Source: Pseudomonadota bacterium (GTDB taxonomy: Bacteria; Pseudomonadota; Gammaproteobacteria; Burkholderiales; Burkholderiaceae_F). Taken from it: a stretch of DNA of 64,000 nucleotides. The DNA lies in the NCBI GenBank assembly GCA_021825945.1, contig JAKAFN010000002.1, positions 41,915 through 105,914 of the forward strand, read 5' to 3'. Below the pieces are notes generated by a model, which was given only the letters and a program-made list of their open reading frames with translations, had not been told where the DNA came from and made no database searches. Shown here one piece after another: positions 1 through 64,000 of this stretch (position 1 is the first letter of the stretch; the number at the start of each line of letters is the position of its first letter). The translations under genes and the position numbers were made by a program.

Positions 1-405
1 GTCGCGCATGGGGCACTGCGCTACATGCCGACCTATCAGGGCGCGCCCTTCTGGGATCTGTCGTCGCTGGGCGGCGATCGCAGCGTCATCGGCGAAATGC
101 AGCCCCTGCGCGGCTATGGCTATGACCGATTCGTCGGCCGCAACAGCATGGCAGCAAGTATCGAATTGCGCGACCGGGTGGCCGACCTGCACATGATGGA
201 TTCCAACATTCAGTTCGAACTCGCGCCCTTCCTGGACACCGGCAAGGTATTCTCTGCCATGGCCGGTGACCCCTTTGCCCACGTCCACGCCGCAGGCGGA
301 ATGGGCTTCCGGCTCATCGCGCCGCCGTTCATCGTCGGCTATGTGGATGTCGGCGTGGGTAGCGAGGGCCCCGCCGTCTTCACCGGAATCAACTATCCGT
401 TCTGA
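1..405 (+). CDS. BamA/TamA (Omp85) family outer-membrane beta-barrel, C-terminal fragment (5' part outside window)
   Basis: Frame open from base 1. Contains LRGYGYDRF (Omp85 RGY/RGF-like loop motif) and amphipathic strands, and ends GINYPF with a terminal Phe. Confidence 0.7.
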   Translation, partial: VAHGALRYMPTYQGAPFWDLSSLGGDRSVIGEMQPLRGYGYDRFVGRNSMAASIELRDRVADLHMMDSNIQFELAPFLDTGKVFSAMAGDPFAHVHAAGGMGFRLIAPPFIVGYVDVGVGSEGPAVFTGINYPF

Positions 406-417
406 AACGACCCGGCC

Positions 418-1650
418 ATGGAACCCACCGCGACCATTTTCGTCCTGGTCTACGCCGGCATGCTGGCGGGCGGCCTGCCTTTCCTGCAACTCGACCGCGC
501 CGGCATCGCCCTGCTCGGGGCGATCGGCCTGCTGGCATCCGGCACCATTTCCCTCGATCAGGCGATGCACGCAATCCACGTTCCGACGCTGCTGTTGCTT
601 TTTTCCTTCATGGTCATTGCGGCGCAATTGCGGCTGGGCGGGTTCTACGCGTGGATCGCCGACCGGATCGGCGCCATGAATGTCGGTCCGCACGCCCTGC
701 TGGCTGCGCTGGTCGTCGCGGTAGCGGGACTCGCGGCGGTATTCAGCAACGACGTCGTCTGTCTCGCCGTGGCGCCGGTATGGATCGAGATCTGCGAGCG
801 ACGACGCCTCGATCCCGTACCCTTCCTGCTGGCGCTCGCCTGCGCCGCCAATATCGGCTCGGCAGCGACCCTGATCGGCAATCCACAGAACATGCTCCTC
901 GGGGGCGCGCTGGGTCTGTCTTTTTCCGGTTACCTGAAAACCGCGGCGATTCCGGTGCTGGCCGGAATCGGCGTGACATGGCTGGTGATTGCGCGAATCT
1001 GGCGGAAACGCTGGGGCCTGCCCGCGACCGGGGCAGACGCCACCGTCGACCGACATCGCGAAGGCGGAGATGGATTCCTCGATCCCTGGCAGGCGGCCAA
1101 GGGGCTCGTCGTCGCCGCGACGCTCTTCGGACTTTTTCTCGCGTCCGATCGGCCACGGGAAATCCTCGCCCTCGGCGGCGCCGGGATCCTGTTGCTTTCG
1201 CGCAAGTTGCACTCGCGCGACATGCTCGGGCAGGTCGACTGGCAGGTTCTGGTGTTGTTCATCGGCCTGTTCATCGTCAACGGCGCGCTCGAACGAACCG
1301 GGCTGCCGCGAGAGGCGGTTTCCGCCTTGGCGGCACACGGCGTGGACCTGCGGCATCCGGCGGTACTCTACGGCGTCACGTTCCTGCTCAGCAACCTCGT
1401 CTCCAACGTGCCGGCGATCATGCTGCTGCTCCCCGCGGCTTCCCATCGGGACGGAGCCCTGCTGGCCCTGGCGAGCACCTTCGCCGGAAACCTGCTGGTG
1501 GTCGGCAGCATCGCCAACATGATCGTGCTCGACGCGGCGGCGCAACGGGGAATCCGGATTTCCTGGAAACAACATGCGATGGTCGGCATTCCGGTTACCG
1601 CAATCACCCTCGGCGTCGCGGCGGCGACACTGCTTCCCGGAATGGGCTGA
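418..1650 (+). CDS. Anion permease, ArsB/NhaD/SLC13 (ion transporter superfamily)
   Basis: 410 aa, highly hydrophobic. Motifs LDRAGIALLGA, FSNDVVCL, AANIGSAATLIGNPQN, LSNLVSNVPA, GNLLVVGSIAN. Confidence 0.85.
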   Translation: MEPTATIFVLVYAGMLAGGLPFLQLDRAGIALLGAIGLLASGTISLDQAMHAIHVPTLLLLFSFMVIAAQLRLGGFYAWIADRIGAMNVGPHALLAALVVAVAGLAAVFSNDVVCLAVAPVWIEICERRRLDPVPFLLALACAANIGSAATLIGNPQNMLLGGALGLSFSGYLKTAAIPVLAGIGVTWLVIARIWRKRWGLPATGADATVDRHREGGDGFLDPWQAAKGLVVAATLFGLFLASDRPREILALGGAGILLLSRKLHSRDMLGQVDWQVLVLFIGLFIVNGALERTGLPREAVSALAAHGVDLRHPAVLYGVTFLLSNLVSNVPAIMLLLPAASHRDGALLALASTFAGNLLVVGSIANMIVLDAAAQRGIRISWKQHAMVGIPVTAITLGVAAATLLPGMG

Positions 1651-1867
1651 GCACCGCGTCCGCGACGAGAACCGCTCCGGCAACCCAGGAGAAGTGCGCG
1701 AACTTCCCCGCGGACCCGGATCGGCATACCGATCGAGCGGTTCCATCGCCGCCCCCCACGATGCGTTCCGTAACCATGAGTTCGATTTCATGCACGACAC
1801 GCCGGATCTCGCCCAACACCATCACGTCATGATATATTTGGGCGGCTCCGCGTTTGTGTAGAAGCGT

Positions 1868-3460
1868 GTGATTCGCTTGATCAACTGGCACCGTTATTCC
1901 AAAAAGCTACCGGCCTCGCAATTCCTCCTCCTGAACGTGGCCTTGGGTATCGGGCACGTCATCGTGGTGCTGGGCGCCGGCGCCTTTCTGCCCATCCTGC
2001 CGAACGTCGCGGCGAGCCTGGGCCGGGGCATGCCCTACGCCGTGTGGGGGCAGAGCGACTACGTGGCCGCGATGGCCGCGGCATTCTTGATCGCGCGGCC
2101 GCTCATGCGCCGCTACGGTGCCCGGCACGTCGCGCTGGGCGCCTACATGCTGTTTTCGGCAGCCGGACTTGCGGTCGTCGCATCGCTGCAGGTCTACCCC
2201 TTGTTTACGGCGGCACGCACCGTGCAGGGGTTCGCCGCCGGTGTGAGCATCGCCCCGTCGCTCGCGCTCCTGCTCGAACAATACAAATCGCACCATCACC
2301 GCACCGCCACGTCGATCTGGACGCTGGCGATGTTCATGCCCTTTTCGGTCGGACCCGCATTGGGTGGCTACTTCGGCTATGTCCTGGGCGACTGGCGCTG
2401 GATGTTCGCGGTGTTTTCCGCGGTGACGCTGATCGTGGCGGGAGTCGCCTGGGCATTGACCGGCAATTCGACGCGTGATCCTGACGCGCCGCTCGCTCCG
2501 TTTCTCGGGCTGTTCGCGCTTTTTTCGGCGGCGGCCCTGGCGATCCAGGAACTCTACAACGTCGCCATCCTGAGCGACATGACGACCCACACGCTGTCGT
2601 CGTGGTGGATCGTGCTCGCATTCCTGCTGCTTGCGGGGCTCTTCTGGGTCACCAATACGGAGAGCGAGACTCCGCTGATCCGCTTCGCCCTCTTCCGCTA
2701 CCGCAACTACGCATTCGGGCTTGCGATGCTTTGCATTGCCTTCACGGGCATCCAAGGGTCCCTGGTGCAGTATGTCCTGCGCATTCAGAGCATCGAGGGC
2801 TATACCGCCTGGCATGCCGGTCTGCTGTTCCTGCCGATCTTCGTCCTTTCCAAGCCGATGAGTCTGCGCGCCCACTACTGGATTCACCACGGCTACGACC
2901 CTCGGCTGCTGGCCTGCGCCGGGGCGGTGGGCTTCGCCGGGAGCTTCTGGTGGATGGGCGAAACCATGCGCCCCACGACCTGGGAGACGCTGTTGTGGCC
3001 GCAACTGCTCGAGGGCGCCGCACTCGGCGTGTTCATCACCGCGATGAACGCCATCATCCTCACCAACGTCCCGCCAGCGGAACAGATTCACGCCGTCGAT
3101 GTCATCAACACCGCGCGCACGATCAGCGCGGCCTGGATCATCGCCATGTCCGATGTCTTCTGGGATCGCTACGCTGCCTCGGCACGCAGCCATCTGACCT
3201 CGCCGGACATCGGCGACACCGGGCGCTGGATCGCCGGGCGCTACCCGGAGTCGGTCGCACCCGGAACCGCTTCGTTCCACGAACTCGGAATCCGCGTCGC
3301 ACAGCAGGCGGGCTGGGTCACGTTCAACGCCATGTTCCATACCCTGGCCGTCTGTTTTGCGGCATTCGCCGCGCTCATCTGGCTGGCAAGCGCCCGCCAC
3401 ATCTCGCATCGGGTGGATGACCTGGAACGCGTCGTCGAATCCTTGGGAGAGGACCTGTGA
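1868..3460 (+). CDS. MFS efflux transporter, DHA2 (EmrB/QacA-like)
   Basis: 530 aa with about 14 hydrophobic segments. ARTVQGFAAG and GPALGGY motifs; adjacent to OMF and MFP genes. GTG start is uncertain. Confidence 0.8.
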   Translation: MIRLINWHRYSKKLPASQFLLLNVALGIGHVIVVLGAGAFLPILPNVAASLGRGMPYAVWGQSDYVAAMAAAFLIARPLMRRYGARHVALGAYMLFSAAGLAVVASLQVYPLFTAARTVQGFAAGVSIAPSLALLLEQYKSHHHRTATSIWTLAMFMPFSVGPALGGYFGYVLGDWRWMFAVFSAVTLIVAGVAWALTGNSTRDPDAPLAPFLGLFALFSAAALAIQELYNVAILSDMTTHTLSSWWIVLAFLLLAGLFWVTNTESETPLIRFALFRYRNYAFGLAMLCIAFTGIQGSLVQYVLRIQSIEGYTAWHAGLLFLPIFVLSKPMSLRAHYWIHHGYDPRLLACAGAVGFAGSFWWMGETMRPTTWETLLWPQLLEGAALGVFITAMNAIILTNVPPAEQIHAVDVINTARTISAAWIIAMSDVFWDRYAASARSHLTSPDIGDTGRWIAGRYPESVAPGTASFHELGIRVAQQAGWVTFNAMFHTLAVCFAAFAALIWLASARHISHRVDDLERVVESLGEDL

Positions 3461-4887
3461 AGCATTTCCGCATTGCCTGCGGGCTCCTCGCCGCCGGCGC
3501 ACTGTCGACCGCCTGCGTGGCCCCCATTCCCAAGTCGCCCCGGCCCATCACCGCCTTGCATGTTGCCACGACGGGCGGAAGCGACCGCCCCATCACGCCC
3601 GATTGGTGGCGGCAGTTTGCCGACCCGCAGCTCGACCGCCTGGTGGCGGTCGCGCTGGCCGACAGTCCCGGACTGGCGGAATCTCGGGCCCGTGTGATGG
3701 CCGCCAACGCCGACGTCTCGCGCGTCGATGCGCTGCTGTACCCGCATGCGCAGGCAGGTGCCACGGTGATCCATGGCCACAATTCGTACAACGGCAATCT
3801 GTATATCTACAACGGCAAAACCTACTCGCTGGGCGTCATCGACCCGCTGCAGGTCGATTACCACCTCGACATCTGGGGAGAAGATCGCGAGCGGGTGGCC
3901 GTCGCAGAGGCCGACGCGCGGGTCACCCAGGCCTGGCAGGCGCAGACCGAACTCCAGCTGACCGCTGCGGTGATCAAGACGTACTTTGCATGGCAGACGG
4001 CAAACCACTTGGTGGCAGAACAGGAAGCGCTGGTCGAACTCGCCGATGAAGCCCGCCGCATCATCGCCGCCGCCGTGCGCGCCGGTGTGCAACCGCCTTC
4101 GGTGGAGGTTACGCAGCGCGCGGCATGGGATCGCGCGCGCGCCCGGCTCACCGAACTGACGCAGCGCCGCGCCGCGCTGCGCTATGCGCTGCTGGCGCTC
4201 CTGGGGAAGGACTCCTCGGCGGCCGTCCTGCTCGACACGCGCGCCGATCTACCCGCGCCGAAGCGCTTCCCCCTGCCCGCAACGATCGACCTCGATACCC
4301 TTGCAGCCCGTCCTGACATCCAGATCGCGCTATGGCGGGCGCAGGCGGCCCGCCACCGCAAGAAACTGGCGAAGATCGCCTATTACCCGGACATTCATTT
4401 GACCGCATTCGCCGGCCTGACCAGCCTCGGGCTTGCCAAGATGTTCTATTCCAACAGCGAAGGGTTTGCCGTCGCTCCGGCGATCCGCCTGCCGTTGTTC
4501 GAGGGCGGAGCGCTCGACGCCAATCTGCATGCGCGCGCCGCCGCCTATGACGCCACGATCTACGCCTACGACAAGACGGTCCTCGATGCGGCGGCGCAAG
4601 TCGCGACCGACCTCGCCGAACTCGACAACAGCAAGCGGAACTTCGCCGATGACGCCGATGTCCGCGAGGAAGCCGACCGTCTGGCGGCAATCGCCGACAC
4701 GGCGTACCGCAGCGGCGTCCTCCCACGCCTCGTGCGCGTACGCGCACGGATCCGGCAGCGCAGCGCCGACATGGCCATCCAAAACGGAACGCTGCGCTGG
4801 CTCACCGCAATCACCGATACCGCGACCGATCTGGGCGGCGGTGCCCACCAGCCCTCATCAGCCCAATCCCTGTCGGACCTACGATGA
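3457..4887 (+). CDS. Efflux outer-membrane lipoprotein (NodT/OprM/TolC family)
   Basis: Lipobox LSTAC; DWWRQFADPQLDRLV, RPDI and LPLFEGG motifs. GTGA overlap with the MFS stop. Confidence 0.87.
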   Translation: MKHFRIACGLLAAGALSTACVAPIPKSPRPITALHVATTGGSDRPITPDWWRQFADPQLDRLVAVALADSPGLAESRARVMAANADVSRVDALLYPHAQAGATVIHGHNSYNGNLYIYNGKTYSLGVIDPLQVDYHLDIWGEDRERVAVAEADARVTQAWQAQTELQLTAAVIKTYFAWQTANHLVAEQEALVELADEARRIIAAAVRAGVQPPSVEVTQRAAWDRARARLTELTQRRAALRYALLALLGKDSSAAVLLDTRADLPAPKRFPLPATIDLDTLAARPDIQIALWRAQAARHRKKLAKIAYYPDIHLTAFAGLTSLGLAKMFYSNSEGFAVAPAIRLPLFEGGALDANLHARAAAYDATIYAYDKTVLDAAAQVATDLAELDNSKRNFADDADVREEADRLAAIADTAYRSGVLPRLVRVRARIRQRSADMAIQNGTLRWLTAITDTATDLGGGAHQPSSAQSLSDLR

Positions 4888-6035
4888 ATACCACTCCGAA
4901 GACCAAGACCCGCTATCGACGCCTGCGAGCCGTCGCCGTGCTCGCCGTTGCTGCGGCGCTGATGGCATATGCCTATTGGGATCTCTTCCTGAGCACCACG
5001 ATCCGCAGCGATGACGCCTATGTGGCCGGCAACATCATCCCGGTGCAAGCGCTCGTCCCCGGTGTCGTATGGAGGGTCGAAGCCGACAACAGCATGATGG
5101 TGCGGGCAGGACAACCGCTGGTCGAGCAGGATCCGAACCTGCTGCGCGCGCGGATGGAGAACAGCGCCGCGGCGCTCGCCGAAGCGGTACGACGGATCCG
5201 AAGCGAAATCGCCGAGGCGTCCCAATCGGACCACCAGCTCGCCGCATTGCGCCTGCAACGCCAGAAGGTCGCCGACGATCTGCAACGCTATGCGCTCGCC
5301 GAGGCCGGAGGCGCGGTCTCGCACCAGAAAGTCGCCGACACCCGCGCCGACTTGGCGATCCTCGACCGGCGAATCGCCGCGGCCCAGGGAAACTACGCCA
5401 AGGCGCAAGCGCTCGTGGCCAACACCGATACGCGGAACAACCCGCTGGTGCTACAGAAGCGCGCCGATTTCCTCTCGCGCTACATCGAACTCCGCCGCAG
5501 CCGTGTGATGGCGCCGATCGATGGATTCGTCGCCAACCGGCGGGCCGAGGCAGGCCAACGCGTGGCTGCCGGCCAACTGCTGATGAACATCGTCTCGCTG
5601 AAGGACCTCTGGGTGACTGCGAACATCAAAGAGACCGAGATGGCCGGCATCCGGCCGGGGCAGTCGGTACGCATCACCAGCCATCGATACGGAGCTCCCG
5701 CCACCTATCACGGAACCGTCCTGGGCGTCGAGCCGGCTGGCGGCAGCACCTTCAGCCTGTTCCCCCCCGACAACGCCACCGGAAACTACATCCACATCAT
5801 CGAGCGTGTCCCGGTGCGCATCGGTATCGACCCGAAGGATCTCGCCAGCAATCCGTTGCGTCCCGGAATGTCGGTACACGTGGCCATCGACACCACGCAC
5901 GGCGGCGCGTCGGCGCCGGATTCGGTTCTCCGTTCCGACGTGACTGCGGCCGGCAACAGCTACGCCACCCGCATCTATCAAGCGGAAATGGCCGTCGCCG
6001 AAGCGGCGGCAGACCGCATCATCCGCTCGAACTGA
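4884..6035 (+). CDS. HlyD/EmrA family membrane fusion protein
   Basis: N-terminal TM anchor, SDDAYVAGN, APIDGFV, PPDNATGNYIHIIERVPVRI, LRPGMSV. ATGA overlap with the upstream gene. Confidence 0.88.
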   Translation: MNTTPKTKTRYRRLRAVAVLAVAAALMAYAYWDLFLSTTIRSDDAYVAGNIIPVQALVPGVVWRVEADNSMMVRAGQPLVEQDPNLLRARMENSAAALAEAVRRIRSEIAEASQSDHQLAALRLQRQKVADDLQRYALAEAGGAVSHQKVADTRADLAILDRRIAAAQGNYAKAQALVANTDTRNNPLVLQKRADFLSRYIELRRSRVMAPIDGFVANRRAEAGQRVAAGQLLMNIVSLKDLWVTANIKETEMAGIRPGQSVRITSHRYGAPATYHGTVLGVEPAGGSTFSLFPPDNATGNYIHIIERVPVRIGIDPKDLASNPLRPGMSVHVAIDTTHGGASAPDSVLRSDVTAAGNSYATRIYQAEMAVAEAAADRIIRSN

Positions 6036-6075
6036 CCCGGACGAACGCTGCTTCGCGCCCGCCGGCAGGGACCGC

Positions 6076-7128
6076 TCACACCGCCGTCGTCATTCGCCAA
6101 CGACAGACGTCGCGTCCCAGCGCGGAAAACTCCTGATCTCCGGCCATCACCGGGGGAATTTCGTCGGGCGTGCCCCGCACCAGGCGCACCGTTCCCGGGT
6201 TGCGCGGCAGGCCGTAGAAATCCGGCCCGAATTCGGAAGAAAATGCCTCCAACCGGTCCAGGGCTCCGGCCTGCTCGAACACCGTGGCATAAAGCGGCAA
6301 CGCGAACGGCGCGGTGAAGCAGCCTGCGCAGCCGCATGCCGACTCCTTGTCCCGTCTTGGATGCGGCGCACTGTCCGTCCCCAGGAAGAAGCGCGGGTTG
6401 CCACTCACGGCCGCGGCCACCAGCGCGCGACGATGGTCTTCGCGCTTGAGCACCGGCAGGCAGTAGTAGTGCGGGCGCATGCCGGCGGAACCATCCGCAC
6501 CCACGAACATCGCATTGCGGTTGTATGCCAGATGGTGCGCGGTGATCGTTGCCGCGATGCGCCCCGGCGCCTCGCGCACATACTCGACGGCCTCCCGGGT
6601 CGTGATGTGCTCGAGCACCACGCGCAGCGCCGGAAAGTCGCGCCGGAGAGGAATCAGCACCTCGTCCAGAAAAATCCGCTCCCGGTCGAATACGTCGGCA
6701 TCGGGCCGCGCCACCTCGCCGTGAACCAGCAAGGGCAGATCGGCACGCTGCATGGTTTCGAGCGCCGCCGTGCAATCGGCGATCGACCGCACGCCGAACT
6801 GGGAATTGGTCGTTGCCCGCGCCGGGTAGAGCTTGACGCCATGGACGAACCCGCTTTCACGAGCACGGACGATTTCCTCCGCCGACGTCGCCCCCGTCAG
6901 GTACAGCGTCATGAGCGGTTCGAATCGCATGTCCGCGGGCAGCGCCCCAAGGATGCGCGCACGATAGGAGCGCGCCTGCTCCACCGTCGTCACCGGGGTA
7001 CGCAGATTGGGCATGACGATCGCGCGGGCGAATGTCCGGGCAGTCCAGGGCAGCACGGCCGTCATCACGGCATCGTCGCGCAAGTGCAGGTGCCAGTCGT
7101 CGGGCTGGCGAATCGTGATCGGTTCCAT
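6076..7128 (-). CDS. pyrC: Dihydroorotase (type II, homodimeric)
   Basis: PDDWHLHLRD, VMPNL, KLYPARATTNS, LVHGE, EHITT, FLGTDSAPH, CGCAG motifs. Confidence 0.97.
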   Translation of the reverse strand: MEPITIRQPDDWHLHLRDDAVMTAVLPWTARTFARAIVMPNLRTPVTTVEQARSYRARILGALPADMRFEPLMTLYLTGATSAEEIVRARESGFVHGVKLYPARATTNSQFGVRSIADCTAALETMQRADLPLLVHGEVARPDADVFDRERIFLDEVLIPLRRDFPALRVVLEHITTREAVEYVREAPGRIAATITAHHLAYNRNAMFVGADGSAGMRPHYYCLPVLKREDHRRALVAAAVSGNPRFFLGTDSAPHPRRDKESACGCAGCFTAPFALPLYATVFEQAGALDRLEAFSSEFGPDFYGLPRNPGTVRLVRGTPDEIPPVMAGDQEFSALGRDVCRWRMTTAV

Positions 7129-7158
7129 GATGGTCCTTCGGAACCGGCCCGAGGATCG

Positions 7159-7878
7159 TCACGGGAAGGTTCCACAAAAATGGTCGCTGTCGATATATAC
7201 AACATCCGGGGCGGATACCGCCTGCACCGGCCGGTCGGCGACCCAACTCACCGCCCCGCAAGCACCCTCGCCCAGGAGGAACGGATGCCAATGTACGCCA
7301 GGCCGCGCCGGCCCCGCTTCCCGGAACCGGATCCGCATCGTCGACGCATCGAGACCGATGCCGAGCGCCTTGCCGATCGCTTCGAGTTCACACCAGTGGG
7401 CGATCGCGTCGACGTCACGCCACCCGAAAGCCCCCTCGCGCCAGGGCCGCAGGAATGCACGTACCGCCTCGGCTGCGCCAAGTCGCACACACTCGACGTC
7501 GATGCCGACGCGTGACTGCGCACTGAACACCGCCGCGAAATGCGTCCCGCAATGCGACAAGGAGCAAAACACCGGTTCTCCGGCAATGCATAGCGTTACC
7601 GGACCCGGACCCGCGGACGCCTCGACGCGCGGCGGCGGCACCCCGAACCAGCGCGCCGCCAGGAGCCGCAGGACGATCCGCCCGTAAACGTAATCGAGTT
7701 TGCGTTGCGCGCGAAGGATCCCACGGGCACGTGCGATCTCGGCCGCAGTCAGCAAACCGACCCACTGCCGTACCACGCGCATGCGATGCCCCGATCGATT
7801 TGCAACGACATACGCGGCCGGCGCCGGGATCGACGTCGATACCGGTCCGTACCTTCCTTGGACGGTACCCATCGGCAC
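7159..7878 (-). CDS. 4'-phosphopantetheinyl transferase (Sfp-like); start uncertain
   Basis: SLSHC, VGIDVE and WCELEAIGKALGIGL match PPTase motifs. Last gene of an ACP-containing operon. Confidence 0.8.
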   Translation of the reverse strand: MPMGTVQGRYGPVSTSIPAPAAYVVANRSGHRMRVVRQWVGLLTAAEIARARGILRAQRKLDYVYGRIVLRLLAARWFGVPPPRVEASAGPGPVTLCIAGEPVFCSLSHCGTHFAAVFSAQSRVGIDVECVRLGAAEAVRAFLRPWREGAFGWRDVDAIAHWCELEAIGKALGIGLDASTMRIRFREAGPARPGVHWHPFLLGEGACGAVSWVADRPVQAVSAPDVVYIDSDHFCGTFP

Positions 7879-7882
7879 GGCG

Positions 7883-9160
7883 TCAGAAGAAGTACCGCGC
7901 GCCGAGCGTCACCCGATTTCCCAGGAGACTGGTGCCGAACTCCGATCCGACGGGACCGGCGGTATGCGTGATCGCCAGCCGGAAATCGGTGTGTTCGGTG
8001 ATGGACTTGATGAGTTCGAACTCCGTCAACGTACTGCCGTCCAACCCCGACAGCACGTTGATCGACGCCTGCCCGCCGTTGGCAAAAACATATTCGACGT
8101 GACAGAAAAGATTGCTCGCCCATGGCAGTTCCAGTGCCTGCGCATCGAGCGCAAGCGCGTCGGCGGCAAGCGCAGGGTTGGCGATCGCGCGATCCGCCTG
8201 CAAGGCCAGATCCCAGTTCCGCTGTTCGGCCTTCGTCATGCCGGAATCGTTACGCTGGAACTCCATGCGCACGCCGATCCCCGGGGAGACGTTCCATTGC
8301 ATCCCCAGCATTGCACGACGATAGAACGCCGGCGACGATCGGCGATCGACGAACACGCTCCCCGTTGGATCCGGCCCGTAGAGTGCCGTCGACAGCATGG
8401 GGAAACGGCTTCCGCGCTGCAAGAAAACCGCGGAATAGACCGAACCTTGCGCCGCCAGCAGGCAGCTTCCGCTGGCGCCGCCACCGAGCGCCATGTCACT
8501 CGGCTTCTGCAACAGACCCAAGGCATGGCAAGCGTCTCCGGTGAATCGCCCCGCGATCAGTCCCTGTTTGATCCCCCGATTGAATCCGGGATTGAGCGCA
8601 TTGAAGGCATACCCCGTGCTGTCGGGCCGATCATCGCTGTAGATCGCCTCCAGCGTATGGTGGGCGTCCCCTACCGAGTAGCGCAACGCCGGGAAGCCGT
8701 TCGACCGGTACGAATAGTCGAAAAAATCGGTCGATGCGATGTTGTCGGTGAGGAAATCCAGCACATGCGCATAAAACCCGTCGTCGAAGGATTCGGTGTA
8801 CTTGCCGATCGTCCACCGGCCTCCCAGGAAGTCGCCGCCGGCCGACAGCATCAGCAGCGATGTCCGCCGAGTCACGGTCGAAAACGCCGTCCCATCCACC
8901 CCTCCGCGATCGACCCCATAATCGCTCTTGATGCGAAACGACATGCCATCGATGGAACCGTCGACGACCACGGCAGCGGCACCTCCCGTCGTCGGAAACC
9001 CGGTCAGCGCCCCCGGATCCGCCACCCGGCGCACTGCGGTGTAACTCCCTTTGGTGACCACGGTCTCGGCGAGGGAAACATCACCGGCGCATACCGCGGT
9101 CGGAACGACGGGCAACAATAGCGACGCCGCGATGACGGCCAGCCTGCCGCATTTGCTCAC
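7883..9160 (-). CDS. Putative outer-membrane beta-barrel protein of the biosynthetic cluster
   Basis: GTG start at 9160 overlaps the upstream TGA (GTGA). Signal-peptide-like N-terminus (LAVIAASLLLPVVPTAVCA), aromatic/Gly-rich strands, C-terminus RVTLGARYFF. Confidence 0.65.
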   Translation of the reverse strand: MSKCGRLAVIAASLLLPVVPTAVCAGDVSLAETVVTKGSYTAVRRVADPGALTGFPTTGGAAAVVVDGSIDGMSFRIKSDYGVDRGGVDGTAFSTVTRRTSLLMLSAGGDFLGGRWTIGKYTESFDDGFYAHVLDFLTDNIASTDFFDYSYRSNGFPALRYSVGDAHHTLEAIYSDDRPDSTGYAFNALNPGFNRGIKQGLIAGRFTGDACHALGLLQKPSDMALGGGASGSCLLAAQGSVYSAVFLQRGSRFPMLSTALYGPDPTGSVFVDRRSSPAFYRRAMLGMQWNVSPGIGVRMEFQRNDSGMTKAEQRNWDLALQADRAIANPALAADALALDAQALELPWASNLFCHVEYVFANGGQASINVLSGLDGSTLTEFELIKSITEHTDFRLAITHTAGPVGSEFGTSLLGNRVTLGARYFF

Positions 9161-9909
9161 TCCGCAAAACCATCTACCGTGAAACGACCCGCGGGGCAAA
9201 TCCCCGGGTCGACCCGGCGGATTTCCAATAGCGTGACCGCGCCGGGATCTGCAGGGTCCATGAACCAGGTTTTGACGATCAGGCGCCGGCCGCCGAGGAC
9301 GGTCGGTCGACCATAGCGGGCGATCTTGAACAGTTTCCCGCTGCCGAGGAAAAAGCGTGCGGCGATCGGCCAGCCGGTCTTGTGATCGACCGTGACCGCG
9401 ATGCGCTGGTATGCACGATGCGTCGTCGTCGCGTGCAGATCGATCACCATTGCGTCGGCGCCGGCAGCCGCCGCTCCGCCTTGCCCTTGCGCTGCGACCG
9501 GCGCCCACGACGCCGTATACCTGCCGACCCAATGCGACCGGGCAAGATCGCCATAACTTGCCTGCCCCAGGATGCGCTCGATCGGCGTGATCGCGATCGT
9601 CCTGCTGCTATGCGGCATGCGTACCCAGACGTTCTGCCCCTGCATCAGGACGCGCTCCGACGCATAGCGCCCGCTCAGGACGTCGATTTCCGCGGCATCC
9701 CGTCCGATGCAGACGCGCATGTCTTCCACACCCCATTTCGCACTGGTCAGGCGGATGCGTAGCTGCCCCTCGGCATTGCCGACTCGAACCCGATCGATCG
9801 CGGCCAGCACGGCGGCGGGATCGGGGGAAGGGATGCCGGCGCCGTGCGCCGGCGGACCCCCGGCAATCAGCGCCGCCGTGACGATCCGGGAAATACGGCG
9901 GTGAGTCAT
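9157..9909 (-). CDS. LolA-like outer-membrane lipoprotein-sorting family protein
   Basis: Signal peptide, VLMQGQNVWVRMP, RILGQASYGDL, YQRIAVTVD, FFLGSGKLFK. Lies next to a LolCDE-type ABC. Start moved to the ATG just after the permease stop. Confidence 0.7.
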   Translation of the reverse strand: MTHRRISRIVTAALIAGGPPAHGAGIPSPDPAAVLAAIDRVRVGNAEGQLRIRLTSAKWGVEDMRVCIGRDAAEIDVLSGRYASERVLMQGQNVWVRMPHSSRTIAITPIERILGQASYGDLARSHWVGRYTASWAPVAAQGQGGAAAAGADAMVIDLHATTTHRAYQRIAVTVDHKTGWPIAARFFLGSGKLFKIARYGRPTVLGGRRLIVKTWFMDPADPGAVTLLEIRRVDPGICPAGRFTVDGFAE

Positions 9910-9910
9910 G

Positions 9911-11101
9911 TCATGTATGCCCGAGTTGATCAATGATGCTCATGCGCCGAACCACGCGCCCCGGAATGCAAGCGATCAGACCGCCGAGCGCGACGAATCC
10001 GAGAAACACCAGCAGCGCCGCCACGGGCGAGAAGACGATCTGCAACGGGTACCCGAGCGAGCGACCCGGAGGAGGCGGCATCGAAATGGCGGCGATGCTC
10101 ACCGCGACGGACAGGATCGCGGCCACCGCAATGCCGATCATCGATCCGACCCCCATCACCATCGCCCCCTCCATCGCCAAACTCGCCTGAATCGATCGCA
10201 TGGGAAACCCGATCGCCCGCAGCACGCCGATCTCGCGGATCCGCTCCATCACGCTCATCAGCAAGGCATTGGAAATCGAGAGCAGCACGACCACGATGAG
10301 GATCAGACCGAACACGGAAAAGATCACCCGGTAGATCGATACGACCTGACCGTAGAACGGATCGACTGCAAACCAGGGCTGCACCGCGAGGTCCGGAAAG
10401 GCGCGCCGCAAATCGCGCTCCATGGCGACGAGCCGATCGCCGTGCGTCAACACCACGACGACTCGGGAAGCACCATCGAGGGCCAGCAACGATCGCGCGG
10501 CCACCAGCGGAATCGTCACTCCGCGCCGATCCAGCGCAGGGATGCCGGTTCGATAGGTTCCGCGAACCGAAAAATCCATGGCATTCAGGACACCATCGCG
10601 ATTCGTCACCAGAACGGTGACCAGGTCGCCGGGATGGATGCGCAATGCCCTGGCGAGGTCCGCGGCCACGGTGATTCCGTTTTTGTCGCCATCGCCGAGG
10701 CCGGTGCCGGAAACCACCGGCAGGAACCCGGCATTCAGACGTGACTCTTTTTCGACATCGACGCCGCGCCCGACGAACGACCCCGTGCGATTCCCCGTCG
10801 CGAGCAGGCCCTCGAAATGGATGCGTTCCATGGCGAACCGGACGTCGGGGTCCTTCCGCAGGAATTCCGATATCCGGGCAGCCTGCGTTCCGGTCAGATC
10901 GCGGTCGGGCGCGGGAGATCGAATCTGCAGGTCGCCGGTTTCACCGTCGATGATCGACTGGCGCAACCCCGCGAAGGATGCCAGGACGAAACCGACGCTC
11001 AGCAGGATCGCTGCGACACCTCCCGCGACGACGGATATCGCGAGGAAGGATCGTCGCCGGTTGCGCAGCGTACTCCGGGCGGCATAGCGCATCACGTTCA
11101 T
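9911..11101 (-). CDS. ABC transporter permease, MacB/FtsX/LolE type
   Basis: RNRRRSFLAI N-terminus, one TM plus a large periplasmic loop, then SVMERIREIGVLRAIGF and three C-terminal TMs. ATGA overlap with the ATPase stop. Confidence 0.87.
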   Translation of the reverse strand: MNVMRYAARSTLRNRRRSFLAISVVAGGVAAILLSVGFVLASFAGLRQSIIDGETGDLQIRSPAPDRDLTGTQAARISEFLRKDPDVRFAMERIHFEGLLATGNRTGSFVGRGVDVEKESRLNAGFLPVVSGTGLGDGDKNGITVAADLARALRIHPGDLVTVLVTNRDGVLNAMDFSVRGTYRTGIPALDRRGVTIPLVAARSLLALDGASRVVVVLTHGDRLVAMERDLRRAFPDLAVQPWFAVDPFYGQVVSIYRVIFSVFGLILIVVVLLSISNALLMSVMERIREIGVLRAIGFPMRSIQASLAMEGAMVMGVGSMIGIAVAAILSVAVSIAAISMPPPPGRSLGYPLQIVFSPVAALLVFLGFVALGGLIACIPGRVVRRMSIIDQLGHT

Positions 11102-11814
11102 TCGTCCAGGACTCCGTCGTGTACATGACAGCAACGGTCGACACGCTCGGTCACGCGCACATCGTGCGTGGCGATCAGAAATGCCGTGCGGGTTCCCTGC
11201 TGCAATGTCGCGAAGCAATCGAGCAGACCGGCTGCCGCAGCCGTATCGAGGCTCGCCGTCGGTTCGTCGGCCAGAACGATGGCCGGTTCGGCGACGAGCG
11301 CGCGCGCGGCGGCAACCCGTTGCTGCTCGCCGCCCGACAATCCGGACGGGCGATGACGCTCACGATGGGAAAGGCCGACCCGCGCCAGGGCGAAACGTGC
11401 TCGTTCCCGGCGCTGCGCGCCGGATAGCGCAGAGTGCAACAGCGGGATTTCGACGTTTTCGAGTGCGTTCAGAACCGGAACCAGATTGCCGCTCTGGAAG
11501 ATGAACCCGATCCGCGTCCGGCGGAAGGTGTCGGCGGCACGCCCGCCAGGCGGAGGCGCGTCGACACCGTCGTAGACGACCTTTCCGGAAGTCGGCGCAT
11601 CGAGCAATCCAAGAATGTGGAGCAGCGTGCTCTTCCCGCTTCCCGACGGGCCGAGCAACGCACACATCTGGCCCGGAAACAAAGACAGCGAAGCGCGCTT
11701 CAAGGCGATCACTTCGTCCACCCGCCGGCGATAGATTTTCGATACGCCGACGGCCGCGACGCAGGGGAGAACTCCGCGGGCCGTGCCGCAGGTTTCCGGA
11801 AGGTCTGCGCTCAC
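11098..11814 (-). CDS. ABC transporter ATP-binding protein (LolD/MacB-like)
   Basis: Walker A GPSGSGKS, signature LSGGEQQRVA, Walker B VLADEPT, ATHD. GTG start at 11814 overlaps the upstream TGA. Confidence 0.92.
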   Translation of the reverse strand: MSADLPETCGTARGVLPCVAAVGVSKIYRRRVDEVIALKRASLSLFPGQMCALLGPSGSGKSTLLHILGLLDAPTSGKVVYDGVDAPPPGGRAADTFRRTRIGFIFQSGNLVPVLNALENVEIPLLHSALSGAQRRERARFALARVGLSHRERHRPSGLSGGEQQRVAAARALVAEPAIVLADEPTASLDTAAAAGLLDCFATLQQGTRTAFLIATHDVRVTERVDRCCHVHDGVLDE

Positions 11815-12437
11815 CGTCCGCTCCAGATCGCATCGGCGACGCCGAACGACGCCGCCCGAGCTGCGTGGAGATATCGCGCGCTTGCCGATGGGTCGCCGGC
11901 GCGACGGGCAAGCACGGCAAGCCACGCCAGCGCAGTCGCCCGGTCGCCCGCGCTCATCGTCGAAAATCCGGGATCGGCATAGGCATGGACGAGGTCCCCG
12001 CGGGCGACCGATTCCTGACCAAAGATCGTGGGAATCTGTGCGCAGGTGATGCCCCGGACCATCTCCACTTCCAGGCGCTGCGTGGCGGGAGTGCCGGCCT
12101 TGGCGACGATATCGGTGGCCTCCCCCATCAAATCGAGCGCCAGATGGAGATTGGCCAAGCGACGCCACGGCAACCATCCGTCGCGCGCCTTCAGCGCAGC
12201 GAGACTTCCTTCATAAACCAGCGGGATCGGGTCCGCGGGACGGGTTGCGGCCACATTGCGGGCGAAGTCGAACGCGGCATCGACGGTCGTCGGGTCCGTC
12301 TTCGCCTCATCGAAGCGCGCGATCATCTCGCGGATCGCCGGATCGGCATGGACGCCATAGCAGGACCCCGGTGCCGGTCCGACGACCGCGACGACCAGCA
12401 CGAAAAACCGCGCGAACACCGTTCCCGGTGTGTCCAT
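11811..12437 (-). CDS. Secreted/periplasmic helical (TPR-like) protein of unknown function
   Basis: GGAGG RBS 7 nt before ATG at 12437. Hydrophobic N-terminal signal and Ala-rich helical body. Stop overlaps the ABC ATPase start. Confidence 0.6.
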   Translation of the reverse strand: MDTPGTVFARFFVLVVAVVGPAPGSCYGVHADPAIREMIARFDEAKTDPTTVDAAFDFARNVAATRPADPIPLVYEGSLAALKARDGWLPWRRLANLHLALDLMGEATDIVAKAGTPATQRLEVEMVRGITCAQIPTIFGQESVARGDLVHAYADPGFSTMSAGDRATALAWLAVLARRAGDPSASARYLHAARAASFGVADAIWSGR

Positions 12438-12471
12438 GAAGAACCTCCGCTGCACTGGAAACATCGGGACC

Positions 12472-14766
12472 CTATGCCGCCTCGACGACGGCGGCCGTCG
12501 CATCCCCGGCGGGAGAGACGTATGCGGCCAAGACGGCACCGCCCTGGCCTCGTTGGCGACGAACCGATCGCACGGCGGTGGCAATGACCGTGGGAAACGA
12601 AGCCGACTGGCCGTGCCCCACCACCGCGCCGATGTCGATCACCGGGATGGACGATCCCCGGAACAACCGGGCAACGACATCCCCGTATTGCCGACGCCAT
12701 AGCCGGGGGCCATGCATCACGGTCACGATCCCACGCAATCCCGCGGCGGCGACCCCCGCGTCCCGCATCGCCGCCGCGACGGCGACGTCGAGGGCACGAC
12801 CATTCGCGCCACCCCCTGCGGCGGCCGTCGCGGTGCTCCGGCCCAAACCACTCAACAGGGCCTGGGGCACGGCGGCGCGCCGCACCATCGCCTCGTGCGT
12901 CTCGAGGATCAAGGCGGTGGCGCCTTCGGAAATGGTGCCGATCGGCGCATCGACCCCGGTTGCGATCGGAACATATGCGGCCGACTGATCGGCGAGAAAT
13001 CGCTCGGACACCTCGTTGGCGCCGAAGACACATAAGCGCTCCTGGTGCCCCTGTCGAACGAAAAGAATGCCCGCGGCAAGGCCGGCATCCCCGCCGACCA
13101 GCGTGGTGTTGAACCCCTTCAGTCCATACGCGATCGAAACGGCCCCCGCAGCGGCGTTCAAGGTGGTGAGGGGAAACTGGGATGCGCTGGCGAACTGTGG
13201 GCCATCATCCATGACGCTGCGCAGGAATTTCTCGACCGCCGTGTGGGATCCGGCCGAAACGGCACCGATCACGCCACAAGGTCCGAGCAGATCGTCCCGA
13301 TCCACGACGATCCCGGAATCGGCGAAGGCGCGTCCCGCCGCGGCCAACGCGAACCGGATGAGGGGAGGGCTGCGTCGGAACGATCCCAGGCGACCTTCCA
13401 TCGACGGCAGCGCGCAGGGCATCGCAGTCGTACTTCCCGGCATCGCCGACACGAAGTCCCGGAGCCCGACCGTCTTGCAAGCGAGCCGTTCGGGATCCGC
13501 GGGAAGACAGTTGCCGACTCCGGTGACGAACGCCCGTCGGCGGATCGGCGCCCGCAGCGTCGGGGGGGCGCGCTTGGACAAAACGACGGAAGCGTTGTTT
13601 CCGCCGAACCCGTACTTGTTGCTGATGAAGGTCTCGTTGCGCGCCACCCCGGGTTCCGGGCCGACGACATTCGCGGGCGCACATCCGGCACGCAGTGAGG
13701 AAAACCTTGCCGTGGGTGCAACGAGTCCCCGTTCCGCGAGCGCGATCGAAACGGCGATCTCCATCGCCCCGCAAGCGCCGAGCGTATGCCCCAGGAATCC
13801 CTTGAGGGAACTGACCGGAACGGCACTTCCAAACACCCGAACCGTCGCAATCGATTCGGGGATGTCGTTGGTATCGGTGCCGGTGCCATGGGCGGAGACG
13901 TAATCCACGTCTTGCGCGACGATGCCGGCATCGCGCAAGGCACCACGCATTGCCGCCTCCAGACCGTCTCCGCTCGCGTCGACCGCGGTTTCATGGAATG
14001 CATCTCCCGAGAGCGCGTAGCCGCGCACGAACCATGCTGCGCGCGCCATGCGGGCCCGCGCGTGACGAGCCGACTCCAGCAACAGTGCGCCGGCACCTTC
14101 GCCAAGCGTGATCCCGGATGGCCGGGAAAATGGCGCGGCGCCGACCGGGCTGACCGCGCGAAGGCTGTTGAATCCCGCCAGGATCGACAGAGAGACCGTA
14201 TCGGTTCCGACGATCAACGCGACCGGGGCCATCCCCGACCGAATGAGGTCGGCACCGATGCCCACTGCGGCATTGCTCGACGCGCATGCGGAAGACACGG
14301 TAAGACGCGGTCCGACGGACCCCAGAACCGTCGTCAGCACGACGGCCGGGTGATCCGTCAGCGAAGCCGCGAAACGGGCCGACCGGGCGGTATCACCTCC
14401 GCGCGAACCCACCGACGAATACATCCGCTCGAGAGAGTGGATGCCGCTATGCGAACTGCCGACCACGATGGCGGCGCCGGCATGCGCAAACGCCGCCGCC
14501 GTCATGGCGCCGTTGCGCAAGGCGCCGAGGGCGGCATGAACGGCATAGCGCGCGCCCGGGTCGCACACGGAAAGATCGACGTCACCGGTCGCAAAGTCGA
14601 AATCCGGCGGAAACTCGACGACGCGATCGCTCGCCAGTCTTGCGCCGTCGAATGTCCGCGCCGATCGGACTCCGTCGCACCGAGCCAGCAGCGAAGAGAC
14701 CAGATCGTCGATCGATCCTCCGAGCGGATGGCAGACCGACATTCCGGTGATCACGACATCGTCCAT
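12472..14766 (-). CDS. Beta-ketoacyl synthase didomain: active FabF-like KS fused to a catalytically degenerate CLF-like KS
   Basis: Domain 1 has VSSACASS (Cys), SAHGTGT (His), SLKGFLGHTLGA (Lys/His) and YGFGGNNAS. Domain 2 starts RRAFVTGVG and has FPLTTLNAAAG but no Cys/His motifs. GGAGG RBS. Confidence 0.88.
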   Translation of the reverse strand: MDDVVITGMSVCHPLGGSIDDLVSSLLARCDGVRSARTFDGARLASDRVVEFPPDFDFATGDVDLSVCDPGARYAVHAALGALRNGAMTAAAFAHAGAAIVVGSSHSGIHSLERMYSSVGSRGGDTARSARFAASLTDHPAVVLTTVLGSVGPRLTVSSACASSNAAVGIGADLIRSGMAPVALIVGTDTVSLSILAGFNSLRAVSPVGAAPFSRPSGITLGEGAGALLLESARHARARMARAAWFVRGYALSGDAFHETAVDASGDGLEAAMRGALRDAGIVAQDVDYVSAHGTGTDTNDIPESIATVRVFGSAVPVSSLKGFLGHTLGACGAMEIAVSIALAERGLVAPTARFSSLRAGCAPANVVGPEPGVARNETFISNKYGFGGNNASVVLSKRAPPTLRAPIRRRAFVTGVGNCLPADPERLACKTVGLRDFVSAMPGSTTAMPCALPSMEGRLGSFRRSPPLIRFALAAAGRAFADSGIVVDRDDLLGPCGVIGAVSAGSHTAVEKFLRSVMDDGPQFASASQFPLTTLNAAAGAVSIAYGLKGFNTTLVGGDAGLAAGILFVRQGHQERLCVFGANEVSERFLADQSAAYVPIATGVDAPIGTISEGATALILETHEAMVRRAAVPQALLSGLGRSTATAAAGGGANGRALDVAVAAAMRDAGVAAAGLRGIVTVMHGPRLWRRQYGDVVARLFRGSSIPVIDIGAVVGHGQSASFPTVIATAVRSVRRQRGQGGAVLAAYVSPAGDATAAVVEAA

Positions 14767-14821
14767 ACGGAAAACACCTCCCCGAATCCGGGTCGAATGA
14801 CGTGTGAACGGCCGGCGATTC

Positions 14822-15562
14822 CTAGCGTTTGAAGCCGCCGTCCACCTTGATCGTCGTCCCGTTCACGTACCGCGCCGCCAGCAGGAACGTCACGGCATCG
14901 GCGACGTCCCCCGGATCGCCGATGCGGTGCAACGACGTGCCATGGACGATGTGCCGAACCATGCCGTCGTCGAGCCGCTCCGTCATCTCGGTCGCGATGA
15001 ACCCGGGCGCGACGGCATTCGCGCGAACGCCGGTCCGACTGGTCTTGCGCGCCAGGAGCTTCGTGAACCCGATCAGCCCGCCCTTGCTGGCCGCGTACGA
15101 AACCTGTCCTTCCTTGCCCACGACTCCCGCCAGCGATGCGATATTGACGATCGATGCGTCGGAACCGGCTCGAAACAGCGGCAGCAGGGCCCAGGTCAGC
15201 CGGATCGTTCCAAACAGGTTTGCTTCCAGCAACGCGGCAATCCGCCCCGTCTCCATCGAAAGAAATGCACCGTCGTCGGTGGTTCCGGCGTTGTTGACGA
15301 TCGCATCCAGCCGTCCCGTGTGCGCGGCGATCGCATCCGCCGCCGCATCGACCGAACGGTCCGAGCGGAGATCCATCCGGACAAAACCGATCGCCGGCAC
15401 CGCGTCGACATTCCCGGCATGGGGCCGATTCCGGTCGACTTCCCCGTGATCGCGGCAGTAGGTGCCGATCACACGCCAGCCGGCGTGCGCCAGCCGGTCG
15501 GCAATCGCCCTACCGATTCCCCTCGTGGCGCCGGTCACCACGACCGTCTTCGGGGTGCTCAT
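14822..15562 (-). CDS. 3-oxoacyl-ACP reductase (FabG-like SDR)
   Basis: TGATRGIG, NNAG, catalytic S and YAASK, VNAV-like RANAVAPGFIATEM. ATGA overlap with the upstream gene. Confidence 0.9.
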   Translation of the reverse strand: MSTPKTVVVTGATRGIGRAIADRLAHAGWRVIGTYCRDHGEVDRNRPHAGNVDAVPAIGFVRMDLRSDRSVDAAADAIAAHTGRLDAIVNNAGTTDDGAFLSMETGRIAALLEANLFGTIRLTWALLPLFRAGSDASIVNIASLAGVVGKEGQVSYAASKGGLIGFTKLLARKTSRTGVRANAVAPGFIATEMTERLDDGMVRHIVHGTSLHRIGDPGDVADAVTFLLAARYVNGTTIKVDGGFKR

Positions 15563-16182
15563 AGATTTCCCTCCGGGAACCCGACGCCCATCGGGATCAC
15601 CAGCCCGGCAAAGCATCGGCAATCCATCTCGCAGAACGTAATGACGGCACACGCAACGGCCGTCGCCGTAACCGGATGAAACCGCAACGCATAGGCCTTG
15701 AGGTCGTCCCGTGCCCCGATCCAGGCGGATTCCGACGCCTGTTCGACAAACGACTGAATGTCGAGGACATTGATCTCCACGCCCATTCGGAACACTTCTT
15801 TCGCCAGGCTCTTGGCCGCGGCGATCCGTGCCCGACTTGCGATCGGCGACTGCGGCAACGTCAGGTAATAGCTGGCGCTGTCCTCCTGGGTCAGGACGAA
15901 TATCTTTCCGCCACCCCGACGAGCCAACACAATCGATGCGTTCCGGATTTCGGTCAGGAACCGCATCATGTCCTCATGGATGCGGTCGACGATTACGGAA
16001 AACTCGTCGTCGTCATCGAGCAGCACGGCCTCGTCGATTGACGGCAGGTCGAACACCACGCAATCGAAGTCGTCGGCGACGGGGATGTTTGCAACACAAT
16101 TCGCGCGCAATCCGCGGGCGGCAGCTTCTGCGAGGATGGCATCGACCAGGGTCGATCGATTTCCCAGGATGGCAAGGTTCAT
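15559..16182 (-). CDS. Degenerate SDR-fold protein (pseudo-ketoreductase)
   Basis: Keeps SDR scaffold remnants (GGGKIFVL, AAAKSLAKE, GVEINVL) but lacks TGxxxGxG and YxxxK. Translationally coupled to the FabG-like gene. Confidence 0.6.
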   Translation of the reverse strand: MNLAILGNRSTLVDAILAEAAARGLRANCVANIPVADDFDCVVFDLPSIDEAVLLDDDDEFSVIVDRIHEDMMRFLTEIRNASIVLARRGGGKIFVLTQEDSASYYLTLPQSPIASRARIAAAKSLAKEVFRMGVEINVLDIQSFVEQASESAWIGARDDLKAYALRFHPVTATAVACAVITFCEMDCRCFAGLVIPMGVGFPEGNL

Positions 16183-16198
16183 GATCGAATCCCCGATG

Positions 16199-17242
16199 CT
16201 AGGAAATCGTTGCGGTTGCATACATCCACGTTGCCGATTCGACGGCCAGGAAGCCGATGCATGCCCCCGGCAGACGGACGGCACCGCGTTCGATGGCAAT
16301 GTCGAGCGCACGGAAGATCGCCGCGGCAGGTGCATTTCCGGTTTCGTCTCCGATGTAAAACCGCTTGGCGTCGAAGACGTGTGTCGCATGGAGTCCCATC
16401 AACGCCGGATTCGCCTGCGGCAACACGACGAGGTCCATGCGATCGACTCCGCCGACCATCTCCAGAAGATCGGTTCGGGCGGCATCGATGACTTCCGGCA
16501 TGATCCGCCGGATCGCCCGATGGTCATGACGACATATGCCATTACACAGCGTGAACCCGGGTCTCCGGTCCGCATACCGTGAGGACACGTTGATCGGGCC
16601 AATCGCGGGGAACCGCGTGACCGTCTCGCCGTGAACCGGCCCGCGCCCGACGACCATCGCCCCCGCGCCATCGGCAAATCCGAGTGCGTTCAGGACATCT
16701 TCGGTCCGGAACGACTTTCGCCCCACCAATGGGGTATAGAACTTGTCGGAAATGAACTCGCTTCCGCAGACCAGAACGCAATCCGCCGCGCCCGAGGTGA
16801 CGCGGTCCCGCGCAATCTTGAGTGCCTGCAGACTCGATGCGCAGCCGCCGCGAACGTCGACGAGGTCGGCGCGACGGATTCCAAGTCGCTTCTGCAGTGC
16901 ATGGGGGAGCGGCGGCAGTTCGGAGTCCGGAGTCGACGTCGCGGTAACGATGAGATCGACATCGTTTGCCATGCATCGGGCCCGTTCCAACGCCCGTTCG
17001 GATGCGCGTGCGGCAAATTCCGTGTTGCAATAGGAGGGATCCCGGAGCCGTCCGGTGCGGGGGTCGACACCGAGGTAGCGGGTTCGTACGCCAAAGAACT
17101 CCATCACCGTTTGCGCCGGGATCGACAGGGCCGACTCGATCTCCGCATTGCCGACGGGCGTTCCGGGCGAATACGAGCCGATCCCGAGAACGACCGCGGG
17201 TACAACCGATTCCGAGGATGCATCGTGTGCAGACGAACCCAT
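16199..17242 (-). CDS. 3-oxoacyl-ACP synthase III (FabH-like), atypical active site
   Basis: GIGSYSPG, IVTATSTPD, GGCASSLQAL (Cys), FADGAGAMVV, GNAPAA (Asn). The HQAN motif is replaced by PQAN. Confidence 0.85.
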   Translation of the reverse strand: MGSSAHDASSESVVPAVVLGIGSYSPGTPVGNAEIESALSIPAQTVMEFFGVRTRYLGVDPRTGRLRDPSYCNTEFAARASERALERARCMANDVDLIVTATSTPDSELPPLPHALQKRLGIRRADLVDVRGGCASSLQALKIARDRVTSGAADCVLVCGSEFISDKFYTPLVGRKSFRTEDVLNALGFADGAGAMVVGRGPVHGETVTRFPAIGPINVSSRYADRRPGFTLCNGICRHDHRAIRRIMPEVIDAARTDLLEMVGGVDRMDLVVLPQANPALMGLHATHVFDAKRFYIGDETGNAPAAAIFRALDIAIERGAVRLPGACIGFLAVESATWMYATATIS

Positions 17243-17253
17243 GGCACCCCCGT

Positions 17254-17544
17254 TCAGGCCGTATCCCCCGCCCGCAGGCGGTGTACGTGTTCGCTGAAGT
17301 CGCGGACGGTGGTGCAGATTCGGGCGATGCGATCGCGGGAGATCTCCCCGAACTTGACCTGAAACAGCAATTCCGCGCCGACGACCAGATCGAGCGCGTC
17401 GACCGAATCCAGACCAAGTCCGCGCTCATCCAGCAAGGGTATGTCGTCGGATATCGACGCCTCGGTGAATCCCAACTCGCCAAGCTCCAGCCGTCCCAGG
17501 AGCAGATCGCTTTTTACCCGCCGCATGATCTCGTCAACACCCAT
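17254..17544 (-). CDS. Acyl carrier protein
   Basis: 96 aa, acidic, with GLGLDSVDALDL (phosphopantetheine Ser) and TVRD. GGAGAAGG RBS. Confidence 0.9.
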   Translation of the reverse strand: MGVDEIMRRVKSDLLLGRLELGELGFTEASISDDIPLLDERGLGLDSVDALDLVVGAELLFQVKFGEISRDRIARICTTVRDFSEHVHRLRAGDTA

Positions 17545-18037
17545 TGCCTTCTCCCCGTTCCGTGTTACTGCGAAAATCGCATGCCGGCGACCACGCCTCG
17601 TGAAGCCACAACTCGGCACGGGCGACTCGCTCTCGGCCGATGTGCGCGCCGCACTTGAATGCGTAGTATTGGGATGATTCCCCCGCCAGCCCCTGGTCGG
17701 TTCGTACCAACGTTGCGCGGAACTGCACGCACTCCCCGGGACGCACGATGCGGTGGAACGTGGCAGAGTCCACCTTCGCCAGGGTGCCGTGGCGGATGGT
17801 TCCATGGCGCGCATTGAGGTAGGCCCTCGACAATTGCGCCATCGCCTCCAGCAGCAAGACGCCGGGCACGATCGGGTCGCCTGGAAAATGCCCCGGAAAG
17901 TAAAATTCGTCGGCGTGGAACAAACGCCGGCCGATGATGCCGCCGGGGTCGTCCAACAGGCTCGCTTCGTCCAGAAAGCGGAACGGATGCGTCTGCCGCA
18001 GCAAGGGAAGTCGTGTCATGGCTCGTCCTGGAAACAT
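17534..18037 (-). CDS. 3-hydroxyacyl-ACP dehydratase (FabZ-like, hotdog fold)
   Basis: HPFRFLD and YFPGHFPGDPIVPGVLLLEAMAQ, with catalytic His and Glu intact. TGATG coupling with the upstream gene. Confidence 0.88.
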   Translation of the reverse strand: MFPGRAMTRLPLLRQTHPFRFLDEASLLDDPGGIIGRRLFHADEFYFPGHFPGDPIVPGVLLLEAMAQLSRAYLNARHGTIRHGTLAKVDSATFHRIVRPGECVQFRATLVRTDQGLAGESSQYYAFKCGAHIGRERVARAELWLHEAWSPACDFRSNTERGEGNGC

Positions 18038-18450
18038 CACGACTCCGCCCGCATGGTTTCCAGACGTGCTAGCGCGATCACCTTCCCGTCTTGGCGCGCA
18101 TGGCATTCGTAGGACGATGCGTTTCCGGTTTGACCCAACCAGCGCGCACAGACGACGACCCCAGGGGGGAAATAGCGTTGCACGAGGAATGCGCCGTCGG
18201 CGATGCGCGTCACATAACCGATTCCGCCGTCGCAGCGCAACGCACTGAGCGTTGCCGCGGCCTGGGCAAATGCTTCGAGCAGCAGAATGTTGGGAAACAG
18301 GTCGCCGACGATTTCCGCAGAACACCAGTCCCGGTTCAGATACATTTCCACGAAGTCCTCCGAGGGAAATCGCGATATGTCGCCGACGATTCGGAATGGT
18401 GGCTTCTGGCGGATCGCGGGGGCATCGATTCGAACCGGGCGGTACGTCAT
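18037..18450 (-). CDS. Degenerate FabZ-like hotdog protein (dehydratase partner)
   Basis: PPFRIVGD and PNILLLEAFAQ retained, GHFP His motif absent. ATGA overlap with the AsnB stop. Confidence 0.65.
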   Translation of the reverse strand: MTYRPVRIDAPAIRQKPPFRIVGDISRFPSEDFVEMYLNRDWCSAEIVGDLFPNILLLEAFAQAAATLSALRCDGGIGYVTRIADGAFLVQRYFPPGVVVCARWLGQTGNASSYECHARQDGKVIALARLETMRAES

Positions 18451-20444
18451 CGTGGTGTCCGCGCTCCAGAGGAGCGGCGCGAAAGACGGGGAATCGGCGT
18501 CACCGTCACGCTTGCCACCTGCGCTTCGATGGTCCGCCGGTGGTATTCGCCCTTTCGGGTCGCAAGGTCGCGCTCGAGCGCAAACGTCGATGACAGCAGC
18601 AACAGCGCCCGTGCGTGGGAATAGGGAAGGGTTGTGCCACCCCGCCCGGCCGTCTTCCGGCGCTCCAGCAGATATTCGCCATGCGGACGCGATGCCCATG
18701 GCAATTCTTCGTTGCCGAGCGAATCCGCGAACTCGTGGAACAAGGGATCGGCGTCGCGGCTTTGGACGAACGCGACATCCGGCGTCAGGTACGATTTCTT
18801 GGGACGATCCACCACGGTGGCCGGCAGGTGATCCCGGTACGCGTCGCGGAGGATTTTCTTTTCCGGACCTTCGCTCGGCAAAACCCACTCCTGCGGCAAC
18901 GATACCGCCAGGGAAACGACATCGGCATCCAGGAACGGGCATCGGTTTTCGATTCCCCAGGCCATGGTCATGCGATCGCCCTGAACCGAAAGCAGGTAAC
19001 CGGCAAGCCGTTTGGAAAGTTCCAGCGCGCGCGCACGCGAGACGGGATCGAATCCGGCGAGATCGGCATAGATCCGCTCCTCGCGTTCTCGGATCCGACG
19101 AAACGCAGCGCCCTGCGCCAGCGTCGATGCCGCAGGCTTGTTGTTGTAATACTGCGGCAGGTGGGAATACAGAAGGTCGTGTCGGTTCGAGAAGCGGCGC
19201 ATCACCAAGCGCATCGCGGCATCGGCGGACTCGCTCCATCCGGTATAGGCTGCCGTGAGATGTGCGGCGATGGCCGCCGCGCCGGGTTGATCGAACGTGG
19301 CGCTTCGAAGGAGCACCTCTTTGAATATCCCATATCCAAGGAAGATTTCGTCCGCGCCCTCACCGCTCAACGCGACGGCGTACCCGTCCGCGTGCAGTTG
19401 GCGCGCCAAGTGATACATGGGGACCGGCGCGACAGTGGGAATCGGTTGCTCGGCGTGATATATCGCATCGCGAAATCCGGCAGCGATCGTCGCCGATGTC
19501 GCCGCGATCCGCCGGTGCACAAGGCCCAGTCGTGCACACACCCTCTCCTGCGCACCGCTTTCATCGTATTCGGTATTCGGGAATGCAATGGAATACGCAG
19601 TGATGCGGCGGGATGAATCGGCGGCGAGTTCCATTGCGATGATCGACGAGTCGATCCCACCGCTCGCCAGCACAGTCACCGGGCGGTTCGCTTGTGCACG
19701 GCGGTGGACGCTCGCTGCGATTCGGTGTCGTACCTCGCGCACCGCATCGTCGCGTGAGCCCGAGTATCGCGGTACCGATCGGCGCCTGCCGGACATTCGG
19801 GATATTTTTCCATTTCGAATCCAGACGCTTTCGCCGGGGCAAACCTGATAGACATTTTGAAACACGGTCTCCGGCGCTGTAACCGCGGACGTCCAATACA
19901 GCGCGCCAAGCGCGTCCGCGTCGTATTGCAGGGAGAACCAAGGCAACGCGAGAAAGGCTTTGGCCTCGGACGCGAACGCCAGCACCGACCCGGACTGCGT
20001 GTAGTAAAGCGGGCGCTTGCCGAGCGGGTCGCGAGTGAGAAGAACGGCTGCGGTCGCGCGGTCGTAATACGCCAGCGCAAATCCGCCGTTGAATCGTTCG
20101 ACCGCACGATTTCCCCATTCGCGCAACGCCGTCAGAACGATTTCGGTATCGCATCGACGCGGAAACATATTGCCGAGTGATCTGAGCTCGCACTCGAGTT
20201 CCGGCCCGTTGTAGATTTCTCCGTTGTAGGAAATCCAGTGTTGACCGCTGTCATCGGACATCGGCTGGCGACTCGCGTCTCCGCCCGCGATCGCCAGGAG
20301 CGCATGGCCCAGGACGCACTGCTCATCATGGACGACCGCGTGCGCGTCCGGGCCGCGATGACCGATCCTCACAACCATTTCACAAACGATACGCACCGCC
20401 CCGGAAGGCAGGCGTGGCGAAACGATCCCGGCGATTCCACACAT
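18447..20444 (-). CDS. Asparagine synthase-like glutamine-dependent amidotransferase (AsnB family)
   Basis: N-terminal MCGIAG (Ntn Cys), HRGPD, NGEIYN, RDPLGKRPLYY, SGGIDSS, SGEGADE, DRMTMAWGIENRCPFLD. Confidence 0.92.
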   Translation of the reverse strand: MCGIAGIVSPRLPSGAVRIVCEMVVRIGHRGPDAHAVVHDEQCVLGHALLAIAGGDASRQPMSDDSGQHWISYNGEIYNGPELECELRSLGNMFPRRCDTEIVLTALREWGNRAVERFNGGFALAYYDRATAAVLLTRDPLGKRPLYYTQSGSVLAFASEAKAFLALPWFSLQYDADALGALYWTSAVTAPETVFQNVYQVCPGESVWIRNGKISRMSGRRRSVPRYSGSRDDAVREVRHRIAASVHRRAQANRPVTVLASGGIDSSIIAMELAADSSRRITAYSIAFPNTEYDESGAQERVCARLGLVHRRIAATSATIAAGFRDAIYHAEQPIPTVAPVPMYHLARQLHADGYAVALSGEGADEIFLGYGIFKEVLLRSATFDQPGAAAIAAHLTAAYTGWSESADAAMRLVMRRFSNRHDLLYSHLPQYYNNKPAASTLAQGAAFRRIREREERIYADLAGFDPVSRARALELSKRLAGYLLSVQGDRMTMAWGIENRCPFLDADVVSLAVSLPQEWVLPSEGPEKKILRDAYRDHLPATVVDRPKKSYLTPDVAFVQSRDADPLFHEFADSLGNEELPWASRPHGEYLLERRKTAGRGGTTLPYSHARALLLLSSTFALERDLATRKGEYHRRTIEAQVASVTVTPIPRLSRRSSGARTPR

Positions 20445-20657
20445 GATCGAACCCTTGATCTCATTGTCCTGTAGCGGCTTGCATCGTCCCGCTCTGCAAT
20501 AGGAGACCGAGACGACGCACCCCGCTGCCCGACGAACGGATGCTCACCAAGTCGATACGGCTTGGGAGCTGCTGCGGTAATCGGTAAAACCGGTGAAACT
20601 GCTGCGGGAGATGATTCGTGCGGATCGCGCGAATCTGTTCTTCTCATTGTTTGCAAG

Positions 20658-20686
20658 ATCGTAGGGATCGCCTATCACTCTGTCAA
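20658..20686 (-). promoter_or_regulatory. Sigma70-type promoter of the biosynthetic operon
   Basis: Minus strand reads TTGACA (20686-20681), 17 nt, TACGAT (20663-20658) in an AT-rich intergenic region, about 205 nt upstream of the AsnB ATG. Confidence 0.7.
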
Positions 20687-20704
20687 TGAATTTGGCGATC
20701 CCTA
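20662..20704. promoter_or_regulatory. 11-bp perfect inverted repeat overlapping the promoter (candidate operator)
   Basis: TAGGGATCGCC (20662-20672), 21 nt, GGCGATCCCTA (20694-20704). The arms bracket the -35 and one arm overlaps the spacer/-10. Confidence 0.6.
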
Positions 20705-20875
20705 ACAAGATTTTGTGATGGATGTCGCAGAGATTCAGGTTGTTGAATTTCGATCCGGGAAAATCAACCCGAAATCGATCTCAACATCGAGGAAATACCC
20801 GATTCCACAGCGCCGAGAGCGGGGTACGGGATTCGCAGCGACGATCCCGGCCGGCATCTCGCGGCGCAGGATCGA

Positions 20876-22732
20876 TCACGCAACGGCCAGACCGGATTCC
20901 GGCATTCCTCGATCGGTTTCGTCATGCTGCTGCAACTCCCACATCCGCGCATACACGCCGCCGCGGGCGAGCAACGAAGCGTGATCGCCGGACTCGACGA
21001 TGCGTCCGCGGTCCATCACCAGGATCTGATCGGCCTTGACCACGGTGGAGAGACGGTGCGCGATCACCAGCGTCGTGCGACTCGCGCTTGCCGCCTCGAT
21101 CTCGGTCTGGATCGCGCGTTCCGTGCGCGAATCGAGCGCAGATGTGGCTTCGTCGAAGATCATCAACGGCGGATCCTTGAGCAGCGTACGCGCGATCGCG
21201 ACCCGCTGCTTTTCCCCTCCCGAGAGCTTAAGACCACGCTCGCCGACGATGGTGCGATAACCGTCGGGCAAGGTTTCGATGAAATCGTGGATGTGCGCGG
21301 CGCGCGCCGCCGCGACGACCTCGTCACGACGGGCACCGGGACGCCCGTAGGCGATGTTGTATTCGATCGACTCATTGAACAGCACGGTATCCTGCGGCAC
21401 GATTCCAATGGCGGCCCGCAACGACGTTTGCGTGCAATCGCGAATGTCCTGGCCGCCGATCAATACTGCACCACCCTGCACGTCGTAGAAGCGGAAGAGC
21501 AGGCGGGCGAGCGTCGATTTTCCGGAGCCGGTTGCGCCGACCACCGCACAGGTCGTGCGCGCGGGGATCGTGAAATGGACATCGTGCAGCACTTGCCTGC
21601 GCGGGTCATAGCCGAATGACACGTGCACGAACCGCACCTCCGGAGATCGATCCGGGCCCAGCGCAAGGGGGCGCGCATCGGGCCGGTCCGCCACTTCCCG
21701 ATTCTGCTGCAGCAGCCGGAACATCCGGTCCATGTCGGTCAGCGCCTGCCGTACTTCGCGGTAAATGACGCCGAGGAAGTTGAGTGGCGCATAGAGCTGC
21801 AGCATGAAAGCATTGACGAGCACGAGATCGCCGATCGACAGCGCGCCGGAACGCACGCCGAGCGCAGCGCGCCACAGCAGCAGTGTCAGGCCCACCGCAA
21901 TGATCGCCTGCTGGCCTCCGTTCAACAAGTTCAGCGACTGCTGCACCCGCAAGGCGGCCCGCTCCTGCAAGGCGAGCGTCGCGTCGTAGCGCTGCGCCTC
22001 GTACTCCTCGTTGTTGAAGTACTTCACCGTCTCGTAGTTCAGCAGCGCATCGACGGCATTCGACGACGCCTTGGCATCCAGTTCATTGACCTCCCGGCGG
22101 ATGCGCGTGCGATAGTTGGTGACCAGCAGCGTGTAGGCGACGTAGGCCGCGAGACTCGCCGCGACGATGACCGCAAACCAGATCTCGTAGTGCAGCAGGA
22201 GGTAGCCGAACACCACCGCGATCTCGAAGAGCGTCGGCAGGATGGAATAGAGCGTGAAGCTCACGAGCGAGGAAATGCCGCGGATGCCGTGATCGATCTC
22301 GCGCGTCACCGCCCCGGTGCGCCGCTCGAGGTGGAAGCGCAACGACAGTTCGTGCAGATGGCGGAACGTCTTGAGCGCCAGCTTGCGCACCGTCGCCTGC
22401 GTGACCTTGGCGAAGAAGAATTCGCGCAACTCGGAAAACAGGGATGTCCCCAGGCGCAGAACGCCGTAGGCGACCACCAGCGCGACCGGAACCAGAGCCG
22501 CATCGGCGGCGGGAGGGACGGCGAGCGTGTTGACGATGCGCTTCAGCAGAATCGGCACGCCGATCAGTGCGAGCTTGCCGAGCACCATGCAGGTCACCGC
22601 CAGGGCGACACGGACCTTGTATTCCCACAGGTACGGCAGGAGAAAGCGCAAGGTCTGCCAATCCCGGCGAGGTTCATCCGGGTTGGCCTGGCTCGCTGCG
22701 CCATGGGTCGGCATGGGTCGAATTCCGCGCAT
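20876..22732 (-). CDS. ABC transporter, fused permease/ATPase, Atm1/ABCB7/Hmt1 family; start uncertain
   Basis: LSLRFHLERRTGAV, DALLNYETVKYFNNE, GATGSGKS, GIVPQDTVLFN, LSGGEKQRVAIAR, FDEATSALD. Confidence 0.92.
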   Translation of the reverse strand: MRGIRPMPTHGAASQANPDEPRRDWQTLRFLLPYLWEYKVRVALAVTCMVLGKLALIGVPILLKRIVNTLAVPPAADAALVPVALVVAYGVLRLGTSLFSELREFFFAKVTQATVRKLALKTFRHLHELSLRFHLERRTGAVTREIDHGIRGISSLVSFTLYSILPTLFEIAVVFGYLLLHYEIWFAVIVAASLAAYVAYTLLVTNYRTRIRREVNELDAKASSNAVDALLNYETVKYFNNEEYEAQRYDATLALQERAALRVQQSLNLLNGGQQAIIAVGLTLLLWRAALGVRSGALSIGDLVLVNAFMLQLYAPLNFLGVIYREVRQALTDMDRMFRLLQQNREVADRPDARPLALGPDRSPEVRFVHVSFGYDPRRQVLHDVHFTIPARTTCAVVGATGSGKSTLARLLFRFYDVQGGAVLIGGQDIRDCTQTSLRAAIGIVPQDTVLFNESIEYNIAYGRPGARRDEVVAAARAAHIHDFIETLPDGYRTIVGERGLKLSGGEKQRVAIARTLLKDPPLMIFDEATSALDSRTERAIQTEIEAASASRTTLVIAHRLSTVVKADQILVMDRGRIVESGDHASLLARGGVYARMWELQQHDETDRGMPESGLAVA

Positions 22733-22900
22733 CGCGTCGTTTCCATGGAAGCTGGACACCCGCACCTTGCGCGCCGCCCCCGCAACCAGGGGAATGGAAG
22801 CGGATTGGCCGGCAACCGGTTCGCCGAACGCGCGACAGGTCGGAAACAGTATGATTTCGGCGATTATCGCGCGTTATCCTTCCTCGCCATCGGAGAGACC

Positions 22901-23287
22901 ATGACGACCATCACCCTACCCGAGGAAGACCCGATGCTGCGCGTCGTGCCCCTGCCCGCCGACGCCAACATGTACGGCGACGTGTTCGGCGGCTGGATCA
23001 TGTCGCAGGCGGACATCGCCGGTGCCATCGCGGCGTCGCGTCGTGCCCGCGGCCGGGTTGCCACGGTGGCGGTGACTAGTTTCGTTTTTCATGAGCCCGT
23101 ATTCGTCGGCGATCTGCTGTCGTTCTATGCGCGCCTCCAACGTGTCGGGCGCACGTCGGTGACGGTCGACATCGCGGTATTCACGGAACGCGGCAATGGA
23201 ACGGGCGAAATCATCCGTGTGACGGAAGCGACGTTGGTATATGTGCACATCGGCCCCGATCGGCGGCCGCGGCCGGTTCCGGAATGA
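22901..23287 (+). CDS. Acyl-CoA thioesterase (YciA-like hotdog)
   Basis: GGAGAG RBS; PADANMYGDVFGGWIMSQAD, ATVAV, VGRTSVTV. Confidence 0.88.
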   Translation: MTTITLPEEDPMLRVVPLPADANMYGDVFGGWIMSQADIAGAIAASRRARGRVATVAVTSFVFHEPVFVGDLLSFYARLQRVGRTSVTVDIAVFTERGNGTGEIIRVTEATLVYVHIGPDRRPRPVPE

Positions 23288-24591
23288 CGTCGTCCCCACC
23301 ACGCGAACTCCTGCGCGCGATCTTCGACGCCGCCGTCGCATCCGCGCAGCCGGAGCGCTGCATCGGCCCGCACCTGCCGCGCCCCGGGCGGGGGCGTACC
23401 ATCGTGATCGGTGCCGGCAAGGCCGCCGCCGCGATGGCCCGCGCGGTCGAAGCGCAATTTCCTGGCCCGCTCGCGGGGCTCGTCGTCACCCGCTACGGCC
23501 ACGCGGTCGCCTGTGATCGGATCGAAATCGTCGAGGCCGGCCATCCGGTTCCCGACGGCGCCGGTCTTGCGGCCGCCGAACGCATGCTCCGGCTGGTGCG
23601 GGGCCTACGAGCGGACGATCTGGTGCTATGCCTGCTTTCGGGCGGCGGCTCGGCGCTGCTCCCACTTCCGGCGCCCGGCCTCACGCTCGCACACAAGCAG
23701 GCCCTGTATCGGGCGCTGCTCGCGTCCGGCGCAAGCATTCGCGAAATGAATTGCGTCCGTCGCCACTGTTCGGCAATCAAGGGCGGCCGACTGGCGGCTG
23801 CCTGTCATCCCGCACGGGTCGTGACGCTGGCGATTTCCGACGTGCCCGGAGACGATCCGCTCGACATCGCGTCCGGGCCGACGGTGGCGGATCCAACGAC
23901 CTGCGGAGACGCCCTTGCGGTGTTGCGACGCCACCGGATACCGATCGCGCCGGAAGTCGCCGGGGTGCTGGAACGCGGAACCGGGGAGTCGATCAAGCCC
24001 GGCGATCCCCGGCTGGCCGCGACCGAGTACCACCTGATCGCCACGCCCCAGGCCGCACTGGACGCAGCGGCCCGCGCGGCGCACGCACGGGGCATGCCCG
24101 CCCACATCCTGGGCAACGCAATCGAAGGCGAGGCGCGCGAACTCGGCACCGCGATGGCCGGCATCGCGCTGCAGGTCGCCCGGCGCCGACAGCCGTTTCC
24201 GCCTCCGTGCGTCCTGCTGTCCGGGGGAGAAACCACCGTCACCGCACCGGGACCCGGACGAGGGGGGCGCAACGTCGAATTCCTGCTCGCGCTCGGCATC
24301 GCGTTGCGGGAGCACCCGGGCATCGTCGCGATTGCCGGCGACACGGACGGCGTCGACGGCACGGAGCCGATTGCCGGCGCCTATCTGGATCCATCCAGCC
24401 TGGCGCGGGCCCGTGCACTCGGGCGCATGCCGCACGACGACCTCGCACGGCATGACGCCCACACATTCTTCGCGGCGCTGGGCGATTCGCTCATCACCGG
24501 GCCGACTCATACGAATGTGAATGATTTTCGTGCCATTCTTGTCCTCGACGAATCGCACGATTTCGCGATGTCACTTGCGCAGCAGGCGTAA
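23284..24591 (+). CDS. Glycerate 2-kinase / MOFRL family (TtuD-like)
   Basis: IGAGKAA, LLSGGGSALL, SAIKGGRLA, SDVPGD, SGGETTV, GGRNVE, DTDGVDG, TNVNDFR. Confidence 0.92.
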   Translation: MTSSPPRELLRAIFDAAVASAQPERCIGPHLPRPGRGRTIVIGAGKAAAAMARAVEAQFPGPLAGLVVTRYGHAVACDRIEIVEAGHPVPDGAGLAAAERMLRLVRGLRADDLVLCLLSGGGSALLPLPAPGLTLAHKQALYRALLASGASIREMNCVRRHCSAIKGGRLAAACHPARVVTLAISDVPGDDPLDIASGPTVADPTTCGDALAVLRRHRIPIAPEVAGVLERGTGESIKPGDPRLAATEYHLIATPQAALDAAARAAHARGMPAHILGNAIEGEARELGTAMAGIALQVARRRQPFPPPCVLLSGGETTVTAPGPGRGGRNVEFLLALGIALREHPGIVAIAGDTDGVDGTEPIAGAYLDPSSLARARALGRMPHDDLARHDAHTFFAALGDSLITGPTHTNVNDFRAILVLDESHDFAMSLAQQA

Positions 24592-24640
24592 GTCGTGCCT
24601 TACAATCGGCGGCAAAGGACGGCTCGAAAACATCAGCGAG

Positions 24641-25903
24641 ATGGCCACTTCACGGACGCGCGGACAACCGGTGCTGATCCTCGGCGCCGGCCGCGGCGGC
24701 ACCGCCATGCTCGAGATGTTTCTCGAGGATGAACTGGTGCGCGTGGTCGGCATCGCCGACAGGAACGCAGGCGCGCCGGCATTCGAGTTGGCCCGCGAAC
24801 ACGGGATCCCCGTCTACCTCGACCCCGAAGAGGCCTTGCGCGCCTGCCGGAAATTCGAGCACTGCATCGTCTACAACCTCACCCATGACGACTCCCTGAC
24901 CGCGATCACCCACCAGGTTCTCGGGTATGCGGCGGCGACGGCCGGCCGGGAAGCCAAGCTCATCTGGCAGATGGTGACGAATCTGAAGCGCGTCAAGACC
25001 GAACTCGAATCGAGCCAGCGCCAACTCAAGGCGATTTTCGACCACGCGATGGACGGCATCATCATGGTCGACGAATCCGGCGCGATCCAGGGTTTCAATC
25101 CGGCGGCGGAGAGCATCTTCGGATATGCCCAGGCGGACGTGCTGCGCAAGCCGCTCGATCTGCTGCTGCCGGCGGCGATTCAGGCCGACGGCACCGCCCC
25201 GATGCAGCGCTTTATCGCGCTCGAGGAACCGGCGGACGCGCGGGCGGCGCAACTGCTTGCGGTGCGCAAGAGCGGCGAAACCTTTCCGATCGAACTGTCG
25301 GCATCGGAAATGGCGTTCGATAGCAAGCGGTATTTCATCGCGATCGCGCGCGACATCACCGAGCGCAAGCAGACCGAAGAACGCATCGAGCGCATGGCGC
25401 ACCATGACTTTCTCACCGGCCTCGCCAATCGCGCGCTGTTTCGCGACCGGCTGGAGCATGCGATCGCCCAGGCCGCGCGACAGGGAACCCGTCTCGCGGT
25501 CTTGTTTCTCGACCTCGACGGTTTCAAGAGCGTCAACGACGCCGTCGGCCACGAGGCGGGTGACAAGCTTTTGTGCGACGTCGCCGCGCGCCTCCGAAAA
25601 ATCGTGCGGGCGGCAGATTCGGTCGCACGCATCGGCGGCGACGAGTTCACGTTCATCCTCGGCAACCTGCGCGAGCGGACCGACGCCGAACGCGTGGCAC
25701 GCAAGATCGTCCAGGCGATTGCCGAACCGTTTGAAATCGGCAACAAGTTCTGGTCGGTCGGTGCCAGCATCGGGATCGCGATCTACCCCGATGACGCGCA
25801 GGACTACGAAAGCCTGGTGAAGGCGGCCGACGCGGCGATGTACCAGTCCAAGCGCAGCGGCAAAAGCACGTATAGCTTTTTCGACGCGCAGACACGCGAA
25901 TAG
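24641..25903 (+). CDS. Diguanylate cyclase with N-terminal Rossmann-like domain, PAS and GGDEF
   Basis: ILGAGRGG, PAS (FNPAAESIFGY, RKSGETFPIELS), HDFLTGLANR, DLDGFKSVND, RAADSVARIGGDEF (RxxD I-site). Start moved to ATG 24641. Confidence 0.9.
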   Translation: MATSRTRGQPVLILGAGRGGTAMLEMFLEDELVRVVGIADRNAGAPAFELAREHGIPVYLDPEEALRACRKFEHCIVYNLTHDDSLTAITHQVLGYAAATAGREAKLIWQMVTNLKRVKTELESSQRQLKAIFDHAMDGIIMVDESGAIQGFNPAAESIFGYAQADVLRKPLDLLLPAAIQADGTAPMQRFIALEEPADARAAQLLAVRKSGETFPIELSASEMAFDSKRYFIAIARDITERKQTEERIERMAHHDFLTGLANRALFRDRLEHAIAQAARQGTRLAVLFLDLDGFKSVNDAVGHEAGDKLLCDVAARLRKIVRAADSVARIGGDEFTFILGNLRERTDAERVARKIVQAIAEPFEIGNKFWSVGASIGIAIYPDDAQDYESLVKAADAAMYQSKRSGKSTYSFFDAQTRE

Positions 25904-25908
25904 CGCGG

Positions 25909-26964
25909 CTATACCACCTGCAGCACGATCTTCCCCATGTGCTCGCCGCGCTCCATCGCCGCGTGCGCCTGCCCGGCCTGTTCGAGCGGAAATGTGCGAT
26001 CAACCACCGGCCGGATCGCTTGCGACCCGACCAGCGGCCAGATGCGATCGTGGAGCGCGCGCGCGATTGCCGCCTTCACGGCGACGGGGCGCGCGCGCAA
26101 GGTCGAACCCGTGATGGTCAGGCGCTTGATCATCACGTCGAGCAGGTCCAGCGTCGCCTTGGCTCCCCCCATGGCATTGATCAGCACCAAGCGGCCGTCC
26201 TCGGCAAGAACGGCCGTCTCGCGGGGAAGGTAGTCGCCGCCCACCATGTCCAGGATCACATCGACGCCGCGACCCGCCGTACGCTCGCGCACGACGGCAG
26301 CGAAGTCCTCGCGGCGGTAGTCGATCGCACGCTCCGCGCCCAAGCGCTCGCAGGCTGCGCATTTCTCCGCGGTTCCCGCGGTTGTGAACACCCGGCATCC
26401 GAACGCCGTCGCGAACTGGATCGCCGCCACGCCGATCCCGCTTGCGCCGCCTTGCACCAGGATGCTTTCCCCGGGTTGCAGGCGGCCACGATCGAACACG
26501 TTGCTCCAGACCGTGAAATACGTTTCGGGCAGCGAGGCCGCTTCGATGTCCGTCAGCCCGGCCGGCACCGGCAGGCACTGCAACGCCGGCGCGACGCAGT
26601 ATTCGGCGTAGCCGCCGCCCGACACCAGCGCACAGACACGATCGCCGAGCGCCGGCGTCCATGCCGTCTCCCGGCCCGGGTCGTCGCGTTCGATATCCGG
26701 GAGATGGCGCGTCGCCCCGCCCTCCCGCACGGCGCCGGCCGCCGGGCCGATCTCGACGACCCGGCCGGCAATCTCCAGCCCCGGAATGTCGGTCACGCCC
26801 GGCGGCGGCGGATACCGCCCCTGTCGCTGAAGGAGGTCGGGGCGGTTCACGCCCGCTGCGGCGACCCGAATCAGCACCTCGCCGAGGCCCGGACGGGGAC
26901 GACGCCGTTCGGCAAGCCGCAGAACCTCGGGGCCGCCGGGGGCGGAGATTTCGATTGCGCGCAT
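25909..26964 (-). CDS. NAD(P)H-quinone oxidoreductase, PIG3/zeta-crystallin family
   Basis: MRAIEISAPGGPEVL, AAGVNRPD, GGYAEY, GGASGIG, HMGKIVL. Alternative GTG start at 26991. Confidence 0.92.
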   Translation of the reverse strand: MRAIEISAPGGPEVLRLAERRRPRPGLGEVLIRVAAAGVNRPDLLQRQGRYPPPPGVTDIPGLEIAGRVVEIGPAAGAVREGGATRHLPDIERDDPGRETAWTPALGDRVCALVSGGGYAEYCVAPALQCLPVPAGLTDIEAASLPETYFTVWSNVFDRGRLQPGESILVQGGASGIGVAAIQFATAFGCRVFTTAGTAEKCAACERLGAERAIDYRREDFAAVVRERTAGRGVDVILDMVGGDYLPRETAVLAEDGRLVLINAMGGAKATLDLLDVMIKRLTITGSTLRARPVAVKAAIARALHDRIWPLVGSQAIRPVVDRTFPLEQAGQAHAAMERGEHMGKIVLQVV

Positions 26965-26987
26965 CGCCTCGTCTCCGCCCATATCGA

Positions 26988-29849
26988 TCACCCGGTGTTG
27001 CGCAACCCTGCGGCCACACCATTGATCGAGATATGGATGGCGCGGCGGGCACGCTCATCCAGATCACTGCCGTCGGCACGATGTCGCCGGATGAGTTCGA
27101 CCTGCAGGTGATTGAGCGGATCGATGTAGGGGAAGCGTGCGCGGATCGAGTTGGCGAGCATCGGGTTGTCCTGCAGATTCGAGGAGTACCCCAGGATGCC
27201 CAGCACGTGCTGCGCCGTCCGCGCATGCTCGGCTTCGATCGCCCCGAACACCGACTTGCGCAGCGCTTCGTCGGCGACGAGCCCGGCATATCGCGATCCG
27301 ACGCCAACGTCCATCTTCGCCAAAACCATGTCCATGTTCGACAGCAGCGTCGCAAAAAACGGCCATTCGCGCGCCATCCGCTGCAACAACGCCCAACGCT
27401 CCGCACGGGACTCCGCGCGCTCATCGATCCATTCCTCGACCGCCGAGCCGAAACCGTACCAGCCGGGAATCATCAGGCGACACTGCCCCCAGGAAAACCC
27501 CCACGGAATCGCCCGCAGATCCTCGATCCGATTGGCCGCCTTATCGATCCTCGGTCGGCTTGCCGGGCGGCTACCGATATTGAGCTCGGCGATCTCGGCG
27601 ATCGGCGTCGACGCAAAAAAGTATTCGGCGAATCCCGGCGTCTCGTACACCAGCGCGCGATATGCCTTGTAGGCCCGCGCACTCAAGGCCTCCATCGTCG
27701 CTTCAAAGCGCCGCAACCGTTCCGCGTCCTTGCCGTTGTGTTCCAGCACCGGCGCAAAGCTCGCCTCCAGCGTGGCGGCGACGAGGATTTCCAGATTGCG
27801 CCGGCCGGTCTGCCGGCTGGAAAACTTGTTGGCAATGATCTCGCCCTGTTCGGTGATGCGAATCTGGCCGTCCACCGTGCCCGGCGGTTGCGCGAGGATG
27901 GCATCGTAGGTCGGGCCGCCGCCGCGACCAACGGTGCCGCCACGGCCGTGGAACAGTCGCAAGGGAATCCCGGCGTCGCGGAACAGCGAGACGAGAGCGA
28001 TCTCCGCCTTGTACAGTTCCCAATTCGAGGTGAGAAAACCACCGTCCTTGTTGCTATCGGAATATCCGAGCATGATCTCCTGCGCGCAGTTTGCGCCCTG
28101 CGGATAGAACCGCAAGGTGGCACGCAGGTCGAGGGCAGCGCGCATGATGTCCGGCGCGTTCCGGAGATCGCCGATCGTTTCGAACAACGGGATGACGTGA
28201 AGGTCGACTTCCGCGGGCAGGCCACGGCCGGCGGAGCGCGCCAAGCCAGTCTCCTTGAGCAGGATGACGACCTCGAGCAGGTCGGAAAGCGTTTCGGTGT
28301 GCGAGATGATGGTGTTGCGCACCGCGCGCTCGCCGTAACGGCTGCGCACGGTGCGGGCCATATCGAACACCGCCAGTTCCTTGTGGGTTTCGTCGGAGTA
28401 TCGACTGTACGGGCTATGCAGCAGCCGCGGCTGACCGATCTCGGCAAGCAGCAGCGCAATCCGTTCCGGTTCGGCCAGCGCGCGGTAGTCCTCGCACACG
28501 CTCGCGCCGCGCAGCAGTTCCGCCACCGTCCGCTCATGGACATCGGAACTCTGGCGCAGATCGACCGCCGCGAGATGGAATCCGAACACATCGACGGCGC
28601 GCAACAGACCGCGCAACCGCGGCTTGATCAGCACGGAGCCCCGATGCCCGGCAAGGGAATCGGCGATGGTGGCGAGTTCAGCGGCAAACTCCTCCGCCGA
28701 CGCGTATGGTTGCTCATCGGCGACCTCCTCGCGCAGAACGGCCACCTGTCCCAGATTCCGCGCGGTCGCGGCCAATCGTGCATAGATGCCGGTCAGCGCG
28801 CGGCGGTACGGCTCACCGTGCCGATGCGGGGAAAGTTGCGGCGACCGTGCCGCCAAGGCCAACAGAGGCTCGCTCACCGGCGCCAGCACTGCGGAGATCG
28901 ACAACTCGTCGCCCAACGCATGCACTTCTTCGAGGTAGTGCTGCAGCGCCATCGCCGCCTGGCGGTCGAGCGCTCGCGCCAGCGTCGTCGCGTCGACGTT
29001 GGGATTGCCATCGCGATCACCGCCGATCCACGACCCCATTTGCAGGAACGGTGCGAACCGGGGGCCGACTTCGGCCGCCTCACCCCGTCCGACGCACAAA
29101 CGATCCTCCAGATCGCCATACAAGCGTGGGATCTCGCTCAAAAAAGTCAGCCGATAGTAGGACAACACCGTCTCGATCTCGTCGGCCACCGACAGCCGGG
29201 CATCACGCAGCATGCGGGTCTGCCAGAGAACGGTCACGCAGGCACGAATCCGCTCCTCGTTGACCGTGCGCTCCCGGGGCGTGAGCGGCCCACCCCGCTC
29301 GATCAAGAGGCGTTCGACTTCCCGTTCGGTATCCAGGATGCTCTTGCGCTGCACTTCCGTGGGATGGGCGGTCAGCACCGGCACGATCAGGGCACGATCG
29401 AAAAATTCCGCCACCGCCTCCTCGGACACCCCTGCAGCGTCGAGGCGCGACAGGGCGTAGTCGATGCTGCCCCGCTCGGCAGGCTCCTGCGCCAGTTCCC
29501 GCGCCCGCTGGGTGCGGATCGAGTGGAGATCTTCGGCGATGTTCGCGAGATGCGAGAAATAACTGAACGCACGCACCACCGAATTGGTCTGGATCGGGGT
29601 CAGCCGGTTGAGCAGGCGGCTCATCTGCGCGCCGGCGTCGGGGTCCGTGCCACGACGGAACTGCACGGCAAGCCGACGCACGGTCTCCACCAAGTCGAAA
29701 ATCTCCTGGCCCGCCTGCTCGCGGATCACGTCGCCGAGGATCCGGCCAAGGAACCGGATGTCCTCCCGCAACGGGTCAACCCCGGGGCCGGCGTCGGACC
29801 GAAATTCGGCCCCATCGGGCGCAGTCGTCATGAAGCCGGACTCTTTCAT
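26988..29849 (-). CDS. ppc: Phosphoenolpyruvate carboxylase; start uncertain (29849 or 29831)
   Basis: VLTAHPTE, GSWIGGDRDGNP, QEIMLGYSDSNKDGG, FHGRGGTVGRGGGP, LRAIPW, LRNTG. Confidence 0.97.
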   Translation of the reverse strand: MKESGFMTTAPDGAEFRSDAGPGVDPLREDIRFLGRILGDVIREQAGQEIFDLVETVRRLAVQFRRGTDPDAGAQMSRLLNRLTPIQTNSVVRAFSYFSHLANIAEDLHSIRTQRARELAQEPAERGSIDYALSRLDAAGVSEEAVAEFFDRALIVPVLTAHPTEVQRKSILDTEREVERLLIERGGPLTPRERTVNEERIRACVTVLWQTRMLRDARLSVADEIETVLSYYRLTFLSEIPRLYGDLEDRLCVGRGEAAEVGPRFAPFLQMGSWIGGDRDGNPNVDATTLARALDRQAAMALQHYLEEVHALGDELSISAVLAPVSEPLLALAARSPQLSPHRHGEPYRRALTGIYARLAATARNLGQVAVLREEVADEQPYASAEEFAAELATIADSLAGHRGSVLIKPRLRGLLRAVDVFGFHLAAVDLRQSSDVHERTVAELLRGASVCEDYRALAEPERIALLLAEIGQPRLLHSPYSRYSDETHKELAVFDMARTVRSRYGERAVRNTIISHTETLSDLLEVVILLKETGLARSAGRGLPAEVDLHVIPLFETIGDLRNAPDIMRAALDLRATLRFYPQGANCAQEIMLGYSDSNKDGGFLTSNWELYKAEIALVSLFRDAGIPLRLFHGRGGTVGRGGGPTYDAILAQPPGTVDGQIRITEQGEIIANKFSSRQTGRRNLEILVAATLEASFAPVLEHNGKDAERLRRFEATMEALSARAYKAYRALVYETPGFAEYFFASTPIAEIAELNIGSRPASRPRIDKAANRIEDLRAIPWGFSWGQCRLMIPGWYGFGSAVEEWIDERAESRAERWALLQRMAREWPFFATLLSNMDMVLAKMDVGVGSRYAGLVADEALRKSVFGAIEAEHARTAQHVLGILGYSSNLQDNPMLANSIRARFPYIDPLNHLQVELIRRHRADGSDLDERARRAIHISINGVAAGLRNTG

Positions 29850-29910
29850 TCGGGAGGTTCCGCAACGGAAAAAGGCAACCTTCGATTTTACAAGATGCTG
29901 CGCACTCCGG

Positions 29911-31107
29911 TCAGAGTCGCTCGAAAACTCCCGCCGCCCCCATCCCGGTGCCGACACACATCGTCACCATGCCGTAGCGCAGGTTCCGGCGACGCAAACC
30001 GTGCACCAGCGTGGCGGCGCGGATCGCCCCGGTCGCACCGAGCGGATGACCCAAGGCGATCGCCCCGCCCAGCGGGTTGACCCGCTCCGCATCCAGTTCG
30101 AGCGTCCGGATCACCGCGATCGACTGCGCGGCAAACGCTTCGTTGAGTTCGATCCATCCGAGTTCGTCCTGCCGCAGTCCTGCTGCGCGCAGGGCGGCGG
30201 GAACCGCCTCCACGGGACCGATGCCCATGATCTCCGGCGGCACGCCACGCACCGCGAAGGAAAGGAATCGCGCCAGCGGCGCGAGGTTGAAGCGGCGCAA
30301 CGCCGAATCGCTCGCCAGGATCAGTGCCGCCGCACCGTCGGACATCTGTGAACTGTTTCCCGCCGTCACGCTGCCTCGCGCGGCAAACGCCGGCTTCAGG
30401 CGGGCAAGTACCTCCAGACTGGTGTCGACGCGCGGGCCTTCATCCGTTTCCAGGCGGCGGTGACGCTGCGTCACCTCCCCGGTCGCGAGTTCGGGAACGC
30501 GATCGATCACGTCGAGCGGCGTGATCTCGTCCCGAAATTCGCCGCGCTGCTGCGCCATGACGGCGCGCTCATGCGAAGTCAGGGCGAAGCGATCCTGGGC
30601 CTCGCGGGGAACCTTCCACTGCGCGGCCACCCGCTCCGCGGTCAACCCCATGCCGAATGCGATACCGAGATTGTCGTCTTCGAACAGGCGTGGATTGTAG
30701 GAGGGCTTGTTGCCACCCATCGGCACCATGCTCATCGACTCGACTCCGCCCGCCAGGACGATGTCGGCTTCGCCCACCCGGATGCGATCCGCAGCCATCG
30801 CCACGGCATTGAGTCCCGAGGCGCAAAATCGGTTTACCGTACACCCCGCCGTGGACTTGGGCAGACCGGCATACAACACCGCGGCACGCGCCACGTTCAG
30901 TCCCTGCTCCGCCTCGGGCATGGCGCAACCGATCAGGGCGTCTTCGATGGCGGCGGGATCCAAGCCGGGAACGGCCGCAAGCGCTCCGCGGATCGCGGCG
31001 ACCAACAGATCATCGGGCCGCGTGTTGCGCAACAGCCCGCGCGGCGCCTTGCCGACAGGCGTGCGGGTCGCGGCGACGATGTAGGCATCCTGGACATACC
31101 GATTCAT
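29911..31107 (-). CDS. Acetyl-CoA C-acyltransferase (3-ketoacyl-CoA thiolase)
   Basis: VNRFCASGL (Cys), NEAFA, GGAIALGHPLGATG, MCVGTGMG. Confidence 0.94.
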   Translation of the reverse strand: MNRYVQDAYIVAATRTPVGKAPRGLLRNTRPDDLLVAAIRGALAAVPGLDPAAIEDALIGCAMPEAEQGLNVARAAVLYAGLPKSTAGCTVNRFCASGLNAVAMAADRIRVGEADIVLAGGVESMSMVPMGGNKPSYNPRLFEDDNLGIAFGMGLTAERVAAQWKVPREAQDRFALTSHERAVMAQQRGEFRDEITPLDVIDRVPELATGEVTQRHRRLETDEGPRVDTSLEVLARLKPAFAARGSVTAGNSSQMSDGAAALILASDSALRRFNLAPLARFLSFAVRGVPPEIMGIGPVEAVPAALRAAGLRQDELGWIELNEAFAAQSIAVIRTLELDAERVNPLGGAIALGHPLGATGAIRAATLVHGLRRRNLRYGMVTMCVGTGMGAAGVFERL

Positions 31108-31117
31108 CCCATCCCCC

Positions 31118-33541
31118 CTAATTCCGCACCGGCTTGCCGGTCTGCAGAAAACCCATCAACCGCTCCTGCGTCTTGGGATGCGCGAGGAGCGGAGTGAAGT
31201 GCCTGCGCTCCTGTTCGAGAAACCAGTCCTCGTCGACCAGGGCGCCGGCGTCGATGTCGCCGCCGCAGAGCACTTCCGCGATCTGCACGGCAAGGTGGTA
31301 GTCGTGTTCGCTGGCGAAACCACCCTCGCGCAGATTCGCCGCAAACGCCTTCAAGGTTGCCAGCGCCGAACGGCCTGCGGCCGCAAATCGCCGCCCGCGC
31401 AGCGGCGGCCGATACCCCGTGGCGTGCAAGGTAAACGCCTCGAAGATCGCCGTCCACAGCAACTCCTGCGGATGGAACACTACGGTATCCGACGGCAGGA
31501 GGTAGCCCATCCGGCGTGCCTCATAGGCGGACGTCGAAACCTTCGCCATCGCGGCATTCTCGAACCAGTGACGCAGAAACGGCAGCAGATCCGCGCTTCC
31601 CACCGCCGATGCCGCGGCAGCCGCGCGCATCGCCCCCTCCTTCAAGCCGCCGGCGCCCGGGACGAGTCCGACCCCGACCTCCACCAGGCCGACATACGAC
31701 TCCAGCGCGGCAACCCGCTTGGCGCAATGCAACTGCAGTTCGCAACCCCCGCCCAGCGCCATGCCGCGCACCGCCGCGATGACCGGCACTTGGGCATATT
31801 TCACACCCAGGAACGCATCCTGCATCTGCCGCTGCAATGCGCCGATCGCCGGCGGGCCACCACGCAAGAACGCCGGCAACATCCCCTGCAGGTCCGCCCC
31901 GGCGGAGAAGGGCTCATCCGGCGACCAGATCACCAGCCCGCGATAGCGCGCCTCGGCCAGCGCCACCGCCTTGGCCAGACCCGCGACGACGCCGGGGCCC
32001 ATCGCATGCACCTTGGTCTTGATCGAAAACACCAGGACTTCCGCGGGCATTCCCCCTTCGAGGTGCCAGATTCGGCAGGACTCGTCTTCGTACTCGGTGA
32101 TCCCGCTCGCCATCGGGGAGGGCGATCCGTCGCCCACCACCCTGGGGCGAAAAAGCTGCCGGCGGTGTACCGGAAGCTCGCCGCGGACGACGAACGCATC
32201 CTGCGCCGGGCTCCAGGAACCCTCGGGGGTATGCACCGCCTGCGCGTCGGCCACCGGACCCTCGAAAACCCACGCCGGCATGGGTGCATCGGACATCGCC
32301 TCGCCAGAATCGATATCCGCCCGGATCCACGCCGCGACGCGGGTCCAGCCCGCCTCCTGCCAGATCTCGAACGGCCCGAGATCCCACCCGAACCCCCAGC
32401 GCATCGCGAGATCCACTTCGCGCGCCGAGTCCGCGATCCGCTCGAGATGGATCGCGGCATAGTGGAAGACGTCGCGGAAGATCGCCCACAGGAAACGCGC
32501 CTGCGGATGATCCGTCTCACGCAGCAGGGCAAGGCGCTCCCCGAACGGCTTGCGACAGATGCGTCCGATCAGTTCATCGCCCTTGCGGCCGCCGTCCACA
32601 TAGTCGCCACGCAGCGGATCGAACACCCGGATCGCGCGACCGTCCTTCCGAAAAAAACCGGCGCCGCTCTTCTGCCCCAAGGCACCGCGGTCGATCAGCG
32701 TCTGTAAGACCGCCGGCACGGCGAAATGGGGCGCGAAGGGGTCGTCCGCGGAGCCCAGGTTGTCCCGCATGGTGCCGATGACGTGCGCCAGCGTATCGAG
32801 TCCGACGACGTCCGCAGTCCGGAATGTCGCGCTCTTGGCCCGCCCGATGCGCGTCCCGGTGAGATCGTCGACCACATCGAATGACAGCCCGGCCTTCCCA
32901 GCCTCATGTATCGTCGACAGCACACTGAATACGCCGATCCGATTGGCGACGAAATTGGGAGTATCGCGGGCGCGAACGACGCTCTTTCCAAGAACCGCGG
33001 TGAGAAATGTTTCGAGCCGGTCCAGTACTCCGGAATCCGTCGCGGCGCCGGGAATCAACTCGACCAGCTCCATGTAACGCGGCGGATTGAAGAAGTGCAC
33101 GCCGCAGAACCGGGCGCGCAGGTCGCCGTCCAATCCTTCGGACAATCGGGCGATCGAGAGTCCCGACGTATTGGATGCAAGGATCGCCTGCGGCGCCAGA
33201 TGGGGGGCAATTTTCTCGTACAGCGCGCGCTTCCAGTCCAGACGCTCGGCAATCGCCTCGATCACCAGGTCGCAGTCGCGCAGCGCGGAAAGATCCTCGG
33301 CGTAGTTGGCCGCCGCCAGGAACTGTGCGTCCTCGGGCACGCCCAGCGGCGCGGGACGGATCCGCGACAAGCCCTCGATCGCCCGCCGCGCCGATGCACT
33401 GCGGTCCCCGCCCTCGTCCTTGTCGTCCGGCAGATCGAAGAGCAGCGCCGGCACCCGAGCATTGACGCAGTGCGCGGCGATCTGCGCCCCCATGACCCCG
33501 GCACCGAGAACCGCCACCTTCCGAATTCGAATGTCTTCCAT
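31118..33541 (-). CDS. 3-hydroxyacyl-CoA dehydrogenase / enoyl-CoA hydratase fusion (FadN-like)
   Basis: VLGAGVMG, IEAIAE, SNTSGL, HFFNPP, NFVANRIG, C-terminal crotonase domain (FSAGADL, ALGGGCE). GAGGGGG RBS before ATG 33541. Confidence 0.92.
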   Translation of the reverse strand: MEDIRIRKVAVLGAGVMGAQIAAHCVNARVPALLFDLPDDKDEGGDRSASARRAIEGLSRIRPAPLGVPEDAQFLAAANYAEDLSALRDCDLVIEAIAERLDWKRALYEKIAPHLAPQAILASNTSGLSIARLSEGLDGDLRARFCGVHFFNPPRYMELVELIPGAATDSGVLDRLETFLTAVLGKSVVRARDTPNFVANRIGVFSVLSTIHEAGKAGLSFDVVDDLTGTRIGRAKSATFRTADVVGLDTLAHVIGTMRDNLGSADDPFAPHFAVPAVLQTLIDRGALGQKSGAGFFRKDGRAIRVFDPLRGDYVDGGRKGDELIGRICRKPFGERLALLRETDHPQARFLWAIFRDVFHYAAIHLERIADSAREVDLAMRWGFGWDLGPFEIWQEAGWTRVAAWIRADIDSGEAMSDAPMPAWVFEGPVADAQAVHTPEGSWSPAQDAFVVRGELPVHRRQLFRPRVVGDGSPSPMASGITEYEDESCRIWHLEGGMPAEVLVFSIKTKVHAMGPGVVAGLAKAVALAEARYRGLVIWSPDEPFSAGADLQGMLPAFLRGGPPAIGALQRQMQDAFLGVKYAQVPVIAAVRGMALGGGCELQLHCAKRVAALESYVGLVEVGVGLVPGAGGLKEGAMRAAAAASAVGSADLLPFLRHWFENAAMAKVSTSAYEARRMGYLLPSDTVVFHPQELLWTAIFEAFTLHATGYRPPLRGRRFAAAGRSALATLKAFAANLREGGFASEHDYHLAVQIAEVLCGGDIDAGALVDEDWFLEQERRHFTPLLAHPKTQERLMGFLQTGKPVRN

Positions 33542-33623
33542 TGCCCCCTCATCAACGGTCATGGCAATACACGCCGCTCGGAATGACGACATCCGCCTGC
33601 CGGATGCGCGACGATCCGTCTCA

Positions 33624-35435
33624 TCAGAACCAGTCCGATGCAAAATCCATCAGGTTGCCGGCGCCCGAGCGCGCCGCGCGGATGTGGAACGCGGTCTCGG
33701 GGAGCAGACGCTGGAAATAGAACCGCGCCGTCGCGAGCTTCGCCGGATAGAAGGGGTCGACGCGAACGCCGTCCGACCGGATGCGAGCGAGTGCCCGCTC
33801 CGCCATCCGCGCCCAAAAGTACGCAAACACGAGGTGACCGACCACGCGCAGGGTGTCGACGGCCGCAGCCCCCATCTCTTCCTTGTTGCCCGCCGTCTTC
33901 AGTCCGATTTCCAGCAACAATTTCTCCACCTTGTCCGCGATGTCCGCCAGGGGTGTGACGAACTCGTTCATCTCCGTGGATGTGCCATGCTCCTCGACGA
34001 ACTGCCGGACCAAACTGCCGAACGCGCGCAACCGGGCGCCACCGTCGAGCAGCACCTTGCGACCGAGCAGATCGAGCGCCTGGATGGTGTTGGTGCCCTC
34101 GTAAATCATGTTGATGCGTGCGTCCCGCAGGGTCTGCTCGATACCCCATTCGCGGATGTAGCCATGGCCGCCAAACACCTGCATACACTCGGAGGCGCAG
34201 GCGAACCCGTTGTCGGTGAGGAACGCTTTGACGATCGGGGTCATGAGCGCCGTCATGTCGGCGCCGAATCGGCGTTCCGCGGCATCGGAATGGTGATGCT
34301 GCGCGTCGGCCATGAGCGCGACCCAGTATGCCAGCGCCCGGCCTCCTTCCGCGTAGGCGCGCGCGGTGAGGAGCATGCGCCGCACGTCCGGGTGCACCAC
34401 GATCGGATCGGCTGGACGATCCGGCGCCTTGGGACCGGAAAGGGATCGTCCCTGGAGCCGGTCCTTGGCATATGCTGCGGCATTCTGATATGCGAATTCC
34501 GTAAGTCCCAACCCCTGGATACCGACGTACAGACGCGCGCCATTCATCATCACGAACATGGCGGCAAGCCCCTTGTTCGCTTCGCCCAGCAACCAGCCTT
34601 TCGCGTCTTCGAGTCGCATCTGGCAGGTGGCGTTGCCGTGAATCCCCATCTTGTGTTCCAGTCCCCCGCAGGACACGCCGTTGCGGGCACCGCAACGCGC
34701 GTCGGCGCCGGTTCCCTCCGGCAGAAACTTGGGAACGATGAACAGCGAGATGCCATGCGTGCCGGCTGGTGCGTCCGGCAGGCGCGCGAGCACGAGATGT
34801 ACGATGTTCTCGGCGAGATCGTGCTCGCCACAGGAAATGAAGATCTTCTCGCCGGTGATCCGAAAGCCGCCTTCGGCATCGGGCACCGCCTTGGTTCGCA
34901 ACAACCCGAGATCCGTTCCACAGTGGGGTTCGGTGAGGCACATCGTTCCCGTCCACCGAGCCGACGCCAACTTCGGCAAATACAGGTCCTTCTGCGCAAT
35001 GTCGCCGTTGCGCAGAATGCACTCGTAGGCACCCATGGTGAGCCCCGAGTACATCGCCCACGATTGATTGGCTGCGCAGCGCGTTTCATCGAACGCGATC
35101 TGGAGCAATTGCGGCAGCCCCTGCCCGCCGTATTCCGCATCGGCGGTGAGCCCCTGCCACCCGGCATCGCGAAACTGCGCGAACGCCGCCGCGAAACCGT
35201 CCGGCGTGCGCACGGCGCGTGTCGACGGATCGTAGATGCACCCCTGCTCATCGCCCTTGCGATTCAAGGGAAGCAGCACCTCCTCCGAAAATCGTCCTCC
35301 CTCTTCGAGGATCTGGTCGACCGTCGCGGCGTCCAGTTCGGCATACCGCGGCATCGCGCGCAGCGCGTCGACCGCGCCGAGCAGTTCGTGGATGACGAAG
35401 CGCTGGTCGCGAATGGGCGATTGGTACAAAGGCAT
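33624..35435 (-). CDS. Acyl-CoA dehydrogenase (long, ~600 aa type)
   Basis: MCLTEPHCGTDL, GEKIFISCGEHDL, EHKMGIHG, QVFGGHGYIREWG, IYEGTN. GGAGGA RBS before ATG 35435. Confidence 0.93.
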   Translation of the reverse strand: MPLYQSPIRDQRFVIHELLGAVDALRAMPRYAELDAATVDQILEEGGRFSEEVLLPLNRKGDEQGCIYDPSTRAVRTPDGFAAAFAQFRDAGWQGLTADAEYGGQGLPQLLQIAFDETRCAANQSWAMYSGLTMGAYECILRNGDIAQKDLYLPKLASARWTGTMCLTEPHCGTDLGLLRTKAVPDAEGGFRITGEKIFISCGEHDLAENIVHLVLARLPDAPAGTHGISLFIVPKFLPEGTGADARCGARNGVSCGGLEHKMGIHGNATCQMRLEDAKGWLLGEANKGLAAMFVMMNGARLYVGIQGLGLTEFAYQNAAAYAKDRLQGRSLSGPKAPDRPADPIVVHPDVRRMLLTARAYAEGGRALAYWVALMADAQHHHSDAAERRFGADMTALMTPIVKAFLTDNGFACASECMQVFGGHGYIREWGIEQTLRDARINMIYEGTNTIQALDLLGRKVLLDGGARLRAFGSLVRQFVEEHGTSTEMNEFVTPLADIADKVEKLLLEIGLKTAGNKEEMGAAAVDTLRVVGHLVFAYFWARMAERALARIRSDGVRVDPFYPAKLATARFYFQRLLPETAFHIRAARSGAGNLMDFASDWF

Positions 35436-35497
35436 GATCGTTCCTCCGGCGCGCGGTCGAGGATTCCGGTTGACCGCCGTATCACGGCGGCAGTATT

Positions 35498-37114
35498 TCA
35501 CGAACGCGGGCCGATCGGCGGATCGGAAAGCCGCCGCAACCAATGCGCGGCCTGTCTCGTCGCGTCGCGTCGCCGCGTCCGCCCCCACTTCCGGGCTTGC
35601 GTCCGCACGGCCGCCGAGCGCGTGAGCCGCGCGACGACATCCCGCGCCACCGTCACATCGACGTCCCGTCCCGCCGCGTCCTGGAACCGTTCCAGGGCGT
35701 GCATCGTATCGCGCACGGCATTTTTCGGAAATGCGGCATGCGCCGCTTCCAGCGCATAGCGCAGGTGCTTGGCCGCGATCCGCAACTTGTGCCGCTCCCC
35801 ATCGGACAAGCGGGCGAACCGTCCGCCCCGTCGGACGAACCGACGCAGCAATCGGCCGACCGCCGCGGGGGCAACCATCTGCAACGGCGCCGAATCGCGC
35901 GGTGGTGCCGCGATCCAGTGCAGCAGTTCCAAGGCCCACTGCGCGAACGCCGGGCCGGCGATCTGCGCACGCAACCGGTCCCTCGCGGCTTCGCATTTGC
36001 CGCGCGCACGGCGGATCAGGCCCGGCCATGGACCGGACGTCCCGGCTTCGGCGATGCCGACAGTTGTACCGGCTGCGGCGTCGCGACCGTATGTGCACAG
36101 ATCCGGCAGGGTTTCGGAACAGAAGACATCCCAATCCCGTGCGGCGCCGAAGCGCCGCGCCCAACGGCGCATCTCCCGCACTTGGCTCCGGGAAAGTCCC
36201 TGCTCCGCCGGCCGCCCGGCCGATGTATCGGCCAGGATTTCGACCGCCGCGCGCATCCGACGCAGCGCCACCCGGGCTTGATGGACGTATTCGGGATCAT
36301 CCGACACCGATGCTCCTTCCGCGTCCGCCAACACGACGCCGAGCGCGGCACCAACCAGTTTCCGGCACACCGCATCGACACCGTCCCGGCTGTGGATGCG
36401 CCCGGCATCCGAGATCGCCCGGCTCGCCGGGATGGGGGCCGCCGTCATGCCCATCGCCAGTCGATACCCTCGGGCGGCCTTGGAGTCGCCATAGGGCATC
36501 AGCCGCAAGTCGGCCCTTTTCCTGCGGCGCGTCGCGCCCGCCAGATCGAGCGCCAGCGCCGTCAATGCGGCCGGCGACCCGGACCGCAACTCCAACTCGG
36601 CCTCCAGAATGGGCGCGCGTCGGCTTCCGGCGCGGATTTCTCCGATGTCCAATGCGACCTCGATGTGTGCGCCGTATGCGGAAACATCCCAGATCGTGCG
36701 GACGAATACCGTGCGGAACATCGCGCGCAGACCTTCCGCCGCCGCATCCGCCCCGAATATGCGCGACAGCGGCGCGCCGGCGAACCGCGACAGGTCGAGC
36801 GCAGCGCCGGGCAACGCCGCTTCCCACTCGCCCCGTGTCGACAACGCCGAGTCGCCGCCCTCCCCCTCGGTCTTGATCGTCTGCACCCAGTGCACCCGCG
36901 CTCCGGTTCCGATCCGGCGCAGCCGCAATGCCGCGCGCGCCCGAGCCAACCGCAGATCCGGCGTGTCGTAGTACGTGCTGTCGATCCGGTCCCGGCGCGA
37001 GGTTGCCAGCCGGTCGAGCCGGGTACGAAGCGGCTCCACGTCCTCGGCGCGCAGGCCTAGCTTGAGTTCGGTCTCCCGGGCATCGTTGCCCGCCTGTTGC
37101 TCGTCGTTGGCCAT
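35498..37114 (-). CDS. CYTH + CHAD domain protein (inorganic triphosphatase YgiF-like)
   Basis: ETELKL (ExExK), YYDTPD, LRLR, QTIK, VALDIG, EAELEL; CHAD motifs VHQARVALRRMR and RHKLRIAAKHLRY. Confidence 0.87.
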   Translation of the reverse strand: MANDEQQAGNDARETELKLGLRAEDVEPLRTRLDRLATSRRDRIDSTYYDTPDLRLARARAALRLRRIGTGARVHWVQTIKTEGEGGDSALSTRGEWEAALPGAALDLSRFAGAPLSRIFGADAAAEGLRAMFRTVFVRTIWDVSAYGAHIEVALDIGEIRAGSRRAPILEAELELRSGSPAALTALALDLAGATRRRKRADLRLMPYGDSKAARGYRLAMGMTAAPIPASRAISDAGRIHSRDGVDAVCRKLVGAALGVVLADAEGASVSDDPEYVHQARVALRRMRAAVEILADTSAGRPAEQGLSRSQVREMRRWARRFGAARDWDVFCSETLPDLCTYGRDAAAGTTVGIAEAGTSGPWPGLIRRARGKCEAARDRLRAQIAGPAFAQWALELLHWIAAPPRDSAPLQMVAPAAVGRLLRRFVRRGGRFARLSDGERHKLRIAAKHLRYALEAAHAAFPKNAVRDTMHALERFQDAAGRDVDVTVARDVVARLTRSAAVRTQARKWGRTRRRDATRQAAHWLRRLSDPPIGPRS

Positions 37115-37158
37115 CCGCTTCCGTTCCCAACCCTGTCGCAAAGTGGCACACTGGGGGC

Positions 37159-37740
37159 ATGCGCGGATTCGAGACCGGCCCCCGCATCCTGATCGTCGAC
37201 TCCCACGGACAACCAGTACGATGGGCAGAGCTCCCTCGCGCCGCTCGATACTACGCCTCCGGGAAAGTGGTGAACGACTTGGGCGACGCTGTGTTCGCCA
37301 TGAACGGCGGGATCCAGAAATCCCTCGGAACGCCGTCCACCCTCCACGCCAGTTCGATCGTCATGATCCGCGGCCGCTGCCGCAGCCCGGCCGGCGGCTA
37401 CCGGGTCGCCCTGAGCAAGCACCGGCTGTTCGCACGCGACCGCCATGTCTGCGCATACTGCGGCGCCACATTTCCGGACGGCGAACTCACCGTGGAGCAC
37501 ATCGTCCCCCTTTCGCGCGGGGGCCGGAACGATTGGACCAACGTCGTGACCGCCTGCCGCCCGTGCAACACGCGCAAAGGAAACCGTGCTCCGGAAGAAG
37601 CGAACATGCCGCTGCTCTACGTACCGTACGCCGTCAGCCGCAACGAGGGGTTCATCCTGAGCAACCGGCGCATCCTCGCCGACCAGATGGCCTTCCTGCA
37701 GGCGTCCTTGCCCCGGCATTCGCGGTGGGCGCAGAGTTGA
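37159..37740 (+). CDS. HNH endonuclease
   Basis: RDRHVCAYCG, TVEHIVPLSRGG, NVVTACRPCNTRKGN. Confidence 0.88.
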   Translation: MRGFETGPRILIVDSHGQPVRWAELPRAARYYASGKVVNDLGDAVFAMNGGIQKSLGTPSTLHASSIVMIRGRCRSPAGGYRVALSKHRLFARDRHVCAYCGATFPDGELTVEHIVPLSRGGRNDWTNVVTACRPCNTRKGNRAPEEANMPLLYVPYAVSRNEGFILSNRRILADQMAFLQASLPRHSRWAQS

Positions 37741-37824
37741 ACCGAGAATCGTGCGACGCGGGCGGATGCCCCGCAAAGAAGGAGGGGGCGAAGCCTGCGT
37801 ACCCCACGCGCAAGGAACCCCGAC

Positions 37825-37855
37825 GGCCCCTCCCCCGCGGCGCGGGAGAGGGGCC
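37825..37855. terminator. GC-rich hairpin between convergent HNH and SWIB genes
   Basis: GGCCCCTC-C-CCCGC / GCGGG-A-GAGGGGCC stem, 5 nt from the SWIB stop. No clear U-tract. Confidence 0.45.
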
Positions 37856-37860
37856 CGCGC

Positions 37861-38262
37861 TTACTTCAGGTTCTTGCTGACGTATTTCGTCAACTCGAAC
37901 ATCGAAACCTGCGACTTGCCGCCGAACAACGCGCGCAACTTGTCATCGGCGTTGATATTGCGGCGGTTGACCGTGTCCTGCAACTTGTTCTTCTTGATGT
38001 AGACCCAGACCTTGCTGGTGACCTCGGTGCGAGGCATCGGGGTACTACCGATCACCGCCGCCAGCGGGCCGACCGGCGTCAACGGCTTCATGAATGCCGC
38101 ATTCGGCGTGCGCACCGCCTTCTTCGCCGCGACTTTCTTGGCCGGAGCCTTTTTCACGGCCGCAGTTTTCGCTGGTGCCTTCTTCGCCGCGACTTTCTTG
38201 GCCGGAGCCTTGCTCACGGCTTTCTTCACAGCTTTTTTCGCGGCTTTCTTGGCAGTAGCCAT
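37861..38262 (-). CDS. SWIB/MDM2-domain protein with histone-H1-like Lys/Ala/Pro-rich N-terminus
   Basis: MATAKKAAKK...APAKKVAAKK repeats, then LAAVIG, PRTEVTSKVWVYIKKNKLQD, INADDKL, VSMFEL. Confidence 0.87.
   Translation of the reverse strand: MATAKKAAKKAVKKAVSKAPAKKVAAKKAPAKTAAVKKAPAKKVAAKKAVRTPNAAFMKPLTPVGPLAAVIGSTPMPRTEVTSKVWVYIKKNKLQDTVNRRNINADDKLRALFGGKSQVSMFELTKYVSKNLK
38117..38211. repeat. 35-bp perfect direct repeat with 60-bp period inside the SWIB gene
   Basis: GCCTTCTTCGCCGCGACTTTCTTGGCCGGAGCCTT at 38117-38151 and 38177-38211; encodes KAPAKKVAAKK twice. Confidence 0.85.
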
Positions 38263-38584
38263 CGACGATCTCCTATAGATTTTCCAAAAGCGTTCGGGGC
38301 GGCGGCGCAGACGGCAATCACGTCCCGCCACAACTGCGGGGCCGCAAAGAACGAGCCCCGTTACGTGCCCGCAATACTATGCGAATCGCCGAGAGACGCA
38401 AGCGTTTTCCGAAGGGAAAGTATGTTTCGCGCGACCATTTTGCCCAGTGGTGCGATGATGTGGCCGCGCAGGCCGGAAACGGCCGCAATAGCCCGCCCAC
38501 AACTTGTGGGCCGTTTTCGGATCAAGATACAAGATCATGTGGGGATCCCGAGAACCGTGGACGGACGATAGAATCGCCGCGCCG

Positions 38585-39394
38585 ATGCCGTTCACTCCTC
38601 CCCACCCCGATCTTCGTGCCCCCGCCCTGGTCGCGGCGTTTGCCGCGCTCAGCGCGCTGGCTGCGCTCGCGCTGGCGGACGGCGGCCTCGACCATCCGCT
38701 CTTTGCTGCGATCAACGGGTTCGCCGCCCGCGATCTCCCGCGAGGACTGCCCAGTGACCTGACCATTCTCGGCCATGGGTTGGTTGCCATGATGCTGCTG
38801 GCCCCGTTCCTGGCGTCAAACCCGCGGGTGCTCGCCGCGGGAATTTTTGCCGCACCCGTGGCCGGCCTGCTCTCCTGGGCCGGCAAAACCGCCTTGGGTC
38901 GCCCGCGGCCCGCCGCCGCCCTCGGCGCGAACCACCTCTACATCGAGGGGCAGACCCTGGCGGGCCACAATTCCTTTCCTTCCGGGCACGCGATCACGAT
39001 CTTCCTCGTCGCGACCGTGCTGATCCTGACATGCCGGCCCATCCGGAATCGCCCCATCCTCGCCGGCGCCGCGCTCGGTGCGGCGCTGGTTGCCGCATCG
39101 TCACGCGTCCTGGTCGGGGCCCACTGGCCCTCCGATGTCCTGGGCGGCGCGACGCTCGGGATCATTTCCGGCGGGTTCGGAGCATGGGTATCGATGCGAC
39201 TACCGACCCATTCCCGCCGGGCCCGGGGCGTGCTCGGCGTCGTGGTGCTGGCATGCTCGGCAGCGCTTGCGATCACGAATACCGGATACCCGCTGGCCCA
39301 GCCCCTGCAGTGGATCGCTGCCGCGGTCGGGGGCGTGATGGGCCTGTGGGCGATCGTGCGTTCGGCGTGCCCGGGGAACGCCCAGTGGGGATGA
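38585..39394 (+). CDS. PAP2 family membrane phosphatase
   Basis: KTALGRPRP, SFPSGH, SRVLVGAHWPSDV. Start moved to ATG 38585. Confidence 0.87.
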   Translation: MPFTPPHPDLRAPALVAAFAALSALAALALADGGLDHPLFAAINGFAARDLPRGLPSDLTILGHGLVAMMLLAPFLASNPRVLAAGIFAAPVAGLLSWAGKTALGRPRPAAALGANHLYIEGQTLAGHNSFPSGHAITIFLVATVLILTCRPIRNRPILAGAALGAALVAASSRVLVGAHWPSDVLGGATLGIISGGFGAWVSMRLPTHSRRARGVLGVVVLACSAALAITNTGYPLAQPLQWIAAAVGGVMGLWAIVRSACPGNAQWG

Positions 39395-40971
39395 GCCTCG
39401 CGCCAGGATGGTTGGCACGCAACGACAAAGCCCCGCCGCCGACCCTCGCCGCAGCGCTCTTTCTTGCGGTATGCGCGCTGCTGCTGCTGCCGACCCTGGG
39501 GCGCTACCCGCTCTTCGACATCGACGAAGGCGCCTTCTCCGAGGCGACGCGAGAGATCCTACGCAGCGGCGACTGGATCTCGACTACTCTGAACGGCCTC
39601 CCGCGCTACGACAAGCCGATCCTGATCTATTGGCTGCAGGCGGTGAGCGTGAAGGCATTCGGCCTGAACGAATTTGCCTTGCGCCTGCCGTCGGGCCTCG
39701 CAGGGCTGGCGTGGGTCGCCGCGATCCTCCGCTTCAGCGCACCCCGCCTGGGAATCCGCAGCGCGTTCGCCGCCGCGACGATCGCGTTCACCAGCCTCGG
39801 GGTGACCGCGATGGCCCATGCCGCCACCGCGGATGCCCTGCTCAACGCACTGCTTGCCGCCACGATGTTCGACCTGTGGCGCACCCTGGAAGGGCAAGGC
39901 CGCGCAGCGCTGCTGCGCTGTTATGCCTGGATCGCCCTCGGCTTGCTGACCAAAGGCCCGATCGCCATCTTGATTCCGGTCGCAGTGGGAATCCTGTATT
40001 GCGCCGTCGCCAAACGATGGCGCGACGCCCTGCGCGTGGCCGTCGATCCGATCGGCTGGATGATCCTGATCGCGATCGCGGCCCCGTGGTATGCCGCGCA
40101 GCTCGTCATCCATGGATGGGATTTCATCCAAGGATTCCTGATCCACCACAATCTGCAGCGCTTCGGCGGAACGCTCGAGGGCCACGCCGGGAGCCCGTTC
40201 TATTACCTCATCGTCCTGCCGCTGCTGCTTGCCCCCTGGAGCGGACTGCTCTGGCGCACGGTGCGCCCGCTACGGCAGGACTGGCACGGCGCTCTGCCAC
40301 GATTCCTCTGGCTGTGGTTCGGATTCGTCCTCGTCTTCTTTTCTCTTTCCGGAACCAAGCTGCCGCACTATCTGCTCTACGGCATGACGCCGATATTCCT
40401 GCTTGCCGCGCGGCGCATCGAAGTGCGCGGCACCGCGGGGCTGCTGTTGCTGCCGGGCGCGCTGTTGCTGTTGCTGCCGGCGGCGCCCGCGATCACGCAG
40501 TGGTTCGCCGACGCGCGCATACATGCCGATCCGGACTTTTGGGCCGCGCAGACCCGGCGTGCCCTGGCGACCGCAACCGGAACCTATTACGAGATGAGCG
40601 GATCCGCCGCCGTCGCGGGCATCCTGCTTGCGACGCGGCGCGCCATCGCGCCTGCCTGGCGGGCCGCCGGGATGTGCTTCCTCCTCACGGCGTCGGTGGG
40701 ATTCGCGTTTCTTCCATGGCTCGGCAACCTGTTGAGCGGCCCGACCAAACGCGCCGGGGAAATCGCCGCCACCCTGCCGGGACCGGTCGTGCAATGGAAC
40801 ATCACCGTCCCCAGTTTCAGCGTCTACCGCCGGCACAGGACGCCATCGCGTCCGCCGGAACCCGGCGAATATGCGATCACCCGGACCGATCGCCCGGTGC
40901 CGGACGTACCGGTGAAGGTGCTGTTCCGGGAGGGCGGCGTCGAACTGGTACAGCGACTCCCGTCCCGCTGA
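39391..40971 (+). CDS. ArnT/GT39 family glycosyltransferase
   Basis: DIDEGAF, YDKPILIYW, GLNEFALRLPS, GLLTKGP, GTKLPHY. ATGA overlap with the PAP2 stop. Confidence 0.86.
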   Translation: MSLAPGWLARNDKAPPPTLAAALFLAVCALLLLPTLGRYPLFDIDEGAFSEATREILRSGDWISTTLNGLPRYDKPILIYWLQAVSVKAFGLNEFALRLPSGLAGLAWVAAILRFSAPRLGIRSAFAAATIAFTSLGVTAMAHAATADALLNALLAATMFDLWRTLEGQGRAALLRCYAWIALGLLTKGPIAILIPVAVGILYCAVAKRWRDALRVAVDPIGWMILIAIAAPWYAAQLVIHGWDFIQGFLIHHNLQRFGGTLEGHAGSPFYYLIVLPLLLAPWSGLLWRTVRPLRQDWHGALPRFLWLWFGFVLVFFSLSGTKLPHYLLYGMTPIFLLAARRIEVRGTAGLLLLPGALLLLLPAAPAITQWFADARIHADPDFWAAQTRRALATATGTYYEMSGSAAVAGILLATRRAIAPAWRAAGMCFLLTASVGFAFLPWLGNLLSGPTKRAGEIAATLPGPVVQWNITVPSFSVYRRHRTPSRPPEPGEYAITRTDRPVPDVPVKVLFREGGVELVQRLPSR

Positions 40972-40998
40972 AGAAGCCGATTCCGCGGGCGGGATCGG

Positions 40999-41397
40999 CT
41001 ATCCGCCCGCGGCGCTCCGCCCGCCCCCGCCCACCGCCGCCACCGCCGTGGCCACCCAGCCCGACAGGAAGCAGAGCCCTCCGAACGGCGTGGCAAACCC
41101 GACGCCACGGGGAGCCCCCAGTGCCAGGGCATAGAGGCTGCCGCTGAACAGCAGGATGCCGCCAACGAAACAGCCGGCCGCGATCCGCGCCGCACGTCCG
41201 GCCCAGCGCTGCTGGGCCGAAGAAACGAACAGCAACGCGAGCGCATGGATCATCTGATAGTGCGCCGCGGTCTGGTATACCGCCATCAGGTCCGGCGTCA
41301 GCCGGGCACGCAGGGCATGCGCACCGATCGCGCCGGCGGCAACGCCCACGAATCCAAAAACGGCACCCGCCAGTGCGGAAAAACGGGAAGAATCCAT
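40999..41397 (-). CDS. DUF423 (YgdD/TMEM256) small membrane protein
   Basis: GVAAGAIGAH, QTAAHYQMIHAL, LFSGSLY, ATPFGG. Confidence 0.87.
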   Translation of the reverse strand: MDSSRFSALAGAVFGFVGVAAGAIGAHALRARLTPDLMAVYQTAAHYQMIHALALLFVSSAQQRWAGRAARIAAGCFVGGILLFSGSLYALALGAPRGVGFATPFGGLCFLSGWVATAVAAVGGGGRSAAGG

Positions 41398-41639
41398 GCC
41401 CCAGTCCAGTCGCATCGGAATGATCCCGGCATTTTCTCCCAACTCGACCGCGGTCGGCGCACCCGGGTCCGGACACCGCCCCCGCATCGGCAGCCTCGCA
41501 ACGTCCTCGGCAAGAATCATCGAGGATCCCGTGCCGAAACCCGCCACCTCGTCATGCGTGTCGCACATCAGCGGGATCGATTGGGCCGCACAACACCATG
41601 GGGAGCACCCGGCGCTCAGGTCGCGCAGCGCAACCATGG

Positions 41640-41690
41640 AAAAAAGAGCGGTCCCAGGCCCGAACTTTGGAGGGGATCGGCCCCGGGACC
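41640..41690 (-). terminator. Intrinsic terminator-like hairpin with U-tract
   Basis: Minus strand GGTCCCGGGGCCGA, 13-nt loop TCCCCTCCAAAGT, TCGGGCCTGGGACC, then GCTCTTTTTT. Confidence 0.62.
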
Positions 41691-41745
41691 ACGACGACCC
41701 CAGGTGGTGAGGGTCATGCGTCGCCCGCAACAAACAAGCAAACTA
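41640..41745 (-). ncRNA. Candidate ~100-nt small RNA or attenuated leader divergent from nsrR
   Basis: Bounded by a predicted promoter and terminator. Has a U-rich 5' end, two hairpins and a C-rich loop. No convincing RBS or ORF. Confidence 0.4.
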
Positions 41746-41817
41746 GATGTATCTTATATGAAATCTCCGGCATTCGCAAATGCAAATACCAATCATAAGA
41801 AATCTATGCATTACATC
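41746..41817. promoter_or_regulatory. Two NsrR-like boxes
   Basis: GATGTAT-CTTAT-ATGAAAT (41746-41764) and GAAATCT-ATGCA-TTACATC (41799-41817) versus consensus GATGYAT-N5-ATRCATC. Each has one near-perfect and one weak half. Located directly upstream of nsrR. Confidence 0.5.
41751..41779 (-). promoter_or_regulatory. Sigma70-type promoter, minus strand
   Basis: TTGCGA (41779-41774), 17 nt, TAAGAT (41756-41751) in an AT-rich stretch. Confidence 0.55.
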
Positions 41818-41901
41818 TTTTTGGGAAAGCCGGAACTCGACTCCAACGACCGCCCCATCGGAAGGAGCGGCAAACCGGGGAAATCCTGCTAGGCTGCTCG
41901 C

Positions 41902-42399
41902 ATGCAACTTACGAGATTCACGGACTATTCTCTTCGCGTACTGGTCTACCTGGGCGCCCACCCCGAGCGGCTGTGCACGATCTCGGAAATCGCAGAGAGC
42001 TACGGCATCTCGGAAAACCACCTGATGAAGGTCGTCAACCGCCTGTCCACGGCGGGATACATCGAGACCCTGCGCGGAAAGGGCGGCGGGATGCACCTGT
42101 CGCGCGCACCCAAGCTGATCAACATCGGCGACGTCGTGCGGCACATGGAAGATCGCCTCGACATCGTCGAATGCTTCAACGCCGAGCACCAGGACTGTCC
42201 GCTGCTCCCCGCCTGCACGCTGAAGTCCGTGCTGTCCGACGCGCGACGCAACTTCATGGCGACGCTCGACCGACACACCCTGCAGGACGTCCTCGGCAGC
42301 GGCATGAGCGGCGTATTCGCCGTCGCACGGACGACACGGATCTCCCCCCAGATTCCGGTCCGCCAAAAGAAACGGGCCGAGAATCCGCTGGCGGATTGA
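41902..42399 (+). CDS. nsrR: Rrf2 family regulator, NsrR-type (NO-sensing Fe-S repressor)
   Basis: MQLTRFTDYSLRVLVYL, NHLMKVV, RGKGGG, three Cys ligands (ECF...DCPL..AC). Confidence 0.82.
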   Translation: MQLTRFTDYSLRVLVYLGAHPERLCTISEIAESYGISENHLMKVVNRLSTAGYIETLRGKGGGMHLSRAPKLINIGDVVRHMEDRLDIVECFNAEHQDCPLLPACTLKSVLSDARRNFMATLDRHTLQDVLGSGMSGVFAVARTTRISPQIPVRQKKRAENPLAD

Positions 42400-42434
42400 C
42401 GGCCCGTTCCGGCATACGCCTTCCCGGCTCTGCA

Positions 42435-42470
42435 ACCGCCCCTCTTCCGCCGCGGCGGAAGAGGGGCGGT
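42435..42470. terminator. 36-bp perfect palindrome between convergent nsrR and amtB
   Basis: ACCGCCCCTCTTCCGCCGCGGCGGAAGAGGGGCGGT is its own reverse complement; 7 nt from the amtB stop. Confidence 0.75.
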
Positions 42471-42477
42471 CCTCAGA

Positions 42478-43983
42478 TTAGTAGTGATAGGCGGTCTCGC
42501 CGTGGTACGAGGTGTCGAGACCTTCGCGCTCCTCCTCTTCCTTGACGCGGATGCCCACGAGCATGTCGGCAACCTTGAACGAGATGAACGACACCGTCGC
42601 AGTCCACACCACCGTCAGGCCGACGGCCTTGGCCTGGATCAGCAGCTGGGCCAGGATGCCGGGATAGCCGGTCTTCATGGTGACCCAATCCTGCACGGAG
42701 CCCGGACCGCCCAGGCTGGGGTCGTTGAAGATGCCGGTGAGCAGCGCGCCGGCGATCCCGCCCAGCGCATGGACCCCGAACACGTCGAGTGCATCGTCGA
42801 CGCCGATCATCCGCTTGAGGCCGGTAACGCCCCAGAAGCACAGGGGGCCGACGAGCAGGCCGATGACGAACGCGCCGGCGATGCCGACGTTGCCGGCGGC
42901 GGGGGTGATCGCGACGAGGCCCGCCACGGCGCCCGACGCGGCACCGAGCATCGACGGCTTGCCCTTGACCATCCACTCGACGAACATCCACGACAGCACT
43001 GCCATGGCCGTCGCCAGGTAAGTGTTCATGAAGGCCAGCGCGGCAGAGCCGTTGGCTTCCAGCGCCGAGCCGGCATTGAACCCGAACCATCCGAACCACA
43101 GCAGCGAAGCCCCGATCATCGTCATGGTCAGACTATGGGGCGCCATCGATTCCTTGCCCAGACCGATCCGTTTGCCCAGCAGGATCGCGGCGACGAGCCC
43201 GGCAACCCCGGAGTTGATGTGCACCACGGTACCGCCCGCGAAGTCCAGGGCCCCCCATTGCCAGAGCAGACCGGCCTTGGCATTCATGGCATCGGCCACC
43301 TTGGCGCTCGTATAGGCGTCCGGCCCCTCGAAGAACCACACCATGTGTGCAATCGGCAGGTAGCTCAGCGTGAACCAGATCGTGATCGCGATCAGCACGG
43401 CGGAAAACTTGATCCGCTCGACGATCGCCCCCAACAACAGGCAACCCGTGATCGCCGCGAACGTGGCCTGGAACCCGACATAGACCAACTCCGGCAGCGG
43501 GGTGGCCTTGTCGAAGGTCGACGCCATCGAGAAGTTCCCCGTTGCCGGATCGAACGTGCCGTTCAGGAACAGGCGGCTGAACCCGCCGATGAACGGCGCA
43601 AGGCTGCCACTTCCTTCCGTAAACGCGAGACTGTAGCCGTACACGCACCAGAGAACCGTGATGAGGGAGAAGACCACCAGCACCTGCATCAGGACCGACA
43701 GCATGTTCTTGGTCCGCACCAGACCACCATAGAACAGCGCCAGGCCCGGAACGGACATCAGCAGCACCAGCGCGGTCGAGGTCAGCATCCAAGCCACGTC
43801 GCCCTTGTTCGGCGTCGGCGCCGGCGCTGCAGCGGGGGCTGCCGCCGGCGCAGGTGCGGCAACGGCAGCGGCTGCCACCGGCGCCGAGGAAGGCCCGTTG
43901 TCCGCCCAGGCCGGAGCCAAGCCGGCCACTCCCAGCACGGTCGCCGCCGCGACCCATGCAAGCCATTTCTTCAATCGTTTCAT
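42478..43983 (-). CDS. amtB: Ammonium transporter AmtB
   Basis: PGLALFYGGLVR, FQATFAAIT, LDFAGGTVVHINSG, WFGWFGFNAGS, GAVAGLVAITP, DDALDVFGVH; signal-like N-terminal extension. Confidence 0.97.
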   Translation of the reverse strand: MKRLKKWLAWVAAATVLGVAGLAPAWADNGPSSAPVAAAAVAAPAPAAAPAAAPAPTPNKGDVAWMLTSTALVLLMSVPGLALFYGGLVRTKNMLSVLMQVLVVFSLITVLWCVYGYSLAFTEGSGSLAPFIGGFSRLFLNGTFDPATGNFSMASTFDKATPLPELVYVGFQATFAAITGCLLLGAIVERIKFSAVLIAITIWFTLSYLPIAHMVWFFEGPDAYTSAKVADAMNAKAGLLWQWGALDFAGGTVVHINSGVAGLVAAILLGKRIGLGKESMAPHSLTMTMIGASLLWFGWFGFNAGSALEANGSAALAFMNTYLATAMAVLSWMFVEWMVKGKPSMLGAASGAVAGLVAITPAAGNVGIAGAFVIGLLVGPLCFWGVTGLKRMIGVDDALDVFGVHALGGIAGALLTGIFNDPSLGGPGSVQDWVTMKTGYPGILAQLLIQAKAVGLTVVWTATVSFISFKVADMLVGIRVKEEEEREGLDTSYHGETAYHY

Positions 43984-44007
43984 TTTCGTCGATTCCTTGT
44001 CCGGGGG

Positions 44008-44634
<627 letters not shown>

Positions 44635-44666
44635 CTATTCGGCATCCACCTGAACCCGATCCCGGC

Positions 44667-44897
44667 ATGGATACTCCCTCATTCCTGGAAGATCTGCAGC
44701 AGCGTCTGTCCGCGCTATTCGCCGCCACGCCGGCTGCCGACATTCAGCAAAACTTGAAGGCACTGCTCGTCCAGCAGTTCACCAAACTCGACCTCGTCAC
44801 GCGCGAGGAGTTCGACGTGCAACGCGCCGTGCTGGAGAAGGCAACGGAACGCATCGACGCCCTGGAGGCGCGCGTGGCCGAACTCGAAAAGCGCTGA
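44667..44897 (+). CDS. ubiK: Ubiquinone biosynthesis accessory factor UbiK (YqiC)
   Basis: 76 aa; KLDLVTREEFDVQRAVL and a coiled-coil tail. Typical position divergent from glnK. Confidence 0.87.
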   Translation: MDTPSFLEDLQQRLSALFAATPAADIQQNLKALLVQQFTKLDLVTREEFDVQRAVLEKATERIDALEARVAELEKR

Positions 44898-44969
44898 GCG
44901 GGCATGCCGTTCGGCGGCACGACCGGTCCTGAGTTCGGTCGCGTACCGCGGCCCGCAACCGACCAACCT

Positions 44970-45048
44970 CGTCATCGCGAAGCCCCACCGACCGTGTGGT
45001 GATCCAGGGAACGCCTGGATTGCTTCCGGCTGCGCCCTCGCAATGACG
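44970..45048. repeat. Short nested-palindromic intergenic element (REP/RIME-like), single copy in window
   Basis: Outer arms CGTCATCGCGA / TCGCAATGACG, inner arms ATCCAGG / CCTGGAT and GAAGC / GCTTC. Resembles the proteobacterial GTCATTGCGA...TGGATTGCTTC...CTCGCAATGAC repeat. Confidence 0.6.
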
Positions 45049-45208
45049 GTGGTTTGCCGTTGACGGCCGCCGGCACGTTCTCCGGGGGCATGCGAGAGCG
45101 CTACCGCGCCCGGTCAGGTACATTTGGGGTTTTGGGTCGATACTCCGGCCCTCCATCCTCCTCGCCCAACCGATCCGACGGCGCTCATCGCCCACGATTT
45201 CGCCTTTC

Positions 45209-46738
45209 ATGACGCTTGCAGTCGTCCGCAGTCGCGCCCTCTCCGGCATGCTCGCGCCGGAAGTGACGATCGAGGTCCATCTGGCAAACGGTCTGCCAGC
45301 ATTTTCCCTGGTTGGACTGCCCGATGCGGAAGTACGGGAAGCGCGGGAGCGCGTGCGGGCGGCGCTACTCAATTGCAAGTTCGATTTCCCGGCCCGCCGC
45401 ATCACGGTGAACATGGCACCCGCCGGACTCCCGAAGGAATCCACGCGCTTCGACCTGCCGATCGCCATCGGCATCCTCGCCGCCAGCGGACAACTGCCGA
45501 CGCGTGCATTGGACCAGTTCGAGTTCGTGGGGGAACTGTCATTGTCCGGCGAGCTGCGCCCCATCACCGGCACGGTCGCGATGGCGTATGCCGTTTCCCG
45601 CAGCGTCCAGAAGCGCGCGCCGCGCGGCTTCATCCTGCCGCGGGAGAACGCCGACGAAGCCGCCCTCGTCGGCGACGTCACGGTATACCCCGCGAAGGAT
45701 CTTCGACAAGTGGTTTCGCATCTGCATCACGCGGCGGGCGACACCGAGGCGGGAAAGCTCGCCATACATTTTGCGCAGGTACGGCTCACCCCGCCGATCT
45801 ACCCGGATTTCGCGGACGTGAAAGGGCAGGCCGCGGCCAAGCGTGCACTGGAAATCGCCGCTGCCGGCGGCCATAGCGTGATCCTGGTCGGGCCGCCGGG
45901 CACCGGAAAATCGATGCTCGCGCAGCGCCTCCCGGGCATTCTTCCGCCCATGGACGTGGACGAGGCGCTCGAATCAGCGGCTGCATTGAGTCTCGTCGGA
46001 AAATTCGCGCCGCAGCGTTGGGCGACCCGCATGTTCCGCGCCCCGCATCACAGCGCCAGTGCCGCCGCGCTGGTCGGCGGCGGCGCCCAAGCGCTGCCGG
46101 GCGAAATCTCCCTCGCCCACCATGGCGTACTGTTCCTCGACGAACTGCCGGAGTTCGACCGCCGGGTGCTGGAATCCCTGCGCGAACCGCTGGAGACCGG
46201 CAGGATCACCATCGCCCGGGCGCAGCGCCACGTCGAGTACCCGGCCCGATTTCAGCTGATTGCCGCCATGAATCCCTGTCCCTGCGGCTACCACGGTCAT
46301 CCACAGATTCCTTGCAGTTGCACGCCGGAGATGGTTTCGCGCTACCAGGACCGCATCAGCGGCCCCCTGCTCGACCGAATCGACATGCGGGTCGACGTGC
46401 CGGCACTCACGCCGGATGAACTGACCAGCCTGCCCGACGGCGAATCGACGCAACGCATGGCGCGCCGTGTGGCCATCGCCCGCACGGTGGCGATGCAGCG
46501 CCAAGGAAAGAGCAACGACGCCTTGACCTCATCGGAGGTCGAACGCGTCTGCCGCCCCGAAGGCGCCGTGAAACAGTTGCTGCACGCCGCGACCACCCGG
46601 CTCGGGTGGTCGGCACGGGCATACAACCGCGTACTGAAGGTGGCGCGGACAATCGCGGATCTGGAAGACGCCGAAACGATCAACGCGAAACATATCGCGG
46701 AAGCAATCCAGTATCGCCGATCGCTGCGGGAAACGTAG
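45209..46738 (+). CDS. comM: YifB/ComM Mg-chelatase-related AAA+ ATPase
   Basis: EVHLANGLP, VGLPD, RITVNMAPA, GPPGTGKS, FRAPHHS, GVLFLDE, AMNPCPCG, ISGPLLDRID. Confidence 0.92.
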   Translation: MTLAVVRSRALSGMLAPEVTIEVHLANGLPAFSLVGLPDAEVREARERVRAALLNCKFDFPARRITVNMAPAGLPKESTRFDLPIAIGILAASGQLPTRALDQFEFVGELSLSGELRPITGTVAMAYAVSRSVQKRAPRGFILPRENADEAALVGDVTVYPAKDLRQVVSHLHHAAGDTEAGKLAIHFAQVRLTPPIYPDFADVKGQAAAKRALEIAAAGGHSVILVGPPGTGKSMLAQRLPGILPPMDVDEALESAAALSLVGKFAPQRWATRMFRAPHHSASAAALVGGGAQALPGEISLAHHGVLFLDELPEFDRRVLESLREPLETGRITIARAQRHVEYPARFQLIAAMNPCPCGYHGHPQIPCSCTPEMVSRYQDRISGPLLDRIDMRVDVPALTPDELTSLPDGESTQRMARRVAIARTVAMQRQGKSNDALTSSEVERVCRPEGAVKQLLHAATTRLGWSARAYNRVLKVARTIADLEDAETINAKHIAEAIQYRRSLRET

Positions 46739-46776
46739 GCGAAACGGTGTGCGGCAGATCGATGCCGCCGGCCTCC

Positions 46777-48228
46777 TCAGCCGAGCTTCCGACGCAGGAT
46801 CTCGTTGACATGCTGCGGGTTGGCCTTGCCGCGCGTGGCTTTCATCGCCTGCCCGACCAGAGCTTGGAAAGCTTTCTGCTTACCCGCGCGGTATTCCTCG
46901 ACGGCAACCGGATGGGCCGCGAGCACCGCATCGACGATGGCTTCGATCGCTCCGGAGTCGGAGATCTGCTTGAGTCCCTTCGCCTCGATGACGGCGTCGG
47001 CCGAGACGCCCTCGCCCGCCCAGAGCAGCGCGAACACGTCCTTGGCTGTCTTCAGGTTGACGGTGCCATCGGCCACGCGCGCGATCAGCGCGGCGACCTC
47101 GGTTGCCGGCACGGGACATCGGTCGATCCCGACCTCGGCCGCATTCAACGCGGCGCACACTTCGCCCATCACCCAGTTCGCAGCAGCCTTCCGGTCGGCA
47201 ACCACAGCGGCCACCTCCTCGAAGTACGCCGCCAGTTCGCGGCTCGCCGTCAGCACCAGCGCGTCCTGTGCCGACAGGCCGTAATCGCGCACGAAACGCT
47301 CGCGCATCGCCCCCGGCAATTCGGGAAGCTGCGCCCGCACGGTTTCCACCCAACCGGCGGCGATCTCCAACGGCAGCAGATCCGGGTCGGGGAAGTAGCG
47401 ATAGTCCATCGCATCCTCCTTCGACCGCATCGCCCGAGTCTCGTCGCGATCGGGATCATAGAGGCGCGTTTCCTGCACCACCGTGCCGCCGTCTTCGATC
47501 CGTTCGATCTGGCGACGCGCTTCGTGGTCGATCGCCTGCTGCAGGAAGCGGAAGCTATTGAGGTTCTTGATTTCGACACGAGTGCCAAAGGTCTCCGAAC
47601 CTGCCGGACGGACCGAGACGTTGGCATCGCAGCGAAAGCTGCCTTCCTGCATGTTTCCGTCGCAGACGCCCAGCCACACCACCAACGCATGCAGCGCCCG
47701 CGCATACGCGACCGCTTCGGCGCTGGAGCGCATCTGCGGTTCGCTCACGATTTCCAACAGCGGTGTGCCGGCGCGGTTGAGATCGATCCCCGACATGCCT
47801 CGGTAGTCCTCGTGCAGCGACTTGCCAGCGTCCTCTTCGAGGTGGGCACGGGTCAGTTGCACGGTCTTCCAATACGGCTCGCCGGTGCGCGGTGTCACCG
47901 AGAACTGCAGCGTCCCGCCCTGCACGACCGGGAGTTCATACTGGCTGATCTGGTAGCCCTTCGGCAGATCGGGGTAGAAATAATTCTTACGCGCGAAGAT
48001 CGAGCGCGGTGCGATGGCTGCCTCGACCGCGATGCCGAAACGGATCGCGCATTCGACCGCGCCGCGATTGAGCACCGGCAGCGTGCCCGGCAGCGCAAGA
48101 TCGATCACGCTCGCCTGCGTGTTGGGCGCGGCGCCGAACGCCGTCGATGCACCGGAAAAGATCTTCGATGCCGTGCGCAGCTGCACATGCGTTTCGAGGC
48201 CGATGACGATTTCCCAGGACGTCGGCAT
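46777..48228 (-). CDS. gatB: Asp/Glu-tRNA amidotransferase subunit B
   Basis: [49 protein letters not shown]. Confidence 0.98.
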
Positions 48229-48229
48229 G

Positions 48230-49686
48230 TCAGACCCCCGCAGGCACGCGCGCGTGCCAATCCGTCACCTGCTGATAGCGGTGCGCCACGCCCAGCATTC
48301 GCGCTTCGTCGAAATGGTTCGCCATCAATTGCAGGCCGATGGGCCGGCCGGCGCGGCCGAAACCGCAAGGCACGCTCATCGCGGGAATGCCGGCCAGACT
48401 GCCGGGAACGGTGTAGAGGTCGGACAGATACATGGCGACCGGATCGGCGGACTTTTCGCCGAAACCGAAAGCCACGCCCCCGGTGACCGGGCCGGCGATC
48501 ACGTCGCAGGCCGCGAACGCCTGACGGAATTCCTCGGCGATGATGCGTCGGACCTTGGAGGCCTGAAGAAAATAAGCGTCGTAATAGCCATGGGAAAGAA
48601 CGTAGGTGCCCACCAAGATCCGGCGCTTGACCTCGGCGCCGAAGCCTTGTGCGCGGGTTTTGCGCATCATGTCGACCAGATCGCCATATGCTTCCGCGCG
48701 CCGGCCATAGCGCACGCCGTCGTAGCGCGAGAGATTGCTCGACGCCTCGGCCGACGCGACGACGTAGTACACCGGGATACCCAGTGCGGCGCTGGGCAGG
48801 CTCACCTCGACGAGCTGCGCCCCCTGTTGCGCCAGTTCGCCGAGTGCCGTGCGTACGGCCGTCTCGACCTCCGGCTCCAGTCCGTCGGCGAAGAACTCCT
48901 TGGGCACACCGATGCGCAGTCCATCGAGCCCGGTGTGCAGGAAGCGCGTATAGTCCTCCGGCGGTCGATCGATGCTGGTCGAATCCTTGGGGTCGAACAC
49001 CAGCATGGCGTTGAACACCCGTGCGCAGTCTTCGGCCGTCTGGGTCAGCAGCCCTGCCGTATCCAGACTGGAAGCGAACGCGATCATGCCCCAACGCGAC
49101 GGACGTCCGTAGGTTGGCTTGGTGCCGGTGACGCCCGCGAAGGCGGCGGGTTCGCGGATCGACCCGCCCGTATCAGTCGCCGTCGCCACCGGGGTCAGGC
49201 GCGCCGCCACGGCGGCCGAGGATCCACCGGACGATCCGCCCGGAACGGCATCGTGATCCCAGGGATTGCGGACCGGGCCGTAGGCGCTGTTCTCGTTGCT
49301 CGACCCCATCGCAAACTCGTCGCAGTTGAGCTTGCCCAGGGATACCATACCGGCCTGGGCCAGCGCATCGACGACCGTTGCATCGAAAGGGCTGCGATAC
49401 CCCTCCAGCATCCGGCTCGCCGCAGTGGTATTCCAGTCGCGGGTCACGAACACGTCCTTGTGCGCGATCGGGACGCCCAGCAGGGCACCGCGCTCGCCGC
49501 GCGCACGGCGTTCATCGGCGGCGCGCGCCTGCGCCAGGGTGATCTCCGGCCGGACGTCGAGAAAGGCATTCAGCGCACGGTGGCGTTCGATCCGGTCCAG
49601 ATAGCACCGGGCGAGATCGACGGCGGAAATCTCCCGGCGGTCGAGGAGATCCCCCAAATGCGCGAGCGTGAAGTGGGCCAGTTCGG

Positions 49687-49690
<4 letters not shown>
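48230..49690 (-). CDS. gatA: Asp/Glu-tRNA amidotransferase subunit A
   Basis: [53 protein letters not shown]. Confidence 0.98.
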
Positions 49691-51104
<1,414 letters not shown>

Positions 51105-51153
51105 GTCCGGTACCGACTCCGGCAGGAACGCGGCCCCGGCACCGCGAGCGACC

Positions 51154-52128
51154 ATGGAATACGGGCCTCCGCCACTATTCAACCAGGGCATCTCGGCGCG
51201 CGCCCGCCTCGCCTTCTTCTCCCTGCTGTCGATTCTGTTGATCGTCATCGACGCGCGCGTGAAGGTGCTGGATACGATCCGCGACGGACTCGAAACCGTG
51301 CTGTACCCGGTGGAACGGATTCTCCTCTGGCCGCGCGACCGGATCGAAGCGATCGGCAGCGATTTCACGACGATCGACCGGCTGGAAACGGAGAACGCCC
51401 AGTTGCGCGCCGAGGCGACCCAGGAAGCGCTGCAACTCCAGGAAACCGCGCGACTGCGGGCGGAAAATGTCCAGTTGCGCGCATTCGCCGGCCTGCGCAA
51501 AAGCCTGCCGGTGCCGACCCGCCTAGTTACCGTGCTGTATTCGCTGCGGGACCCGTTCTCGCGCAAGGTCATCATCGATGCCGGCGTCCGTGACGGAATC
51601 CACACCGGTGACCCGGTTTTGGACGATACCGGTGTCGTCGGGCAGGTCACGCGCGCCTACCCCATGGCTTCCGAAGTAACTCTGGCCACCGACAAGAACC
51701 AAGCGACCCCGGTCCAGGTGGCGCGCAACGGTCTGCCTGCGGTGGCCTTCGGATCCGCCGAACCGGCGCGGCTCGAATTGCGTTTCCTTCCCGCCAACGC
51801 CGACGTGCGCATCGGCGATCAAGTCGTCACTTCCGGCCTCGGCGGCCTATATCCGAGCGGATTGCCGGTCGGTACGGTCATCCGGGTCGAACACGATGCC
51901 AAGAACGAGTTCGCGCGGATCACGATGACGCCGGCCGCCGGCAAGACGGTGAGCCGCCTGCTGCTCGTGCTGACCGTCCCGCCGCCCCCCCCCTTGCCCA
52001 GCGGCCTCGATCTTCCGGACTCCACGGCCAAGAGCAAGAAGTCGGGCGCCGATCGCCGGCACCATCCCAGACGAAAATCGGGGCACCCCATCGTGCGCCG
52101 ACAGACCACTCGGCAGGAAATGCGATGA
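51154..52128 (+). CDS. mreC: Rod shape-determining protein MreC
   Basis: PPLFNQG, TM helix, coiled coil, GVVGQV, TSGLGGLYPSGLPVG, Pro-rich tail. Confidence 0.95.
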   Translation: MEYGPPPLFNQGISARARLAFFSLLSILLIVIDARVKVLDTIRDGLETVLYPVERILLWPRDRIEAIGSDFTTIDRLETENAQLRAEATQEALQLQETARLRAENVQLRAFAGLRKSLPVPTRLVTVLYSLRDPFSRKVIIDAGVRDGIHTGDPVLDDTGVVGQVTRAYPMASEVTLATDKNQATPVQVARNGLPAVAFGSAEPARLELRFLPANADVRIGDQVVTSGLGGLYPSGLPVGTVIRVEHDAKNEFARITMTPAAGKTVSRLLLVLTVPPPPPLPSGLDLPDSTAKSKKSGADRRHHPRRKSGHPIVRRQTTRQEMR

Positions 52129-52730
52129 AGCGGCGGCGGCTGCAATTCCTGCCGTCATCCGCCCCCTCGCCGCTCGCTCGCGGGGAACGTGTCTCGGCGA
52201 CCACCCTGCGCGGCGCCGCGCGCCGGGAACAAGTGCTGCGGCCGGTACACGCGCCCTTCATCTGGGGAACGCTCGGCGCCGCGTTCCTGCTCGACCTGCT
52301 GCCCTGGGGAAGGGCACTCTGGGTTCCGGATTTCCTCGCACTTGCCCTCGTCTTCTGGAACGTCCATCAACCGCGACGGGTCGGCATGGCCGCCGCCTTC
52401 GCGTTCGGCCTGCTGATGGATGTCCATGACGGCGCGCTGCTGGGTGAGCATGCGCTCGCCTACACGCTGCTCTCCTACGGTGCGATCACGTTCCACCGGA
52501 GAATCCGCTGGTTTTCGGTGATCAACCAATGCGTCTACGTGCTGGGCCTGCTGCTGGTTGCCCAGCTGGCCTCGCTGGCGGTGCGCGTTTGGGTGGGAGG
52601 CGTATCCCGGGACTGGTGGATTTCCCTGTCGGCCAGTCTGTTCGGGGCGGCCCTCTGGCCGCTGGCAACCAAATTCCTGCTCGCCCCGCAACGGCGCCCA
52701 GGAAAACGCGACGACACCCGCCCGTTATAG
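52125..52730 (+). CDS. mreD: Rod shape-determining protein MreD
   Basis: VPDFLALALVFW, GLLMDVH, GEHALAY, APQRRP tail. ATGA overlap with mreC. Confidence 0.93.
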   Translation: MKRRRLQFLPSSAPSPLARGERVSATTLRGAARREQVLRPVHAPFIWGTLGAAFLLDLLPWGRALWVPDFLALALVFWNVHQPRRVGMAAAFAFGLLMDVHDGALLGEHALAYTLLSYGAITFHRRIRWFSVINQCVYVLGLLLVAQLASLAVRVWVGGVSRDWWISLSASLFGAALWPLATKFLLAPQRRPGKRDDTRPL

Positions 52731-52767
52731 CCGGACGCCTGGGTCGGCACCGCGTCGAACCTCGGCA

Positions 52768-53994
52768 TCAGAACTTGTAGAGCCCCTCCAGTGCGAACGA
52801 CACCATGGTGTTATTGCGCGTTCCCGACGACTCCAGGAACACGGCATTGCTGGCATGGTCGCCGCGCACTTCGGCACGCAGTTCGACGTGCTCCGTCTTC
52901 AACCAAGACAGCGTGGCGGTGAACTCGCGGTAGGTCGTCGACTGGCCGGCGTAAGGTTGGGCCGGATCGATACAAGCCCCACCGGACGCACAGCCGGCCG
53001 TGCCCAGGAAATGGAAGCCGTTGCGGTCCTCGAAGTTCTCGCCCCGCAACGCCAATCGCCACTGCGGCGTGAACAGATAGGTGGCATACAGTGCAAAACC
53101 GTCGTACCGCGCCAAGACGGGGGTCGCTCCGGTATAGGCCTGATAATTGTCCTGGCTGACATTCAAATATTCGGCGCCGAAACTCAGCGGATCACTGACG
53201 GTGTAGGTCACCACGGCATCGAAGCTGTTGCGCTCACCATAGGGCCCCTTGGCGTCGGCCTCGGCAGGCGTCGGAACGGCGTTGGCCGTGGACAGCGCCT
53301 GTCCGTTGAGATCGGATAGCGTGATGCTCAACGCCTTCGTCGGCGTGATCACCGTCCCGAACTCGATCGTTTTCGCAGGAGTCGTGGCCGAGACCTGATC
53401 CCAGCCGTTGTTGACGCCGCCGATCCAGGTGATCTCGTCATTTTCGACGTAGGTAAGGCGAACGCCGGTATGGGTGAACGGCACCGCGCCGAAAAGGATC
53501 GAGCGCGACGTATTGTTGTTGGCCGGCGCCCAGATCACCTCGTAGCTTTGCAAGGTGGTGAACTTTCCGGCGATCACCGTGAACGGGCCCGAGGCGTACT
53601 GCCCGTAGGCCTGCGTCACGTCGAACTGATTATTACTTGGGCCGGTGTTGTAGGGGTAGGACGAGAAGATCGACGAATCGGAACCGGCCATCACGTTGAT
53701 CAGGCCACCGAAACCCTCTTTCGGCTGCTTCGCGATCTGTAGCGCCGCCTGGTTCAACGTGAAGGAATTCTGTTGCGTGGTGAATACCCGAACGGCGGAA
53801 GGATTCGTGCGGTCGATATATTTGTACGAACCGTCCAGATAACCGCTGACGGCGATCCCGGACGCACTCAGGATCTTGTCTATCGTTGCCGGGACATCCG
53901 TAGTGGTTGGTCCCGTCTGGTCCTCCGCAAACACCAAGCCCGGCGTGAGCAGCGCAAGCGCCACACTCGCAGCCCGCAGCGTGCGATCAAGCAT
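52768..53994 (-). CDS. Outer-membrane beta-barrel porin (putative BBP2/OmpL-like family), paralog A
   Basis: Signal peptide, AKQPKEGFG, QAYGQY, AGKFTT, THTGVR, NNGWD, C-terminal EGLYKF. Confidence 0.8.
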   Translation of the reverse strand: MLDRTLRAASVALALLTPGLVFAEDQTGPTTTDVPATIDKILSASGIAVSGYLDGSYKYIDRTNPSAVRVFTTQQNSFTLNQAALQIAKQPKEGFGGLINVMAGSDSSIFSSYPYNTGPSNNQFDVTQAYGQYASGPFTVIAGKFTTLQSYEVIWAPANNNTSRSILFGAVPFTHTGVRLTYVENDEITWIGGVNNGWDQVSATTPAKTIEFGTVITPTKALSITLSDLNGQALSTANAVPTPAEADAKGPYGERNSFDAVVTYTVSDPLSFGAEYLNVSQDNYQAYTGATPVLARYDGFALYATYLFTPQWRLALRGENFEDRNGFHFLGTAGCASGGACIDPAQPYAGQSTTYREFTATLSWLKTEHVELRAEVRGDHASNAVFLESSGTRNNTMVSFALEGLYKF

Positions 53995-54221
53995 GTCCCC
54001 TCCATCCCTTTACGTCGATGGTATGCACCCTGGACGTCAACCGCGGGCGCCCATTGCGGCACCAACATGCACTGCGGTGGGAATCGCCGTGTACGACGTC
54101 GCGCCGGAGAAATAGTTATGTGATGTTTCCGGCGGAGGAAATATATACGGGCTTCCCGTAGAAATGGGAGGGGTTGGGAATGAAAAGCGCGCGTCGTTGC
54201 GAAAAAGTTACATTCACGGCA

Positions 54222-54252
54222 ACCGCCCCTTCCGCATGACGGAAAGGGCGGT
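54222..54252 (-). terminator. Hairpin immediately after porin B stop
   Basis: ACCGCCCCTTCCG-CATGA-CGGAAAGGGCGGT, a 13-bp stem with one non-Watson-Crick position. Related in sequence to the 42435 palindrome. Confidence 0.6.
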
Positions 54253-54258
54253 CCAGGT

Positions 54259-55491
54259 TTAGAACTTGTACAGTCCCTCGACGGCGTACGTGGTCAGGGT
54301 CTTGCTGAATCCTCCGGACGCAACCGTGAAGACGGGGTTGGTGGCATGGTCGCCGCGGATTTCGCCGCGCAGCTCGAAGCTGTCGGACTCCAGCCAGGAC
54401 AGCGTCGCCGTGGCTTCCTTGTAGGTGGTATCGGGGGTGCCGAAGTGGAATCCGCTCTGGTCGTTGAAGTTTTCCGCGCGCAGCGCCAAGCGCCATTTCG
54501 GCGTGAACATGTACGTCGCATACAAAGCAAAGCCGTTGTACTTCGCCGTGATCAGATTGTTGCTATAGAGCGGATTCAGATCGGTCGAGCCCGGCATCAA
54601 CTGCGCAAAGTTGCGCTGGTTCACGTTCACGTAGTCCAGGCCCAGGGTCAGCGGGTCGATCGGCGTGTAGTTCACCACCAAGTTGAGGAGGTTGCGATCC
54701 CCGGTCTGCACGACATTGGTCGGACCGTTGAGCATCGTGATGCTCGTGCCCGCCCCACCGCCGACGGCGGAGTTCAGCTTGCCGTTGTAATCCGAAATCG
54801 TGAAGTTCACGGACTTGAGCGGCGCAACGGTGGCCGCCACCTCGACGGTCTTGCCGCCATTGACGCCGCCCGAAACCTGATCCCATCCATTGATGACCCC
54901 ACCGATCAGGGTAACGGCGTCGTTCAACGCATAATTCACACGCACCCCGGTTTCCGTAAACGGCTCGGACGTATAGAGGATCGAGCGGCTGGTGTTGAAG
55001 TTCGATGGCTGCCAGATCACCTCCATTCCGGGGATCGAGGTGAATTTCCCCGCCATCACCGTCACCGGGCCGTGCGCATACTGACCGTATGCCTGCGTGA
55101 GATCGACCTGCTGATAACCGCTACCGGTGGTGTTGAACGGATACGATTCAAAAGCCTTGGCATCGAGACCGGCAGTGACGTTGACCAACCACCCGAAGCC
55201 CTCCTTCGGCTGCTTGGCCACCTGCAGGCCGAACTGATGCAGCGCGAGATTGCTGTTCTGACAGTCCGCCACGCGATCGCAAAAGCCGTTTTGCAGATCG
55301 CGATTGGCGTGGTTGTAGACGACGTCGAAGTAACCGCTGGTCGTGATTCCCGATGCATTCAGAATCTGCGCCATCGTCGGCACCGCCGGCGACGATGATG
55401 ACGACGACGACGTCGCTGTATCCGCCGATGCCATGCCGGGAACCGCAAACACGGCCGCTACGCTCGCCGCAAGCAGCATGCGATGAAACAT
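54259..55491 (-). CDS. Outer-membrane beta-barrel porin (putative BBP2/OmpL-like family), paralog B
   Basis: GGAGG RBS before ATG 55491; signal peptide ending ASA; same conserved blocks as paralog A; ends EGLYKF. Confidence 0.82.
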   Translation of the reverse strand: MFHRMLLAASVAAVFAVPGMASADTATSSSSSSSPAVPTMAQILNASGITTSGYFDVVYNHANRDLQNGFCDRVADCQNSNLALHQFGLQVAKQPKEGFGWLVNVTAGLDAKAFESYPFNTTGSGYQQVDLTQAYGQYAHGPVTVMAGKFTSIPGMEVIWQPSNFNTSRSILYTSEPFTETGVRVNYALNDAVTLIGGVINGWDQVSGGVNGGKTVEVAATVAPLKSVNFTISDYNGKLNSAVGGGAGTSITMLNGPTNVVQTGDRNLLNLVVNYTPIDPLTLGLDYVNVNQRNFAQLMPGSTDLNPLYSNNLITAKYNGFALYATYMFTPKWRLALRAENFNDQSGFHFGTPDTTYKEATATLSWLESDSFELRGEIRGDHATNPVFTVASGGFSKTLTTYAVEGLYKF

Positions 55492-55546
55492 ACACCCCTC
55501 CTTCTGTTCGATAAACGCGGGTTGCAAGAAACACGGACAACCCTTA

Positions 55547-55562
55547 CGCAAGGCTCGTGCCA
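55547..55562 (-). promoter_or_regulatory. Sigma54 (-24/-12) promoter of porin B
   Basis: Minus strand TGGCACGAGCCTTGCG matches TGGCAC-N5-TTGC, about 55 nt upstream of the ATG. Confidence 0.85.
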
Positions 55563-55672
55563 ATCCGATGCGAGCCGAACGAAGCGCGAGGAGGCGTGCC
55601 ACTGGGACACCCTGAACACGGAACCGAAATGAAGGGAAACCGAAAAAGAACGGTCCCACAAAAAACGCACGC

Positions 55673-55723
55673 CGCACCGTCACGGTGCAGCAAAGGAATC
55701 CGTACGTGCCCTACACTAGTGCC
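55673..55723. promoter_or_regulatory. Tandem NtrC-like boxes upstream of the porin B sigma54 promoter
   Basis: CGCACCGTCACGGTGCA (55673-55689, GCAC-N7-GTGC) and weaker TGCCCTACACTAGTGCC (55707-55723). Centres are 34 bp apart, 110-160 bp upstream of -24. Confidence 0.68.
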
Positions 55724-55738
55724 CTGTGACGCCCCTGG

Positions 55739-56065
55739 TCAGCGGACGACCGGCTCGTCATCGCAGGCTTCCTGCCCCGATCTGCCACAAGCCGTATAGC
55801 AGAACCCGGCATCTTCCTTGCACCATTCCGCGTTGTACAACTGGTGCTGCATCACGACATGCCGATGCGGAAGCGTGCTCCGAACGCCGGTACCGCAGCG
55901 CGCGCCGCCGTCGACTCGGACTGCGCCGTTTTCCCCGTTCGGACCCTGCTGCGCGGCGATGGCGACAGGATGCGGCGCACTTGCACAACCGGTCTGCATG
56001 GTCGCGAACATCAGGATCGCGGCGAACTGGCCCATCAATTTTGCTTTACCGCCCACAGCGAACAC
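55739..56065 (-). CDS. Small Cys-rich putative lipoprotein, unknown function
   Basis: AGGAG RBS 6 nt before the GTG. Basic then hydrophobic N-terminus ending MQTGC (weak lipobox, Cys27), with 5 further Cys. 108 aa. Confidence 0.5.
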   Translation of the reverse strand: MFAVGGKAKLMGQFAAILMFATMQTGCASAPHPVAIAAQQGPNGENGAVRVDGGARCGTGVRSTLPHRHVVMQHQLYNAEWCKEDAGFCYTACGRSGQEACDDEPVVR

Positions 56066-56166
56066 GAGACACTCCTATTTGATCGAGACTTGCCTCGCAT
56101 CGAACCCGTTCGGCGTACGCGGAACGAGCATGTTCGCCCGCACGCCGCCCCCGGGCCGACACGAGG

Positions 56167-56192
56167 AAGAAAAACGGCGCAACCCGCGCCGT
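56167..56192 (-). terminator. Intrinsic terminator downstream of the DUF1801 gene
   Basis: Minus strand ACGGCGC-GGGTT-GCGCCGT followed by TTTTCTT. Confidence 0.65.
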
Positions 56193-56331
56193 CTCGATCT
56201 CGAGAACGAAGCGCACCCCGAATCGGTTGACCGCGCCATGGATTTCCTGCCGTCATCACGACGCCGGCAGGGCGCGGAATGGATGACCCGCGAATATGGG
56301 GTCGAGCCCGGATGGAACGGAAACGGCCGCC

Positions 56332-57048
56332 CTACTTTCGGGCGCCGCCGCGTTTCGCGGCAGGACTGCGTTTGGCAGCCGCAGGCCTCTTTTCCGGCCC
56401 GCGCGCCGTGGAATCGGGATCCATCATCGACGATGCCGCGGCCGATTTCGCCGGGGTTTTCGCCAGGGGCTTTTTCACCGTCTTGGCCGTCTTGTCGACC
56501 GGAACCGGAGTCCCGGACTCCGCCGCCGACTTCCGGGACGGCGGCGTGGCGACCGGTCGCACGGTGGTTGCAACCTGCGCGGCCTCTTCCTTGATGGCCC
56601 AGAGCTTGAGCAGGTCGGCCTGGGTCGGCACCGCGCCCTGCTGCACGCGGGTACGTCGGGCCGCCACCGAATCACGGACGATCTTTTCCACCACATCGAG
56701 CGGAAGCCGATTCAAGTCGGAAAACTTCACGAAGCTGCGCACCGTATTGACGCCCGGAAGCGCCTCCTTGTGCTTGACGACGACTTCCCGCTCGGCGATA
56801 TACAGCGACATATGCCGCCGCCCGGACTCCAGCGCAAACAAGGGTCCGTCCAGTTCGTAAAACGCCAGCCCATAGCGCATGCTTTCCCGTACGCCTCGCG
56901 CGGAACGGCGGATCATGCTGCAGACGCGTGCCATGGCCACCCTCCGATCCGGCGGAAGATCGCGTAAGTAGGTGCCCACCGTCATGGCCGGACCGGCCGT
57001 CGCCGCAGTGGATGCTACAGTGGGTGTCGCGTTGGCGGTCGAACTCAT
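56332..57048 (-). CDS. DUF1801 (YdhG-like) domain protein with Lys/Ala/Pro-rich tail
   Basis: TVGTYLRDLP, ESMRYG, HMSLY, VKFSDLNRLPLDVVEKIV; low-complexity AKP C-terminus. Confidence 0.75.
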   Translation of the reverse strand: MSSTANATPTVASTAATAGPAMTVGTYLRDLPPDRRVAMARVCSMIRRSARGVRESMRYGLAFYELDGPLFALESGRRHMSLYIAEREVVVKHKEALPGVNTVRSFVKFSDLNRLPLDVVEKIVRDSVAARRTRVQQGAVPTQADLLKLWAIKEEAAQVATTVRPVATPPSRKSAAESGTPVPVDKTAKTVKKPLAKTPAKSAAASSMMDPDSTARGPEKRPAAAKRSPAAKRGGARK

Positions 57049-57324
57049 GCCTTGCCCCCAGGGTCTCGATCGGAACTCAACTCGCTATTTTAGCGGAGAG
57101 TGCCCGCACGCTTCGTGGAAACCGCCCCGAAACCGGTGCCGAACCGCCGCACATGACCGATCGCACCATAAAGACGGGGGATCATGCCATCGTCCTGCGA
57201 TTTGCAACGCAGGGAAAGTTGATATATTGATCCTCCTGCCCCGATCCTCGGACAACCGGCGATCGGGATCCCGATCCCGTCTTACCGGGATGCGGGAAAT
57301 ATCGACGAATTCCCGAGGCGTTGC

Positions 57325-58917
57325 GTGGTCTTTTCGTTCTTCAAGAAAGACGGCAAGGAAAGCGGCGGCCGATCGCCAGCGGCGAACACCTCGTTCCGCA
57401 CCACGCGCACGGACGCGTCCCGGCCGACCACGGGCCGGACGGCCTCGGCCGACCGCATCGGAAGCGGATTGGCGGAAGCCAGGACCACCCGTCCCGGATT
57501 CGCCACCCCCGGCAACCCGCTGCCGGACCATCACGCGGCAAAATCCGTCGCCCTGGCAACGGCAGCCAAGATCGATGCCATCGAGTCTGAAATGGCGCGC
57601 GATTTCCTGCGGGCGCGCACCGCCCTGCCACCGGAAGCGCCGCCCGCCGACGCATCGGCGGCGGCCGTCCCCTCGAGCGACGGCAGCATGCCAACCGACC
57701 TGCAGGCCTATGCCGCCGGCCTGACCTCCGACACCACCCAGCCCATGGTTCCCGCCGAAACGGACGACGACCAGGATCCCGATGCCACGCTCATAGGCAG
57801 CGTGAATGCGATCGAAGTGGGCAGCAACTCCTCTTCGTTGCTTGACGAAACGGCGATCCTGTTTGCCAACGGACAGTCCGATTCCGCCGAACGAGGGCTC
57901 CACGGGGCGCTTACGTCCGACAGCCTCGGCGCCGCGACCGAACGGGGCTGGCGCATGCTGCTGGAACTCCAGAATCAGCGCGGGTCGCATGCAGTGTTCG
58001 CGGAAACCGCGGCGCGTTTCACGCGGCAGCACCGGATTTCGGCTCCCGCTTGGTTCGACTATGCGGCCGCCGGGAGGCCCCTTGCAACCGCACCCGACAC
58101 AGCCGCTGCGCAACCACCGGCGGACGGCCAGGGCGTCAATCCCGCCGCGCGCGCCGCGGCGGAAGCCATACCCATCGTCGTGCTGCCGCCGACGATCGAC
58201 GCCGGCATCGTCAAGCCGCTCGAGGAGCTCAAATCCCTCGCGACCAGCCATCCCAGGCTGCTGCTCGACGTCGGCGCCACGCGATCGGTCAACATGGTCG
58301 GCGCCGAGCTACTGCTGCGCGTCTTCAACGCCTTCCGGCGTGCGCCGCACGAGCTGCAATTCGCGGGCATCGATGCCCTGCAGACGGCGCTGCGCCGCGC
58401 CATCGAGCCCGGCCGCAGAGATCCATCCGACGCGGCCTGGATGCTGCTGATGGAAGTGCAGCGCCTGCAGAACCGGCAGGCCGATTTCGAGGAAACCGGC
58501 ATCCAATACTGCATCACCTACGAAGTTTCGCCGCCATCCTGGGAACCGCCGCCGCCCAACATCCGGCTCTGCCAGCGCCCCCCGTCGCCGCTCCGTCCGG
58601 CGGCGCCGCCGCCCACATCACCCATGACGATTGCGCCCGACGGCGCGTTGGAATGGCGCGGCGAAATCCTGGCCGAGGACGATCCCCAAATCAACCGCCT
58701 GATCCTTGCCGCGCGCGACCGCAAGCCGGTGACCGTCGACTGCAGCGGGCTCCGCCGGATGGCGTTTTCCCCTGCGTCGGCCCTGCTCGGCCATCTTTGC
58801 AAACTGCAGCAGGGAGGGGTTGCCGTCGAGTTCCGCAACGTCAATGCGCTGGTGGCGGCACTCTGGCAACTGCTCGGCATCCCCTCGGTTGCCCAAGTCG
58901 GGATGCGCCTCGAATAA
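57325..58917 (+). CDS. Conserved protein with helical/TPR-like region and STAS-like domains
   Basis: MVFSFFKK start, LDETAILFANGQ, ITYEVSPPSWE, C-terminal VDCSGLRRMAFSPAS and FRNVNALVAALWQLLG (STAS-like). Located upstream of hslV. Confidence 0.68.
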   Translation: MVFSFFKKDGKESGGRSPAANTSFRTTRTDASRPTTGRTASADRIGSGLAEARTTRPGFATPGNPLPDHHAAKSVALATAAKIDAIESEMARDFLRARTALPPEAPPADASAAAVPSSDGSMPTDLQAYAAGLTSDTTQPMVPAETDDDQDPDATLIGSVNAIEVGSNSSSLLDETAILFANGQSDSAERGLHGALTSDSLGAATERGWRMLLELQNQRGSHAVFAETAARFTRQHRISAPAWFDYAAAGRPLATAPDTAAAQPPADGQGVNPAARAAAEAIPIVVLPPTIDAGIVKPLEELKSLATSHPRLLLDVGATRSVNMVGAELLLRVFNAFRRAPHELQFAGIDALQTALRRAIEPGRRDPSDAAWMLLMEVQRLQNRQADFEETGIQYCITYEVSPPSWEPPPPNIRLCQRPPSPLRPAAPPPTSPMTIAPDGALEWRGEILAEDDPQINRLILAARDRKPVTVDCSGLRRMAFSPASALLGHLCKLQQGGVAVEFRNVNALVAALWQLLGIPSVAQVGMRLE

Positions 58918-58956
58918 ACGCTGCCGCGACCGGTTCCTCCACGTAGAATCGCGGGC

Positions 58957-59493
58957 ATGGAACCTTTCCACGGCACGACGATCGTTTCCGTCCGGCGCGG
59001 CACCTCCGTCGCGATGGGTGGTGATGGGCAAGTCACGCTGGGGGCGGTCGTGATCAAGCAGACCGCGCGCAAGGTTCGGCGACTCTATCAGGATCGCATC
59101 CTCGCCGGATTCGCCGGCGCTACCGCCGACGCCTTCACCCTCTTCGAACGCTTCGAGGCAAAGCTCGAAAAGCATCAGGGGAATCTCGTCCGCTCGGCCG
59201 TCGAACTCGCCAAGGACTGGCGGACCGACCGCATGCTGCGCCGTCTCGAGGCGATGCTGGCCGTCGCCGACCGCGAATCGTCCCTCATCCTGACCGGAAA
59301 CGGCGACGTCCTGGAACCCGAGCACGGCCTGATCGCCATCGGATCGGGCGGTGCGTACGCCCAGGCTGCAGCGCGCGCCCTACTCGACGAAACCGCGCTC
59401 CCCCCGGAGGCGATCGTTCGCAAGTCGCTTGCCATCGCAGGGGACATCTGCATCTACACGAACCAGAACGTCACGGTGGAAGCAATCGAATAG
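58957..59493 (+). CDS. hslV: ATP-dependent protease subunit HslV
   Basis: [10 protein letters not shown] (Thr nucleophile), [30 protein letters not shown]. Confidence 0.98.
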
Positions 59494-59502
59494 CGTGCGG
59501 CC

Positions 59503-60828
59503 ATGATGATGACGCCGAAAGAGATCGTCCATGAACTTGGCAAACATATCGTCGGCCAAGAGCGCGCCAAGCGCGCCGTGGCGATTGCGCTGCGCAATCG
59601 CTGGCGGAGACAGCAGATCGCACGCCCGCTACGCGATGAGATCTCGCCCAAGAACATTTTGATGATCGGGCCTACCGGCGTCGGCAAGACCGAGATCGCC
59701 CGACGCTTGGCCCGGCTCGCGGATGCGCCGTTCATCAAGGTCGAAGCGACCAAGTTCACCGAGGTGGGTTACGTCGGCCGCGACGTCGACTCCATCATCC
59801 GCGACCTGGTGGACATCTCGGTGAAACAGACCCGCGAAGCGGCGGCGCTCGCCGTTCGCGCCGCCGCCGACGATGCCGCGGAAGAACGCCTGCTCGACCT
59901 GCTGCTGCCGACCGCGCGCGAATCCGGCATGCACGAGCCCGACGACTCCTCCGGTTCGACCCGCCAGCGCCTGCGCAAGAAACTGCGCGAAGGACAATTG
60001 GACGACAAGGAGGTCGAGATCGAAATCGCCGCGTCTGCTCCGCAGATGGAGGTGCTCGCGCCGCCCGGAATGCAGGAGATTTCTCAACAGATCCAGGGGT
60101 TGTTCCAAAACATCGGGTCGATGCGCCGACATCTGCGCAAGATGAAGATCCGCGACGCCCTCAAGGCGCTCGCCGACGAGGAAGCCGGCAAGCTGCTCAA
60201 CGAGGAGGAGATTCGCAGCAAGGCCGTGGAGGCGGCGCAGACCAACGGGATCGTATTCATCGACGAGATCGACAAGATCGCCAGCCGGTCCGAGGCCGGC
60301 GGTGCCGACGTCTCGCGCCAGGGCGTACAGCGCGACCTTCTGCCGCTGGTCGAAGGCACGGCCGTCAACACGAAGTACGGGATGGTGCACACCGACCACA
60401 TCCTGTTCATTGCCAGCGGCGCCTTTCACTTCGCTCGACCATCGGACCTCATGCCGGAACTACAGGGGCGCTTTCCCATCCGCGTGGAGCTCGATTCGCT
60501 GAGTCCGGACGATTTCGAGCGCATCCTCACCCGCACCGATGCCTGCCTGACGCAGCAGTACCAGGCGCTGCTCGCCACGGAAGACGTTCCGCTCGAATTC
60601 ACGGAAGACGGCGTGCGGCGCATCGCGCACATCGCGTACACGGTCAACGAGCGCACCGAGAACATCGGGGCGCGGCGACTGCACACGGTGATGGAAAAAC
60701 TGCTCGAGGACGTCTCCTTCGAAGCAGGAACGAAGATCAGCGAGCGCGTGGTCATCGACGCTGCCTATGTGGATTCGCGACTGGGCGAGTTGTCCACCGA
60801 CACCGAACTCGCCCGGTATGTCCTCTGA
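59503..60828 (+). CDS. hslU: ATP-dependent protease ATPase subunit HslU
   Basis: [61 protein letters not shown]. Confidence 0.98.
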
Positions 60829-61810
60829 GGGGCCGTCGCCGTTGCGCCGCTGGCTTTCCGGACTCTGTCCGGCGCGGCCGCTGCGTCAACGACTCCAGCA
60901 GGCGATCGCGGAACAGCATGCCATGCAGGCCATTCTCGACAACATTCCCGCGCCGATCTTCGCCAAGGATGCGCAGGGCCTGTACACCCACTGCAACCAG
61001 GCCTTCCTGGAATATCTCGGCCTGCCCCGCGAAAAAGTGATCGGGAAGACCGTCCACGACGTCGCCCCGCCGGAGCTGGCCTGCATTTACGCCGATGCCG
61101 ACCGGCGACTGCTGGCGGCGGGCGGGCGCCAGATCTACGATGCCCAGGTGCGATGGGCCGATGGCGACATCCGCGACGTCACATTCTACAAGGCGGTCTG
61201 GTATGGCCAGGCAGGACAGCCAGCGGGTCAGGCCGGGGCAATCTTCGACATCACCGAACGCCGCCGGCTCGAGAAGGAATTGCGCCTACTCGCGGATACC
61301 GACGACCTCACCGGCCGCCTCAACCGCCGCAGTTTCCTGCAACAGGCCGAACGGATGTTCCTGCGGGCGCGGGAACATGGCACAAACGTCGCGCTCCTAC
61401 TGTTCGACCTCGACCACTTCAAGGAACTCAACGATGCCTTCGGGCATGCGACGGGCGATGCGGTGCTGTGCCACGTCTGCGAGCTGGTCGGTCGGCAACT
61501 GCGCGAAGAAGACCTGTTCGGTCGCATCGGAGGGGACGAATTCGCGATCGCCGCCTACGGCACCGCGCAGGCACGCACCGTCGCCGATCGATTGCCCGAG
61601 TTGCTCGATCAGTCGCCGTTCCTCGTCGGCGAACGATTCCTGCCGATCGGCATCAGCGTGGGCGGGGCCATCGTCGATCCAGCGGAAACCCGCCTTGACG
61701 ACGCGATCGCTCGTGCCGACCGCGCGCTCTACGAGGCGAAGCGCCAAGGACGCCAGCGGGCCGTGATTCTCGAACGGCCGGGGCCCGGTTCCGCCAACGA
61801 CCTACGGTAG
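60818..61810 (+). CDS. PAS-GGDEF diguanylate cyclase
   Basis: PAS ([13 protein letters not shown]), [35 protein letters not shown] (RxxD), ALYEAK. ATG 60818 overlaps the hslU 3' end. Confidence 0.9.
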
Positions 61811-61819
61811 TATTGCGCG

Positions 61820-62722
61820 ATGACTTCGACCACCCCCGCGACGTCTCCTGTCGCTCCGCAGACCAAGGCCGAGACGCTTTCTGAGGCACTGCCCTACATC
61901 CAGCGCTTCCATGGCCGCACCATCGTCATCAAGTACGGCGGCAACGCCATGACCGACGCGAAGCTCAAGGAGAGTTTCGCGCGCGACGTCGTACTGCTCA
62001 AGCTCGTCGGCATGAAACCGGTGGTCATCCACGGCGGCGGACCCCAGATCGACGAAGTGCTCGATATCGTCGGCAAGAAATCCGAATTCGTACATGGCCT
62101 GCGCGTAACCGACGCGGAGACGATGAAGATCGTCGAATGGGTGCTGGCCGGTCAGGTTCAGCAGGAACTCGTGATGCTCATCAACCGCTTCGGTGGACAG
62201 GCCGTGGGCCTCACCGGCAAGGATGGGAACCTGTTGCGGGCGCGGCGCATGCAGGTCTCCGATCCGCGCGCGCCGGAGACGGTGCACGACATCGGTCAGG
62301 TCGGCGAGATCGACTCGGTGGACCCCGCGGTCGTCCGATCGCTGCAGGACGACGCGTTCATTCCCGTCATCTCGCCGATCGGCGTCGGCGCCGACGGCCT
62401 CTCCTACAATATCAATGCCGACATCGTCGCGGGCAAGATCGCCGAGGTACTGCATGCCGAAAAGCTCGTCCTGCTGACCAACACCCCCGGCGTGCTCGAC
62501 AAGGACGGCAAGCTGATCACCGGCCTCACCGCGCAGCGGATCGATGAGCTATTCGCCGACGGCACGATCTCCGGCGGCATGCTGCCCAAGATCGCCTCGG
62601 CGCTCGATGCCGCGCGCAAGGGCGTGCATTCGGTGCACATCATCGATGGCCGGGTCGACCACTGCCTGCTGCTGGAAATCCTCACGAACGACGGCGTGGG
62701 GACGATGATCCGGAGTCATTGA
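61820..62722 (+). CDS. argB: Acetylglutamate kinase
   Basis: [48 protein letters not shown]. Confidence 0.97.
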
Positions 62723-62879
62723 CTGGCGTTTTTGCACTACGCGGGACAGCGGTTTCGACATCGAAGTTGCTGGCAAAGGAAACCCGGGAGGATCCGCCGC
62801 GAAGGGAAATCCCCCTTCGCCCGTCCCCGTAGCCTTGACAACCGTTCCTCGACCGAGAGCCCAAGGGCGATAGCTGACC

Positions 62880-64000
62880 ATGCGTGAACGCCTTTTCCGA
62901 ATCCTGCGCGCCGTCTGGCGCGCAGTCGATGTATCCCGGCGCGTTGCCATCAACGTATTGTTCCTGGTGCTGATCGCCGTGTCGGCGGCAGCATGGATTG
63001 CGGGTTCGGCACGGCCGAAGATCGCGCCGGACACGGCGCTCGTGCTCGACCTGCGGGGCAATCTCGTCGAGCAATACACCGGCAGCGCGCGCGAAGCCGA
63101 ACTCGAACAAACGTTGGGCGGCCAGGTTCGCGAAACCCAGTTGCGCGATGTCACCGCCGTGCTCGACGCCGCCGCCAAGGACCCGCGCATTCCTCGCGCC
63201 GTCCTCGTCCTCGAAGACATGGGCGACGCGGGACTGGCCAAGCTGCATGAAATCGCCGCCGCAATGACCCGGTTCCAAGCCCACGGCAAGAAGATCATCG
63301 CGTGGTCGACCTCGATGGATCAACGACAGTATCTGCTCGCCATGCATGCCGACGAGGTCTACCTCGACCCGTTCGGCGCACTGGAGCTGCACGGCTTCGG
63401 CGGATACCGGAACTACTACCATCAAGCGCTCGACCGGCTTGGCGTCCACATCAACGTCTTCCGCGTCGGCAAGTACAAGAGCTTCGTCGAGCCGTTCACC
63501 CGTGACGGACCTTCCCCGGACGCCGACAAGGCAGACGCCTCCTGGCTCGGCGATGCCTGGGCCGGAACCGTGGACGAGATCGAGGCCGCACGCCACCTGC
63601 CGCCTGGAACCGTGGCGGACTTCATCGACCACGCGCCGGAGCGCCTGCAGGCCGCGCAGGGAAGCCCGGCACGGATGGCGCTCGCCGCCAAACTGGTGGA
63701 CGGCCTCAAGACCCGAGAGCAACTGCGCGCGATGCTCATCGCGCGCGGCAAACCCGACCCGGAGCAGCACAGCTTTCGCCAGATCTCGATGCAGGACTAT
63801 GAAAACGTGATCCCCGACACGGGAAGCGATGCCCAGCAGGTCGGCATCATCGTCGCAGAAGGGACGATCACCGATGGCGATGAACCGCAGGGTTCGATCG
63901 GCGGCCGCTCCACCGCCGAACTGATCCGCAAGGCGCGTGAAGACAAATCGATCAAGGCAATCGTACTGCGGGTGGACTCTGGCGGCGGCAGCGCGTTCGG
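62880..64000 (+). CDS. sppA: Signal peptide peptidase SppA (protease IV, 67K type), truncated by window end
   Basis: Read manually from ATG 62880 (absent from the ORF track): TM segment, ALVLDLRG, AKDPRI, YLLAMHADEVYLDP, FRVGKYKSFVEPF, IKAIVLRVDSGGGSAF. Confidence 0.93.
   Translation, partial: MRERLFRILRAVWRAVDVSRRVAINVLFLVLIAVSAAAWIAGSARPKIAPDTALVLDLRGNLVEQYTGSAREAELEQTLGGQVRETQLRDVTAVLDAAAKDPRIPRAVLVLEDMGDAGLAKLHEIAAAMTRFQAHGKKIIAWSTSMDQRQYLLAMHADEVYLDPFGALELHGFGGYRNYYHQALDRLGVHINVFRVGKYKSFVEPFTRDGPSPDADKADASWLGDAWAGTVDEIEAARHLPPGTVADFIDHAPERLQAAQGSPARMALAAKLVDGLKTREQLRAMLIARGKPDPEQHSFRQISMQDYENVIPDTGSDAQQVGIIVAEGTITDGDEPQGSIGGRSTAELIRKAREDKSIKAIVLRVDSGGGSAF

What the first reader, a model, noticed from the sequence alone, without database searches (positions are those of the whole stretch)
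52768..55730. Tandem paralogous porins, one wired to sigma54 with a paired NtrC-type enhancer
Seen: two ~410-aa barrels share long blocks (AKQPKEGFG, TQAYGQYA, YATY.FTP.WRLALR.ENF, TATLSWL, RGDHA.N.VF, EGLYKF). Paralog B has TGGCAC-N5-TTGC plus two NtrC-like boxes, then a hairpin. I found no sigma54 motif in the 264-nt gap before paralog A. They lie ~9 kb from glnK-amtB, which has the same promoter type. Inference: a nitrogen-starvation outer-membrane channel (ammonium, urea, amides or amino acids) with a differently regulated duplicate. The substrates of this family are poorly defined.
Basis: partly seen in the sequence, partly recalled or inferred. Interest (0 to 1): 0.6.

Follow-up and report, generated by a model that had tools for sequence, protein, structure and literature searches.

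The report
Nitrogen-starvation porin pair, split from amtB
Two neighbouring outer-membrane channel genes are duplicates of a gene that in related bacteria leads the ammonium-uptake operon, and one copy keeps the nitrogen-starvation switch, so it probably lets ammonium through the outer membrane, though this has not been tested.

Summary
Two minus-strand genes (A 52768-53994, B 54259-55491) encode 408- and 410-aa proteins that are 48% identical. Both are Pfam BBP2 (PF07642) porins, and B models as a 16-stranded barrel. B has a perfect TGGCAC-N5-TTGC site 57 nt before its ATG and one strong NtrC-type palindrome (11 of 12). The second "box" is weak (8 of 12), and the strong one also looks like the terminator of the upstream gene. 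A has no sigma-54 site.

In 52 of 75 evaluable related loci the homologue is the first gene of a porin-glnK-amtB operon. 49 of 50 of those carry a sigma-54 site, with NtrC-like boxes at two fixed positions 31 bp apart. A and B are sister duplicates nested among these operon leaders. The window's own glnK-amtB has the ancestral ubiK-comM neighbourhood but lacks the porin. In two sister genomes a further B-type copy sits between kdpA and kdpB, which hints at a monovalent-cation (NH4+/K+) channel.

Ammonium-limitation-induced BBP2 porins and amt-linked porins are already reported anecdotally (Kuenenia, Formosa, Flavobacteriales). This is therefore a new member of a known but biochemically untested kind. 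No expression data exist.

The parts
54259..55491 (-). Porin B, 410 aa. BBP2 family, with a Sec-type signal peptide (read by eye: ...PGMASA/DT) and a C-terminal ...YKF. The model is a 16-stranded barrel.
   Evidence: Pfam PF07642 170.8 bits. AF2 pLDDT 82.5, pTM 0.82, 16 strands. Foldseek top hits are 16-stranded porins.
52768..53994 (-). Porin A, 408 aa. A BBP2 paralogue 48% identical to B, with an extra Cys-containing loop (residues about 333-355).
   Evidence: Pfam PF07642 187.4 bits. BLASTP against B. Sister to B in the tree.
55548..55562 (-). Sigma-54 promoter element TGGCAC-N5-TTGC of porin B. The -12 GC lies 57 nt before the ATG.
   Evidence: Perfect match. Conserved in the 4 B orthologues that have an upstream region. 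The same motif type is found in 49 of 50 glnK-linked homologues.
55673..55689 (-). NtrC-like palindrome TGCACCGTGACGGTGCG (box 2, 11 of 12), centred 119 nt upstream of the T of TGGCAC. It is also the stem of a terminator-like hairpin followed by a T-run.
   Evidence: score and position. (conserved as CGCACCG-N3-YGGTGCG). (hairpin -16.4 kcal/mol, T-run).
55707..55723 (-). Weak NtrC-like box 1 (GGCACTAGTGTAGGGCA, 8 of 12), 34 bp upstream of box 2.
   Evidence: Spacing varies between 29 and 34 bp among orthologues.
54221..54253 (-). 15-bp GC-rich hairpin directly after the stop codon of porin B, without an adjacent U-tract. It separates B from A.
   Evidence: -31.3 kcal/mol, z -4.47. Compensatory changes in the stem among 4 genomes.
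53995..54220 (-). Remainder of the B-A spacer: no sigma-54 motif, an invariant T-rich block (about 54180-54217) and an AT-rich TATATAT (54141-54147). The promoter of A is unidentified.
55739..56065 (-). Co-directional upstream gene for a 108-aa Cys-rich protein with no family match. Its terminator would coincide with box 2.
   Evidence: no Pfam or NCBIfam hit. Conserved upstream of B in 3 relatives.
42478..44346 (-). glnK (44008-44346) and amtB (42478-43983), the ammonium-uptake operon that the porin leads in related genomes.
   Evidence: Pfam P-II and Ammonium_transp.
44439..44453 (-). Sigma-54 promoter element TGGCACACAACTTGC of glnK-amtB.
   Evidence: Weak NtrC-like boxes (9 of 12) at -129 and -173.
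44667..46738 (+). ubiK-like BMFP gene (44667-44894) and comM/yifB (45209-46738). They are the conserved divergent neighbours of porin-glnK-amtB operons elsewhere.
   Evidence: Pfam PF04380 and Mg_chelatase. comM lies upstream in 45 of 52 glnK-linked loci, and ubiK is present in 49 of 79 loci.

Best explanation
Porin B is a nitrogen-starvation-inducible outer-membrane channel. It most likely passes ammonium (NH4+, and perhaps K+) to the periplasm, where AmtB takes it up.

Proposed regulation of B: under nitrogen limitation, phosphorylated NtrC binds the upstream palindrome at 55673-55689, possibly helped by the weak site at 55707-55723. It then activates RpoN-RNA polymerase at TGGCAC-N5-TTGC (55548-55562).

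Origin: B and A descend by duplication from the leader gene of a sigma-54/NtrC-driven porin-glnK-amtB operon that is widespread in related Burkholderiales. In this lineage the porin left the operon, while glnK-amtB kept its own sigma-54 promoter.

Porin A is a diverged copy behind a strong hairpin. It has no sigma-54 motif, so it is probably expressed from an unidentified promoter, or by partial read-through, under other conditions.

Shown here: gene structure, family, fold, motifs, their conservation, operon linkage in relatives, and the tree. Inferred: NtrC binding, nitrogen control, the substrate, and how A is regulated.
For: Family and fold:
- Both proteins match PF07642.
- The B model is a 16-stranded barrel that resembles solved porins.

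Promoter:
- B carries a perfect sigma-54 motif, one of 2 in the window and one of 11 TGGCAC-N5-TTGC sites in the genome. My own composition-based estimate, not a tool result, gives about 5.5 expected by chance (list).
- Other sites of this kind precede nifH, nifV, ureA and glnK.
- The motif is kept in all 4 B orthologues that have an upstream region.
- rpoN is present.
- NtrC matches TIGR01818 at 676.9 bits against a cut-off of 558.6.

Linkage in relatives:
- 52 of 75 evaluable loci have glnK directly downstream of the porin, and 45 also show amtB.
- 49 of 50 of these with readable upstream DNA carry TGGCAY-N5-NTGC, against 2 of 22 unlinked paralogues.
- 2 further loci have the order glnK-amtB-porin.

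Enhancer:
- Across the 55 anchored upstream regions scanned (53 from relatives plus the window's B and glnK), 86 NtrC-like sites score at least 9 of 12, against 6.35 in shuffles. They peak at -102 (42 sites) and -71 (28 sites).
- B has an 11-of-12 site at -119.
- It is the only site of that strength within 40-230 nt upstream of any of the 62 sigma-54-like sites in the genome.

Origin:
- (B, A) are sisters (SH-aLRT 91), and together they are sister to a same-genus glnK-linked porin (support 99), nested among glnK-linked porins.
- The window's glnK-amtB/ubiK/comM layout equals the common layout minus the porin.

Cation hint:
- A B-type copy lies between kdpA and kdpB in 2 of 11 genus genomes that have kdpB.
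- One distant locus has the porin divergent from kdpABC.
- The mature proteins are acidic, net -8 and -12, and the family median is -5.

Published precedent (passages read):
- A BBP2 porin is highly upregulated under ammonium limitation in Kuenenia (PMC7438415).
- A porin in an operon with an ammonium transporter is very abundant in Formosa B (PMC6246565).
Against: - The two window genes are not in an operon with glnK-amtB; they lie 8-11 kb away.
- The strong NtrC-like box is equally well read as the intrinsic terminator of the upstream gene. Sites of that quality are not enriched genome-wide: 10 against 8 in a shuffle (7 at 11 of 12 plus 1 at 12 of 12).
- The box positions (-119 and -153) differ from the -102 and -71 geometry of related promoters. 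The second box is weak, and its spacing varies by 5 bp among orthologues.
- 7 of the 13 other genus genomes gave no porin match. Four of these are at least 88% complete (97%, 94%, 90% and 88%). So the gene is dispensable.
- The Formosa authors proposed peptides, not ammonium, as the substrate.
- The kdp link rests on one insertion event plus one adjacency.
Confidence: 0.7

Rival explanations
1. B is nitrogen-regulated through sigma-54 and NtrC, but the channel imports organic nitrogen (peptides, amino acids, urea or amides) rather than ammonium.
For: The Formosa B authors interpreted their amt-linked, highly induced porin as a peptide channel (PMC6246565). A 16-stranded barrel of this size could pass small organics; Foldseek hits include the substrate-specific porins OprP, DcaP and chitoporin. 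The genome also has a sigma-54-preceded urease operon.
Against: The conserved partners are glnK and amtB specifically, in 52 of 75 loci. Among the neighbours I annotated there was no peptide, amino-acid or urea transporter. The additional copy is recruited to the K+ pump operon, which fits a small cation and not organics.
Confidence: 0.15
2. B is sigma-54-dependent, but the palindrome at 55673-55689 is simply the terminator of the upstream 108-aa gene. Activation then uses another enhancer-binding protein or unrecognised sites, and the signal need not be nitrogen.
For: The hairpin plus T-run is scored as terminator-like (-16.4 kcal/mol). The upstream gene is co-directional and needs a terminator. 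The genome has 5 enhancer-binding proteins. 11-of-12 sites are not enriched genome-wide. The box geometry differs from that of relatives.
Against: The stem sequence matches both NtrC half-sites, which a terminator has no reason to do. Homologous promoters of the same porin clade carry NtrC-type boxes and drive glnK-amtB, a canonical NtrC target. No NifA-type TGT-N10-ACA is present near B. A dual terminator and enhancer role is possible.
Confidence: 0.1
3. A and B are general diffusion porins, and the sigma-54 motif is a non-functional relic of the ancestral operon promoter. Both genes would then be expressed constitutively.
For: They are the only BBP2 genes in a small genome. I did not search for other porin families. 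The motif alone is expected about 5.5 times by chance in this genome (my estimate).
Against: The motif and the 5' leader are conserved in 4 genomes while flanking spacer sequence varies. No sigma-70-like promoter was found in 52600-56200 (0 found, 1.2 expected). Family-wide, the motif tracks the glnK-linked clade, 49 of 50 against 2 of 22.
Confidence: 0.05

Closest known systems
Kuenenia stuttgartiensis KSMBR1_3177, a BBP2-domain hypothetical porin (Front Microbiol 2020, PMC7438415; passage read)
   Same: It has the same Pfam domain (BBP2). It was reported as highly upregulated under ammonium limitation, and the authors proposed that it raises ammonium influx.
   Different: It is from a planctomycete. 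No sigma-54/NtrC wiring, tandem duplication or amtB linkage appears in the passage I read. I did not compare the sequences.
Formosa B porin FORMB_11920 in an operon with an ammonium transporter (ISME J 2018, PMC6246565; passages read), and the PII-Amt-OmpL-like gene association of Flavobacteriales and marine viral contigs (ISME J 2020, PMC8115048; passages read)
   Same: An outer-membrane porin, called OmpL-like, is genetically coupled to glnK/amt and co-induced with nitrogen-assimilation genes. The substrate is untested.
   Different: These are Bacteroidota, with the gene order glnK-amtB-porin. The Formosa authors favour peptides as the substrate. The 2020 paper states that the association was found only in Flavobacteriales, whereas here it is shown in 54 of 75 betaproteobacterial-type loci, mostly with the porin first and a sigma-54 promoter.
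nlmA-glnK-amtB operon of Herbaspirillum seropedicae (BMC Microbiol 2011, PMC3023670; passages read)
   Same: It is from a member of the Burkholderiales. The leader gene encodes a membrane-associated protein made under nitrogen limitation. The operon is NtrC-dependent and strongly induced. The leader-gene position matches that of the porin in the loci.
   Different: I could not obtain the NlmA sequence, so whether it is a BBP2 protein is untested. The paper calls it a protein of unknown function, 'most probably in the periplasm'. Notes from earlier scans suggest that many such leader genes belong to another barrel family (TorF/TIGR02001); I did not check this.
NtrC-activated porin-glnA transcription unit of Methylomonas sp. 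DH-1 (iScience 2025, PMC12799797; passages read), and NtrC-dependent porins of Burkholderia cenocepacia H111 (PLoS One 2017, PMC5491218; table passage read)
   Same: These are experimentally mapped NtrC regulons that include porin genes.
   Different: The porin families are not stated in the passages I read, and the genes are not linked to glnK-amtB in the same way.
Starvation-induced specific porins such as PhoE and OprP (recalled knowledge; the OprP structure 2o4v is Foldseek rank 2)
   Same: The logic is the same: a 16-stranded outer-membrane channel is co-regulated with the high-affinity inner-membrane uptake system for the limiting nutrient.
   Different: They are anion (phosphate) channels under PhoB control. 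Sequence identity is 12-13% only, and they belong to a different family.

Membership tests
Pfam BBP2 (PF07642), putative beta-barrel porin-2, OmpL-like | Profile match above the gathering score over most of the model | tested here: met
   A: 187.4 bits, model positions 2-333 of 339. B: 170.8 bits, positions 2-339 of 339. The cut-off is 26.2.
Pfam BBP2 (PF07642), putative beta-barrel porin-2, OmpL-like | Outer-membrane beta-barrel architecture: signal peptide, closed barrel, C-terminal aromatic residue | tested here: met
   The AF2 model has 16 strands, pLDDT 82.5 and pTM 0.82. Foldseek probability is 1.00 to solved 16-stranded porins. The N-terminal hydrophobic stretch with AxA and the terminal F were read from the sequences; no signal-peptide predictor was run.
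Sigma-54 (RpoN)-dependent promoter | GG and GC elements exactly 10 nt apart within TGGCAC-N5-TTGC, upstream of the gene and on its strand | tested here: met
   55548-55562 on the minus strand is a perfect match, 57 nt before the ATG.
Sigma-54 (RpoN)-dependent promoter | rpoN and enhancer-binding proteins encoded in the genome | tested here: met
   One Sigma54_DBD match at 217 bits. Five full Sigma54_activat proteins.
Sigma-54 (RpoN)-dependent promoter | Evolutionary conservation of the element | tested here: met
   Present in 4 of 4 B orthologues with the lipo108-type upstream region. Present in 49 of 50 glnK-linked homologues against 2 of 22 unlinked ones.
Sigma-54 (RpoN)-dependent promoter | Transcription start about 12 nt downstream of the GC element, dependent on RpoN | not testable with these tools
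   No RNA run holds this DNA.
NtrC (NR-I) enhancer | NtrC orthologue present | tested here: met
   TIGR01818 676.9 bits (cut-off 558.6) and NF008176 629.7 bits (cut-off 620).
NtrC (NR-I) enhancer | Two or more TGCACC-N5-GGTGCA sites about 100-150 bp upstream, phased about 3 helical turns apart | tested here: inconclusive
   There is one 11-of-12 site at -119 and one 8-of-12 site at -153. The spacing is 34 bp here and 29 bp in two orthologues. The strong site overlaps a terminator-like hairpin. Related promoters do show a phased pair at -102 and -71.
NtrC (NR-I) enhancer | NtrC binding and nitrogen-dependent activation | not testable with these tools
   This needs a footprint, ChIP or expression data.
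Porin-glnK-amtB (outer-membrane barrel plus ammonium transporter) operon | Porin co-transcribed with, or adjacent to, glnK/amtB | tested here: not met
   In the window the porins are 8-11 kb from glnK-amtB, with gatCAB-type and mreBCD genes in between. The feature is met in 52 of 75 related loci, including one genome of the same genus.
Porin-glnK-amtB (outer-membrane barrel plus ammonium transporter) operon | Descent from operon-leader porins | tested here: met
   The (A,B) clade is sister to a glnK-linked porin of the same genus (SH-aLRT 99) and is nested among glnK-linked porins (quick search, no bootstrap).
NlmA of Herbaspirillum seropedicae | Sequence homology to NlmA | not testable with these tools
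   No NlmA sequence could be fetched.

The most novel reading that the evidence does not exclude
BBP2 porins of this clade are dedicated monovalent-cation (NH4+/K+) channels of the outer membrane. On this reading cells plug them as a module into whichever high-affinity uptake regulon needs them. Here that is NtrC/sigma-54 for ammonium (porin-glnK-amtB, porin B) and KdpDE for potassium (the B-type copy inserted between kdpA and kdpB in sister genomes). The tandem A/B pair would then be a snapshot of one channel being split between regulons. In an acid-mine-drainage bacterium, where ammonia exists only as NH4+ and proton leakage is costly, a tightly gated cation channel would be the rate-limiting first step of nitrogen acquisition.
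Probability: 0.3. Interest if true: 0.65.

Novelty: new member of a known kind. Interest (0 to 1): 0.45.

Why it matters
- How ammonium crosses the outer membrane is usually taken for granted. A conserved, starvation-controlled channel that leads most glnK-amtB operons of a large group of soil and mine-drainage Burkholderiales suggests that the step is rate-limiting and regulated, especially at low pH, where only NH4+ is present.
- The family has no solved structure and no measured substrate.
- The A/B pair and the kdp-inserted copy give natural variants of one channel under different controls. These are convenient material for electrophysiology and for testing NH4+/K+ selectivity.
- For annotation, these 'hypothetical protein' or 'putative porin' genes can be flagged as candidate members of the nitrogen regulon.

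Tried and rejected
- Expression data: the look-up of sequencing runs listed no RNA holder. It listed only 4 DNA runs from one mine-drainage study, one of which may be the source.
- Solved relatives by sequence: only NanC at E 0.027. This was not used.
- NCBIfam: no family for A, B or the 108-aa neighbour.
- NifA as the activator: no TGT-N10-ACA near B; the window has one match, at 57860.
- A second TGGCAC at about 55598-55603 is not conserved in orthologues and lacks a -12 TGC. I rejected it as a promoter.
- 5' leader hairpin of B: not more stable than shuffles, z 0.11.
- Porin remnant between glnK and comM: the gap holds an intact ubiK/BMFP gene instead.
- Same-locus hypothesis: I asked whether the B-A pair replaced the glnK-amtB part of an ancestral operon in place. 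I rejected this because the same-genus porin-glnK-amtB operon lies in a different, RND-efflux context.
- KdpE-type control of A: the T-rich repeats in the B-A spacer have a period of about 20 nt, against 11 nt in the genome's own kdp upstream region (compared by eye). No claim is made.
- Weak NtrC-like matches (8 and 9 of 12) lie 31 bp apart directly before A's ATG. There is no room for a sigma-54 promoter downstream, so I treated them as chance.
- Unlinked paralogues in other MAGs sit beside PLD-like, Exo_endo_phos, cytochrome b561 and EF-G-like genes, or Usp/DUF6763 genes, and mostly lack the sigma-54 motif. They give no nitrogen link.
- Literature:
  - 'PF07642' gave 0 papers.
  - Searches for porin with amtB/glnK/sigma-54, ompL with amtB, kdp operon with porin, and nlmA found no description of sigma-54/NtrC-driven BBP2-glnK-amtB operons in Betaproteobacteria.
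  - They also found no description of a porin inside a kdp operon.
  - Subscription papers (for example the original H. seropedicae orf1-glnK-amtB paper) and supplements were not seen.


Full report
**1. What is in the sequence**

On the minus strand lie two tandem genes. Porin A spans 52768-53994 (408 aa) and porin B spans 54259-55491 (410 aa, counted from the ATG at 55491). They are separated by 264 nt.

- Both match Pfam BBP2, 'putative beta-barrel porin-2, OmpL-like' (PF07642), at 187.4 and 170.8 bits against a cut-off of 26.2. No NCBIfam model matches either one.
- They are the only two BBP2 genes in the window's genome, which has 2.53 Mb in 31 contigs, 65.5% G+C and 100% completeness.
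- An AlphaFold2 model of B, built on a 75-sequence alignment, has mean pLDDT 82.5 and pTM 0.82 and shows 16 strands.
- Foldseek places the model among solved 16-stranded porins (BpsOmp38, OprP, DcaP, Omp32, OmpF) with TM-scores of 0.55-0.66 and at most 15% identity.
- A profile search of PDB sequences gave only NanC at E 0.027, so the family has no solved member.

**2. The promoter region of B**

TGGCACGAGCCTTGC lies at 55548-55562 on the minus strand, with its -12 GC 57 nt before the ATG.

- It is one of only two perfect TGGCAC-N5-TTGC matches in the 64-kb window. The other, at 44439-44453, precedes glnK.
- Genome-wide there are 27 TGGCAY-N5-TTGC sites, and 11 of them have TGGCAC. From base composition I estimate about 5.5 TGGCAC-type sites by chance; this is my own arithmetic, not a tool result. 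The motif alone is therefore not decisive.
- Other instances precede nifH, nifV, ureA and glnK.
- The genome encodes RpoN. It has five full enhancer-binding proteins, among them NtrC (TIGR01818, 676.9 bits) and NifA (TIGR01817, 724.4 bits).

Upstream of B there are two NtrC-like sequences.

- Box 2, TGCACCGTGACGGTGCG (55673-55689), matches the TGCACC-N5-GGTGCA consensus at 11 of 12 positions. I recalled that consensus from memory. The box is centred 119 nt upstream of the T of TGGCAC.
- Box 1, GGCACTAGTGTAGGGCA (55707-55723), matches at only 8 of 12.

In the three other genomes of the genus whose B gene has the same upstream neighbour, several elements are conserved.

- The sigma-54 motif, the leader and box 2 (as CGCACCG-N3-YGGTGCG) are all kept.
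- Box 1 scores 8-9 of 12 by my reading.
- The box-to-box distance is 34 or 29 bp.

Two facts temper the 'paired NtrC enhancer' reading.

- Box 2 followed by GTGCGTTTTTTG is scored as an intrinsic-terminator-like site (hairpin -16.4 kcal/mol). The upstream 108-aa gene (55739-56065) is co-directional and needs a terminator.
- Genome-wide, 10 sites reach at least 11 of 12 against 8 in a block shuffle.

On the other side, box 2 is the only site of that quality within 40-230 nt upstream of any of the 62 relaxed sigma-54-like sites. I estimate about 0.05 expected by chance. No NifA-type TGT-N10-ACA is nearby.

**3. Paralogue A**

- No sigma-54 motif with up to one mismatch lies in the spacer, and none lies upstream of A in the two other genomes scanned there.
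- Directly after B's stop codon there is a 15-bp hairpin (54221-54253; -31.3 kcal/mol, z -4.47). Its stem shows compensatory changes among four genomes, and it has no adjacent U-tract.
- The consensus scan found no sigma-70-type promoter in the region (0 found, 1.2 expected).
- The spacer is almost invariant among these close relatives, so conservation does not locate A's promoter.
- How A is expressed is therefore open. It could use its own unrecognised promoter or partial read-through.

**4. Relatives give the decisive context**

A scan of one-genome-per-species contigs returned 79 loci, mostly uncultured soil Burkholderiales or 'Betaproteobacteria' MAGs.

- In 52 of the 75 loci where the downstream side can be judged, glnK follows the porin directly on the same strand, and in 45 amtB is also seen.
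- Two further loci have the order glnK-amtB-porin.
- Four loci could not be judged because the contigs are cut.
- comM lies divergently upstream in 45 of the 52 linked loci, and a ubiK/BMFP gene lies between comM and the porin in 49 of the 79 loci.
- Of the 50 glnK-linked porins with readable upstream DNA, 49 carry TGGCAY-N5-NTGC within about 330 nt of the start; the exception is L090. Only 2 of 22 unlinked paralogues do (L078, L095).
- I anchored 55 upstream regions on that motif (53 from relatives plus the window's B and glnK). They hold 86 sites with at least 9 of 12 matches to the NtrC consensus, against 6.35 in shuffles. The sites concentrate at -102 (42 sites) and -71 (28 sites), that is, 31 bp or three helical turns apart.
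- This is the classical NtrC/sigma-54 architecture, and it drives an operon whose last two genes are canonical NtrC targets.
- Three genomes reached through the genome search show the same porin-glnK-amtB order. One of them belongs to the window's own genus.

**5. Origin of the pair**

- The window's glnK-amtB (44346..42478, minus strand) has its own sigma-54 site. It is flanked by ubiK (44667-44894, PF04380) and comM (45209-46738). This is exactly the common layout minus the porin.
- In a maximum-likelihood tree of 77 porins (quick search, SH-aLRT only), B with its orthologue and A with its orthologues are sisters (support 91).
- Together they are sister to the glnK-linked porin of the same genus (support 99), and the whole group is nested among glnK-linked porins.
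- Both stems are long (0.42 and 0.59 substitutions per site).
- A and B therefore arose by duplication, within this genus lineage, of an operon-leader porin.
- The same-genus genome that keeps a porin-led operon has it as a second glnK-amtB copy in a different, RND-efflux neighbourhood. The B-A pair is therefore not that operon with its tail replaced.
- The porin is patchy in the genus. 7 of the 13 other genomes gave no match (their completeness is 97, 94, 90, 88, 84, 60 and 53%), and two gave only weak partial matches.
- Both paralogues retain most family-conserved columns, A 92 of 103 and B 89 of 103. Both are acidic, with net charge -12 and -8.

**6. An unexpected extra: a kdp-linked copy**

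- In two other genomes of the genus, contigs break inside a B-type gene because there are two near-identical copies.
- One copy has the sigma-54 upstream region and is followed by A and mreD.
- The other lies between kdpA and kdpB, with only a short spacer and no promoter motif.
- In the other nine genus genomes with kdpB, including the window's own, eight show kdpA and kdpB directly adjacent, with no porin between them. In the ninth (G008, 64% complete) the kdpA and kdpB matches are fragmentary.
- One distant locus (L100) has the porin divergent from kdpABC.
- K+ and NH4+ are similar-sized monovalent cations (established knowledge).
- Recruitment of the same channel type to the high-affinity K+ pump operon favours a small-cation channel over a channel for organic nitrogen. 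However, it rests on one insertion event plus one adjacency.

**7. What is already known**

All papers below were read as passages only.

- In Formosa B a porin in an operon with an ammonium transporter reached 10% of protein abundance when carbon was plentiful. The authors proposed peptide uptake (PMC6246565).
- A PII-Amt-OmpL-like association was noted in Flavobacteriales and in viral contigs, with the substrate unknown and the statement that it occurs only in Flavobacteriales (PMC8115048).
- In Herbaspirillum seropedicae the NtrC-dependent nlmA-glnK-amtB operon has a membrane-associated leader protein of unknown function (PMC3023670). I could not test whether NlmA is a BBP2 protein.
- NtrC regulons with porins have been mapped in Methylomonas (a porin-glnA unit; PMC12799797) and in Burkholderia cenocepacia (PMC5491218).
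- Earlier notes of this scan describe outer-membrane barrels of several families in front of amt genes in other phyla. They are unchecked leads and agree with the general picture.
- My searches found no description of sigma-54/NtrC-driven BBP2-glnK-amtB operons in Betaproteobacteria or of a porin inside a kdp operon. Subscription papers and supplements were not seen.

**8. Verdict**

Ammonium, or NH4+/K+, is the best-supported substrate.
- Nothing has been measured. No RNA data exist for this DNA.
- The DNA runs that hold it are labelled mine drainage metagenome. The nearest named protein is a 'putative porin' of an unclassified Burkholderiales isolate at 87% identity.
- The acid-habitat argument, that only NH4+ is available and a cation pore is costly, is my inference.
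- I class the finding as a new member of a known but biochemically uncharacterised kind. It has two modestly novel twists: detachment and duplication of the channel gene, and a sister copy inside kdp.

Noticed in passing
L020/L026 (one genus genome) and L015/L023 (another); compare own genome C27:66562-70657: A near-identical copy of porin B sits between kdpA and kdpB in two genomes of the genus. In the window's genome and seven other genus genomes kdpA and kdpB are directly adjacent; in one more (G008) the kdp matches are fragmentary.
   Followed up: yes
window 44347-45208: The gap between glnK and comM holds an intact ubiK/BMFP gene (44667-44894, plus strand) and the glnK sigma-54 promoter. 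This is the layout found around porin-glnK-amtB operons elsewhere, but without the porin.
   Followed up: yes
window 54180-54217 and 54141-54147 (minus strand): The B-A spacer contains an invariant T-rich block (GAATGTAAC...TTTTCATTC) and an AT-rich TATATAT that stands out in a 65% G+C genome. They may be the control region of porin A. A comparison by eye with the genome's kdp upstream region gave no clear shared box.
   Followed up: partly
window 55739-56065 (minus strand): A 108-aa Cys-rich protein with a lipoprotein-like N-terminus and no Pfam or NCBIfam match. It is conserved directly upstream of porin B in three relatives (82-89% identity).
   Followed up: partly
own genome, contig C1 about 9182-10792, 21556, 36599: The genome carries nifA (TIGR01817, 724 bits). 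Sigma-54 sites precede nifH-like and nifV-like genes, so this small mine-drainage betaproteobacterium is probably a diazotroph. A sigma-54 site just after nifA precedes a 293-aa secreted protein of unknown kind.
   Followed up: partly
own genome, contig C31 about 246524-246732: Two divergent sigma-54-like sites share one NtrC-like box (10 of 12). One of them precedes a ureA-like gene, which suggests an NtrC-controlled urease locus.
   Followed up: no
L036, L044, L046, L050, L052, L065, L074, L075 and others: Unlinked BBP2 paralogues in other MAGs recur next to PLD-like, Exo_endo_phos, cytochrome b561 and EF-G-like genes and lack sigma-54 motifs. This is a second conserved context, with unknown meaning.
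   Followed up: partly
L133 (a genus genome, 64% complete): The kdpA and kdpB matches are fragmentary, with stretches of much lower identity. This could be decay or an assembly problem in the one genus genome that keeps a porin-led glnK-amtB operon.
   Followed up: no
window 54024-54071 (minus strand): Two weak NtrC-like matches (9 and 8 of 12) lie 31 bp apart, immediately before the ATG of porin A. They are too close to the start for a downstream sigma-54 promoter. They may be chance or a relic.
   Followed up: partly
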